A stretch of 60,962 nt of DNA, the filler included, from Rhabdomonas costata (taxonomy: Eukaryota): NCBI GenBank assembly GCA_019059605.1. It is 15 parts of 15 records of this genome, joined end to end, with 100 filler letters (N's around TTAATTAATTAA, not from the genome) between each part and the next. Parts side by side here need not be neighbours in the genome. Positions count along the whole stretch, not along the records: positions 24,899 to 28,811 come from JAHMHO010000447.1; 14 more parts are not named here. One strand, written 5' to 3'. Numbering within the stretch: position 1 is the first letter of the stretch; the number at the start of each line of letters is the position of its first letter. Below are positions 1-60,962 of the stretch, piece by piece. A program made the translations under genes and the position numbers. A model generated the notes under the pieces. That model was not told the DNA's origin. It did no database searches and worked only from the letters and a program-made list of their open reading frames with translations.

Positions 1-264
1 TGTGTTGGTGTTCCGTTTTACATCAGTATGTAGGTGTTGCCATCTTTGATTTCGTCGGTGCAGCAACCTCGCACGCTGGCACCCCGCGTTTAGGGGCATG
101 CCCTTAATTTCTTGCATTACCTTTCACTTGGATGTTGTGATATGCACAGCCTGTCTTGTTTGACTACCCTTTGTCACGGCACTGCGGCAGCCAACACGGG
201 TGCAACACAGGCGATTGTGTTCAGGGGCGTGTGTGTGTGTGTGGAGTTAAATAAGTAGCACAAC

Positions 265-2225
265 CTGAGAGCACTCCTCCTGTATGCGCTGAAAGCTCTT
301 GATGTGTGCGTACTTCACGAGAATCGGGCTGCCCACGCTGAACAGCTCAACAGCTGTCGCGTAGGCCTCGGAATCCACACACGTTCGAAGCCTCTGAATA
401 AGCGGGCAAGGTCACTAATGCACAAAAGCGCGCACCACAAAGAAGGCAACACCTACATACTGATGTAAAACGGAACACCAACAAAAGAATTGCAAACCAA
501 ACAGTTGTCTGACACTCAGACTATTTTCAGAAATCGGAAAAAGAAAAGAGGTGGGAGTGTTGGGAAAGAAAAAACGAAAGTCAGTGAGTCCACACTGCGT
601 GGGAGGGGAACAAGGGAAGGAGGACGCGTGGTTGCTGTATGCGACAGAATGAGAGAGGCAGCCAGCTCTCAGCATCCCTAAACCACGGGTGTCCAAAGCC
701 GGGCAAGCTTACACCTTGGGAAGCTCCACCAGAAACTGAATCTTCTTCAGCATCCGGTTCACCCCGACCAGCTGCTCCACTTGCCCATGAGTCCCTGAAA
801 AAAAATCGTTGAAAAAATCGTCTAAATCCGTGTGCAAATGAGCGGACCTCCAGCAAAAATTGCAGAAAGAAAAAGCAGCAGTTCCATCATCACGTTCCAA
901 TAACTTGATCTGTCCAGAAAAATATACAGACTTAATCTGAAATTGTTAATTAATCACCCTTTATGCCTTTGTGGACATAATATTCCCTTCCACATTCGAT
1001 AGGGATTTCGCACGACGACTCTGAAATTCTCTACCCGGTTGGTGAAAAAGGAAGGCAAAGGGTTCACCTGAGAGGTTGTCAGTGATCGTGGATGTGCACT
1101 TGGAAATGCTTTCCATGCTTGCAGCAAGCCGACTCATTTCGCCCTGTTGGCAAAATGGGTGCCAAAACGGCTCGAAGGAAATGGTATTCCAGGACACACC
1201 CCATTCCCAAAATAAGGTTTCGATTGGTCCAAAAGTTTCAGCATCCCGAAATTTTACCGACATACCGATTACCGTCACCCCACCCCACCCCACCCCGAAA
1301 CCCCGCACAAAGAACCCAGAAAGGACAATTCAAGAATCAGCACCACAGCAAGAAGTGCCGGTTAGCTGCTTGTGAATCCACCTTCCAAACTATTGTTGTG
1401 ATCGCGACGCTTCCCAACTGGCCACAAGAAGCGGGAAGGAAGGGAAAAGCACGGCAGCGCAACGGACCTCCATGCTCTCCAGATTCTGCTTCATCAGCCG
1501 AATGGTATCGGTGGCACTGATGAACCGGTTGTAATTCTCATACACCAGCATCTGAAGGTCACTATCTGGGAAACAGCAAGAAAAGCATGGCTAAAAAAGG
1601 ACAAAGGACGATGACAACCCAGAAGTACTCTCTGGATTCTATTCACAGAAAACACAAACAAACGTACAAAGAGAGTGAGAGCGAAGAGAGGAGAGGTCTC
1701 ATGAGCAAAGTCCAAAGGAGAAAATGAGTGGGCTGAAGGGTGAATCCAAGACACCTAGGGCCTTGGACTCGCTAACCAGCTGGTTGTCGTGACGAAGGAT
1801 CTCCTCCAGGGTCTTCTCCTTAACAATCTTGGCAAGGTATTTGGAGGCGTTGAAATGCGGGGTGTCTAGGTTCAGGTCATCGATAATCGCGGACCCTTCC
1901 CCGGCAGAACGCCCCTCGCCCAGCCCGTAGTACGACGAGAGAAGATCCCGCACCCGGCTGCGGTAACGCATAAAGCTACAGCGGTGGTAACAGATGATAT
2001 GCTGCGCCAGGTTTTGGAAAAAACAACACATACTGATATGAAGTTTCCTTATTCTCGATAGCTTCCACACCACCCAAGAAAAAGAAAAGCGACAGCAGCG
2101 TTGTTAATGCATCGAACAAGACGAAGAGAAATAAAAATGTAGCAGGGTAGCCACCTCCGGGTTTTCTTTCTTTTGTTCTGATCATCGTCATCCCCGTCTG
2201 CACAAGACAGTGCTCGTTCCGACAT
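265..2225 (-). CDS. VPS51: Vps51/Ang2 (GARP/EARP tethering subunit), 5' part; runs off the contig
   Basis: Phase-compatible GT-AG exons 2225-2155, 1957-1755, 1565-1468, 1143-1068, 794-715, 393-265. They translate to ...[11 protein letters not shown]...[15 protein letters not shown]...[31 protein letters not shown]...[23 protein letters not shown]...SFQRIQEEC. [16 protein letters not shown] is the Vps51 signature. Confidence 0.95.
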
Positions 2226-3934
2226 TATGAGATGAGGAAGAGAAAAAGCTCTGCTGGCACGAGTCAACTTAAAGACACCCAAGCGAATACATGAATCAAC
2301 TTTCCAAAGTAACCTGGAGGCTGATAGAATGAAAATCTCACAAATTTACCGCCAAGCACTCTGAAAAGATTTGAAACTCAAATTATTGGGAAGGACCAGG
2401 TGAACAGCAGCAATATTTTGGGACGATATTTCCTTTAGGACACGGGAGGTCAGAAGAGTCTTTCAACCAACATCTTGTGGCGGGCAGGAGGGGGGTAGGG
2501 CATGACAAAGTTGAAAGTAAGAACATAAACGGCCGATCTGTGTTTTCAACAATTCAACAGTTTTCAACAATAGCAATCGCAATACAAACGCAGAATTTGG
2601 TTGCTGCCATCATAGGAGGTTGATGACTCACCGCGGACGTTCGTGAACCCCGCTCCATCTCCCGTTTCTGGAGTAACACTGGAGCAGCGGCATCCTGTCC
2701 ACTTCCTCTTCCGCTGCTCCCTTTTCTCCTCCTTTCCAAATGGGATGGACCCACCGCCAAAGTATTTATGCTGGATCAGAGCAAATAATGGATCCTGCAT
2801 CATGGCAGTACGAGGGCACCACCAGGTGGTTCCCTGCTTCCTAAAGTAAAGCGGTTTCAAAAGAGAAAATAAACTTCATAAATTTCATGTTTTTCAAGTT
2901 TTCAAGTGAAAAATTTCATTGAAAAATATGAAAAATAGGTTTGAAGTCTAAACCGGATGGCCCCAGATGAATTTTCGCACATGCCTGACTACGGAGGTAT
3001 CTGCTGTTACACCAAAAACAGCTTCGCGAGACAGTCATCTATCACGAACAGCATGCAAGCCGGCAGTTTGAGTCGTGAGTGAAGACAGCGCACCAGCTGC
3101 TCTTGTTTGAGAAGCAAATGGGATGCCATTCAGCGAATCTCGGTGAGCACTGCGCCACATCAGAAGGAAGGCCGTGCCCAGGCTGCCCAACATAAAGCCG
3201 ACGATAACACTGAAAGAACAGACAGGTCATAGAAGCAGTAAAATGGCAAAACCCACCTCACCACAAGAGGGAGCAAAGGTCGGTTTCCAATTATTCTGAA
3301 TTTTCTTGGCGTCATTTTTAAAAATGTTTTCTGTCCCTCTTCACTTTCTTGGGCTTAATTTTTTTCACTGTGCCTTTGCCAACACCACCCCAAAGACTTT
3401 GAACAAAGAACGTAAAATTTTTGAACAACATGTTTCTGGTGCTGATGGTTTGAAGCCAAGCTCTAATTGACGTCTGCTCATGAGTTGGTGCCAGTTCAGC
3501 CACAAACCACCAAGTATACAAATACACAACACTAAAAGGACCACAATTTCCACCCAACACCCATTTCAATGGGAGGTGCATTTCACCCTCAGAGGGGAAA
3601 AAATGGATTGTAGCTGAAAAACACACAAAAGTACCATTCAACGATGGCAGGCATTAAGTCGCAATGCTCCAGCAATCCTTCTTCAGGGGGCCATTTGCCA
3701 TCGTTTTGGGTTGGAACTAACTTTCCGCGGGCAGGAGGAACACCTGCGCCCTTGGAAGCGCAAGCCCAAAAACCTTCCAGGACAGTACCGAATTCAGCCA
3801 GGCCGCAGAGGGAAAGGTGCTGAGCCCCTGTTCCAGTCACTGGAAAAAACAACAATAACAAAAAACCAACTTTCTTTAATGTTCGGTCCTTTCACCTCGC
3901 CTGACACGAGTGGAAAGAGAACGGAGCAAACACA

Positions 3935-4034
3935 NNNNNNNNNNNNNNNNNNNNNNNNNNNNNNNNNNNNNNNNNNNNTTAATTAATTAANNNNNNNNNN
4001 NNNNNNNNNNNNNNNNNNNNNNNNNNNNNNNNNN
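3935..4034. other. Artificial contig-joining linker N44-TTAATTAATTAA-N44 (first of 14)
   Basis: Identical 100-nt spacers with six-frame stops at 3935, 7967, 11995, 16608, 20782, 24799, 28812, 32907, 36922, 40931, 44938, 48950, 52955 and 56963. A separate 86-N scaffold gap lies at 30921-31006. Confidence 0.98.
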
Positions 4035-4040
4035 GGGTGG

Positions 4041-4467
4041 GGGGTGAATGTCTCCCATCAATTGTCAGCGTCTCTGCAAGTTGTGCAAATTAGAATACTG
4101 GTGTTGCCGAGGGAAACCCATTCGCACCGACAAAGTGGAGGGGCACCTGAGCGAGGGTGCTACTCCTTCGTTTCAAAACGGAAGTTCCCCGCGGTATGGC
4201 AGAAAGGAAAGCTCTGGAGAGCAGCATCTTCACACCCTACCACTCCAACCCACAACCACACAGAGAGAGAAATACCACTAGAAGAAATGAAAACTGCTCA
4301 CTTCAAACCATTTTAAACCAATCGAAACCAAAGTAGAGGAAATCATAAACATGGTTCGCCGCAATATTTATGTCATAAATAGTTCTACGCAAGCCCAGAG
4401 GCAACACCAGTATTCTAATTTGCACAACTTGCAGAGACGCTGACAATTGATGGGAGACATTCACCCC
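4041..4467. repeat. Perfect 68-bp inverted repeat at a contig start (fold-back)
   Basis: 4041-4108 (GGGGTGAATG...GTGTTGCC) is the exact reverse complement of 4400-4467, with a 291-nt spacer. Confidence 0.95.
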
Positions 4468-5504
4468 GAATTCAGCCCAAACGAAACCACCTGCAGAGTT
4501 TGAGAAGCATTATCCCCGGTCAGAATCACACAGTCAGAAACCGGATAGAATCAAACGGTAAAACAATAGCAGAATCGTTTTGTGACTGTTGAAGGCCACA
4601 AATGCATTCAGGTGCGTATCCAAAGCAGACGTGATTTCAGGAGGAGGAGGACAATTGCGGACAGTGAACGTTGAAGGCCAGCAACAGCTGAAGACCTTTA
4701 CTAAAGATGTCCAGCATCCGGTGTCTTGAAAACACCCGCACACAAACACAAGTGCGAAATTCAAACGATAAGAGCTCTCGCTCTTAAAAAAAAATCACAG
4801 GCTGCAGAACATAAAGTGAGAGTGAGGGTGTGTAAGTATCACGAAGGACACACGCTGAGAAAGCGCAGACAGAGACAGCTCTGTGTCCCGATCAAAGATC
4901 GAGATGGCTGTACGGAACTGCGTTAATTCAAAACCGTCCGCCGATCTTTCCCCCAAAGCTGAACAAACACAACCCAAGGAGTCAATGCCAGTGGAAAGAG
5001 AGAATATCATGGAGAAGAACCCAGCACTGCTGACAAACTGCTGACTCGGTTCACCCAAACGACATGGATGGGTATTGTTGACTGATGTACTATTGCTGTG
5101 TCATATTGTGCACATATGAGAAAAAGTACAACTGCCAAAAACACGCAGCTCAGTCATCTCTGTCCCAAAGCCTTCACGGGCATTCCGACAATCAGTACCC
5201 ACGCCAATGACAGCGCGGCACCGACCAAAGGCCGGGGCGACTGTTCCTTGAGGCGTCAGTTCATTTCCAAACGAAAACAATGAACTGGTATGAACCCAAG
5301 TGGAAACCCAAGTGAAGAGGCCCTGAGGGCCCCAAAAAGGCATTACCGAGCGACAAACTACTTCCTTGTTCTTTATGTGCACACACACGTAAAGTACAGC
5401 ACGCTGTTTCGGCAAATACTTATCAGCTCCTTGGTCTATTTGGTATTTATCTCGAAGGTTGCCAGCGTAAAGTATGATTCGCAGTGCCATATGCATTCTT
5501 TTGT

Positions 5505-5840
5505 TCACTGCTTAATCCGCTTCCATCCGCCCAACTTCTGCCCGCAGCTGCTGCAGCTGTGGGTGGCTTCCGTGGGGTTCTGGCGCAGCCAGTCCAGCAC
5601 GCGGAAAATGCTCAGGCGAGCTTCCATCTCGCTAAGCTTCACCTTGGTCTTTCCAAAGCGTCCACAGAACGGGCACCCCACAAATACAGGGGACTTCGGG
5701 AATATATTGTGGTGAGCCGCTGCCTTGGTCTCCACCAAAGAGTGCAACGCAGTGGTGGGCTTTACGAGAGGCTGCGGGTGAGGAGTCGGGGCGGGAAAGG
5801 GGATGCTGGCACCGTTGGAGAAGGGCACGACCCGTGCCAT
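5505..5840 (-). CDS. LITAF-like zinc-ribbon protein, 111 aa, intronless
   Basis: Pro-rich N-terminus followed by SPVFVGCPFCGRFGKTKV...EATHSCSSCGQKLG, the CxxC...HxCxxC..LG pattern of LITAF domains. A pyrimidine tract lies just upstream of the ATG. Confidence 0.7.
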   Translation of the reverse strand: MARVVPFSNGASIPFPAPTPHPQPLVKPTTALHSLVETKAAAHHNIFPKSPVFVGCPFCGRFGKTKVKLSEMEARLSIFRVLDWLRQNPTEATHSCSSCGQKLGGWKRIKQ

Positions 5841-6564
5841 TGTGCGGGGGAAGCAAAAGCCGAAAAAGAATAAAGAACAGACTGAGCACCCACAAATGGG
5901 AAATCAGAATCTTAGGACTCAGAAGGGCAGGGGCACGGAAGTGGACTCTGCTCAGGGAACCTGCCCAAGCTGAATAATTCCCTATCCATAGGAAAAGTCT
6001 ACAAAAACTAAAGAGAATCTTTCTTTTCAAAGCCGTGAATAAGGCTAATACTTTGCAGTAAATCAACTCTCTGATGTCACATTTCATTTCAAGCTCACGC
6101 TACGACAGGTGTTCGGTGGAGGCATCTCTTCCCAGCTTTCCTGCTATATTTTTTCTTTAGGAAGATTTCGGGAAAACAGGCGGAATCCATGAGGATGTAA
6201 TAGCAAAGGAACCCTAACAACAACCACACAAGAAATGTCTTCCATCCGGTAGCATTACTCACGGTTGCATGTGCCAAATATTTTCGCGCCTTCGGTGCGC
6301 ACTTGCTCGAAAATGCAAATGGCACTGAGTGTCGCGGGGCCAATCAGCTTGCCGATGACGATGGGGATAAGGTTCGAGAAGAGCGAATGCGCCATTTTCA
6401 ATTGAGATTAAGAAGAATAGAGCATAATTGCGCAAATCCATCCTGTCACTTGTAAAATTGTACAGCATTGCTTTAAACCGAGTCATCTCATTCCACACCA
6501 CCTTCAAGGAAGAAATTTGGCGCACCCAGAGGTCAGCAGCAGAAAATATTGGTAGAAAATCGGC

Positions 6565-7723
6565 TCACATGCACGAGTCACAGCCACCCAGAATATCCAG
6601 CCCTGCTGGCTCGTCACCAGTAATGTAAAACCAAAACGCCACACTCAGCGCATTCAGAATGAGAGCTACTACAACCAACGCGCCAACGGTAAACACAGGC
6701 AGTGCGTATAGAGTCATCAGAGCGGTGGATACCGCAAGCCCGGTGCCGTGAACGAAGGGGCGCAGCTCAACCTCTTCGCAGGTGAAGCCCGCGCCCCGGA
6801 GGTGGGCATCGATCCGCGGCAGATGCAGGGAACCCCAGCACACAGTGAGTCGTTCTGCACCCAGCGATCAACAAATAGAGCCATGAGCAAGCAAACAAAA
6901 AAACATAGGATTGTAGAGACACTTCTGAAATGTCAGAAATGCTGAGAACCCATTTGTCCACAGAAAATTGTCCACATACTCCATAAATGATATCGTCTTA
7001 CTGTAAGAGGTGCAGGTGGCCCGTTTATTTTCACATCGGTGCACCAGAGGACATATATTTGTTAATAATACGTTCGAAACTACTATGTGTAAAAAAACAC
7101 TTTGCGCAGAAGAGGTGCTGCTCACAATGTCAAAAAGGAAAAGTAGCAGAATTACCGCAAAGCTAGCGTGTTGTGCAATTCTCATTAACGGACGACGCAA
7201 AACAAATAGCATTGAAGATATCGTGACTAAAAAAAAGACACGTGTTCTCAATAATACACAGAAGAACAAAATGACGTTAGCCTTGGATATTTGAATTTTC
7301 CCCGGCAAATTGAAGTTACCTTGGCCCACTTCACACTGAAAGTGAGAATTTTTGAGACCCCATCAGGAAGCGCGTGAAGCAACTATGCACCAAAGCAAAG
7401 TGGCGAACAGATGTCCCATTTCAGTGAAATTTTTCGTTTTTTCTCTATTTTTCGCTATTAAGTCCGAGAAGGTCGCTTTTCAGCAAAATTTCTCAGTTCT
7501 CAGTTTTTAAGTGAAGTGGACAAAACACAGAAGAGGAAAAAATGTGCTTTGACCCACCCCTCAAACCTGTGCGCACGGCGGGTGCCTCGGAGAGGCTGCG
7601 GTGTAGAAGCCTCAGAAGGTGGTTCTCTCGGTCGTACTTCCACCAGTACAGCAGAACGACAGGTCCGAAGAGGTGCGCACTGAGGGCAAACGCCAGCAGA
7701 CCAATCAGCAGGGCAACATCCAT
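6565..7723 (-). CDS. Small multi-pass membrane protein, 2 exons, unknown function
   Basis: Exons 7723-7567 and 6854-6565 join in phase 1 (GT-AG): MDVALLIGLLAFALSAHLFGPVVLLYWW...RT/ERLTVCWG...LAVSTALMTLYALPVFTVGALVVVALILNALSVAFWFYI. About three hydrophobic segments. Confidence 0.6.
7326..7519. mobile_element. Possible MITE-like intronic element with imperfect 23-bp terminal inverted repeats
   Basis: CCACTTCACACTGAAAGTGAGAA (7326-7348) matches the reverse complement of 7497-7519 at 18/23. AT-rich and non-coding; no clear target-site duplication. Confidence 0.3.
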
Positions 7724-8727
7724 GTCTCGGTCAGCCTTCACAACAGGTAGCCCTGAAAAAAACAGGTGCCGAAAGAAGAACTCGCTGTAGTAGTTTCGCG
7801 CGCCTTGGTTTCTTCCAGCACCTGCTCGAGCAAGAGCGACAATCCAGCAATGCTGTGATTCCAAAAGGTTTTGGGCCGGACTGTGTCACTAACCTCACAC
7901 AAGCCCAATCTCATCTCCACTCCTGAAACCCGTTGTTGACTCACTAAAACTAAATGACAAAACAACNNNNNNNNNNNNNNNNNNNNNNNNNNNNNNNNNN
8001 NNNNNNNNNNTTAATTAATTAANNNNNNNNNNNNNNNNNNNNNNNNNNNNNNNNNNNNNNNNNNNNTGTGGGTTGTGGAGGGGCACGTGCAGGAGGCGGT
8101 TCTCAAGGAGCTGACTGAGATGGTCTGCGGATGAGGGCGTTTCTGGATGTTTTACATGAAGCAGCTCTTTTCCTTGTCCATCTGTTTCCTGCAATTACGT
8201 GTGTACGCGACACGTCACGCGTTACACGTTAATTTGCCTCTATATGAATGTTTAGCTCTCTTCCTCTGCGCTTTGTTGGGTTGCGGGATTGGAGCATGCC
8301 ATTGCGTGTTTGCGTATGGTGGTTTCTGACCTTTGCTCGAACTGCAGCATGGAGGGCTGTGAACCGTATTTGCGGGTGAGTCAGCAGTTGCACTGCTGCG
8401 GCTCTGTGCGATGCTCATCGGTTCTCAAGAGTACTTTTCCAGTTACTTCCTCTCATTCCCTCCTCACCTCTGACCTTCGCTGACTTATGGTCGCACCTTT
8501 TTGGTGCTGGTGGTGCCGTCGGTATGGAAAGGTGGTGGCGCCTCTCCATCCTGTATTTTTCTGCCATCCCTGTCTCTGCTTTTCTCCATTTCTCCTGAGA
8601 GAAATGATACTTCCAGTCAAAGCTAGCGTGGGATACCACTCCACAACAACAACCGTCTGATGCAGACACCAAACACAAGTTCCCCACCGCGGAGCAGAAA
8701 AAGAACGCTTGCTGCAATACTGTTCAG

Positions 8728-9173
8728 ACGGAGCGAGGAGAGACCTTGGAGGACGCTCTGGAGGACCTCGCGCACCGCTACCGAGCCGCGAAGGTGCGCG
8801 AGACCTCCCGGAACACCCGGCAATGGGTCAGCGTGCTCAGCCCAACCACCGCTGCAATCTCTCCCTTCCCTCCCCTGCCCGGGCTTCCGGAGGCCGGGGT
8901 GCCCCGTCCGCCCCTGGAAGAAGAAGTGAGTGGGGTTGGGCCCCTGCTGTCTCCCACGGTCACATCCCCAACCAGCTCGGCCCCTGCCGGGGCTTCCTTT
9001 ATGGACCCCTCGGTGTGGTTCACGGAGGAGAGCATGGAGGAAGCCTCGGTGGCCCTATTATCGCCTCAACAGCCTCTCACTCCGATCTCGGGCAGCAGCA
9101 GCACGGGGGGCGTGGACGGGTTCCGTAGCGAAGGCACTGCGGCTGTATTATCGCAGGCCGCCAGCGCTCTCAG
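8728..9173 (+). CDS. Internal exon of a hypothetical Pro/Ser-rich protein
   Basis: GC-rich open exon bounded by ttcag| and AG|gt: TERGETLEDALEDLAHRYRAAKVRE...FMDPSVWFTEESMEEASVALL. No recognisable domain. Confidence 0.55.
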
Positions 9174-10253
9174 GTTGTGGTCGTCGTTTCCTTGTGTTCA
9201 ACCATGCGAGGGTGAATGGAAGTGGACAGCAAGCCTTTCCTGGTTTTGCAAAGAAACTGTTGCGGTACAATGTTCTCAATGTCGGAAAATGATTTTCCAA
9301 AACAGAAAAATTGGGCTTTTTCGTCGCTGAGAGAAAACCGCACTGCTCTGTTTGTTTTTCATTTACTCTTTCAAATACTCTGAAGGGCGTCCAGAATAAC
9401 AACTCAACACCTTTGCGGATGCATACACACAAATATGGCTTCTCTCCAAGGAAGGAAGGGCTTGCAGGTAGGTCAACATTTGTGTCGCTATGGGCGTTGG
9501 GATTGGAGTGTAAAATTTGCTTGGCTTGTAACGGGTGAGTCCCGACGGGGCCATGCCCCATCGATGGCGAGTCTAGTTTCCCGGGAAACAATCTTTCCGT
9601 TCCCTTCCGCACCGCACATCCCCGCCTCCTGCTCTTTCCCCCCTGTGCTACTTCACCCTTGTGCTTTCGCGCCAATGTTGCTGTCACAATCGTACAATCC
9701 CGTGTCCTGCATCCAACATCCAACCGTGCGGACTTTGAAAACATCTGTTCATCTTTAGCAAAAAAAAAACCTTTCCAATGCACCATCACTGCTTGGCTGA
9801 GTGCACAAAAGGGCATCTCACAGCAAAACTGCCCCATTCCGCGACATCTTTGAGGCTGCATTTTGAAGCTGGAAAGCACTCTCTACCTCATCACAACAGC
9901 CGAACATCGCTCTTGCACAGTGGGGCTAACACGATACCAAGCCTCTGCTCAATGGCAAGACAGCAAACGAGTTCACAGGGCAGAAGCTTTGTTTGCTGAC
10001 AGGAGCAAAGCTCTCCACTCTCTTTTGAAGCCCACTTGAACAATGGGCATGGCAGCTGCTTGGGTTCATTGGAAATTGAGGTGGGGGCGGTCGCCGTGTC
10101 CATTTTCCGTCAAGACATTAAGACATTCTGGGTTCGTTACTTCTGCGTCTCATGAATTCTTCTTTTTGACATTTTGGGGGTCTTTTAGCACACCTAGATA
10201 TCCTCGTACGCGGGCCTCCAATCATCAGGGGTCGCCGTTAGGACCACTTCGGC

Positions 10254-11965
10254 TTAACCCTTCACCCTATTGACTGGGTGGCTTCCCAGATGGCCCTCTG
10301 GGACCGGAGCCAGGGACCTGACACGAGTATCATAACTTGAGCGAGACTGGCCAGTTGGCCCATTTTTGGTGGGATGACAGTCCCACCCTTTCCAAAGTTC
10401 CTCCAAGAACCTGAGCTCGCGGACCTCGACCTCTCGCTCGTGGAGCTTCCGCTCCGAGGCGCTGCAGGAAGCCCGCCGCACTTTCGGCCTATGACCACAC
10501 ACACATACACACTTTCATGCTCACCATCTTCCTCATTTGAGCACTGATCCGCACCCAAGCACCCCATGACCTTCCGCATATGCCTGTGACACAGTTCGCT
10601 TCAACCAAAAAACTACACAAACAAACACACCGGTTCGGGTCCCGATCGTCCCTCGCCTTCCTGAGCTCCTCCTCAGCGGTGGCTACCTGCGTCCTACACA
10701 GGAAGGAAAGGAAGCGGCGATAATCATCCAAGCGAGCCCTACCCCCTACCCCCTGAGCATGAGTGGCGCGGAGGGTTCACCAGAAAAGCAGTGGGACACA
10801 TGGCCCACTTCAGTCCTTTATGTCAAACGCCCTGAGCCTCCCCTAATCATGTAGGAACAGCCGAAAGCAAAGCAAAACAAAGCTAAGCAAAGAATAACAA
10901 AGCATGGCATAGCACAGCAAGAGCAATGCAGAGAACACACGCACAAAACAGAAGAAAAAGTTGGGTGGCAGGCAATCAAGACACGGAGAGGAGGGAGAAA
11001 GAGAGAACGAAAACGAGGACCTGACATGTGAAATAACCCAGTGGCAAAAGGGAAGGGTACTCGACAGAGTGTGACCAGAACACGAAGCCGCGCCTGGGTA
11101 AGGCGGGGGGAACGGGACTGCAAGGTGCAAGACTATTTGGCATTTCTCATTTTCAGTTTCTCATGTTTCGGGAGTCCTCGTGTAGGCCACACGGCACTAT
11201 CCTCTTTAGGGGCCATCCATGCCTTTCGGAGACTCCCTTACCACGAGATGGAATCCTCCGCGTTCTCAGCAAGTAAAGGGGTGGTTGTAATCCAAGCTAA
11301 GCTTCGGACGTTTCCAGAATAACCGAAGTTTGCACAGGAGGCCCCTTGTCGGGGCCGATTTATTACTCACAACTGCGACTGCGTCGTTTCCCGGTCCCGT
11401 CAACACCCATCAAGCGCATCTTTTTCAGTCGATTCACGAATGGGTTTGAACAAACCCGCGGAGAGCTTCACCTCCAAATATATCCCACAACAAAAGCAAT
11501 CCGACCCCCCACCTCAGCGCATCCGTCTCGCTTTTCAGCTTGTTGAGGGCAGGAAGGTTGACCTCCCCAGTGCTGCGCAGCACCCCCACCTGCCGAAGCA
11601 TTTCCCTGGGGGAAGGGAGAAGGGGAGGGGGGCAGGCAAAGGAGAGAGCGCCCGCACACTCATGTGAGGCCGCATATATGCATCTTTGACACCAGAACCA
11701 CCAAGAAAATCACCTCCACAACCAAGACCAACGACCATTGCTCGCCGTGAAAAGGGCGCAATTGACGGTGAGTACTGACTGTAGCTCCAAGGCCAGCGGA
11801 GCAAAGGGACTTCGGCTCACCACTTGGGAGCATACCTCTGCCCTTTGAAAGCAACCCAAACCACCCTAGACCTGACCTAGTACCTGAGTTCGTTGAGCTC
11901 CGCGTCTTTCCGGTCCACGATCATGTCCATGGCGAGCTGCTTTTCCAACAGGGCCTGCTCAAATT
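10254..11965 (-). CDS. 3' exons of a hypothetical coiled-coil protein
   Basis: Phase-2 GT-AG exons ~11965-11884 (EQALLEKQLAMDMIVDRKDAELNELR), 10693-10631 (TQVATAEEELRKARDD), 10488-10411 (ERKLHEREVEVRELR) and 10317-10254. Confidence 0.55.
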
Positions 11966-12168
11966 GCTCTCTTTCTTTCTCCCCCCCCCCCACANNNNNN
12001 NNNNNNNNNNNNNNNNNNNNNNNNNNNNNNNNNNNNNNTTAATTAATTAANNNNNNNNNNNNNNNNNNNNNNNNNNNNNNNNNNNNNNNNNNNNCCCCAG
12101 TCCCTTCCTCCCACCTTGGCGCTTACGTTCTGTGTACCCGCTCCTCGTTTTTCTTCTTCCTGCGTGAA

Positions 12169-13932
12169 ATGTTTGGGGTGCTGTCCGTGCGGTGGGCCTT
12201 GGTGCTGTGGAGGCGGTGCTACGTGGAGCTGTGCGAGGCCGAGGGCATGCTGAGGATCGCTGCCAGTCCCACCTCTCGCAGCGGTCTTTTGTGTGAGTGG
12301 GGTAAGAGGGGCTTTGCTTCTGCTTCTAAGAGGGGCTTCCCATCTCAAAGGAAAGAGGAGTTTCAAGCTGTGCTTTACGAGCTCGTAGCTGGGGCGGTTC
12401 CAGTCTTCCTTGAAGATTTCCTCGCAGGCCTCAGGTTATGCAGGGGACGGGAATCGGAGCAGCACTGCTCGAAGGCTGCCTCATGATGCGGTGTCATGCC
12501 ATGGTCTATTCTGTGATGATTAGACCCAAGTGCATAAAGACCATGCCCCGGTTGTTCTACTCAGAAGAACACCGTTTCGATTTATTTGCCTAGCTTTGTC
12601 GTTTAAGGGATGAAGCAGTGGCTATGATGCGCTTGCACATGATGGGAGCAGAAGCTGTTGGGCGCATTACCAGATAGGATCCCTCTGTCTTGCCAAAATG
12701 TGTTTCTGCGTTGTCATGCGCCATGCGTCGTGCGCCGCAGCGAAATGCCGATATCCAGAGCATTTGTAATCGCCCCCACCTCTGTAACCACACCGATCTC
12801 CAAAGTACACTAGGTGCTCCACTGTGCTCGGGCATCATGTGCCCTTTACCCTCTCTCTCATACAGCGGACCTGATTCCGTTGGGGGAGGTAGAGGTGCGA
12901 GTGCGCTCCTCCCGGCGGTTTTCTTTGGTGCCCCGGGGCAGCGGCCGCAGCTACCACCTCTGCACAGACACCCCGCTGCAGTGCGCGGAGTGGACCCTTG
13001 CTATCCTCGCCCTGCAGGTATGCAGCCCTGCTTCCACCCGCAAACGTGCACATTTATCCGTCCACCACTTGGAACTGACGCTTGTCACTGGGGCGGCCAA
13101 GCTACCCACCGCGTGTGGTTGCACGTATTTTTTTGTGTGCTTAAACAACACCATGAATAATTCTCCCCAGAGGGATCGCCCAGATTTCCCTGAAGTGCGA
13201 CCATGTGGTCTGCATGCCCTGCGCTGAGGTGCTCTGTGTGGACGGCGCCCTGGCTTGCCCATGCTGCACCCGCCGCACCTTCTTCCAGCAGACGGGGGCG
13301 AAGGACGGGGCGTCGCCTCGGCAGCAACCTCCCGGCCCCGCTAATGCCACCGCTCTAGCACCCGCAGGCAGCCTGGTTCGGCTGGCGACGGGGACATACT
13401 GCCCGCAGTGCGGGAAGAGCTATATGGCCCTCGCCGCCAGGTTTCTCGTGGGTGAATCCCTATTCCCCCGAAAACGGCCAAGTGAACCATGTTTTTGGCA
13501 ATATCATGACATTGGCCAAACTTGCATGCACGTGAACCCAAATTCGCCGAGACGTCCAGGAACAGTCCACGGCCGAGGAAATTTGTTGTGGGGACATGAC
13601 TGTGCTGCTCAGTTATTTGTGTTTGGGGAGCCGGATGAAAGCAACCTCCTCCTATTACCTGTGCGCAGGGTGGACACGATAATGTTTCAGACTTGCTTCA
13701 GTCGCTTTCAACGTCTTGCGCCCCTTTGCCTTCGTTGTCTTTAAGTGTTCAACCTTTTGACTTTTTCTTTAGAGGAGTTGGTCTGGCGACTTTGACGTGC
13801 GGCCACAAGCTTTGCGGGAGCTGTGCGTCGGACCTCTGGTACGCAGGTGCGGCGGCGCACTGCCCCACCTGCGCCGCAGAGGTCGAGGCCATGCCCACGC
13901 TGCCTAACTTCCGCGAGCGCGCGGATGTGTAA
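12169..13932 (+). CDS. PH-domain plus tandem RING (C3HC4) finger protein, probable E3 ligase
   Basis: Exons 12169-12283 and 12866-13017 give a PH-like domain (WRRCYVEL...IPLGEVEV...FSLV...SYHLCTDTPLQCAEWTLAI). Exons 13171-13440 and 13773-13932 give a partial RING (CDHVVCMPC...CPCC) and a complete RING (CPQC...CGHKLCGSC...CPTC). The exon 2/3 junction is unresolved. Confidence 0.75.
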
Positions 13933-15250
13933 CTCTGAAAGCAGGCCGGCACCTGCTTGACAAAAACTGGTATGGCTTTGTGGCATGGTAGCGGTTTTGC
14001 AGATCTGTGGGATTTAATGATTGTGATGTTGGGCGGTGGTGTTGGTGTCCCGTGATTGGGAAGTTTACAGAGTTAACGTTGGTCGAACGGTTTTGGGTTT
14101 CTGTACGAGGAATTCCCCAGCAGGTGTAATGTTACAAGTCTTGTGCATTTTGCGCACACTAGTCGTGCCTATAATTGATAAAAGTCGGGTGAAAACTGAC
14201 GAAGGGAATAAGATGTTACTATATTGACTGGAGCGTACCGTATTTGAACATAAAATGCTCTTCTTGCGTTTGCTGCACTTCTCCCCCTTCCGTGAGGACA
14301 CAGGTTCCACACACAAACGGTCCACTGAAATCATTATCACTGTGACATGTCACTCCTCGCTTTCCAGAGCATGAAATTGAATGTGTGTTACCTGTCCCGT
14401 TCTCAACGGCTCTTTCCTCCTTTTTTTTTCAGTTCTTCGGGGGTGTGCGACAAGAACTCTTTCGTGTCCTGCGGGGGCTTCCCTCCGCTCGATGTAATTT
14501 CTGTGCAATGACTCCGAGAAAGAGTGGAACTTTCCCAATCTTTCTGCCTCACCATCCTTCCTCGATCGTACCCAGTACCCACTAATTACCTCTTTCTTCT
14601 GAGCCCCCAACAGCTTGAGCCAACTACCTGGATTGCAATCTCTGGGGAGGCATTGTAACTCCCTTTTTTAGGATTTTTCTCACTTCTTGTAGGGATTTAT
14701 TTTTGTTGTGTTGAACTGCTACTGCTGATACTGCAACGAGTCGTCCCCGCTGCTTTGGACAGTGGTTTGACATTACTAGGTGACTTGTGACATGGGGCAG
14801 CTGTGAATCCTTTGGATTGGGGGATGTTTCGAATGCTCATGGTCACACAAATTGTCCAATGGTCCACGAAACAAAAAAGCAGAGAAGCAGAGCGAGAAAG
14901 AATTGGGAAAAAAGTAGCAGAGGGAGGAGCAGAGGACGCAGAGGAATGGGTGCACGAAACAGCAACCACAAAACCCTGGAAGTGGGAGAAACGGGGGTGT
15001 TTCCTGTACAAGTGAAAAGAGAGGTGCGAACAAGGAAAAAAAAGCCGAACTGGGGGGTGGGGGCCAAAATGTAGTTTGCAAACACAGGAAAGTAACGTCT
15101 CCAAGGGAGCACCACAAAATCTGTTGGGAAATGCCCTGGACTTTAAAAACCCGTCTGGGCTGCAATCCGGGGTGTCGTATCCCCTGTCGATTTTGAATAT
15201 TGGTCGAGGACAAACTCACACACATGGACAACACAGACTGGCAGACAGAC

Positions 15251-15796
15251 CAGCTTCAGCCTGCGGGCCTTCAGCGGGGTGGCGTACAGCCGGGTGGCAA
15301 CCTCCATGGCAATCTCCTTCTCGGGCTTCTCCCGCTTGTGCGGGGAGCTGACGGGCACGAAGGGCGCACGCACAGTGGAAAGCGGAGCAGAGTATGGGAA
15401 ATGAATCCCTGACTCAACCAGCCCCAAAGTTGAGGAGACAAAGAGGTCCACATCCGGTACTTTATCAAACCACACACAAACAAAAGGTCTTCGCCATTGG
15501 CATTGGTGCCAAATATTGGCGCAAACAATGGGAGTCTTTTAAAAACAGGAAGGCAGAAAAAAGTTGGATACATTGTTGCTGGAGTTTGGAACGCTGGGGG
15601 CCACACAGTTTCGTGAGCATGCACACCAGTGCGGGCTGGCCTTAAGGATGGTCTCACGGAGCCTCTCCCGCCGCTCCCTGCGGGAGGCCAGGGCGTGGTA
15701 GTAGTAGCGGTTCGCGGCCTCCCTCATGGCGGCATGAGTGCGGAGCTTCTGCGCTGCTTGAGCGGACCGCTGGCCTCCATCGGCCCGAGGGAAGGC
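15251..15796 (-). CDS. Exons of a hypothetical basic protein
   Basis: Exons 15796-15627 and 15347-15251 join in phase 2: AMREAANRYYYHALASRRERRERLRETILKASPH/CSPHKREKPEKEIAMEVATRLYATPLKARRLKL. Confidence 0.5.
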
Positions 15797-16192
15797 CTAA
15801 AATAACAATCAGCTCGAAATGTCAGTTGCAGTTTCCTCAACTATCCCTTCCTTCCCGTGACCGATTTGTTATCCGGACCCTTTCGCTAGACACGTTTTTG
15901 TTAGAAACCCACACCTCACTATCCTCTTTGGCATCGTCGATTTTCTCGGTTTTCTTTTATTACTATTGTGTTTTTTCCGTTTTGCGAACCAAACATCCGC
16001 GCCTGCTCTCTCATCCCTCCTCCTTGCCCACTTGTTGCCCCAGGTCTGAGATGAGACTGTTTTATGCTCCGTTCCCCGTGCTGATGACACTGAACCCATT
16101 ACGGCCGAGGATTAGTGAACTTTCCTCAACTCTAAGGACTTGTCATCTGATCGGGCAGGTACCCTAGCTAGCCCTTGTTCATGGCACTTGTA

Positions 16193-16201
16193 GTGTGTGT
16201 G

Positions 16202-16245
<44 letters not shown>
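16193..16245. repeat. (GT)n microsatellite
   Basis: About 26 GT units with one interruption. Similar tracts occur in VAC14 introns around 19078-19108 and 19182-19214. Confidence 0.95.
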
Positions 16246-16246
<1 letters not shown>

Positions 16247-16724
16247 AAACACACATAAACGGACTCCACTGTTTTCAGAAAGCGTCGAACGTGGTTCATA
16301 CAGAAGGTTCATGACGCGAGTAGAGGGCAATGTTGCGTCCCTGTGGTTCAAACAGCTGATTCGAACGGGGTCAGAGGTTGGATGTTCTGGGGGGTTTCGA
16401 TTAGGTTTCTTCTTTGCAGGGAGTCAGAGGGCGATGCACAGTCCAGGAGGGGGAAACAGGGGAAAATAGTCCCCGTGAGAGCAGCAGACAATTCCAGTTC
16501 TTAGATGCCTACCCCTGGAAAATGCGTGAATCTGACTTTACAAGGGTACCTCTGGTGCGGGTACCCCCCACCACCCGAACAAGTACGCGCCACCTTACAA
16601 AAACCCCNNNNNNNNNNNNNNNNNNNNNNNNNNNNNNNNNNNNNNNNNNNNTTAATTAATTAANNNNNNNNNNNNNNNNNNNNNNNNNNNNNNNNNNNNN
16701 NNNNNNNGGGGTGGGGGGCAGAAC

Positions 16725-19075
16725 CCTCCTCCTTGTCGGATATGCACGGCAGAATCGCCCCGATGAGCTCCGCCAGGTGGGGGTGCAAGGCCTGCTTGCC
16801 CGCTTCCAGGAACTCCAGCAACCACGACACCGCAGTCAGGCGCACCTTGTCCTCTACGAAAAGTCAAAAATCACAGCTGAGTGGTCAATACAATGTATAC
16901 AATCACACCAATTGTCACCCTACAGTCTTCACGGCGCTGCGTCGGCGCTGTGGTCGATTGAGCTTTGGCAGAGAGGGCTAGACAGGGTTGACACGAGACA
17001 TCCAACACATTCGAGCAAAGTTGGCACCAGTCAACGCCAGCAAAAAGTAACGCGAAAGAAACGGGCCACGAGAGTGGAACTGCAAACTGTTTACTATACA
17101 AAACGGCACTTCAGCCCGTGAAGAAGCTCAGGATTACATTTTTGGTTTCTTGAAAACCGTCGTCACCACATTGAGGCTGTGAAATAGTTCCCGCTGTGTG
17201 TAAAGTAGAGTATATACACTTCCCTGTATAGGGACCTTACCTGGAATACAAACCCGTTTTTCTGGACGAGTGGTCGCTGTCCACGCAACCCGAATGAGGC
17301 ATGATAAAAACGAGGACAGCAAGGCTTCCTCACCATACCAACTGCACGTGGTGCACTGTGGTGCGCTCGACGAGGTGACACTTCTCAACTTAGGTATATG
17401 TTTGTTGGTTTTCGCACTCCCGAACACGACGCATTTTATGGATTCGGCGCCCGCTCACTATCGCGAAAACGCACGACAAAGCAATAATTGTCCGCCATCA
17501 TTGCCACTTCTGAGTCCACGGCGACGACGATTTTGATGCTCTGATACACGGCAGCGAAGAAGGATCGAGTGTGCAAGACCACAACGGGGGACCAGTAGTT
17601 CGCCCAGTCAAGGCAATGACCGTGTGCAAAAACAAGGCAACTCGCAAAAAAAACTTACTTAGGCCCACCTCTCGACAGATGCCGTGCCGCTTCAACCAAG
17701 CTATCTCAAGCCGTCTCGTAACCACTCCTTCAATCTCTTGATCGCTGACGTCAGGGACGTCTTTCTCATCCGTGACGCCCTCCTCTTGTTTTGTTGCCTT
17801 TTGCCTTTCAATTGCTCGAAGAAGCGCCACTCTCTACTGATAAAAACGATGCTTTCTTGGTGCCACTCGCGGAGAAGCTCAGATGATAAAAGTATTTCAT
17901 TCGTGAATTTTCAAACATAAGTTCACACCCTGGGCACGTTCTTTCCCCAATTCAATCAGCTCAAACAGCTTAACCTACACAAAGTACTTGAAACGGGCAG
18001 AACAACCTTTGAGGGAGCAGTGCTCAATGAGAATGCTCACCAAGGGGCCGTACTCTGGCGCAGCCTCCCCCTCATGGACTTCCCTGCGCCGTGATGCCCG
18101 AAAACGTTTCACAAATCACCACAAAATATCGCCCGCGCCACCTTTTTTGAGGCGTACTGTAAAGGAGGCGCTTTTACCATACAAGAGAAAAAGGTTGCAT
18201 TAAACAGCATGGTTGTTGGGAACATGTATCTTTGCAAACGGCGCACTGAAATGCGACATAGTGAAATGGTTTTCTCTCACGTCACGCGAGTATGCGGTCT
18301 TTCAGGAATTTTTCAGCATTTTTTGGACATTAAAACGACCTTATGAGTGTCGTCCCATCCCGCCTTTGACATTCCCTGGTCAGTTTTTGTAGAATTATCG
18401 TTTCGGCTGTTACCCTCAATTTTGACATATGACGCGCACCATCAATGGTAATCAAGATCAGCAAAGAGAGAAAGCAGCAGTTGCCCGCAAACATTATTCA
18501 TCAAGGCGAAGCGAAGCACGAGGTCGGATTGGCATCCCGTTCCGTTACCAAGAGGGGTTGACATAAACACCCACCCACAAAACACGTCACGGCCACACAA
18601 GGTACTTCTTGAGGTCGTCGAGGAGGGTCTCCGTGGACTGCACGATCTCTCGGTTGCGGTCGCTCAAAATCGACAGCAGCCCGGCGAGGTACTAAGAGAC
18701 CGAGGCACCGAGAGTATTCACAAGGGTGAGAACCAAACTGCTGACACCGAAACCTGCGGACATTCCTGGGAAGGGCTCTCATCTCAAAAGGCGCTCGTTA
18801 CCTTTGTTACCGTCACGAGCCCAACAAAGCAGAAGTACTTATGAACCTGCGCCTTGCCTTCCAGTCCAGGAAGTCACAGAAAAACCCTTCATCCCGCTAT
18901 CAAAGCATCAGAGAAAGAGGGCTGACACTCAAAAAGTCGCTAAACAGAGCTTTGAAAAAAAGTACCTAACCCGATGTTTCAAAGAATCACGCTAAGAAAG
19001 ACACCAGCCTGGGGCAAATGACCTATTCGTCAACTGGATTACATCCTTGATCCCTTTCTGGGGTTGAGGTGTTTG

Positions 19076-19112
<37 letters not shown>

Positions 19113-19953
19113 GCGCTGCTCGGGTCCATGAGGCTCCGCCCTCCTTTTTGGGGAGGCTTCTCTTCTTGTGTGACAATGAGAGTGTGGGTGTGTGTGTGTG
19201 TGGGTGTGGGTGTGAGAGTCATCGCACCTCTGGGAGGTGCCGCACCACGCCCATTTCCGGCACGGAGTCCAAGGCCTGCACCCAGGACACCAGACACTGC
19301 CGAACATACGGATTGTTCGACGAGAGGTGCTTCTTCACCAGAGCGATGAACCTATGCGTGTCGGAGGGTGGGCTTGTGAGAGAGAAAGCACTGCAGTATT
19401 TTTTGGAGGGGAGTGGTGCGAATATATTGTCATAAACAATTGGGTATAGAGCGGGACTCCGCATCACCGCATCGGGTTGGACGTCTTGCTGCAGGACCTC
19501 AGCACAGGAGCGGCCTTTTACGAAAACGTTTACAATTTTGCAAAAAAATTTTTTAACGAAACTTCTCTCTGCAACCCACGTGCAGGCGTACCGTACATCG
19601 ATGAAAGGGTTCTTCTCTTCAGTTCGCGCAATTCACGCCGCTCATTACTGCTCCTGTGAGCCGGCCGCTTTCCCGACTTCGGCTTCCTGACTGCTGGTCT
19701 CCATGCAGGGTTTACCGATATCTGCGCGGGCCCAACTAACCTGCCGATCGCCTAACTTCGAAATAACTGACTTTCCTCTCTGCCCAAACACATCCTCAGA
19801 CCGTAACCCATTTAAAGCCCGCATGACAATCCAAACCTGGGAACGTCAAAGTTCTCTGCCTCCGTGGCGATTCCCTTGATAAAGCGATCCAGGGTGTAGG
19901 TCGCGTTCTGCACCTTTGGCTCGCTGTCCGCACATAACTGTGCGCGTGTTTGC

Positions 19954-19988
<35 letters not shown>

Positions 19989-20331
19989 CGGCCTTGCCAA
20001 GGCATTGAGACATGCAATAGGGGTTGTAGGAAATTGTTTATCGCATCATCATACCTCAACAACATTATCGTTATCTGCTTATCACACTGAGAGCCCAACC
20101 ATACACACATGCGCGCGCGCACGCACACACACACACACATACACACACAGGACTCACCCGCACAAGGCCGTCGAAGAGGTCCCCGAAGAGGCCCACCGAG
20201 AGAAGCTCCCCGCGGGCCACCTTGGCGATGTTGTACATCGTCTCACAGGCATGGAACCGCACCATTGGGTCCTGGTCACCGAAACAACGCAGTACGGGGT
20301 GCACGAGCTCGGCCAGGAAGGGGCGAATCTC
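16725..20331 (-). CDS. VAC14: VAC14 (PIKfyve/Fab1 complex HEAT-repeat scaffold), internal exons
   Basis: Exons 20331-20158, 19937-19837, 19351-19228, 18691-18597, 18083-18007 and 16853-16725 are all phase-compatible: PVLRCFGDQDPMVRFHACETMYNIAKVAR...LCADSEPKVQNATYTLDRFIK...NNPYVRQCLVSWVQALDSVP...YLAGLLSILSD...VRLTAVSWLLEF...AILPCISD. Confidence 0.96.
18310..18437 (-). repeat. Dispersed intronic repeat, copy A (in a VAC14 intron)
   Basis: Shares GACATTAAAACGAC(C/A)TTATGAGTGT and GAATTATCGTTTCGGCTG, in colinear order, with the reverse complement of 24678-24793 on another contig. Confidence 0.8.
19938..20157 (-). other. GT-AG intron with complementary (GU)n(GC)n 5' end and (GC)n(AC)n 3' end
   Basis: The pre-mRNA intron starts GTGAGTCCTGTGTGTGTATGTGTGTGTGTGTGTGCGTGCGCGCGCGCA and ends CGCGCGCGCGCACACACAC...ACGCAAACACGCGCACAG. 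Its borders are fixed by VAC14 reading frame and homology. Confidence 0.9.
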
Positions 20332-22923
20332 CTGTGGTGCGCCGCCCAACACACACAGTGCTGAGTGGAATGGCTGTGCAAACTTGGCCCGACAACCACA
20401 ACGGCTGAATTAACAGGTTGCTTTAGTTTTGGTGGACAACTGAAGGGATGTCTGGACGAAGTAACCAACACATTGGTGGGGGCAATTTGGTCACCGCAAG
20501 TCAGACCACCGCTAAAGACGCACATGACGCCAACGGACACATCGCTGCCCGTCCTATAAGCAGATGGCTCTGGCCCGCTCTGGCCCATTCCGAATGACAG
20601 ACACAGAGTGCGTGAGTGAGAGGACTGAGAAGTTTTCAGCGCTCCGTTCCCTGTGTGAGCACCGCCAGATTCCCTGTAAACAGGCCGACACCCTTATTTT
20701 CCGCAACCTTTTATCCTCCCCCTCGGAATTCAATGGTATTAACGGTGGGAGGAAAGCAAAAGATGGAAATGCACAACAAAANNNNNNNNNNNNNNNNNNN
20801 NNNNNNNNNNNNNNNNNNNNNNNNNTTAATTAATTAANNNNNNNNNNNNNNNNNNNNNNNNNNNNNNNNNNNNNNNNNNNNGTGGTGGGTGTGTTTGGTG
20901 TGGGTTTTTTAAAAGGAATTTCGCTCATTCGTGAACATGTCATCAAGATTTCCAGGTAAATACCGCAAGCTACTACGTTCTATGCGCGAAATAAAATCGG
21001 ATTTTTTGTGTGGGATTGTACATATTCCACTGTGTGCCCAATGTTGTAGGATCAGTTTTCAGCCGTCGGATCAACTTTTTTGATTGCCTTCAATTTGAGA
21101 CAAATGTAAACCTTGGGTGTCAAATTTTTATCGCTCAATAATTGCGTTGGTTGCGAGTTGTCTTCGATGGTTTCGTCGAGTCGTGGACACTGCAAACTCA
21201 CTGCAAACTGGCTTCACGGACCTGCTCTAGCCCAGGCCCTTAAGAAAAAAGGGGGATTTCATTGTTCCTCTGTTTCCACTTACCCCTCTGTTACCGATCT
21301 CGAACATGCGCAACCTCAACCGTTTCGCAGCCTAACACACCATCTCCTAACACACCAGGGAAGCGGCCCAAGCTGCGTTTAGCTGCTGGCCGCTTCAGCG
21401 ACTGGTAGCGCGCCACTAAAGCTGCCGATAACGGCCTTCAAAACCGCGTCTTCCAGCGTTCCGTGGCACAACAGGAAGCGAACAGCCCCTGTTTCTGGAA
21501 GCGTTTCCGTTCCCCAGTGTTTCTTAGTTATCACCGCCTGCGGTTCCTCACCGGTGGCCTTTCTGTGTGAGTGTGGGCCTCATACAATCAGAGCGAAAAA
21601 GAGAAGATCCAGGCTCTATGGAGAAGCCGCTTTTTGCCATCTGTCGCCATCTGTCTCGCTGGTGGAAAGTTGAAAAGGGTAACAAATGTAAGTTACTGCT
21701 TTTCTTTTCCCCCAGCCAATAGTTGCAAAAGCAGTGGCTTTGGGTGCAATACAACGGCTGATAACTGTTACGTTTGTCGTTTTTTCCGCATCTCCTTTTT
21801 ATGCAGCTGTTTCTGCAGCGCCTTTACGTTCTTGTGTCATTTTGATGAGATGGCGACTGGTGTGCTGTGCAGTTTATTGTACAGTTGTACGTTTTTTCTT
21901 GCTCATTTCCAAGTAAGGAAGACAGAAGTGTCGTAATTGCCAAATAGGTCGACTTCTTGAGTTCGAAAAGGCTCCATTTTGACCAATTAGCTCCAAGGAA
22001 AAAGTCCTGTTATTTCCTGTCAGTCCAGGCCACATTTGAACCGTCCTTCAGTCAAAGCCAACAATAGCCATCTCTGGTTTCCCAACCGCGCTTTTGCTGC
22101 TGCTTTGGGAGTCAACGTGAGTTGCTCCCAAGGGGCTGTTGAAGATGGAGATTGCTCGTTCCTTTTTGGTACACATTGGACCGTATTAGACTTGCCTCAT
22201 ATCGCGTTGCTCTGTTTGCACGGCGTCGTGGTTCATTTTCCCCCCCCCTCTCTCTCTCTTTCTCTCCATTGCTTTTTTGAGTTGTTTTTTCTGGTTCCTT
22301 GGCACCCTGCAGCAAGTTTCTCGCTGAAGCGCAGTCGCGAGGAAGAAGTTGCGCCAGAGCAGTCCAGTCAAGAAAAGGGTTTGCCTTCATCCTCTTCAGG
22401 TTCTCCCACTCCGTCTCGTTGGGTGCGTCTCGAAGTCACCCAATCAAGTAATTCCATGTAAATCGGCTAACTGCATCCATCTTCATGGTATCTCATGGTA
22501 TCTCCTTTTTCAGCGGGTAAATCGGATCCAGGTCGTTATTACTCTCTGACTGTTTGTGACGAGAGATAAACTTTGCCAGGCTGAACGCAGAGAGCGTTCC
22601 AAGTTCCCTGGGTGAGTGGGTGCCATTTTGCGACGCTTTTGAGGATTCTTTGGGCGCGGGCTTGGTTTGTTAGCAGGTCCCCCCCTCTTTAAAGCAGTGC
22701 GATAAAATTTATGGGGATCACTATAAAATTTTAAGTGAGTGCAAAACAAAAGATATTTTGTGAGTTGGCGGCTTCCATTCTATCTCTTGTCTGCAGAGAA
22801 ATAATAGGCTCCCCTCATCTTTTTTGCCGTGTCTTACATCACCCCCGACTCACACACCCAAATAAATCATGCCAAGACGTAATCTTTCGTCTGGGGGAAT
22901 CTCTCAAGGTCAGTGGTTTTCAG

Positions 22924-24553
22924 ACCTTCTTGTTGGACATGGACTCTCGCTGCGGGGGTCGTCAGCGCTCTCCGAGGTTCCACGCGCAGAAAGACTTCGC
23001 GCTGCACTTGGGGCGAAAACCACTTGGAGCACTTACTTGAATTCGGCCAAGAAACCGCAAGGTCCCCTGCCCTGATCCTAACTCTGTTGCGATTGGCGGT
23101 TGGTTTGTGGTTCTGTGCACTTTCCTGCACTCAGGAATTCAGAGGGGTTCCAAAACAGACTTTTAAACCAACTTCAGTGCCAAAAAGTTGGTACTTTTGC
23201 CACAATCATACCTGTTTGCCAGAGAATTTTTTGGGGTTTAAATTTGGAGATTGCAGGGTCCATTAAAATCCACTTGAGCGAATGCCACCCAACTGCGTTT
23301 GTTTTCCTGTCACCCCGCATCCCATTGCTTGTACTCCACCTCACGTCACACCAGTGCTGTAGGACTCTCTGATTGAGGACCCACGCTGCGCGCAACTTAG
23401 GTTAAGGGCCGCTTCTCCTTCAGTCATCATTCTCACGAGTGTTTCTATGTGTTTCTTTCTGATTCAAACCACAAACGACTGTCAAAGAGGAAAACCTATG
23501 CGAATCGAAACTGCGCAACTGCCACCCAGCCACGACGCTGGTGGTGTCATAGTTATGTGAGCGTTTTCCGCTGATCAAAAGTTGCACTCGTCTGAGTGCA
23601 AAAGAGCGCATGTCTCCGCCCCCCCCCCCAATCTTTGAACTATTATCATGGGCATTTTCTGCTTCTCATTCAGCTTTAATTGGAGTTATGCGATTTGCGA
23701 TGGGAGTGCTCTATGATCGCGACGAGCTGGACGGGCAAGGCAACTCCACCTTTGAGGCTGTCTCGAAGGAGGCTGTTGAGGTGAGAACCCCCCCCCCCCT
23801 TCGGAAAGGATAGCATAGGCGTTGCCTGAATTCACATCTGACCGATGAGCTTAAAGTGAGTTCCGCGGAACTTCTGCCAGCCGACGACTCTTCTTTAAGC
23901 CTCCCAGACGACCCGATGGCCTTTTAAAAGAATGTGAGACGAATGGAAGGGATTAGATGTTGTGTTGTGTTGTTTCGTGTTCTGAAAAGCTGCTCAACAG
24001 GCCATGGTTTTTGTTCGTTTCCGAATATTTTAGGAATTTGCGGAGACCTTCGCGTCCAGTGCCGGCTGTCGTTTCCTGAAGGAAGCTGTGCCTGGTTTCC
24101 TTTCTGGATGCCGACGGTCGCTTTACGTCAACGCGGTTGCCGTGTGTACCTTCCTGACCGCCCTGGCCGCTCACCTTCAGAACCCCCAGCATGGTGTACT
24201 GAGTCACTCTCTTGCTATAACGTGATTTTTGCATGTTTTTCTCATGAATTTGCATTTAGGAAAGCTGGGGACAAAGCAAAACAGTAAAAGGGCCCTTCCA
24301 GGACAAAAAAATTAGTTTGCAAAGTTGCCAAAAAAGAGTAAAAGGGCCTTCGACAATTTCCCGATCATTTCGGGATGCGGCAATCCAAAATGCCATTCGC
24401 GCCATTGAGGCGAATTTTATATGCTCTTTTGCAGAGCTGCAGCAGCTTCAGGGTGCCATTCAAGAGATCTATGACAAGGCTCCGCCGGAGAAGCGGAAAG
24501 ACGGGCGCTTGCTTGCCGCAGTGCTCACCTTGGAGAAGCAGATCGCGCGAAAG
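22924..24553 (+). CDS. Multi-exon hypothetical protein (partial)
   Basis: Phase-compatible GT-AG exons 22924-23061, 23674-23780, 24034-24094, 24435-24553: ...AERLRAALGAKTTWSTYL...ALIGVMRFAMGVLYDRDEL...EFAETFASSAGCRFLKEAVP/ELQQLQGAIQEIYDKAPPEKRKDGRLLAAVLTLEKQIARK. More upstream exons are likely (~21400-22611) but I could not resolve them. Confidence 0.6.
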
Positions 24554-24677
24554 GTGAGGATTCTTCGACGAAGTGCCAAGTTAAAGAAACGCTTCGCGGT
24601 TGATGCCGAAATGTGTCTGGCGACATCTGACGATATCTGAGTCTATTTGTCACCGTCTGACGCCTTCTAATACTATA

Positions 24678-24793
24678 GCGCGTGTTGCCAGAAGTGAGAG
24701 CTTCAGCCGAAACGATAATTCCTTTAAAACCCGACCACGGCGAGATGTTATAACACTCATAATGTCGTTTTAATGTCGGAAAAGCCCGAAAAC
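24678..24793 (+). repeat. Dispersed intronic repeat, copy B
   Basis: CAGCCGAAACGATAATTC (24704-24721) and ACACTCATAATGTCGTTTTAATGTC (24753-24777) match copy A at 18310-18437 in reverse complement. Confidence 0.8.
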
Positions 24794-25425
24794 CACACNN
24801 NNNNNNNNNNNNNNNNNNNNNNNNNNNNNNNNNNNNNNNNNNTTAATTAATTAANNNNNNNNNNNNNNNNNNNNNNNNNNNNNNNNNNNNNNNNNNNNTT
24901 ATTCTAAGCGCGTGATCAACATATTTTAATCAACAAGAAGAAGAAGAAAGGGGTTGAAAAGGGGATGCATAGTACCCCTTGCTTATGTTCAGGAAGTGTG
25001 GGCTGTGGGGCGGCCCAAGATCCCAGGCGCTTGTTCCTTTCTCTCTCTCGCAACCTCACCCCACCTCGCACATTCGTCGCTCCCCGGCTTGCTCGCTGAC
25101 CTTGTCATGCCTTTGTTGCGCGAAGAGCCCCCTTTACCCGTTCCAAGGCTCCAGGTCTTGTCATGTAGTTCAACATAGCTAATGATGGTGAGATCGGTAA
25201 AGCCAAACATTCACTCTCCGTTGCCACTGTTGGAACCCCGTTTGTGCGGGGGTGGTTATCGTGATCTGTTTCGTCATCTTCACATTCACTTTCTCCCCTT
25301 TTTTAGGCTGCAGAGACCGCAGACATTCGAACCCTCTGTCTGTCTCTCCTGGTGGTATTTCTTCTTTCTGTACAAGCTTTCCAAGCGTTTCAGTGTTCGG
25401 TTCGTTTTCTTCTGTGACACGGAAC

Positions 25426-28400
25426 ATGGCCGAGGCCGACACAATTATTTTGCTCCACCTCCGCTCCGCGGGGGTTTCGCTACCCCCTGAAGTGCTTTCG
25501 GTGGAAGACCTGGGCAGCGTGCAGTTCTACCGCGCCTGCCTTGCATGTGCTCGGGCCCTGCGGCCGGAGTCCTCTGCGGAGATTGCCCGGGAGTTGCCCC
25601 AGTCGGCCACCTCTCGCGTCATGGCGTGCACGTCCCTTGCTAAGGTTTGGCACTGGTCAGCCGCACTTATGCACACTTAAGAATAACTGCCTTTTTTTGC
25701 GTTCAGAGAGACCCCAGAGAGCAAAATCCCCAGCCTCAACAAACAAAACGAAAAAACGCAATTTGAACAGCAGTACAAAGTGCAGTTTCGGCTGAGGAGC
25801 ACAGCAGTCACTTTTCACTTTATGGAAAGACAGGAAGAAGACGTCATTGCCAGGTCGGGTGTGGCACGCACTCAAGGTGCGGAGGAAAACCACATTTCAG
25901 GGGACGCACACACATCACACACACACACATTCGTGGAATTTGAACAAAAGATGGGGTCAAAAGGAGATCCTGCTTCCCTAGTACTTGTACAGTGTTTGTT
26001 GTAGTCGGGCACCGCAGGAGCCGGTAGCACCATACACTTTGTTCGGTAATCCATCTCCTTGTTCCGAATGCACACGGGGATGGTGCTGGGTTCCCTCAGA
26101 TTATCAAGGACTGTGGGTATCCCGCTGAGGTGGGATTCAACACGTTTCTGTACGCCACGGCGGGGGAGATGCGGCAGGTGCTCCGCTTCCTCACCCAAAA
26201 AATGGCCTCCGCGGCCCACGACTGTCGCGCCCTCGAGAGCGAGCCCTCCCTGGCAGGCGCCCAGAGCGTTCTGCTCAGAGGTCCCATTTCCCCGCAGCTG
26301 TGGGCTCGAGGGTAGAGATAAGCATTGTAATAAGCTCTCAAAATTTTCAGGGGGTGCTACCAGCCTCTCATCTCATTCAAAGCGGTCTGACTTGTGGAGC
26401 AAGAGGCATGGCCCAAACCTTTTCCACGGACATCCGCGCAGGCGTTCCTTGTTGATCCTCTTTCGTGCTTCTGCTCTGCTTTCACACTTTGAGCAAGGAT
26501 CCGATTGAAAACGGGATGCGGGCTCACCCAGGCTTCTTCTGGGTTCCTTCTGGTAACACACAGCCCTGCGCAGTGTGGAAGAGGTGTACCTCACGTTCTC
26601 CGAAAAGCGGGGCAAGGCTCCCAGTCGCCTGGGCCTGGTAATATCTGTGCTGCTGTTTGCTTCCGGTGATCGGTGGTTACAAAGCTCTCATCCTAATTTG
26701 CGGTAGGGTACTCCAATGGGAGGAGCAAGGGTGCTGCGAAATGGCTTTTGATGGGCTGCCTTTCAGGCCTCATTTATATGCCGTGCCAAGATGAGTTCGG
26801 TGCTTTGTAGCACCCGAATATATGCTATTCGACGTATTCGAGATGCTTCTTTCTTTGAGGTGGATGGTATGTGTGGTGTTCAGAGCTGACGGAGCGGCGC
26901 TATGAACCAACAAAACTTTTTTCCGGTTAACTTTGCAGGAAGTGACGGCACCCTTCCAGCCCCCCCTGCTGGACCCCGTGGTGCACAGGGCAAGTCCTGT
27001 GGGGTGGGGCCATAGTTTTGAGCACTGGACCTTAAATATGGAGTCGAGCCGATTTCGGTGCCCTGACAGCATCCGTACCAGTAGTTTGTTTGACAACCAG
27101 CTCATGTCACATGTTTGTGTGCGAAAGAAAAGGAAGGAGAAGGAAAAAAAAACCGGAAAAGAAATGTGTCCTGGTCAAGACGCGCGCAGCCCATGGGTTT
27201 TCGAGCAATACTAGGTGCGGCGGATTGCCGGCTCTCATAACAGACCAGTATTAACCCTCCTCGCAACGAAAGTCAGTCTTCCCTTCGTATCGTATTCCGT
27301 GAATTGCGCTGCCCAGTTGTTGAATTTTATGGTCAGGGAGAAGAGGAGGCCGACAACGCCGGTTCCTCCGCGGTGAAGCTTTGGGAGGACGTGTGGGACA
27401 AGGCCTACGAGCAGGACGCCTCTGATGAGGACCCTCTGGTGTGCTTCTCTGGGTTTGAAACGAAACGTTCCTGGTGATGTTTGCAACCAGCTAATTAGAG
27501 CTCGATTTATTGGACAGTCTCCGAATCCTTGGTCCACAATTGCCCATTTCAGGTAAAAATAAGCACTGTGGCCCTAATGACACAGTGAGAGGAAAGCTTA
27601 TACCTCCTGCGCTGCAAGTTTTTTTTTTGCATTGCCCCCCTTCGGCTTGGGTTCGTAAATTACTTTGGGTGCTGTCGTGAACCCTCCGGTGCGTGGGTCA
27701 TGAAATCTCGCAAAGGGGATACGGAAGAGCCACCAAGGGACGCCACTACGGCTGAGGGTGATAGGCCGGAAAAGTTTGGCCCCAAGGACCGGTCCCCGCA
27801 GCGTGAGTATGTTTCAGCTTAGCCCTCTTCCATTACTTCCCCATTGGCTGCTGGGATTTTTTATTACCCCTTCCCTCTTGTTCAGCTTCACCTCGGGGGA
27901 TGGTACGACACCTACACGGGGCAGAACATGCCTGTGGAGCCCATCCTGGAGTGGGTGGGGAACACCGTGGAGAACATCCGAGCGTTGCGGCCGCGGGACG
28001 TGCTGGAGCTGGTTCGCTTCGCTTGGGTGCTGGGGGTGTTGCAAAAGGTGGCAGGAAAAAAGCCAATGTCCAAGTAACGACAAAGCTTATCGACGTGGTC
28101 GAAGGTCAAGTTGTGCGAAAAGCTGAACAACGTGCTCATAGAGCAACTTGTTTTTGCGTAGCTTCATTGAGCGAGGGAAAAGGTTATGGCAGTTTTGACG
28201 CCTTGATAATAACAGGGCTGCGGGACGGGCCTGCTGCTGTTCCGGTTGGCCCCTCAGTGCAATACCTACTACGGCACGGACATCTCCGGAGAAGGTGTAT
28301 TAGTGTGGATGTGGGCGTAGGCACTTCGGGGAGGGTGCCTTTGGGAATGTGCCGCCGCACCGCATTGAGGTTGCCGTCCCTTTTAGTGCACTTCTGAACT

Positions 28401-28772
28401 TCCATCCTATTGTCTGTAATCTCGGCTGTACTCTCAGTTGTCTGGGGACAGTTTCGGGTAAAATTATGCTCACTTTCCTGTGGTTTTACTGCGGCCTGAC
28501 CGATCCTCACGTCATCCTTGAGCCGGTTCCACCTGGTGCTGCTGCTCAGGAATCCGCTACGTGGCGCGGCAGGTGCAGCGCTTGCAGTGGAGCAACGTGA
28601 GAGTGGCCCAGGGGGGCGCCCATGAGCCCTTCCCCATGGCCCCGGAGGGCGGCAGTAGCCCCCCTCTGTTTGACGTGGTGGTTCTGAATGGGGTGACGCA
28701 GTTCTTCCCCACGGTGGAGTACCTGATGCAAGTCCTGGAGAACGCTGCGAAGGCGCTGAAGCCCGAGGGAGG
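25426..28772 (+). CDS. Fusion protein: CCDC22-type N-terminal CH-like domain + NRPS-type SAM-dependent N-methyltransferase domain (3'-truncated by contig end)
   Basis: Eight in-frame exons: 25426-25644, 26100-26280, 26564-26637, 26939-26989, 27337-27438, 27886-28011, 28216-28294, 28550-28772. Exons 1-2 read MAEADTIILLHLRSAGVSLPPEV...LAKIIKDCGYPAEVGFNTFLYATAGEMRQVLRFL (CCDC22-like). Exons 5-8 read WEDVWDKAY...DPLLHLGGWYDTYTGQNMPVEPILEWVGNTVENIRALRPRDVLELGCGTGLLLFRLAPQCNTYYGTDIS...FDVVVLNGVTQFFPTVEYLMQVLENAAKALKPEG (NRPS nMT-like). Confidence 0.85.
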
Positions 28773-29000
28773 GTATCTTCTGCATGTGTACCACTCCTTT
28801 CTCCACCCCCCNNNNNNNNNNNNNNNNNNNNNNNNNNNNNNNNNNNNNNNNNNNNTTAATTAATTAANNNNNNNNNNNNNNNNNNNNNNNNNNNNNNNNN
28901 NNNNNNNNNNNGGGTGTTGGGGGACTGTGTGTTTCTCGTACGTGGTTTTGGATGGAACCGTTGCTCTTCACTCAGGAGTTGAGGATAGGAGAGGAAGAAG

Positions 29001-29712
29001 ATGCAGTTATTTGTCAAGACCTTGACCGGGAAGACTGTCGCCATAAATGTTTGTTCTGTTAGACCCTTCAGATTATGATCCTCACGATTTATTGCGATTG
29101 CCCTTTGATACTGCGTTTTTTCTCAGGCGGATGGGAAAGATTCTGTTGCGGATGTCAAGTCAAAGATTTTATCGCTGGAGGGGATCCCGGAGGACCTCCA
29201 GTGTTTGATTTTTGGTGGGAAGCAGCTCCTCGATGAGAGGTTTCATGCGTTTGCTGCGTCTTACTATTTTTGTTTTTGGTTGTCTAAGTCTCTGCGGTGC
29301 TTATTGTCGTTCAAAGCACGCTGGAGGAAAGCGGCGTGGAGCAGGAGTGCATCCTGAACCTGACAGTTCGCCTGCTTGGAGGTGGAGGCAAGAAGAAGAA
29401 GAAGAAGGTTTACACCAAGCCCAAGAAGAACAAGCATAAGAAGAAGAAGACACCTTTGGCGGTGCTGAAGTTCTACAAGGTCGACGACGATGGCAATATT
29501 ACTCGCACCCGCATCGAGTGTCCTCATCCAGGTCGTTGGATTCTGTTTTCTTTTTCCACTTAGTGGTGTTCCATATGAGCCGCGCAGGTATGACGGGCAT
29601 ATGCTGCTGTGTTTTCACAGACTGCGGTGCTGGGGTGTTCATGGCCGCCCACAAGGACAGGCAGTACTGCGGCAAGTGCGCGTTGACCTATGTCTTCCAA
29701 AAGGAGGAATAA
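29001..29712 (+). CDS. RPS27A: Ubiquitin-like domain fused to 40S ribosomal protein S27a (eS31)
   Basis: Exons 29001-29048, 29127-29239, 29317-29531, 29621-29712: [12 protein letters not shown]...[17 protein letters not shown]...[40 protein letters not shown]...[29 protein letters not shown]. Confidence 0.97.
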
Positions 29713-30548
29713 ATGCACCCGTGTTTTTGTGGCACAGTACCTGTCGATGTCTTTTTGAAATCTCTTCTTCGGCCTTTCCGAGGATTCCTCCTCCAGCCTG
29801 GTGAGAACGTTGCACGAAGGTTGCTGCTCTTCGGTACCCTGAAGTTTTTCCTGTCGTGATGATTTTGAGTGGGGGAGGCTCTTTGTGAGTCAGGACAACT
29901 TCCCGGTGTCCAATTCATATTCAGACAACGTATTTTTGGGATCTCAAAAAGGCAGACCGAACATGAGCATGAGTGCTTTGGGTGCGCCCATCTACACTTC
30001 GTTCGTCTGGCAGTGCGGCAGCAAAAGCATGTGTTTCAGAATACCGGCGACGCAGCCCCAGCAGCCGTCTGGGTGGCCTCGTCCACCGCCTTGCTTCTCC
30101 ACCCCGCCCCGCCAGTAGAGGAGGAGCGGGACGAGCTACCCATGGAAGAAACGGAGGCGGCCTAATAGGCCAGAGGCGCCATGCCGTCCCTCAAATGATC
30201 ATCGTGAGAAGTCCGTCGACACGAAGCAATGCGAGACCTCCGCTTTGTCCTCCTGAGTCGTTCCTTCGTTCCTGGATTAAACAAACTTCTCAAAAACAAA
30301 GGAAAAATGGTCACCTTTGAATACCCTTTTCGCGGCGCCCTTTGAATACCATTTTGTCGGGGGGTCAAGCGTGGAATGGTCGATGCCTCGCCCCGGACCT
30401 CCAGCTCGTCGTCGTCGGTGGGGTCCGCTGATCCTCGGACCCGCCTCCAGCCGTGCTTGCCGCGGGTCGCCGCCATCAGCGCCACATCCGGGGAAAGCGA
30501 ATCCCACACGTTTGCATCGGCTCAGTGTCACGGCCCAAATCACGGAGC

Positions 30549-32906
30549 TGTGACCAGAGAAAGACAGCTCATTTAGGTGTGGCTAGAGAAGGTGTGGAGC
30601 AATCCAGATGAGAAGAGAGAGGTAATATGATGAGAGAAGGGAAGCAAAGGATGCAAGCAAGGAAGAGTGCAGTGAGGGAAGGCGTGGATTCCAGAGTGGA
30701 TAAGACCAAAAGAGGTAAGGGTAATTACAATGGAGGTTAGAGAAGAGAGTTTTGTCTGAGTTTGTTTTCAGCAGGATTCGAAGGAGAACTACGGCAGGCC
30801 AGCGAGAAGAAGAAGCCCATGAAGAACAAGGCCGCCGACAGTCAAGGAGATCAAGCAAGTGGGCAGAGAGAGCGAGGAAGGAAAACACGACCGACGAAAA
30901 AGGAGTGAGCGCCAGAGAGGNNNNNNNNNNNNNNNNNNNNNNNNNNNNNNNNNNNNNNNNNNNNNNNNNNNNNNNNNNNNNNNNNNNNNNNNNNNNNNNN
31001 NNNNNNGGAAAACCCGACCGACGAAAAAGGAGTGAGCGCCAGAGAGGTTGCCCCTTTTTCGTATGTTGCGTAACTGCATGTGGTGTGGTGTGTTTCTGCG
31101 CGGGTTTTGGGGGGAAATCTCTGTGAACGTTTCGGTGGGATTGTGGTTGTGCCGCCGCTCCCTTCGGAAAGCCAAAGAGGAAGGAGGTTAGTGCGCATTT
31201 TGGAGGTACAGTAGCATTGGAATTGCTACTGGCACGCAGGCGGCCATTTCACCCCAAGTCCCCCCTCCGAGTTTGGCGAAGCGAGGCGGTGAGGCAGAAG
31301 ACCCCCCCTCGAAGAATTAGTCCCAGCTGCGGAGTCCGCAGGAGAAGTTTGAAGCGCCAGGTGCGCAAGCAAGTGAGGTTGTTAAGTGGAAGGCGGTTTA
31401 GTCCCCTTCCGAGTGTTTCTGGTCGAAGCGAAGGCTGTCAAGTCCCCTTCAAAGTGAGGCGCGGCGCGAGGTCGGGGGATTTTGACGAATTAAGACGGGT
31501 TGCGGAGCGAAGGTGGTTAAGTCACCTTCGTAGGAGTTTGAGAAGCGACCGAGAGGGTGTGACGGAGTGGCAGTTTGCGACCGAGAGTCGTCGAACAAGA
31601 GTCCACAGTCTTGGGCAGCTGCGAGGAGTGGTTGCGGCCAGGCTCTACCCGGCCCTCTGCGAAGCGAGGCCAAACCGGGGGAAAAGTCTCCTCACCTAGT
31701 TGAGTTGACAGCGCTCACAAAGCGAACGTTTTGTCGAGAGGGACCACGGAGAGGAGCGGATCGAGTGGGCTACGCGGGGAAGTCGCAAGAGCCACGTAAT
31801 TGGTCCGAGCCCGCCGTGCCGTCTGACACTCAGAGATGGCCTGATGGTGTAATTCGCCATGCGTGTTCGCGGCCGACGCCTAATAATTCCACCATGCGTT
31901 ACATTATCCCAAGATCCTGCTCTTACAACTCATTTCCTTCTTAATGCTAGGCTGAAACATCTATCGCTTTTGCCTCTGTTTCCGCGGAACTTCAACTGCC
32001 ACCTCCGAGCCTCTTAATCCACTTCATCGTCTCCGATAAAACCACCACTTCCTTTACAGTTGGCTCATGGCATCTGTGGTACTGCTATGGTTTATCTAAC
32101 TCAACCTCTTTATCTGGCATTTCCTCGTATTCAAAATCATCTTCTTTCACGTCTATATGAAATTCTGAATGTCATTATGTAATCACTGGACCAATTGCCT
32201 AATCTTATTCTTCTTTTTCAACCAAGGTTCCTACTTCCGCTTGAATCTCCTTCCTCTTCGCTTGGAATAGGGATTTTAGCACATTCCTCATGCGCTCTCC
32301 GCGCAGCTCACTTTCTCACCATCGGACTCACTGTGTGAGAGTCTTTTTCTACAACTGGAGTCCTCAATATTGATCTGTGAGATATGCCGGAGTGACTTCC
32401 ATCCTGACCGACAATCTTCCTCCGACACATATCAGGTGATGATTCCACCGGTCCCTACTCTGCTCCATCTCCATCATCTCTACAACCACATTCACATCCA
32501 TCTCCAATACCCCGTGTCCTTCCTCTTCTTCTTCGTTTTCAGACACCATACACATTTGACCTAACACCCTTCTCTTATAAGTAAAAATATCAACTCGAGT
32601 GAATAACTCAATGTGCTATCCCTCTCACTTCCTATGTCACATCAAGCACAACGTGCTATCCTTGATCTTCTTTATAATTGTGAATGGCATTTGGCCTGCC
32701 TTTGGCATCATAGTCCACAAACCTTCAGCGGTAATGCCTGTTCTTGCTTATAAGCACTTTCTGACCACAACAAAACTTAAAAAACCTTGGACTGGTGTCT
32801 GGGATTCCTGAAATACTACCAGTACTTCCCAATAGCCTCCTCCAATGTCTTGGAACGCTTGGCCTGTATGTCACTTTCAAGGCCACTCACAAAAAGATAC
32901 AACAAA
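30549..32906 (-). mobile_element. Probable decayed Ty3/gypsy-like LTR retrotransposon 3' end (integrase tail remnant, purine-rich tract, LTR)
   Basis: The minus strand carries broken KFCCGQKVLISK and MPKAGQMPFTIIKKIKDSTL (~32778-32649), resembling the F.VG..VL / GPF.I integrase C-terminal motifs. A purine-rich stretch precedes TGTAAC at 31903, and a candidate LTR end GTCACA lies at 30549. No splice-type exons were found. Confidence 0.45.
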
Positions 32907-33597
32907 NNNNNNNNNNNNNNNNNNNNNNNNNNNNNNNNNNNNNNNNNNNNTTAATTAATTAANNNNNNNNNNNNNNNNNNNNNNNNNNNNNNNNNNNNNN
33001 NNNNNNGTGGGGTGTGAAGGTGGCTAGGGGGGAGTGCTGACGCATTCAATTTCAGAGAGTTGGTTGCTGACGGAAGAGGAGCAGCGCGCCAATGAAAGAG
33101 AGAGAGAATAACGGCATTGGTAGCCCTTTTTTGACTCTGATTGTAAAATTGCCTAGCCAATGTGCCAGAGTATGAATGCTGATTGCGTGGAGTAAGGGGT
33201 CGGTTCGAGGGGAGTTCCAAACTGATTCCCACACGTGGGAGAAGGTGAGTTCGTCATTTCTTCCTAATCATTAACACTTCCAACCTTGCAGCACATGTGA
33301 AGCAGGGAGGGGGGGATTATAAAAAACATAAAATCGACCAACTATTCACACCGTGCTCTGAAAGCTGATATACTTATACTCGGGTTTACGCCAGTTTAAA
33401 CACCCAACAGCTGCTTGGTTAGGTAAAAATCAACACCGAATAAACCGCGCAAACAGACCCGCAACATTCCCCATCCAAACATTCAAACACCCCAGGTCGT
33501 GGTAAGGTCCTGGTAAGGCTAGTGGGCTAAAGTTACTTCTGCTCATTCTGCAGGATCTCTGGCACACCTCCACACAATGAGGGAGGAGGGGGCTTAC

Positions 33598-34733
33598 CTC
33601 CGCCACTTCTACGGGGGCGCGCTTGCCGAAGGAGATCTTGGTGTCTGCCGCGCTGGGCACGGCGCGGTACAGCCGCTCCAGGATCTGCACCGTCTGCTCG
33701 CAAGGGACAACGGCAGGGAGGCAGAGACACATTACCCCCCCCCCTCCCGGAAATAACTGAAGCAGATGAAATCCTGCGTAAGCTACCTCGATGCACCTGT
33801 AATCTTGCTCTTGGAAAACAGCAAGGAAATCGCAGGCTAGCAAAAAGCATCCAAAAAATGACGGCAGCAGAAAGAACCGTGACTAGCCGCAAAACTAAGC
33901 AAAACTGGCCGGAACCACGGTGCCACGGTTCCTGAGAAAACAAGTCAAAACCAGCGAAAACCTGCCCAAACCATTCCAAAACCAGTCAAAGACCACTGGA
34001 AGTCACACTGGTGCAGACGAAATCATATTCAACAGCTATAACCACATGGAACCAAACAAAACCACTGCAAAAAAAGGGCCATGCGCACCAAAAAACCACT
34101 TGCCAATCAGTCAAAACAAAATATAGCCACTCAAAACCAGTGAAAAACACTGATAACCAGCGCTGCATATGTTAAGTGGTTGTCCAGGGGGGAAGGATCC
34201 AAAATCCAAAAGGTCTTGAAAGCTTCCGGTCCCAGCAGCAGGTACACACAACACACACGCTCGGCAAGTTCATGCATGGAGGCATACAGATGGATATTGC
34301 CCCTTTCACCTCCCAAAAAAAATTTAATGCGATTTGAATTCGCAGTGGTTGGGAGGAGGGGAGTGCGCCTTCTATCTGTACTGTCTACACGTGCTACACC
34401 CGTGGCTGCCCTCTTTACGATTTTGCATGGGAATATTGAAAGTCATGGTTTGACCCATTTTTCCCAGAAACGGCAATTTTTTGAGCACTGTGCTCAAAAT
34501 TGATGGGCGTCTCGTCGGATGATGTCAGAAGAACGATGGGCATATGGCATGTACATTCATTCAAAGTTTCTATTATTCCCCGTTTGTGTGAAAAATTATC
34601 CCATAAGAGAGGGAACGTGTCATACCATTTCCTCCTTGCCTTGCCGACAGGACTCTTTAGCGGCCTCCGCTAGTCGCAGCAGGGGCAGCGACTGGATCGC
34701 CTCCAGGTCGTCCTTCCGCACAGCCTCCGAGAC
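33598..34733 (-). CDS. Scattered exons of a hypothetical protein
   Basis: GC-rich exon-like blocks VSEAVRKDDLEAIQSLPLLRLAEAAKES (from 34733, after cag) and QTVQILERLYRAVPSAADTKISFGKRAPVEVAE|gtaag (ending 33598). The full model is unresolved. Confidence 0.4.
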
Positions 34734-35281
34734 CTGCCCATACCCACAGCCGCGCCCACCACTCACAAGCCCCGCACGCAAGCGCAAGGGTGAATAACTG
34801 CAGAGGATTTCCGAGGTTGGAGGTCATCTAACCCAAAACGAAAAAGCGGTTGTGTGGATTTTGTTTTCATTGGGAGCTCATGTGTGTACAAGCGTTGGAT
34901 TGTAGTGAGTTTCGTTGCGCAAGCGAAGCTGCGCAGTGCGGGATGATAGCCGCGTCCGTCGTAGCAGTGGCAACGTTCCGGCCTCTTGTTTCCTGCGATC
35001 GGAGCGGCTTGAGGGGGATCCATCCCCTCAAGCGGTACGGCACTGAGCAAATGAAACGCGTCCTCCACTCGTCCCAGCGTCAGCCAAGCTCACTACCCAC
35101 AATCAAAAACGCATCATTGTCCTAAAATGCAGAGAATAATCCGATGATTCATCTCGTCCTTCCATCACCCAGCACAAGCAAGCCAAATAGGGGAGGGCCC
35201 ATAAAATCGACAAATCAGATTACGAGAAACGAAAAGACGCAGAACCGAGGTGGGAAGAGCACGCAGACGATTACAGAAACA

Positions 35282-35325
35282 ATGTCATGTCATGTCATGT
35301 CATGTCATGTCATGTCATGTCATGT
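35282..35325. repeat. (ATGTC)n pentanucleotide microsatellite
   Basis: About 9 perfect units. Confidence 0.95.
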
Positions 35326-37027
35326 GATATCTGGTGGTGGGGAGACGGTGGCACGAACGCAAAGAAAGCACAACAGGCGCCCAGAGGACCATCGTAACAC
35401 CAAAAAAGCGCGAGGCAAGGCGAGATAAGACAAGGAGAAAACTCTCTCTCACTCCAGCGCTCTCCCATCGCCACACACCAACTCACGGTATCCCCACTCC
35501 TTCAACTTTCCCCTTTATCAGCGTCTTGGAGGGAACACGGTGGGAAAAGCCTCTGGAAAGCGGCCTGGGGCTCCGGAGTCCGTGCGGGGGACAAAGCGGA
35601 ATCTGAAAGGACGCTGCAATGGAAGAGAAAAGCCGAAATCACCAAAAGGGCATCAGCGCGACTCGCAGTGACCGTGAACTTCCCAACGTTACCAACCAAT
35701 CCACCGCGGTAACAAAGACACATATCGTGCCTTTGAGGTTATAAGGATTTTTCCCGGCTCGTAATGAGACACATGGAATTCTGACATCTGACGGATAGTG
35801 GCTCAGATGGATCCGGTTTGAAAGGTCGGGGACGGTAACTGCACTCGGCCGCCACTGAATTAATTAGCAAAAAAAAGTCATCACCGGCCCCTCCTCCCCA
35901 ATTCTTCAAAGATCAAGGATTTTCAGCCCTATCGAACTATTCCTGCAGCTCTGCCTCGCGAAGTGGGTACCGGATATCAATCCAACCCTCACTCCCTGCT
36001 TCAACCCAGTGGGGTGAAACAAGCGGCGTCTTGAGCGGCGCCTTGGCCTGCCCTCGTTTGCCCTTCGTTCTGCGAAAGGGCAACCCGTCGGCTCCACCCC
36101 CGACCAGACATTATAGCAGCGGGGGGGGGGGCTGCCGATCGACCCCACCAGCACACCAGTCATTGCGCGAATTGCGTAGAGGAACAGCAATGACAGCAGT
36201 GGCAACAGGATCGAAGGAAAGCCCCAGGATAGTAGGAAGTCATGGGGTGTAGCAAGGAATCACAAATCGCAGAGCCTCCCGAAAAATCTTCGGGGATCAG
36301 GTCACCCAATGGCGATTCGCGGGGGGATCCCCGCACCATCCTCTCAAAGCCCCCTTAGGGGGCGACGCCGATCCATTTTCTCCACCAGAGAAAGATAAAC
36401 CCATTTCCACCCCACCCGCTAAGAGCCGCTTCACTCACATCGCTGCAAGAAGGATACAAGAAGCACAAAAGAATGGCGTGGAGTCGAGTATCGTAGTAGG
36501 AAAGCTGGTGAGAGTGAGATGCACGAGCGGTACATGCCAAGTTCTAGACTTATGTTGGCCGACGTAGTAATCCTTACAGGTAGATCGATGTTCTACATAC
36601 ACGCCCAATGGTTGGCCATGGGGTCAACTTCAGTAGCAGCTTTCCCTGGCAGCTTATTTTGCAGCCAAAAGCACCGAGTATCGTCTCATATGATAGGAGG
36701 ATGTGGGCAACCGCCTCCACCATTAACAGCAAGATGCACTGCTCGAGGATTTCGAAGAAGCACCATAGTTCCTCTTGTGATAATATAGGACAGGTCCCTT
36801 TGGGTTCCTTCTTACTCTTTCTGTCAGGTCCTTTTCCCTCCGAGATAGGACTGCCGCGGTACCAGTGGCAACAAAAAAAAATAGACCAAAAATGCCCCAT
36901 TTCCCGGAAAAGTCCATAAAGNNNNNNNNNNNNNNNNNNNNNNNNNNNNNNNNNNNNNNNNNNNNTTAATTAATTAANNNNNNNNNNNNNNNNNNNNNNN
37001 NNNNNNNNNNNNNNNNNNNNNTGTTGG

Positions 37028-37621
37028 TGTTTGGGGAGAGACTTTATGACCTCACCGCCCGCTTGGCAGAAGCGCTGATGGCATGATGATGAGCAGCATA
37101 GGACACCTACGATGGGAACTCTTCCGCAAGGGGTTACACCCGCCATACAAACTCATGCATAGTGATCGCCCTTTTAGGAAGTTGGGCAGAGGAGTGGAAA
37201 GGTTTAATGGCCATATGTGTAACCCCTTGCGGAAGAGTTCCCATCGTAGGTGTCCTATGCTGCTCATCTTCAGGCAGGTGCGTCTGTCGGGATACACCCA
37301 AATGGAAGGTCTGTCTTTCCACTGTCTGTATTTCCACTGAGCGACCATGATAATGAGGCACATTGACCGATGGCCTACGATCGTCACATGATATGCTGCA
37401 TCCGGTTGTTTTGGCTCCTACTGGCCCTCCATTTTTCCTCCTGTTATCGCCTCAGGTTCTGGGCCCTCTGGTGCCGCAAGCGCAGCTTCTGCAGCAGATC
37501 GCTGAGCAGGGCAGCGCTGCTATCGTTGTCGGTGTGCATATGTGTGTATTACAGGTTGATTGTTTGGGGAGAGACTTTATGACCTCACCGCCCGCTTGGC
37601 AGAAGCGCTGATGGCATGATG
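37028..37621. repeat. 61-nt direct repeat plus 52-bp perfect inverted repeat at a contig start
   Basis: 37028-37088 is identical to 37561-37621. 37088-37139 is the exact reverse complement of 37217-37268. Confidence 0.93.
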
Positions 37622-39678
37622 CAGTTAGTCGATGACAGCATTGTATCAGCCCGATTCATCTGCACGTGACAAATCTCAAAGATTCGCCACGTTCCGTTCA
37701 GCCCTTTCTTTTGAGCATTTATCACAGCCCACTTTCCCAACTGCAAATGACTGGCAGGTAGGATTGCCCGTAGTCAAGCTGAAGCACCCTCTGTTATTTG
37801 AGAGAACAGCTCTTGCGGGTTAAAGTATCCACATTTCCTCTCCACTGGCAGGCAAAGCCATGTGCACACAGGCGCCTTGTGAAAAGGGCTCTGCATCGTA
37901 TGTTTCGTTTGACAGTTTTCCTCCATCACTTAGGGACAGCGGTTTACCGAGCTTAAACATTACACCCTGAAACCAGCAGCCGAATCAGCCCGTTCATCTG
38001 AAACATTGAAGGCGGTGGTTGTGGTTCAGTTCGGTTGTGTCAGTTTTCCTGGCTGCTGATAACGCTCCACCGCTTGATGCGTCCACTGCGAGCTCTTTGT
38101 TGCTTCCTTTTCGAGCATTTTGTTGGCTTATGGAATGTCCCCCTTGCTCGTGGAACAGGCAATCAACTTTTGCTGTCTCCCACCACAGATGCACGGGTTC
38201 GAGTACCGTCCTACCCCCCCCCCCCCCCGTCCTTCTTGCAAACCTCTAAATCCAGAGGAAGCCGTGCGAGATAGCGGGCCACATGACGCGCTGTTTTTGG
38301 TGGACGTGATAAGCAGCTCGCGGTGGGGAGGGCGTCCGGTGAGGCTCTTCCAGCTTGTCCCCGAGGCGATGACCAGCACCCCAGACTACGATGGTATATT
38401 TCTAAGCCTCCGGAGACTTTGCTTTCTGCCCTTGGAAACAAGCATAGTTTGGGGAATCCCTGATTCTGTGGTAGTTCCTTGCGACTCTCCCTACTGAACT
38501 GACTTTGGAGCTTTTGCTTCGCTTCCGGTTTTTCCTTCTTTCGCTTCTGCCGTTGGGCCGAAGCAAGGAGGTCATGCATTCCGCTTGTATCTGGGTAATG
38601 TCGAGCGCCGACCCCTCAATGTTGTGTGCTTATGTGCAGATGTCATCCCATTGCATCACTATCCCCGATGCTTTCTATCGCTTGCCATTTTCCATTCCCT
38701 TCCTTTGTATTGAGAGTTCACCACCGGTCCCTCATCCACACAAATGCGTGGCATGTGTTAATTCCGATGTGGGGTTTCTATGGTAATCTTTGACTGTTCA
38801 CTGCCCGTAGGAGAGTGGCTGTATGCCTTCTCGGGAAACAACGCGGTGAGCGAGGCAGTGGCGCTGCACCAGCTGTGGTCGCGATGCGTGCAGGCCTTCT
38901 ACGATGGTGCGTTATCCCTCTTCCTCCCGCTCTCCCCCACCTTTCGTCGTTTCTCCGCTCGACGTTCATGTTCCAAAACCCTGGGGAGCCAGTGAAGAAA
39001 ACTATCCATCGCATTATTGTGACCATATTTTTGCGTTTCGCCCGCTAGGCTTGCCTCTTCAAAGTTTTCCTGGAGCGGCTTTGCCCCTTTTTTCGAAAGG
39101 TTTCGCTTTTATGTTTTGGGGAGGACGCATAGGACTTGGTGACATCATCGATGTTTCTCATTTCTTTGCGATTAACGCGACGAAGCGCTGCACTCAGTCA
39201 AGTTTCTTCCCGAATCATAGTTACCTTTGTTATTCCCACCAAAAAAAAAGGGTACTCCTAAAACGAGGCAATCCAGAGCAATTGCTACGCGATGTGACGG
39301 AGTTTTTGTTGGGTTGCGGGTCTGCTACGCACCTTAACTCTCTCGAACTTCTCCTCCTCCACAGGTAGCTACTCTCAGGCCCAGCCTCTGCTGGAGCAAT
39401 ACCTCGCCAGTGCCTCCTCGGTGGCCACCGCTCAGGTTCGACCCGCTCGCAAGCTTCTGGAGGCGATCGGTGGGCTGTGGAGGGGCTCGGTATCCTCAGG
39501 GACTCGGCGGCAATCGGAGCTCATTCTCGAGGACGTCACGGAGGATTCGAGGAGCACTTGCAGCCCCTCGGGAGATGTGGGCAGGTGTAGCGGGGTGCAC
39601 CAAGGGAAGGGAAGGGAAGGGAAGAGCTCAGCATTAATGATTCAACACTACAGTGAACCAGGCCATCACTTTCGTTAA
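37456..39678 (+). CDS. C-terminal part of a degenerate class III nucleotidyl-cyclase-like protein
   Basis: Phase-1 exons 37456-37531, 38256-38393, 38811-38906 and 39365 to ~39678: VLGPLVPQAQLLQQIAEQGSAAIVV/EEAVRD...FLVDVI...PVRLFQL.../GEWLYAF...QAFYD/GSYSQAQPLLEQY. The motif order (VLGP, I[IV], D.V, [YF]QL, EW.Y) is the same as in the clearer cyclase at 57652-60134. Confidence 0.6.
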
Positions 39679-42600
39679 ACGTGCTTTCGCTCATTCGTTT
39701 TCGGGGTGGAGTGGGATGTGGAGGGTGGGCTTTTTCTCGATTGTTTGGCATTCCCTGTCCGCCGAGCCGGACGGATTTTTGGTGAGTGTCACGGTTAGCG
39801 GTGCTGTTCTCGTGCAGTACAGCGGTGCCTTGGGTGCCGGGTGGCAAACGCTCACAGCGGTGACGTTTTTTGTGGGGAGAAATGTTCTCGAGTTGGCATG
39901 AAAATGGGTGGGTTCTGGCGGAGTGTTATCACGTGCCGTTCTGAGGATGAGGCCCTGGCTCTGGCTTACCTGGATTTTAGTTTACCGGTTTACCGCTTCG
40001 TTGGTGGGAAATGGGCCATTTGGGCAAGGCCTTTTCATATCCGGATATGTGCGGGGGGTTCGGGTTATGTTTACATAGGGTGCGGTTCGTGAACCTCGTG
40101 GAGAGCAAGGTGAATTTGGAGCTGAGACCCGTTCCCTGCGATGGGCTTGCTGATGGGTGAGCTTCGTCTAGTTCTTCTTCTTTCCAAACGATGAGGACTG
40201 GGGCGGCGACAATGGCAATGATGATGGGGATCATTCTTATCACTGATTTAGATGATTATCATCATCATCATCATCGTCATCATTACAACCATCCTCCTCC
40301 TTCTTCATGTATTGCAAGTGGCCGGTCAGCTGAGCTGACCGCAGGGGAACGTTTTGCCGTTTTGAGCACACACACACACATTCCCTCTCTTTTACTCATT
40401 CTCTCCCATTATTGTAGTCATGAATGTCTCGCTGAACACAAGGTTGCACGTGATCTGCTCTTTCGCCTGTATAGGCTCTGTGATGCCCACCCAATCCTTT
40501 CCACTCGGCGGAAGGGTGGACGAGTAATGCACGCATTACCCCGTCACCTTTGCGATGTCCTTCACGCAACTGATGCACCGCTGTTCGTGCCTTCACTCCA
40601 CAACGCCGCACGCGATTGCCTCAGACCGTCCGGAACCGCGCTACCTTTCTGTGTTTCTGCACCTTCACCTTCCCACACCTGTATACCACCAGATTAATGT
40701 GGATGTATACTCCTTTGTACATCAGCACATACACACGTTCTCTGACACATAAAGGCGGGAAACAACGAGCGTAAACGTCACACCCGGCCACCAGACTCGG
40801 AGCGAGTATGCAGCTTACCAGCGAAGAAGGCAAGGGATCACCCGAGGATCCCATTCTATCACTCGTTCGAGATCAGCGAGCGCGCTAAACGCTCCACGCA
40901 CAGACAAACAGACACACTCCACCCCCCAACNNNNNNNNNNNNNNNNNNNNNNNNNNNNNNNNNNNNNNNNNNNNTTAATTAATTAANNNNNNNNNNNNNN
41001 NNNNNNNNNNNNNNNNNNNNNNNNNNNNNNTTGTGTGTTCAGTCGTTGTTTGTGTTTGTCACGCGCACTCGCTCTGTGATTTTCTGGCTGACATGTTTGG
41101 ATTTATTTTTGGCTTTGTTTTCGTGTCTCAGTAATTCTTTGTTTTCTCCTGACCTCTTCTTCGCGTTGAACCACAAACCATCTAAAAAGGCTGTGTGGTG
41201 TGCGGAGGACCCGGTGCTAAGCCAGCACTGCAAGGGATGCTCCGTCCCGGTGCACAGAAAAAAGCGCGGCTGCAGCGTGGTTATGGACACCGTGGCCAAG
41301 CAAGGTCTGCACTATGTGGCCTGCGCCGCCGCGCCCCACATTGCGAGCCATGGGGCCTCCTCTCCCACGTTAGTGTTTTGCCCGTTGCCAGGTTGAAGCA
41401 TGTTCTTTTTGAACTGTTCTCTTTCAATTGCATTTAGCAGCTCGCTGTGTTGGTACTGCTGTGGTGTGGTGTCTACTGTTGCGTCTCAAGTGCCGGTCAG
41501 TGCGGCACTGGATCTCATGGAGAAAATATCTCCTTCTTTTCAGCCCAGCTTACGTTGCAAATCGCAGTGGTCTCTTATTCTCATGAATATAAGTTTCTTT
41601 GTCAACCTTTGGTTCACCGCACTCTATCCTGCGGCGGGTGCCGGTGTCTGCCCCACGGCCAAGTCTGAGGGCGGACTGCAGCGTGGTACACCTCCACACC
41701 ACAGGTTGTAGGGGAGGGATAACGAGTATTGCGAAAACCCACCGGAGGTTTCTAATAATGCTTCCACGTGTAGTCTCCCACCGTTGGGGAGATACGTTGA
41801 CATGCGACTGCACTGGTTTAGTTTTCCAGTCCCAGGGTCAGCCGCAAGTATATGTCTCGTTGAGTTCGCTATCGAGGCATCTCAAACTGACACAAAGCTG
41901 GCGCTTTATTAAGCATTTTTATTGAGAAAAAAATTTTGTAGTAGCGTCTACCATTCCCAGACAGTTTTGTTCTGTTCCACTGCAGGTGCAGCACCCACGA
42001 CTTTGCAGCCTCTGGCTTTCGCTTTCCTTCTGCCATTTTTGTCACAGGGCATTCCCCCCGCATTAACCTGTGTCACCCTGCCTCCAGGCACATCACCTTC
42101 CGTGAGCAGTGTTGCCAATAACGGGCCTGATACTATCCCTGAGATCGCTTGGACGTCCGTTCCCCTCACAAGCTACGCGCCAGCATGAATCCAAGACATC
42201 GCCGAGACAGGGTCCTTTGCTAGCGTGGGTGTGGTGGAGGCCAACCCTGCTTCCAATCGGTTCTCTGGGAAAAGGCGACCTCCCGAAAATAGTTTTGAGG
42301 CTGGCTCTCCGAATCTTTAGCGCCGTATGCTGCGTTCAGTTGCGGTCTTCAAATAAAATCTGTTCTCGAACTCTGCCCCTCGCGGATTCGAGTTCTTCAA
42401 GCCCTGTACCTCCAGGAACTGCTCTTTAGCATTAGATGCTTTAACCCCAGCCCATACGGGAGCAGTTGGCGCTGCCAGTGCGGTGATGTCCCAGGAGGTG
42501 CCCAACACATTCAAAAAGTCATCAAAGCCAAACAATACACGCGGATCCGATGACCAAAGCTTTACTCGCGGAATCTCATGGGCCCAGCCTGAATTTACTC

Positions 42601-43273
42601 CGTGTGAGGTACCCTCGCCCATATTGACAATTCATCGCTATTGACAAAGGCAATGAAATGTTGGATTCCATTTTTGCTGTCAGAAAATGGTTTCAGAAAT
42701 GGGTAGGCAGAGGGGCTTGGTGCTTGTACTGAAAGAGATTAGTTTGCCCTGGTCTTGCGGAGGAAAGGAAGTCCTCAAAATAGAATGCAGGCACAAAAGA
42801 TGTAGACAAAGGGCACGTTGCGTGGCAAAGACTGGGGAATGTAAACGACGCAAACGGAAATCACACAAACATTGCCTGTACAGCGGTGCTTGGCAGAATA
42901 TCACGCACAGTACAAAGGTACAAAGCAGGATATTGCACACATAAACTGGAAAGACGGTGCACACTAACAGAGGCAAACACGTGGCTGTCAAACCGGATTT
43001 ACCATCAGGCGCAAGCGGAAAAACAAGGCAGGTGGCGTGTAAACGTAGTGGTCGCGTGGGATTCACAGAATTCAGTGCCACCAGCCATAAGGGATTGGCG
43101 TGTTTGTAGTGGCAGAACCATAACGGATGATTTTCTCCAGAAAACGTATTTCAGTCCATGTCGTCTGTGTTGAGATAAGCCTCTTTTTTGAGCTTCTATT
43201 GTACAAACATCTTTTCCATTAAGGGCTCCGTCTGACTCGCCTCAGTTGTTCGAACACCTTCGAATCAACCATA

Positions 43274-44680
43274 ATGGACCAGTGCTCTCACACAACCGCC
43301 GAGCTGATAACCATGCTTCAGAGGCAGTTGGCCTCTGAAGTCGCGGAGTCAGAACGCCAGAAGGATCACAATCGTCGTCAACTTGCCGAAGAGCGAGCTC
43401 AGCTCGAAGAGAGTCGTCAAAAGCTTCAGGATGAGGTTTTTCAGGAGCGAGCCCAGCTTGCGCGCCACCGCCAAAGGCTTGAAGAGGGGGTTGAAAAGGA
43501 GCTCACCGAGCTCCGCCACAGGCTGCGGGAAGAACTCGCCGATGAACGGGCACTGCTCTCGAGTCAGCGAGCGCAACTTGTTGAGATCCGGCAAAAGCTT
43601 CAGGAAGACGTATTACAAGAGAGAGCCCAGCTTGCGCGCCATCGCCAGGTGCTCCAAGAGGACGCCGAGAAAGAGCTTGCCGAGATGCGTCAGAATTTGC
43701 AGGACCAGTTCTCGGTGGAGCGAGCGCAGCTCTCTATTCAGCGGCAGAAGCTGGAGGAGACCGCTGCAGAAAAGAACGCGGAGCTCTTGAGAGATCGGCT
43801 TCGGCTAGAGGATAATAGAAAGGCGTTTTCGGACGAGTGCGCCAGGATGCAGGCGCTGACTCACCCAGGCGATATTGTGGAGATCAATGCTGGGGGAAAG
43901 GTCTTCACCACTGAGCGCAACACATTGACACGATACCCGGAGTCCTTGCTCGGGATTCTCTTCAGCGGACGCTGGGAAAGCTCCGTCGCAAAGGATAAGG
44001 AAGGCCGAGTTTTCCTGGACGTGAACCCCACACTGTTCGAGAATGCTTTTGAGATGCTTCGGAAGAAAGCAATTGGTCGTCGTGAAATCCCCTGCAGTGT
44101 CCCCACAATGACTCCTGAGGATAAGGCTGACTTTGAGGATTTAGCCATGTACTTGGGCGTGGCTGATGTCCTTCTCATGGAGCCCTTGGCCAGCTTCGAG
44201 TTCAACTTTCTCCGGGGTGTTGTTGCCACTCGGCAAGGCAAGGGAGTGAAGTCAACCGCTACGCATTCCAATTTCGACTCTTGCGCCGTCGGTGCCACTG
44301 TGCTTCCAGCAGTTTGCCAGTGGAATGTCAAGATTCACGCCCTGCGGAACAACTTCTGGGTACACCTGGGAGTGATCCATAACCGCAGCCCCGGTCGCGC
44401 GTGCAACAACGACCCCACCTGCTACGGGTTCGCGTGCCTGGACCAGACATACCAAGCTGGGGTGATCACTCCGAAGCCCGGTTGGTCGGGTTTTTGCGCA
44501 GGGGATGAAGTATCCTTCGAGCTAAACTCCATTGCGGGTACGCTGACCATGACCCATTGGGGCACCAACTTCCGGCTTACGGGCATGCCCACGTCTGCCT
44601 CGTGGAGGGTGTATGCCAGTCTATATGGAGAAGGTGACGAGATCGAAGTCATTCCTCTACGGACGTCCGAAGAGCTCTGA
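43274..44680 (+). CDS. Intronless coiled-coil + KCTD-type BTB/POZ + SPRY/B30.2-like protein, 468 aa
   Basis: BTB: DIVEINAGGKVFTTERNTLTRYPESLLGILFSGRWE...DKEGRVFLDVNPTLF. C-terminal beta-sandwich pattern: WNVKI...WVHLGVI...YGF...GDEVSFELNSIAGTL...WRVYASLYGEGDEIEV. N-terminal ERAQL repeats. Confidence 0.85.
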   Translation: MDQCSHTTAELITMLQRQLASEVAESERQKDHNRRQLAEERAQLEESRQKLQDEVFQERAQLARHRQRLEEGVEKELTELRHRLREELADERALLSSQRAQLVEIRQKLQEDVLQERAQLARHRQVLQEDAEKELAEMRQNLQDQFSVERAQLSIQRQKLEETAAEKNAELLRDRLRLEDNRKAFSDECARMQALTHPGDIVEINAGGKVFTTERNTLTRYPESLLGILFSGRWESSVAKDKEGRVFLDVNPTLFENAFEMLRKKAIGRREIPCSVPTMTPEDKADFEDLAMYLGVADVLLMEPLASFEFNFLRGVVATRQGKGVKSTATHSNFDSCAVGATVLPAVCQWNVKIHALRNNFWVHLGVIHNRSPGRACNNDPTCYGFACLDQTYQAGVITPKPGWSGFCAGDEVSFELNSIAGTLTMTHWGTNFRLTGMPTSASWRVYASLYGEGDEIEVIPLRTSEEL

Positions 44681-46188
44681 AAATGACATGTCACAAAGAG
44701 TTGCGTTTTAGGTTCATCGACTCGGTTGTAATCCGCCGCTTACTTTTGTTTCCGGCTTCCTTTTTTGTATCGAACATCCCTTGGAATTGCTTTGCCCTAC
44801 GGCGTAGCCGTTAGTGTTCTTTGTGAAAACTGCTCTGTTGCGGTGAAGGAAGAAATGCCTCGAGGAACGTGTTTGGGCAACGGATTTGATCTCATTTGTT
44901 GGATGTTCAACTGCGTGCCCTTTTTCACAACACACCCNNNNNNNNNNNNNNNNNNNNNNNNNNNNNNNNNNNNNNNNNNNNTTAATTAATTAANNNNNNN
45001 NNNNNNNNNNNNNNNNNNNNNNNNNNNNNNNNNNNNNCCCGGGTCGGCCTGGTTTCGTCATACAAGCAACCTTAACGACTAACGACATTTTGGTCGTTGT
45101 CATGGGTGTTGAAAATGAACCGAGTCCCCAAGAAATGCGTTGTGAGGTTATGAGCACAATTGGTGCTGGTCTGGAGAGATGCAGAAGAAGAGAGAATCGA
45201 AATGAGAACACGACCACGAGAAGCAACAAGAGAATGCTGAGTGCATGGTGGTCAGATGTGCGCAGCGCAGTCTGTTACTGGTACAATTCGCTTTAAACAA
45301 GCTCGCAGTGAATAAGGGAAGGGGACCGACGACCCATAGCGAGCTTTCAAAAAGCCGATTAAAAGAGCATCACAGTTCGTACAGTTCGTGTTGGAAATCT
45401 CCGAAAGAAGGGGGAGCAAAAGCGGGAGTCCTCATACCATCTGGGCCTCGATTTTCGAGTTGGTGCGCCCGAAAGTGACCAGCTGTGGGTGCAAGAACAC
45501 GAAAAAGAACAGTTCCTGTGGCAATACTTCCCGCGACTCATCCCAGATTTTAGGGTTTGTAGCGATCACATGGGCGCCTCGTTGAAAGCAGAGGTACAAT
45601 CAGACCATCCGAGAAGCAAAAAAATTATCGTAGGAACGAAGCAAGGTGGTGTGAATGTGAGTGAGCGGTTTGAAGTACACCAGAGGGGGTTCATAAGCAG
45701 CTCTCACTAACCCAGGGCATTGAGAGACAAGGAACCCATAAAAAACTTGACTTTCACCGAAACATAGGAAACTCGTTTGCCGTTCGCACCTCACCAAAGT
45801 ACTTCTGATGAACAGCGAGCACGCTGTAATCATTGAAGCCTTCATTGCAGTAATTATTTGGTCATTCTGTTTACAGTTTTCCCTATCCCCGTAAAGCCCG
45901 GCCTTGTAGGACACCTGAGGTTGAGAAGTTGATGCAGATGAGTGGCTTCCAGTGCTTTGGGCGTGTCTCAACAGCTTCTCCGTGGAATCTAACCCAGACG
46001 TGGCTTCTTTTCCCACGGGCATCGAGACAAGGCTCCGCTTTCCCAAAGGCCTGTGATGAGATGGCAGGGAAAATGTCCAAGCAGCGTGTCAACTGCACAA
46101 AATGGGGGCACCGTGTGCTCAGGACAGAGGACAGGGTCCAAAACAGAGACTGATTGCAAAGTTAACGAGGAGGGCACACGCACGTACT

Positions 46189-47959
46189 GGGTGGTCGTTG
46201 AAAATTTGAACGACAGTTTCTCGAAGCCTTGATCCCGTGCTCGTTTAGAAGCCTGGGGCTCCTCTGGGACTTCCTCCGCCACATCATCAGAGTCTTCACT
46301 GTCTGACCCACTCCTGGAAGAAGCACGGGAACTGCGTCCGTGAACCAGAGCAAGGGCTTAAAGCTCGCACTCTTGAAAGCTACAGCTGCGACTCCCCAAA
46401 TTCCCAAATTCGGAACTCGCTGAAGAAGGTCTCGAGCACGTCGTGGCAGGTCTCCCGAGTGGTATCAGCAGTTCCAACGTGACCCATTCTCTGCTGAAAA
46501 GCAAAACAAAACAAGCGAAACCTGTGCTGCTGTGGGGGAAGCTTGCTCACTCGGACGGTCTCCCAAGAGCCAAGAGCTCCAAGTCCAGATGATGAGTCAC
46601 CCTCGTCACGCGGACCTACGCAACAGCATGTGCTGCTGTGGATGGAACCGCAAGCAGCCAAAAGAACGAAAAAGGGCAAATAAGGCTGTCTTGCCGCAAA
46701 TACATTGCTTCCAAACGCATGAAAAAAACACGAACAGGTCTCTAATTCGCCGTCGTCTTCTTCTGAGTCTTCAGAAGGAAGTTCCGCGGGTTGTTGAGTA
46801 ACAGGTGTCTCTTTGGACATTCCCTTCAGCAGCTTTGCCTGCAACTGTGACGAAAACCGCGTCTTCCACAAAAAGGCCTTCAGACGCACCGCCCCACAAA
46901 ACGTCGAAAACGTGGACCTTTTCTGCATGAGCTTTCGACTGCGAGGGAAGGGGAGCCTGGCCAAGCTCAAGGACGGCCTTCTCCATTCCCTGGGCCGTGT
47001 AGTACTTCTGCCAAGCGTAATACCATTGAGCGTATTCAGGAGTACCATAAGCAGGAGTGGATGAGCTAATGTCCACAGTCGGGCACTGCTCCCTGTGACA
47101 AGGACAAGCCAAGATGCTGCCTGTTTTGTTCCACTGATGACCCCAGGCAAGTGGGAAGCAATATAACACTTTTTTTCGGTGGGAAATATGGAAATCTGGG
47201 GCTGTTGGGCTTTTTGCGGCGGACCAGGTGGAAAATTTCCAATGACAATCTGCCCTGATTCAACTTGAGATGGAATGGAAAATTTGCAGAAGGAGCAAAT
47301 CACGAATAAAACACTTACGGGGTGGGGGTAGGGGCAAAGGGACCCGGTCGCCTACAAAACATTCAGACGGTATCAAATGGCGTCAGAAGGCAAAAAAAAA
47401 CTACGATGGCCGCGGCTGGTGGCTGCGTCACCACGAAGGGCGACCACCCACACATGCTGATGACTAGACACGACAAACAGTGGACTGCCACGAGAAAATC
47501 ATACGCCGACAGATTTCGTCAGGTAGCACAGTCGGCAATTCCGGAAGGGCAGATGAAACCATGTAACACAACTGAAACCGGTTGCAGAGGCTGCAGAAAC
47601 GATGCAAAGGCTGCCACCGCCGACAGCATGCACTGCCTTCCAAAACTAGGTCCAAAAAATTTTTGCCTTTCGGAGTTGAGTCAGAAGCCTCCGCACTCTT
47701 TTCCTGGTACGCAACTTATTGCTAATAAGCGATTCGCAACCAACGCGTCAATGAAAGATACAGCTGAAATTCCTACTACCTTGTTACCCTCCTGGGTCGA
47801 AAAGGTAATAACAAACCTTCCAGCTTTCGCCTTCTTCTTTGGCGGGGAACTCTTGTCGTCATGAACTGACTGAGGGCCAGAAAAACTACAGCTCGACGAA
47901 GACGGATCTAATTTGCCGGAGCTAGCTTCGTCGTGTAGTCGGTAAGAAGCGAGAGCAGC
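46189..47959 (-). CDS. Multi-exon low-complexity hypothetical protein with basic and acidic tracts
   Basis: Exon-like blocks with GT-AG borders: AALASYRLHDE...SPPKKKAKAG (from 47959), SSTPAYGTPEYAQWYYAWQKYY...AEK (47065-46918), ELPSEDSEEDDGE, LGSWETVR and SDSEDSDDVAEE...KLSFKF. Confidence 0.5.
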
Positions 47960-49346
47960 CTGCGATTCACGCGAAGAAATGTCAACGCAAAGCATGGGGA
48001 ATGCGAAACTACTATTGAAAAAAGTTTCTTACCATGTGGACGTTTTCGCCCTCTTGTCCAACTGCCGGACAAACCACTGTGCACCTCTCCTCTTTCTTCG
48101 TCCTTCCGGTCGTTTTTGTGATTAACCCCACGCAGCACTGATCACACAGGCCCGCCTCCCCCCCTTCCATCATTTGTTACCCTTCTGATATCCGTGTTCC
48201 TCACCTTGTCTTCCGGGTTCAATTGTTGCCTTCTTTGCCCCCTTTGAAATCACACCACATCCACGGCGCGTGTTCTCCGTGTTTTTCTTTCTAGTTTCCC
48301 TCTATGATCATCAGTCAAGCGTATGCGCAGACGTCGCGAGCAGCAGCCGTTAGGCATCTTACTTGTCGGGTCCCCTCGGGGCTCTCCTCATTAGCGGAAT
48401 TCTTGCCTGTATACTTCCCATCGGTCTCTAGCGTTGGAGTGACATGAACATCATCACTATTAGCCCACCTTAGAAGCAGGTATTCCAACATCAGGCATGC
48501 TTACCACTGGAGGTTGCATGTCATGAGGGAGGGATGTCGAGGGGTACCCAGGCAGCGGATGTTTCTACTTCGACCTTCACTTCGACATGCCACATCTGCC
48601 AAGGTATTCCTTACAACCATCACTCAGTAGCCATCACCATGTCGCCAGGCCAACTTGCACTGGGCCCTCGCTCAGCGATGGATGCCAACACCACCACCCC
48701 TTCAACGATGCCATGACCACAGCGCCAACTCCACACACCTGGGTTTACGTAGTTTCTACACTCACAATATGAGCGTGAGGGTAACACGCAATCAAATTGG
48801 CAGCACCACCCACACCACACCGCAGGGCTTACAAGGTTGTTACACCTACGCCCAAGATGTGATGCTGGACGTACCGCTGTGCCTACACCCACTACAACGG
48901 CCTGCTACTCCACTAGCACCCAGGTACCCCCAAGCACTCGCTGAGCAACNNNNNNNNNNNNNNNNNNNNNNNNNNNNNNNNNNNNNNNNNNNNTTAATTA
49001 ATTAANNNNNNNNNNNNNNNNNNNNNNNNNNNNNNNNNNNNNNNNNNNNGGTTTGGGTTTATACCTGTGGACTTTCACGGTTTAGGGTTTACTGTGCATT
49101 GGAAGTTTACATTACGTTTTCTGGATATTCCGATTTTTTAGAACCCGATGGCAGGAGCTGTAGTTTTTTGCTTCTCATTTTGGCATGGCGCGGAATATGC
49201 CTTATCCAATAGTGACTGTAAATCCCACTCGTCCGCCAAAGCCCGCAGAGCGAGGTTTTGGGTATTTCCTTTGAAATGGCTCTTTTATTTCTGCCTGCCC
49301 TCGCCACCACACATACAATTTTACCCACGGTTTTGGCTCTTTGCAG

Positions 49347-49828
49347 GATTGCTTCTGAACGAGCTGCGGTACTCCCCAGATGCCACCCTGCAGCCCATGC
49401 TGCACATCCTGAACAGCGTCCAGCCCCTCACCCGGAGCTCTGTGTACTCTGCTAACGCCAGCTACGTGCTGTACATGGCCAGCCTGGCCGTGGACCTGGA
49501 GACCTACGTGCAGTACCTGCTCCAGCCCGAGCAGCAGCACCTGTCCCCTCACCTACATCCCAACTTCACCCTCCCCGCAGCGGTAGTGGCCTCCTTGAGC
49601 GCCTACAAGACCCAGCTCTCCGCTTACCTTCACACCGTGATCGCGCCGGCACTGGACGTATGGCACGCGGAGGCCAACCAGGCCAACGACATGCCCACGG
49701 CCTCCGTGGTGCTGGGGTACCGCGCGCTGTGCTGGGCCAACGTGACGGCAGGGGAGCTGACCCCCTCCGCACTGACTTCGCTGATGGGTAGCCTGGCGTT
49801 CGTGCGGGCCCGGCACGGCTTTGGCCTG
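49347..49828 (+). CDS. Large helical exon resembling a segment of giant protist DUF3638/DUF3645-associated proteins
   Basis: 482-nt GC-rich exon (tttgcag| ... |gtagg): GLLLNELRYSPDATLQPML...SSVYSANASYVLYMASLAVDLETYVQY...FVRARHGFGL. The family call rests only on my recall of the GLL.NEL..SP motif. Confidence 0.5.
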
Positions 49829-50897
49829 GTAGGTGGTTGGGGGTCGCCTACAATGGCTGCGAAAAGGATATTAAGCACATAAAGGGAATGAAATCGGGTC
49901 GAAAGGGTCCTGCTGTCAAGAAAAGGTTACGGGGAGGCAGCCGGGGTAATTGTCGTTTGCATACGTTCAGGTCAGTGAATTCCAGGGCGCAAGGCTGCCG
50001 ACGTTTATATGGCCTGCGTCACCTCAAACGTAAGAGGTGACGGTAGAAGGTCAAAATCAGCTTGAAAACACAAGCACAACCGATATGCACTGGAACCTAG
50101 TTTTTCACCCCACCCCACCCCGTTTTAGCTTCTAAGTCCGAAAACGCCTGATTTAAGCACACTTTTCGAAGTTGTGCCTTTTTGAGGTGACGGGGACAAT
50201 GTTACCAACCTCTCTGCTCCCTGTTCAATGACATCTGGGGGGTTGTTGGGCTGTCATGATGATTTCCGGTGGGTATTACTGAGATCAGGGGAGGTAGATC
50301 AGGTTGTGCGTCTAGTAGCAGGGTTTGAGGACGACTGAAGTGACCCCTGAGCGAGGGATCTTGATCTCGCACAGGGCCAGAGGGGGATGCATGGGTGTGG
50401 GTGCGGGCCCCAGCCCACTTTCAGAAATTTCCTGCCCCGTTCAGTCCCTTCCTGTAATTTGGTTTCAGGTCTTGCGGCTACTCTCATCTCCCAGTGTACT
50501 TTTCACCCGATATGCTCCCGATCCAAATTTTTCAGGAACACCGTAACATGTGCAGTGCACCACCGCCTCAATATTTTATTCGGTGTTTCTTCTCGATAAC
50601 TTTCTCTTTCCTAAGTTGTTACGGTGCCTCTCACTCACAACCGCCTTGGCTGCCTTTCGGCCAAGGCCCTGCCCCCCTTCACCTTTTTTTTTATGATTTT
50701 TATGACACCTTTCTCTCGTTTATCGGGCGTCTTGGGGTACGGCCTTCAGAAAAAGCCTTTTCCAGCTCGCATCAATGCAAAACCGCTGCTTCACACAACC
50801 CTGACTTTTCTCTCAATCCTTTTCCTTTTCCTTTACGACTACTTTCAAGCCAATAGCCGCCGACCTTTCACATGTTTCCTCTTTGCCCCGGAAAAAG

Positions 50898-52929
50898 GTC
50901 TTTGAGCTGCAGGAGGTGACGGAGGAGGAGGCCTTGCTTGGAATGCAGGAGCAGGCCAAGCAGCCCGCCCTAAACGGCCTCTCCCTGCTGGGGCTCTTGC
51001 GCAGCGGCGGGGATGACAACCTTATTCAGAAGCTGCTCTGCGGCCCGGTCGACCCGAACGCTCAGGACGAGGCTGATGGCAGGACGCCTGTGATCGCCGC
51101 AGTGGAGAAGGAGGCGGTGGGAGTGCTGGAGAATCTTCTGGCCAGGACAGCCTTCCCCGTGAATCTTACCCTTGCGGACAATGAGGGCAGGACGCCTCTC
51201 CTCCACGCCATTGGGACGGGCCGAGGGGAGATCTTTACCAGGCTTCTTGAGGCTCAGGCAGACATCAACGCCGAAGACAACAACGGCAAGTGTGGTGTGG
51301 TGTACGCCATTGAGCGTGGTCACGTGGAAATGTTCGAGGAGTTGCTAAAGAGGAACGCTAACGTGGAGAGCCAAGACAAAAATGACAGGTGCGCGCTGAT
51401 GTACGCCATCCAGCACGACCGCATGGAGATGTTCCAAGAGCTGATGAAGAGGAAGCCGAATTTGGAGTGCAGGGACAAGGAGGGCCGGACGGTATTGATG
51501 TACGCCCTGCAGAAGACACGAGCCACGGTATGCCTTCTGTGGTGGCTCTGCCCGCTATGCGCTGACCCCTGACTTCCCTGTCAACTCTAATTCGTAAGTG
51601 TCGAAGTGCGCTCACTATTGCTCTTCTGCGTGCTGCTTCATTTTCTTCGCTTCCGATTCCCATTCCCATTCCCATTCCGCTCGTGGTGCGCCTTTCTCGG
51701 GACCACAGACCTCCGAGGGCACCACCCCAAGGCAAGAGGACTCCCTCGACCCAGGGGCAATTATCGACGTGTTGCTGGCCGCCGGAGCGGACCTCACCGC
51801 GAAGGTCGGTCTGTCGGTCGGTCGGCTGGTTTCGTGAGCAGTTTACTCACGGTGTCGTGAGGCCCCCATTAGTTTCTTTTGCCCACGGTTTGCATGCATC
51901 TGGTTTTAACTGCATGGGCAGTTTCCTGACGCTGTTGTGCCTTGCAAGTTTTTTGCCGTGTTGCACACATCCGTTTTTGACTGAGTAGGACTTGAACGGC
52001 CGCTCGGTGGCGTACTACGCCGCAGGAGGTGGCCACTGGGAGGTTCTCCTCTCAGTGCTGGCCCGAGCCGAAGAGCTGAAGTTGGAGCTCAGTGTTGTAA
52101 GCGACCCCTCTTGCGGGGCAGACACCGTGCTGCACGTCGCGGCACGGAAGGGCGCTCCCGCCGCTGTCATTGAGAGGCTGGTTGCCTTGGGTGCCCCCGT
52201 CACCATCAAGGCATGCCTTGCGTGCTTGCCTGTTTGCTGCCATTATCACATACATATACCCCAACCCTAACAACCGTTAACGCTTGCTTCAAAAAACCGG
52301 CACAATAAGGCGCCCTTCTCCCTCACGCGATCTGATATAAATGTCTTGCACAGTTGGGAAGGGGCCCTACTGTCTTTGCGCTTAAGTGGGGTCCTACGTG
52401 TTTTTCGGGCCGTTGTGGAGATCGCAGGGATGGTCGATGACGCCGTACCCCCAGTCCCCCATTGCAGAGGACGTATCCCATGCACATGTGATTTGGTGGC
52501 TGTGATGACGCCGCCCTCCTGCGAAGAAGAACGGCCTGCTGGAAAGTCTTTTCACTGATTATCTGCAGGCACTTGAGGCACGGTTCCGGTTTGGTTCGCC
52601 CTCCTTCTTCCATATCGCTCTCTGCGCTTTTCGGCAGCGGCCCGCAAGTCAATGGAAGTCGATTTCTAGTGGTACTCCCCATTCCTCCGGAATACGGAAA
52701 AAGCTGTGTGTGTGCTTTGACGTCGGTGTGGTATGTGTGTTGGCAGGACGGTGCGGGGCGTGTGCCGTTGGCGGTGGCCTTGATGGTGTCCCGATGTGAC
52801 GACACGGCAGTGGCGCTGGTGGGCCCCAGCGTGGAGGGTGGGGTGGTGGTGCCCGGGGTCATTGCGGACCCGTCCTCGCAGCGGACATGGGCGCAGCTCG
52901 CGCTTGGGCTGCCCAGGACCTGCGCCGCA
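50898..52929 (+). CDS. Ankyrin-repeat protein (about 8 repeats, partial)
   Basis: Phase-0 exons 50898-51527, 51709-51804, 51989-52210 (GC donor) and 52747 to ~52929. Repeats include DGRTPVIAA, EGRTPLLHAI, EGRTVLMYAL, NGRSVAYYAA, DTVLHVAARKG and AGRVPLAVAL. Confidence 0.93.
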
Positions 52930-53054
52930 CTGCCAACACACATACCACACAACANNNNNNNNNNNNNNNNNNNNNNNNNNNNNNNNNNNNNNNNNNNNTT
53001 AATTAATTAANNNNNNNNNNNNNNNNNNNNNNNNNNNNNNNNNNNNNNNNNNNN

Positions 53055-56000
53055 GTTCCAGCGGGGCAAGGCACGGGCTCTGGGCTTCCCGCAACGCAGT
53101 ACGAACCTGCAGGGCATGGCCCTCCTGTGAGTCCATCGGTCGGGGTCGAGGTGTTTGCCCCGCCGCTGCAGTAAAATGACGCAGAGCACAGCCCCGTGGG
53201 AGACGAAAGCCCCTCGCTGGCGCAGAACGACCCAGCAGAACAGGCCATACACTCCGCCTGCGACGCCAGCCCGGTGCGGTTGCTGAAGCTCCCAACAGCG
53301 CAGGGGTAGAGCCGAGCCTGGGTGGTGCCATTCGGACAGAAGTAGCCTGCTGGGCATATCTCGGGCTGCGTGTAATTCTGGCCGTTACACTTGTTCGCGT
53401 TGTCGCAGAAGTAGCGTGCAGGGCAGACTTTGCATACGCTCTGCCCAGCCTGGTCCTGATAGCTTCCCGAGGGGCAAACCACAGGTGTTGCACTCCCCGA
53501 AGGACACACAAGACCAAATGGGCATGGCAGGGAGGGATACACTGTGCCCGAGGGGCAGTAGAAGCCAGCCGTGCACGAGGAGACAGGTACACTCATGCCT
53601 ACCTGGTCGCAGTAGTAGCCCCCGGTGCAGTTCACACATGAGGACAGGGACCACGTCCCATTGGCACCGTTGAAGGTTCCCTTCGGGCACGGCGTGGGGG
53701 CTCCAGATCCTTTCGGGCAGTACGCCCCGACAGGGCAAAGATTTCCGCTCACCCCGTCCGTGGGAGTCTTCGTCGAAGCTCCTCCAGCGCAGTAGTAGCC
53801 TTGGTCACACACATCGGTGGGCTGAGAAAGCCCGGTGGTGCTGCAGTAATATCCTGCCGAGCATGAGCTGCACTGGCTCGAGGTCTGCAGACCGCTTTGG
53901 TTGCTGTAGGTTCCCACCGGGCAACGGAACTGCGCGGCGTACCGCGTACCATTCGGGCAGAAGAAGCCTGGAGGACACTGCCGTGGCTGGGTGGCATTCG
54001 TTGTGGCGTTGCACTTGTCATCGAGGTCGCAGAAAGAGCCCGCTGGACACGCGGAGCACTTGTACAAACCAGCGGCGTTGGAATACGTCCCACTGGGGCA
54101 GGCCACAGGAATTCCTGTGCCGCTGGGGCACACAAAACCACTCGGGCAGACATAGGCGGGTGGGCGAGGTGAGCTCCCTCCAGCAGGACAATAGTACCCA
54201 GGGTAGCACACAGAGTTGGGTGCTGTCAACCCCGCTGCCGTGCACGCCGCACCTGCCGTACAGGCAGCGCAGTCCGAGACGTTTGCCCCACCTGCAGCGG
54301 AATTGAAGGTCCCAGCCGGGCACGGCCAAGGAGCAGAGCTGCCTTGCGGGCAGTATGATCCCGCAGGACACACATCTCCAGTAATCCCGTCCGTGGGGGT
54401 TGCGCTGGCAGCCCCACTCACGCAGTAGTACCTTGGGCTGCAAAGTCCTCTGGGCTGGCTAAGCCCGGGCTGATCACAGTACATCCCTGGGAGACACGTC
54501 GTGCACTGCGACACCGCCGATAGCTCGGTGAGGTTGGAGAAGGTGCCGTTCGGGCAGGCATATTGTGTCGCCGATGCCGTCCCCGCAGGACAGTAATAGC
54601 CAACAGGACAGGACTGGGGCTGGATGTACACGGGACCACTGCCCTGCACAGGAAGGTCACAATAGAATCCCGCCAAGCACGACTTGCAGCTCGAGGCGCC
54701 TGTGGTGTCCTGGTAAGTCCCGCGCTGGCAAGGCTGAGGCACAGCACTGCCCACAGGACACTGGAAGCCAAGCGAGCATGGGAGAGAGGGATAGCTGGTT
54801 CCATTGGGGCAGTAAAATCCCGCCAGGCATTGTGCCGTGGGCTGCACCAAGCCCAAACCGTCACAGTACATCCCAGAAGGGCACAACTCGCAGTAGTAGC
54901 CCCCGGTGCAGTTCACACATGAGGACAGGGACCACGTCCCATTGGCACCGTTGAAGGTTCCCTTCGGGCACGGCGTGGGGGCTCCAGATCCTTTCGGGCA
55001 GTACGCCCCGACAGGGCAAAGATTTCCGCTCACCCCGTCCGTGGGAGTCTTCGTCGAAGCTCCTCCAGCGCAGTAGTAGCCTTGGTCACACACATTGGTG
55101 GGCTGAGAAAGCCCGGTGGTGCTGCAGTAATATCCTGCCGAGCATGAGCTGCACTGGCTCGAGGTCTGCAGACCGCTTTGGTTGCTGTAGGTTCCCACCG
55201 GGCAACGGAACTGCGCGGCGTACCGCGTACCATTCGGGCAGAAGAAGCCTGGAGGACACTGCCGTGGCTGGGTGGCATTCGTTGTGGCGTTGCACTTGTC
55301 ATCGAGGTCGCAGAAAGAGCCCGCTGGACACGCGGAGCACTTGTACAAACCAGCGGCGTTGGAATACGTCCCACTGGGGCAGGCCACAGGAATTCCTGTG
55401 CCGCTGGGGCACACAAAACCACTCGGGCAGACATAGGCGGGTGGGCGAGGTGAGCTCCCTCCAGCAGGACAATAGTACCCAGGGTAGCACACAGAGTTGG
55501 GTGCTGTCAACCCCGCTGCCGTGCACGCCGCACCTGCCGTACAGGCAGCGCAGTCCGAGACGTTTGCCCCACCTGCAGCGGAATTGAAGGTCCCAGCCGG
55601 GCACGGCCAAGGAGCAGAGCTGCCTTGCGGGCAGTATGATCCCGCAGGACACACATCTCCAGTAATCCCGTCCGTGGGGGTTGCGCTGGCAGCCCCACTC
55701 ACGCAGTAGTACCTTGGGCTGCAAAGTCCTCTGGGCTGGCTAAGCCCGGGCTGATCACAGTACATCCCTGGGAGACACGTCGTGCACTGCGACACCGCCG
55801 ATAGCTCGGTGAGGTTGGGGAAGGTGCCGTTCGGGCAGGCATATTGTGTCGCCGATGCCGTCCCCGCAGGACAGTAATAGCCAACAGGACAGGACTGGGG
55901 CTGGATGTACACGGGACCACTGCCCTGCACAGGAAGGTCACAATAGAATCCCGCCAAGCACGACTTGCAGCTCGAGGCGCCTGTGGTGTCCTGGTAAGTC

Positions 56001-56737
56001 CCGCGCTGGCAAGGCTGAGGCACAGCACTGCCCACAGGACACTGGAAGCCAAGCGAGCATGGGAGAGAGGGATAGCTGGTTCCATTGGGGCAGTAAAATC
56101 CCGCCAGGCATTGTGCCGTGGGCTGCACCAAGCCCAAACCGTCACAGTACATCCCAGAAGGGCACAACTCGCAGTCGCTGACCGATGTGCTTCCGGTTTT
56201 GTCATTGAAGCTACCCGTTGGGCACAGTGTGGGATAGCTGCTGCCCACGGGACAATACGCACCCGCAAAGCAAACTGCACCTGGAGGTGAGGCCAGAGAA
56301 CTGCCAGCCCTGCAGTAGTATCCAGCTGCGCACTTCCCACTGGGCACCGACAAGCCCACGCTGCTGCAAAAGGATCCGGCGTCACAATGCAAACATTGGC
56401 TTGAACTCTGGAGCGTCGTGAGGTTGCTGTATGTCCCATTGGGACAAGGAAAGGCGTTGGGCACCCTGCTTCCGTTGGGACAGAAGTATCCCATCGGACA
56501 GGGTTGTGGACTGGATTCATTCAGAGCCATGTTAGCAGTAAAGTTGCAGTAGTAGCCTGCATTGTTTTAAAAGAAGGAAAGTGGGTATCCAAGGAAATGT
56601 CGGGAGGAAAAGAAAAATGCAAAAAAAGTTAACGATACCTGCGGGGCAGACCTTGCACACGAACTGTCCAATAGTGTCCTGAAATAGTCCTGCAGGGCAG
56701 GTCAAGTAGTACGGAGATGCAGAGGGGCAATACTTAC
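53055..56737 (-). CDS. Giant Cys-rich surface protein with GCC2/GCC3 (ephrin-receptor-like) repeats, partial at both ends
   Basis: Exons 56737-56639 and 56556 to the contig end at 53055. Dozens of CPxGxYCPxG / CPxGT(Y/F)xN...CxxCxxGxYC units with many NxT/S sequons. Confidence 0.92.
53607..56175. repeat. Near-perfect in-frame 1281-nt (427-aa) tandem duplication
   Basis: Period 1281. I see two differences (53815 C vs 55096 T; 54538 A vs 55819 G). TCGCAGT occurs at 53607, 54888 and 56169. Confidence 0.95.
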
Positions 56738-57651
56738 CTGCGGACGCAATGGAGCAAAATGGTAACGGAATGCAAAACAAAAGGTGAAATTACGTCACCA
56801 ACTTCGTTATGCCAACGCAAACGACTGCTGACTGCCAAGAACCAATATTTCGCATACATCCATGACCGAAAGACACAAATATGAACAAATCACTCCTTCT
56901 TCGTCACTCCACCCCAATTGTCCGCATACAGCATACCCAAACAACCACCCACACCCAACACANNNNNNNNNNNNNNNNNNNNNNNNNNNNNNNNNNNNNN
57001 NNNNNNTTAATTAATTAANNNNNNNNNNNNNNNNNNNNNNNNNNNNNNNNNNNNNNNNNNNNGTTGGGGGGTACTAGACTTAGTGGAAAAAAACGAAAAG
57101 AGACGAAGCCTAAGCGCGAAATCTCACTCACTTCGAAGAAGTCGCCCAGGCCAAGCTTTGGAAATCGTGAAGGGGGGAAAGGCTTGCACCTCTCAAGGCT
57201 GCGCGGAAGAAGCGCTTTCTGCCTGGGGTGGGGCCGCGTGAAGCGAGTAAGCAGGTCGGCGCCGGTATTTTGGTAACGTCTCAGAAAAGAAAAAAAAAGA
57301 AAAGTATGGGCGTAATTGCAGTAGGTGAGTGCCAAAAAGCGCGTAGGTGGGCATTGACCCACCAGCTGAAAAGAGTGCAGGAAAGCGTCAGTCCGTGACT
57401 CGGCATCAGCGACGCCCGCCCAAAAACCCCGCTGGTGCCCCAAAATCACAAACCTGCTTTGCATTCCTTGAGCGGATGCGACCATGATCCCAGACCTCAG
57501 TCTGCACCCGGACCTACTATTTTGCACTTTCCTCCGCTCCGCGTTAAACCACACACATGACACAGGCAAGCATGACACGGCGCAAAACATACGCACACAC
57601 TCACAAACACCGACACATGACGAAGTCACAACACAGCACCCCTCCGTCCTC

Positions 57652-60134
57652 TCAGCCTGGGGCCATCATGGAGGACGAGGCCCCAACGTCCGCAGTGGTC
57701 TCCCCGGGGAAGACTTCGTACCCGGGCACCTCGCTGCGGGCGTAGTGAACCTGCTCCGCGGGAAGTCCAGAGAGCAGGCTGAGCAGCCGGCTGATGTGAG
57801 TGTCCCCGGGGTGCGCGGAGCGGAGGTCCCGCAGCACGGAAAGGGCACCGAGCCTCCGCCCATCGGCGATCTGCCGGAAGACCTTGTCCAGGTCCCCGGC
57901 TCGAGGGGAGGGCGAGAGGTTCTTTTGCGATAGTGCAGGAGAAAGAGAGGAGAAGGGGGGGCAGACACGCAGGCCCCGACCAGAAATCGACTCACCCATG
58001 GGCAAATGGGGAATTGAGATGCCATGACGCACGGACTATAGCACAACTCAGGTGCGCAATGAGTCACTCCGCTGCAGGGCAAAATAGAACAAATCACGAG
58101 CGCCAAATAACACCAAATTTCTGGGTCAAACACGGCAATGGGTGGGGTAAATGGGAACCAATGCGAACGACAGGTGTGAGTGAGACGGGAGCTGCTGAAG
58201 GACCCTTAAGATGAACAAGCGAGGGAAGTTCTGCTCCTATCCATGCACCCACCCACAAGAACGAACCGAGTAAGCGTACATCCACTCCACGTTGGTCACC
58301 GCCCGGGCCGCGCGCAGCTGGTACACCGTGATCGGCACCTCCTGGTGCAGCATCTGCACCCGGTCCAGGGGCCGGCACTCGAACTCCGCCCGTACCTCAG
58401 CCTGCGCGGCCTCGTTCAGGATGATCTGTGTGCCCCAGTGCGTATTCAGCCGCTCCAGCCACCGCGCGCAGTGCAGCGCGGGCCCCAGAACGCCCAAGGA
58501 CTTCTGCGTGGTCGTGCCCACACTGCCCACAGTGGCGGGCCCCATCCAAACTCCTATCCGCAGCTGCACCGCAGCGCTGCCCCCGAAAACGCTGCGACAG
58601 AGGAACAAGAACAGGGACTGCGATTTAGAAAAGAGAAGAAACAATGCACGCGGCTGCAAAGATCCTGCTCTCTAAGCTGAGACTATTTTTGACAACAAGG
58701 ATAAATAAAAGAATGGTGAAGCCCTGTGACAGATCTTTTTTTACGCGATGCCAGAGCCGCGGGATAACCTTCCCCATACCCCTGAGCGCCAAACAAGTTC
58801 CCTGGATTCCAGAAGAAATAAAGGGGCTCCGCCCCCACCCAAAGTTCACACAAACAAAACGCCGAAACCCTCCAGAAAAAAAAACAGGACACCTGCGAAC
58901 CCCCTTGCTGATGTCCAGCGCCGCAGCGCATGCGTCTGCAGGGTGAGTGTGAGTCCGGACCATGGTGTTGTACGACGCGACGAGCCAGTCAGGTCCGAAG
59001 GAGTGGACCACACCTGTGAAGAAAACAGAACGGTCACCAGCACAGATCCCCACGGCCTCTGAAAAACCGCAAACAAAAGGGAGGGAACCATCCCGGCGCA
59101 CTTGAAAACCGACCCGACACATAGGCGGGCCTACGAGAGGGGGTGAAGACCGGGGAGTGCTTTTGAAAGGGACCCGAGCTCGGCGAAATTTCTGAACGGC
59201 TGACAAAAGGGTTTCGACAGTTTTACAACCACAATCAACCACGCTGGCATCTCAATAGCCATAGCCCAGGAAAACCATCTGGCCCTTGCCAAGCCTAGCA
59301 CATCAGCACATGCCACTAAAGACAATGGGTATGTGTTTAATTATATCTGTGTGTCGTGTGGGAGGCACCCACAGAGCAGGCGCCTGTGCCACCGCAAAGG
59401 AATGCAATGCACAGGTCTTGATTTTGTTCTGAATCCCGGGCTTCGGCGCTCCTCAGTTCGAATCGAGGCAGCATTGCATAACCCAAAACTTCTCCACCTT
59501 AGCATGCATTGTTAACCGAGGTATCACAACCAGTCTTTGAGCCTCCAGTCCAAATGCTGCACTCTCTTCCCCCTGCAGATACTGCATAGAAGGCCGGGCA
59601 ATCGTCCAAAGGCATATTGGGTGCGCACAGGGGTAGGGCTACTTTTAGGCTGCACGGTGGAGTGCGCCCCCAACGTCGCTTGCCAGGCCCCCGCTCCATA
59701 CCGTGGCGCGAGAGAGATGGATGGTGCTTGCTCGCGACATCTTTTGAGTTGTAAACTATCACGCAGAGTGTTCTTCTTTTGAGTTTTCTGCTAGATGCGA
59801 GAGTTATTGTTAATCAATCGTTTCCTCACGGAGAGGGAGGGAGCTAAACCTCTGTTGCGAGCGATGGAGGGCAGCACGGCCTCCAAGAGGCCCGCCGAGG
59901 TGGCCGCCACCCCGCGCTCCTGCTCCTCGCAGAACTGTTCCAGCCCCAACACACTGGCTGTAAGGAAGGTCGCCACCGTGGCCCTCAGTGGGCAGTTCAC
60001 GCGCTGCTGAATCCGCGGGCTGGGCTCCGTCACGCTCAGCACACTACACCGGCGGCCGTTGCCCGGGCCACCCGCCGCCCCTCGGGGGCCAGGAAGGATG
60101 CTCTCAAACACCGCCTGGATCCCGCTGGACATCA
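57652..60134 (-). CDS. Degenerate class III adenylate/guanylate cyclase-like protein, 3' part
   Basis: Phase-compatible exons 60134-59850, 59013-58893, 58591-58267, 57921-57652: ATFLTASVLGL...RNRGVVHSFGPDWLVASYN...HPADACAAALDI...LRIGVWMGPATVGSVGT...VLGPALHCARWLERLNTHWGTQIILNE...CRPLDRV...VYQL...EWMY. Confidence 0.85.
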
Positions 60135-60914
60135 CTGCCCACACCCCACCACAGAGAGAAGCGACAATGTATCATACTACCCCCCACAACAAAGCAGACA
60201 GTTACAGCTGCCTCCCAAACAAAAGGTACCTCACGTGCGTTCCACCTAATACAAGGTCACGAAGGAGGTTACCACTCAATCCAATCGACTGATTTTTAGG
60301 AACTTGGGGGGGGGGGACTCGATGCTTCCTGAGACGCCATTGCTCAGGGAATACAAGGCCATGTGACTGATTCTGGTTACAAGGCTCCGTTGTTGCTTTG
60401 AAATTTTGTATAGGGTACCTCCACTGAACCGGCACACGTCTTAGTACACAAAGATCACTGGAACGACCATCTTGCACACAAGCAGTGAAACAAAGGGGTC
60501 GACGTCCTTTGGCAGGTTGTTGCAGCACTCCAAAAAAGGCACTGGCAACGCATCTGAACCCTAAAAAGTGCTGGGTGGCTCCGTACCCACAGACCCAGCC
60601 CCGCCCCTGCATCGCTCACCCCATGCGACTACTTTTCGCAGCAAAGTAGTCGTTAATGCATAAACCCCTATGACGTACTTCGGAAAGTTACACTGCGATC
60701 ACGAACCTTCGTCCTTTTGGAGCATCGAAACTGAAACAGCTTCCAACTCAAGCAGCAAAAACCAACCTTGGGAGGGGGGAAGCAACTATTCTAACTTGAT
60801 GAGCACATGATCAGCGACGCACGGCCCCCTGCGTGTGTTTGTGTGTGTGGACACTACCTAGCGTGGACCGTCTTCGGCGGGCAAACAGCGGTAGCACAGA
60901 TGACTCTCTGCGGC

Positions 60915-60962
60915 GGTGGCAGACAGACTCCCCCACCCCTATGGGGGAGTCTGTCTGCCACC
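60915..60962. repeat. Perfect 20-bp hairpin at the end of the window
   Basis: GGTGGCAGACAGACTCCCCC-acccctat-GGGGGAGTCTGTCTGCCACC. Confidence 0.95.

Follow-up and report, generated by a model that had tools for sequence, protein, structure and literature searches.

A candidate fusion of a CCDC22-type head with an NRPS-type methyltransferase domain on a short euglenid-like contig

Introduction

Does a 3.9-kb contig of Rhabdomonas costata carry one gene in which the N-terminal head of CCDC22 leads into an NRPS-type methyltransferase (M) domain, or have parts of two genes only been brought side by side? The window, i.e. the whole stretch of DNA that was analysed (60,962 nucleotides), is composed of about 15 short contigs with N44-TTAATTAATTAA-N44 spacers between them, and represents a fragmented eukaryotic assembly with contigs of about 4 kb. 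The contig of interest occupies positions 24899-28811, and the gene discussed herein is truncated by the contig end. Among the papers listed by a literature search, none was relevant to a CCDC22-methyltransferase fusion, and nothing was found on Euglena CCDC22 or on a euglenid nonribosomal peptide methyltransferase.

Results

Gene model

The unbroken eight-exon reading frame that the initial annotation had claimed for this locus was borne out by spliced translation of the contig, which gave 351 codons with zero stops and usable splice sites on the plus strand, and all of the motif strings quoted with that claim were found in the translation of the model. The seven acceptors are all CAG, and the donors comprise six of the GT type and one of the GC type. 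The CCDC22 side begins with exon 1 (25426..25644; GC 0.65, GC3 0.75), which contains the start codon, the first in-frame ATG downstream of the preceding stop, and encodes the CCDC22_N (NN-CH) domain up to its residue 73. Exon 2 (26100..26280; GC3 0.80) contains the remainder of this domain and a tail of about 25 residues, and ends in phase 1. The frame to exon 4 is restored by exon 3, a linker exon of 74 nt (26564..26637; GC 0.65, GC3 0.80 in the model frame); the open frame needs the exon 3 acceptor at 26563/26564 and is broken by a start at 26574. Exon 4, a second linker exon of 51 nt (26939..26989; GC 0.71, GC3 0.88 in the model frame), has the GC-type donor (AGG/GCAAGT), an alternative in-phase GT donor 9 nt downstream (26998/GT) and an alternative in-phase acceptor at 26960.

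The two sides of the model meet at intron 4 (26990..27336), which separates the CCDC22-side exons from those of the methyltransferase and is intron-like with a GC of 0.49. Exon 5 (27337..27438) then encodes an acidic pre-M linker, followed by the first part of the M domain (W..VWDKAY ... DEDP), and exon 6 (27886..28011) encodes the N-terminal extension of the M domain (GW.DTYTG ... EW) as far as VLEL of SAM motif I. The SAM-binding motif I (GCGTG) and the acidic post-I residue (GTD.S) are located in exon 7 (28216..28294), and the core of the M domain up to the L.P.G motif is located in exon 8 (28550..28772). The frame of exon 8 is open up to the contig end (28811).

Coding character and continuity of the two halves

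All eight exons have a GC of 0.64-0.71 and a GC3 of 0.75-0.90, and every intron has a GC of 0.47-0.54; a GC of 0.65 is reached in 0.95% of the 51-nt windows outside the exons (n=2,419). Of the 194 candidate internal exons, GC-rich islands are formed only by exons 3 and 4, with exon 4 as the GC-richest cluster; in each of these two exons, GC3 is highest and GC2 lowest in the frame that splicing dictates. Bacterial contamination is excluded, since the introns and the codon-position GC are alike in both halves of the contig. Exons 3-4 showed no family match in Pfam, and neither exon 3 nor exon 5 alone matched a structure in the PDB. These two linker exons amount to 42 residues, the only part of the model that could correspond to the CCDC22 linker, and the exon 2/3 junction and the P-F-Q-P-P of exon 4 may resemble the linker of human CCDC22.

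The splicing had been described as phase-compatible, and this description stands; as evidence in its own right it is weak, because, of the 9,157 candidate routes by which exon 2 could be spliced to exon 5, 492 are also in frame and free of stops (0 of the 1 direct path, 20 of the 194 that include one internal exon and 472 of the 8,962 that include two), and the junction phase by itself is worth about 3:1. No in-frame Met was observed upstream of or within exons 3, 4 and 5 in the surrounding ORFs, and the ORF around exon 5 (27241-27477) holds no Met at all. Given two domains, an open frame, an exon-like linker and no Met in exons 3-5, the contig as assembled reads as the 5' part of one fusion gene with the 3' end cut off, judging from the sequence.

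The CCDC22 head

The initial annotation had further described a CCDC22-like N-terminus followed, with no intervening coiled coil, by an NRPS-type methyltransferase, the CH domain thus sitting where an adenylation domain would be expected, and each of these elements was recovered in the present analysis. In Pfam, exon 1 corresponds to CCDC22_N profile positions 1-73 (E 2.6e-12) and exon 2 to positions 74-108 (E 1.5e-8), and together they cover 1-108 of the 109 positions of CCDC22_N (PF21674), so the domain is complete. Among solved structures, the best match of exon 2 is to residues 76-114 of human CCDC22 (8f2u_T; E 3e-5). The window gene shares with the human protein an NN-CH-type domain that is N-terminal, starts from the initiator Met and covers the whole CCDC22_N profile. 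However, the human domain is followed by a long linker threading the COMMD ring and then by coiled coils, as described in PMC10187114, whereas in the window gene about 75 residues follow the CH domain before the methyltransferase. According to the same paper, the human linker has PxxR turns at 145-148 and 199-202, and the CH head is too flexible to be visible in the human CCC map (PMC10187114). On this contig, the two strands together hold 78 ORFs of 35 aa or more, and none of them matched the CCDC22 coiled-coil family in Pfam. As the contig lacks most of the linker that threads the COMMD ring, and the coiled coils entirely, the predicted protein would not be a normal Commander subunit.

The word-index search revealed no protein of at least 129 aa like exon 1 and no longer protein like exon 2, and exon 1 had no match in the metagenome scan. 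In the protein atlas, exon 1 retrieved only NN-CH families (scores of 0.85 or below), and no methyltransferase was observed in any of these NN-CH clusters.

The methyltransferase domain

The methyltransferase side was identified through three lines of evidence. First, exons 7 and 8 match positions 4-29 (E 5e-5) and 41-96 (E 1e-5) of the Pfam profile Methyltransf_12. Second, among solved structures, exon 6 matches residues 524-562 (E 1.3e-3) and exon 8 matches residues 623-658 of 5wmm_A, labelled 'NRPS', which is presumably the TioS A-M-A didomain. Third, the joined exons 5-8 are colinear over all three junctions with bacterial NRPS M domains; the best full-length matches are P0046, P0122, P0092 and P0087 (146.7-165.9 bits), with 165.9 bits for P0046 and 155.1 bits for P0122. 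The M-specific N-terminal extension (W...Y...DP...GW.SSYTG...EW) is present, as exons 5-6 align with it in P0046, P0122 and 5wmm_A and W191, G214, W215, Y219, P225 and W232 are kept, and the class I SAM-binding core (GxGxG, acidic post-I residue, FD..LN.V.Q.FP and L.PGG) is present as well. When conserved columns were defined by at least 85% conservation in 178 bacterial M segments, 30 of the 38 were kept, the glycines of motif I and the acidic post-I residue among them, and seven of the eight changes were conservative. In the motif LNGV, Gly occupies a column that is Ser in 178 of 178 bacterial M segments. M domains are about 400 residues long, and the contig contains only the N-terminal, SAM-binding half.

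The exon boundaries were also examined by tblastn with 10 NRPS proteins as queries. Matches to exon 5 start at 27310-27382, with five of the starts at 27310-27349; matches to exon 6 end at 28011 for all 10 queries and start exactly at 27886 for seven; and exon 7 shows 57-76% identity to all 10. An exhaustive HMMER search with exon 8 retrieved 151 library proteins at E<=1e-3, of which the 16 examined by name or domains were all bacterial NRPS/PKS proteins, and the best local identity was 64%, to an 87-aa fragment with bacterial-NRPS-like motifs. In the metagenome scan, exon 8 matched a single locus (L001) with 49% identity. No protein near-identical to exon 8 was found in the library by HMMER, so that no independent copy of the architecture is known; likewise, the word-index search, HMMER and the metagenome scan revealed no other combination of a CCDC22 head and an M domain.

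Absence of the adenylation context

Among the six best homologues, five carry AMP-binding N-terminal to the methyltransferase, and the sixth, a partial protein, carries AMP-binding_C just upstream of it. An A8-type motif lies at most 75 residues upstream in 159 of 174 homologue M segments, and none was found in the three frames of 24899-27336. Similarly, Pfam revealed no AMP-binding in any of the 78 contig ORFs (35 aa or longer, both strands), the matches of which were two to CCDC22_N and two to methyltransferase families. The 10 NRPS queries gave no tblastn match on the contig except to exons 5-8 and revealed no further NRPS-like exon on the other contigs of the window. 5wmm_A and the window gene share the N-terminal extension and the class I SAM-binding motifs, but the M domain of 5wmm_A is inserted inside an adenylation domain, whereas the window gene has no adenylation sequence within 2.4 kb upstream of its M domain. 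The proteins P0046, P0122, P0092 and P0087, which come from metagenome-assembled bacteria, possess AMP-binding, a split AMP-binding_C, PP-binding and more assembly-line domains; these bacterial modules have no CH domain, and none of the 149 targets matched by the model aligned to its residues 1-133. The window gene differs further in having spliceosomal introns.

A reading of exons 3-4 as a remnant of an adenylation domain was rejected. Against a profile of 174 upstream segments they scored -1.3 bits, and 685 of 1,000 shuffles scored as well or better. Eight of nine local alignments to P0046, P0122 and P0092 were no better than shuffles (830-1,975 of 2,000); in the ninth, between the acidic exon 4/5 stretch and P0092, 61 of 2,000 shuffles were as good or better.

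Discussion

In the present study, we propose, at roughly even chances, that the contig carries a real fusion gene from the nucleus of a euglenid-like eukaryote. The predicted protein would start with a CCDC22-type NN-CH head that is complete (about residues 1-108). About 75 linker residues would follow, contributed by the tail of exon 2, by exons 3 and 4 and by the acidic beginning of exon 5, and then an M domain predicted from about residue 186, with only its SAM-binding half on the contig. Such a gene might have originated through exon shuffling, in which the 5' exons of a CCDC22 gene would have been joined to an M-domain cassette from an interrupted adenylation domain. The donor genes are plausible, given the 19 NRPS and 14 PKS reported for E. 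gracilis in PMC9321709. The M domain is expected to bind SAM and transfer methyl groups, and the NN-CH head might act as a docking or localising module.

That the fusion is not only real but also expressed, placing a euglenid M domain under a CCDC22 head and proximal linker, is put forward more tentatively, at a little below even chances, and in that case the product would be either a localised stand-alone N-methyltransferase or an anchored NRPS-like N-terminus. For the stand-alone enzyme, the substrate would be a protein or a small amine at the docking site of the CCDC22 head; for the anchored form, carrier or reductase domains would lie beyond the contig end. If real, the gene would combine known domains in a new architecture. 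The protein would then be the first enzyme known with a CCDC22 head and would offer a handle on the binding partner of that head. In addition, it would follow that a eukaryote can keep an NRPS M domain without the adenylation domain that normally hosts it, that the CCDC22 CH head is usable as a portable module, and that exon shuffling can draw on the domains of euglenid NRPS genes. If the contig instead proves to be a chimera or a dead mosaic, caution would be needed in inferring architectures from 4-kb contigs.

Three other explanations have to be weighed against a working fusion gene. First, the juxtaposition might be genuine and yet dead, with 5' sequence of a CCDC22 copy and a piece of an NRPS gene lying side by side in a euglenid genome rich in repeats; such a mosaic would be young, and either untranslated into a working protein or already decaying. 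This explanation, which we consider unlikely but worth serious attention, is consistent with the lack of any known NRPS role for an M domain without A and T partners, with the Gly at the otherwise invariant Ser of LNSV and with the absence of any orthologue of the architecture among the sequences searched. In addition, the CCDC22 side keeps only about 40 residues after the CH domain, which makes Commander assembly, as presented in PMC10187114, impossible. However, a dead locus fits less well with 351 stop-free codons, with seven acceptors and donors that are all usable, with a GC3 that is strongly exon-like in every exon, both linker exons included, and with an M domain that keeps 30 of 38 conserved positions and shows conservative changes at seven of the other eight.

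Second, an ordinary CCDC22 gene (exons 1-4) and an ordinary NRPS gene (exons 5-8) might have been misjoined during assembly or amplification. Any such chimera would have to fall inside intron 4 (26990-27336), where a purine-rich, low-complexity tract is found at about 27124-27165; moreover, the architecture is not known from elsewhere, the assembly is highly fragmented, its contigs measuring about 4 kb, euglenids are reported to have many NRPS genes, and the 0/0 phase match at a single junction has a probability of about 1/3 by chance. Nevertheless, we regard this event as improbable: apart from a (CA)n run, the contig shares no 16-mer with the rest of the window, and within the contig itself no 16-mer is repeated; NRPS homology begins at the exon 5 acceptor and not earlier; intron 4 resembles the other six introns in length class and GC; and no in-frame start codon is available in exons 3-5.

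Third, spliced-leader trans-splicing is usual in euglenozoans, and in a euglenid-like organism two mRNAs might be produced, one for a short CH-only protein, which unspliced exon 2 would yield by reaching a stop 11 codons on, and one for a methyltransferase, to which a spliced leader would be added at the acceptor of exon 5 or of exon 6, but this is very improbable, as exon 5 has no in-frame ATG, a start at the first in-frame Met, inside exon 6, would lose the conserved W...GW.DTYTG extension with its exon-like GC3, the coding-like exons 3 and 4 would be left without a gene, and the only GC island with an ATG start in the intervening sequence (27700-27802) does not share the phase of exon 6 and could be joined to it only across an intron of 83 nt. 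When this island, located in intron 5, was tried as an alternative first exon of the methyltransferase, it was rejected, also having no Pfam match.

Two observations concern the window as a whole. A search of its full length against Rfam gave no match. Elsewhere in the window, a ribosomal S27a exon was observed that is in line with a euglenozoan origin, with the Euglena gracilis ribosome (6zj3) as its best structure match at 102.7 bits, and the next structure scored 80.9 bits.

Domain content of the exon model

In the present study, the contig at 24899-28811 is most simply read, as assembled, as one gene encoding the CH head of CCDC22, a short linker and an NRPS-type methyltransferase (M) domain. 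Eight exons on the + strand, obtained by sequence reading and joining by coordinates (exon 1, 25426-25644; exon 2, 26100-26280; exon 3, 26564-26637; exon 4, 26939-26989; exon 5, 27337-27438; exon 6, 27886-28011; exon 7, 28216-28294; exon 8, 28550-28772), yield 351 codons with zero stops. The acceptors are CAG in 7/7 cases and the donors GT in six, and the exon 4 donor is AGG/GCAAGT, with an in-phase GT donor 9 nt downstream. An exon 3 acceptor at 26573/26574 was rejected because it breaks the frame; only 26563/26564 fits. Approximately 120 nt 5' of the start codon, the sequence as read shows a pyrimidine tract of 15 nt and then AG (25290-25306, + strand), resembling an acceptor of the 5' UTR for either 3' splicing or a spliced leader. 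The candidate is confined to this single contig, and the 3' end of the gene is cut off. The window comprises about 15 contigs of approximately 4 kb each with N44-TTAATTAATTAA-N44 spacers between them and is not one locus; therefore, adjacent stretches are uninformative on synteny. An 86-N gap without TTAATTAATTAA spacer at 30921-31006, unlike the other joins, is probably a scaffold gap within one record.

First, exons 1 and 2 match positions 1-73 (E 2.6e-12) and 74-108 (E 1.5e-8) of the Pfam CCDC22_N profile, and exon 2 matches residues 76-114 of human CCDC22 among solved structures. Second, exons 7 and 8 match positions 4-29 and 41-96 of the Pfam Methyltransf_12 profile, and exons 6 and 8 match residues 524-562 and 623-658 of the solved chain 5wmm_A ('NRPS'). 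Thus, the eight-exon open frame and the two domains claimed in the initial annotation are confirmed, and the CCDC22_N and NRPS-type methyltransferase matches that it anticipated for the spliced protein were both obtained. A HMMER search of exon 8 against 1.84 billion representative proteins returned 151 matches at E<=1e-3, with no near-identical protein among them; most of the 150 matches listed exceed 1,000 residues (the longest 7,929), and the ten named proteins among those looked up are bacterial (Chloroflexi/Chloroflexota, Herpetosiphonaceae, Symploca and other metagenome-assembled genomes). In phmmer, the joined model aligned from approximately residue 170 to 351, with top scores of 165.9 and 155.1 bits to two bacterial NRPS or PKS-NRPS proteins (P0046 and P0122, respectively), and because this alignment is colinear over the exon 5/6, 6/7 and 7/8 junctions, all three are confirmed by homology. 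The tblastn matches of ten NRPS homologues to the contig were confined to exons 5-8, ending at 28011 in 10/10 and beginning exactly at 27886 in 7/10 for exon 6, and beginning at 28216 in 10/10 for exon 7; the remaining window contigs gave no match below E 0.1. The model retains 30 of the 38 columns that are conserved at >=85% across 178 bacterial M segments, including E250, G252, G254 and G256 of motif I, plus D273. Conservative changes account for seven of the other eight columns, and the last has Gly (LNGV) for a Ser invariant in 178/178 segments.

Third, the domain normally expected before an M domain is missing. AMP-binding lies N-terminal to the methyltransferase in five of the six best homologues, the sixth, a partial protein, having AMP-binding_C immediately upstream of it, and an A8-type motif occurs <=75 residues upstream in 159/174 homologue M segments. 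Unlike these homologues, the contig carries no A8-type motif in three frames of 24899-27336, and among its 78 ORFs of >=35 aa on both strands, Pfam matched two to CCDC22_N and two to methyltransferase families, and none to AMP-binding or the CCDC22 coiled coil. Model residues 1-133 were aligned by 0/149 matched library proteins. The CH head therefore occupies the place of the adenylation domain, as initially proposed. The accompanying claim that no coiled coil intervenes is likewise borne out: human CCDC22 has coiled coils after its linker (PMC10187114), whereas here the M domain follows a short linker.

Linker exons and the exon 4/5 junction

The support for exons 3 and 4, which have no family match in Pfam or structure match in the PDB, is compositional, and the linker and its junction are the weak point of the fusion reading. 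Each exon has a GC of 0.64-0.71 and a GC3 of 0.75-0.90, against a GC of 0.47-0.54 in each intron, and only 0.95% of 2,419 non-exon 51-nt windows reach 0.65. When 194 candidate internal exons in the interval from exon 2 to exon 5 were compared, the GC-richest all lay on the exon 3/4 islands, in both of which the frame imposed by splicing ranks highest in GC3 and lowest in GC2, a pattern shared with the domain-bearing exons. Phase compatibility alone carries little weight: under liberal site definitions, exon 2 can be joined to exon 5 by 9,157 candidate paths, of which 492 keep the frame and meet no stop, and if exons 1-4 belong together in any case, the exon 4/5 phase would match by chance approximately 1 time in 3. 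Within their ORFs, exons 3, 4 and 5 neither contain nor follow an in-frame Met, and this lack of an own start for the methyltransferase part adds weight to the one-gene reading. The only ATG-started GC island, in intron 5 (27700-27802, + strand), is a 34-codon ORF ending at a GTGAGT donor, without a Pfam match; as a methyltransferase start it was rejected, because its phase does not fit exon 6 and an 83-nt intron would be needed. It may represent an alternative exon or the vestige of one.

Exons 3-4 are not detectably a decayed piece of an adenylation domain. A profile built from 174 upstream segments gave them -1.3 bits (685/1,000 shuffles equal or better), and of nine local alignments of the linker to the three closest homologues, eight did not exceed shuffles; the ninth, in an acidic stretch, was equalled or bettered by 61/2,000. 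They may instead continue the CCDC22 linker; a lead in this direction is an apparent likeness of the exon 2/3 junction, and of the stretch P-F-Q-P-P in exon 4, to the start of the human linker. In the human protein, this linker, between CH domain and coiled coils, is intertwined with the COMMD ring and makes PxxR turns at 145-148 and 199-202 (PMC10187114).

Whether this is a real, translated fusion is, in our judgement, evenly balanced. A dead mosaic of gene fragments, genuinely present in the genome, is possible, if rather unlikely. A chimeric join inside intron 4 (26990-27336) is doubtful; a purine-rich tract at approximately 27124-27165 would favour it, but intron 4 shares no 16-mer with other window contigs. 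PMC9321709 reports 19 NRPS and 14 PKS genes in E. gracilis, and such numbers make a donor of the M cassette plausible, and a nearby ordinary NRPS gene as well. Two mRNAs produced through spliced-leader trans-splicing are highly improbable, as exons 3-5 would be left without a start codon.

Proposed function

For the fusion reading, we propose that methyl transfer is the likely chemistry, because the predicted SAM-binding core is intact. The substrate of the M domain in NRPS is an aminoacyl thioester tethered to a carrier domain; no carrier domain is visible on the contig. A CH head lacking the linker and coiled coils cannot assemble a Commander complex, and its role would therefore be that of a docking module. 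Both CCDC22_N and the NRPS-type M domain are already known, and their combination, which was not found in protein, metagenome, protein-atlas or literature searches, is what is new, if real.

Other features of the window

The next contig carries an S27a (eS31) ribosomal protein gene (28990-29710, + strand) with a divergent N-terminal ubiquitin moiety, the gene's middle exon still giving a Pfam ubiquitin match (E 5.4e-9). For the S27a exon (29318-29533), the best solved-structure match is 6zj3_Sf (102.7 bits vs 80.9 for the next), from an entry tied to a Euglena gracilis ribosome paper, and the match is not identical; by this one gene, the organism would be euglenid-like but other than E. gracilis. 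The exon for the C-terminal part of ubiquitin differs at most positions from the ubiquitin part of the E. gracilis eS31 chain, whereas the S27a part is close. At 53607-55187, a direct repeat with a period of 1,281 bp includes two 300-nt copies (53607-53906 and 54888-55187) sharing 100% identity, and its parallel ORFs of 210 aa (53674-54303 and 54955-55584) have no Pfam match. An uninterrupted 485-codon ORF (43223-44677, + strand), unusual among the intron-rich genes of the window, encodes a long, charged, repetitive N-terminus that by eye looks like a coiled coil, then BTB_2 (E 3.4e-9) and an unassigned C-terminal part. Finally, a 255-aa ORF at 50805-51569 (+ strand) contains ankyrin repeats (Ank_2, E 9.3e-28).
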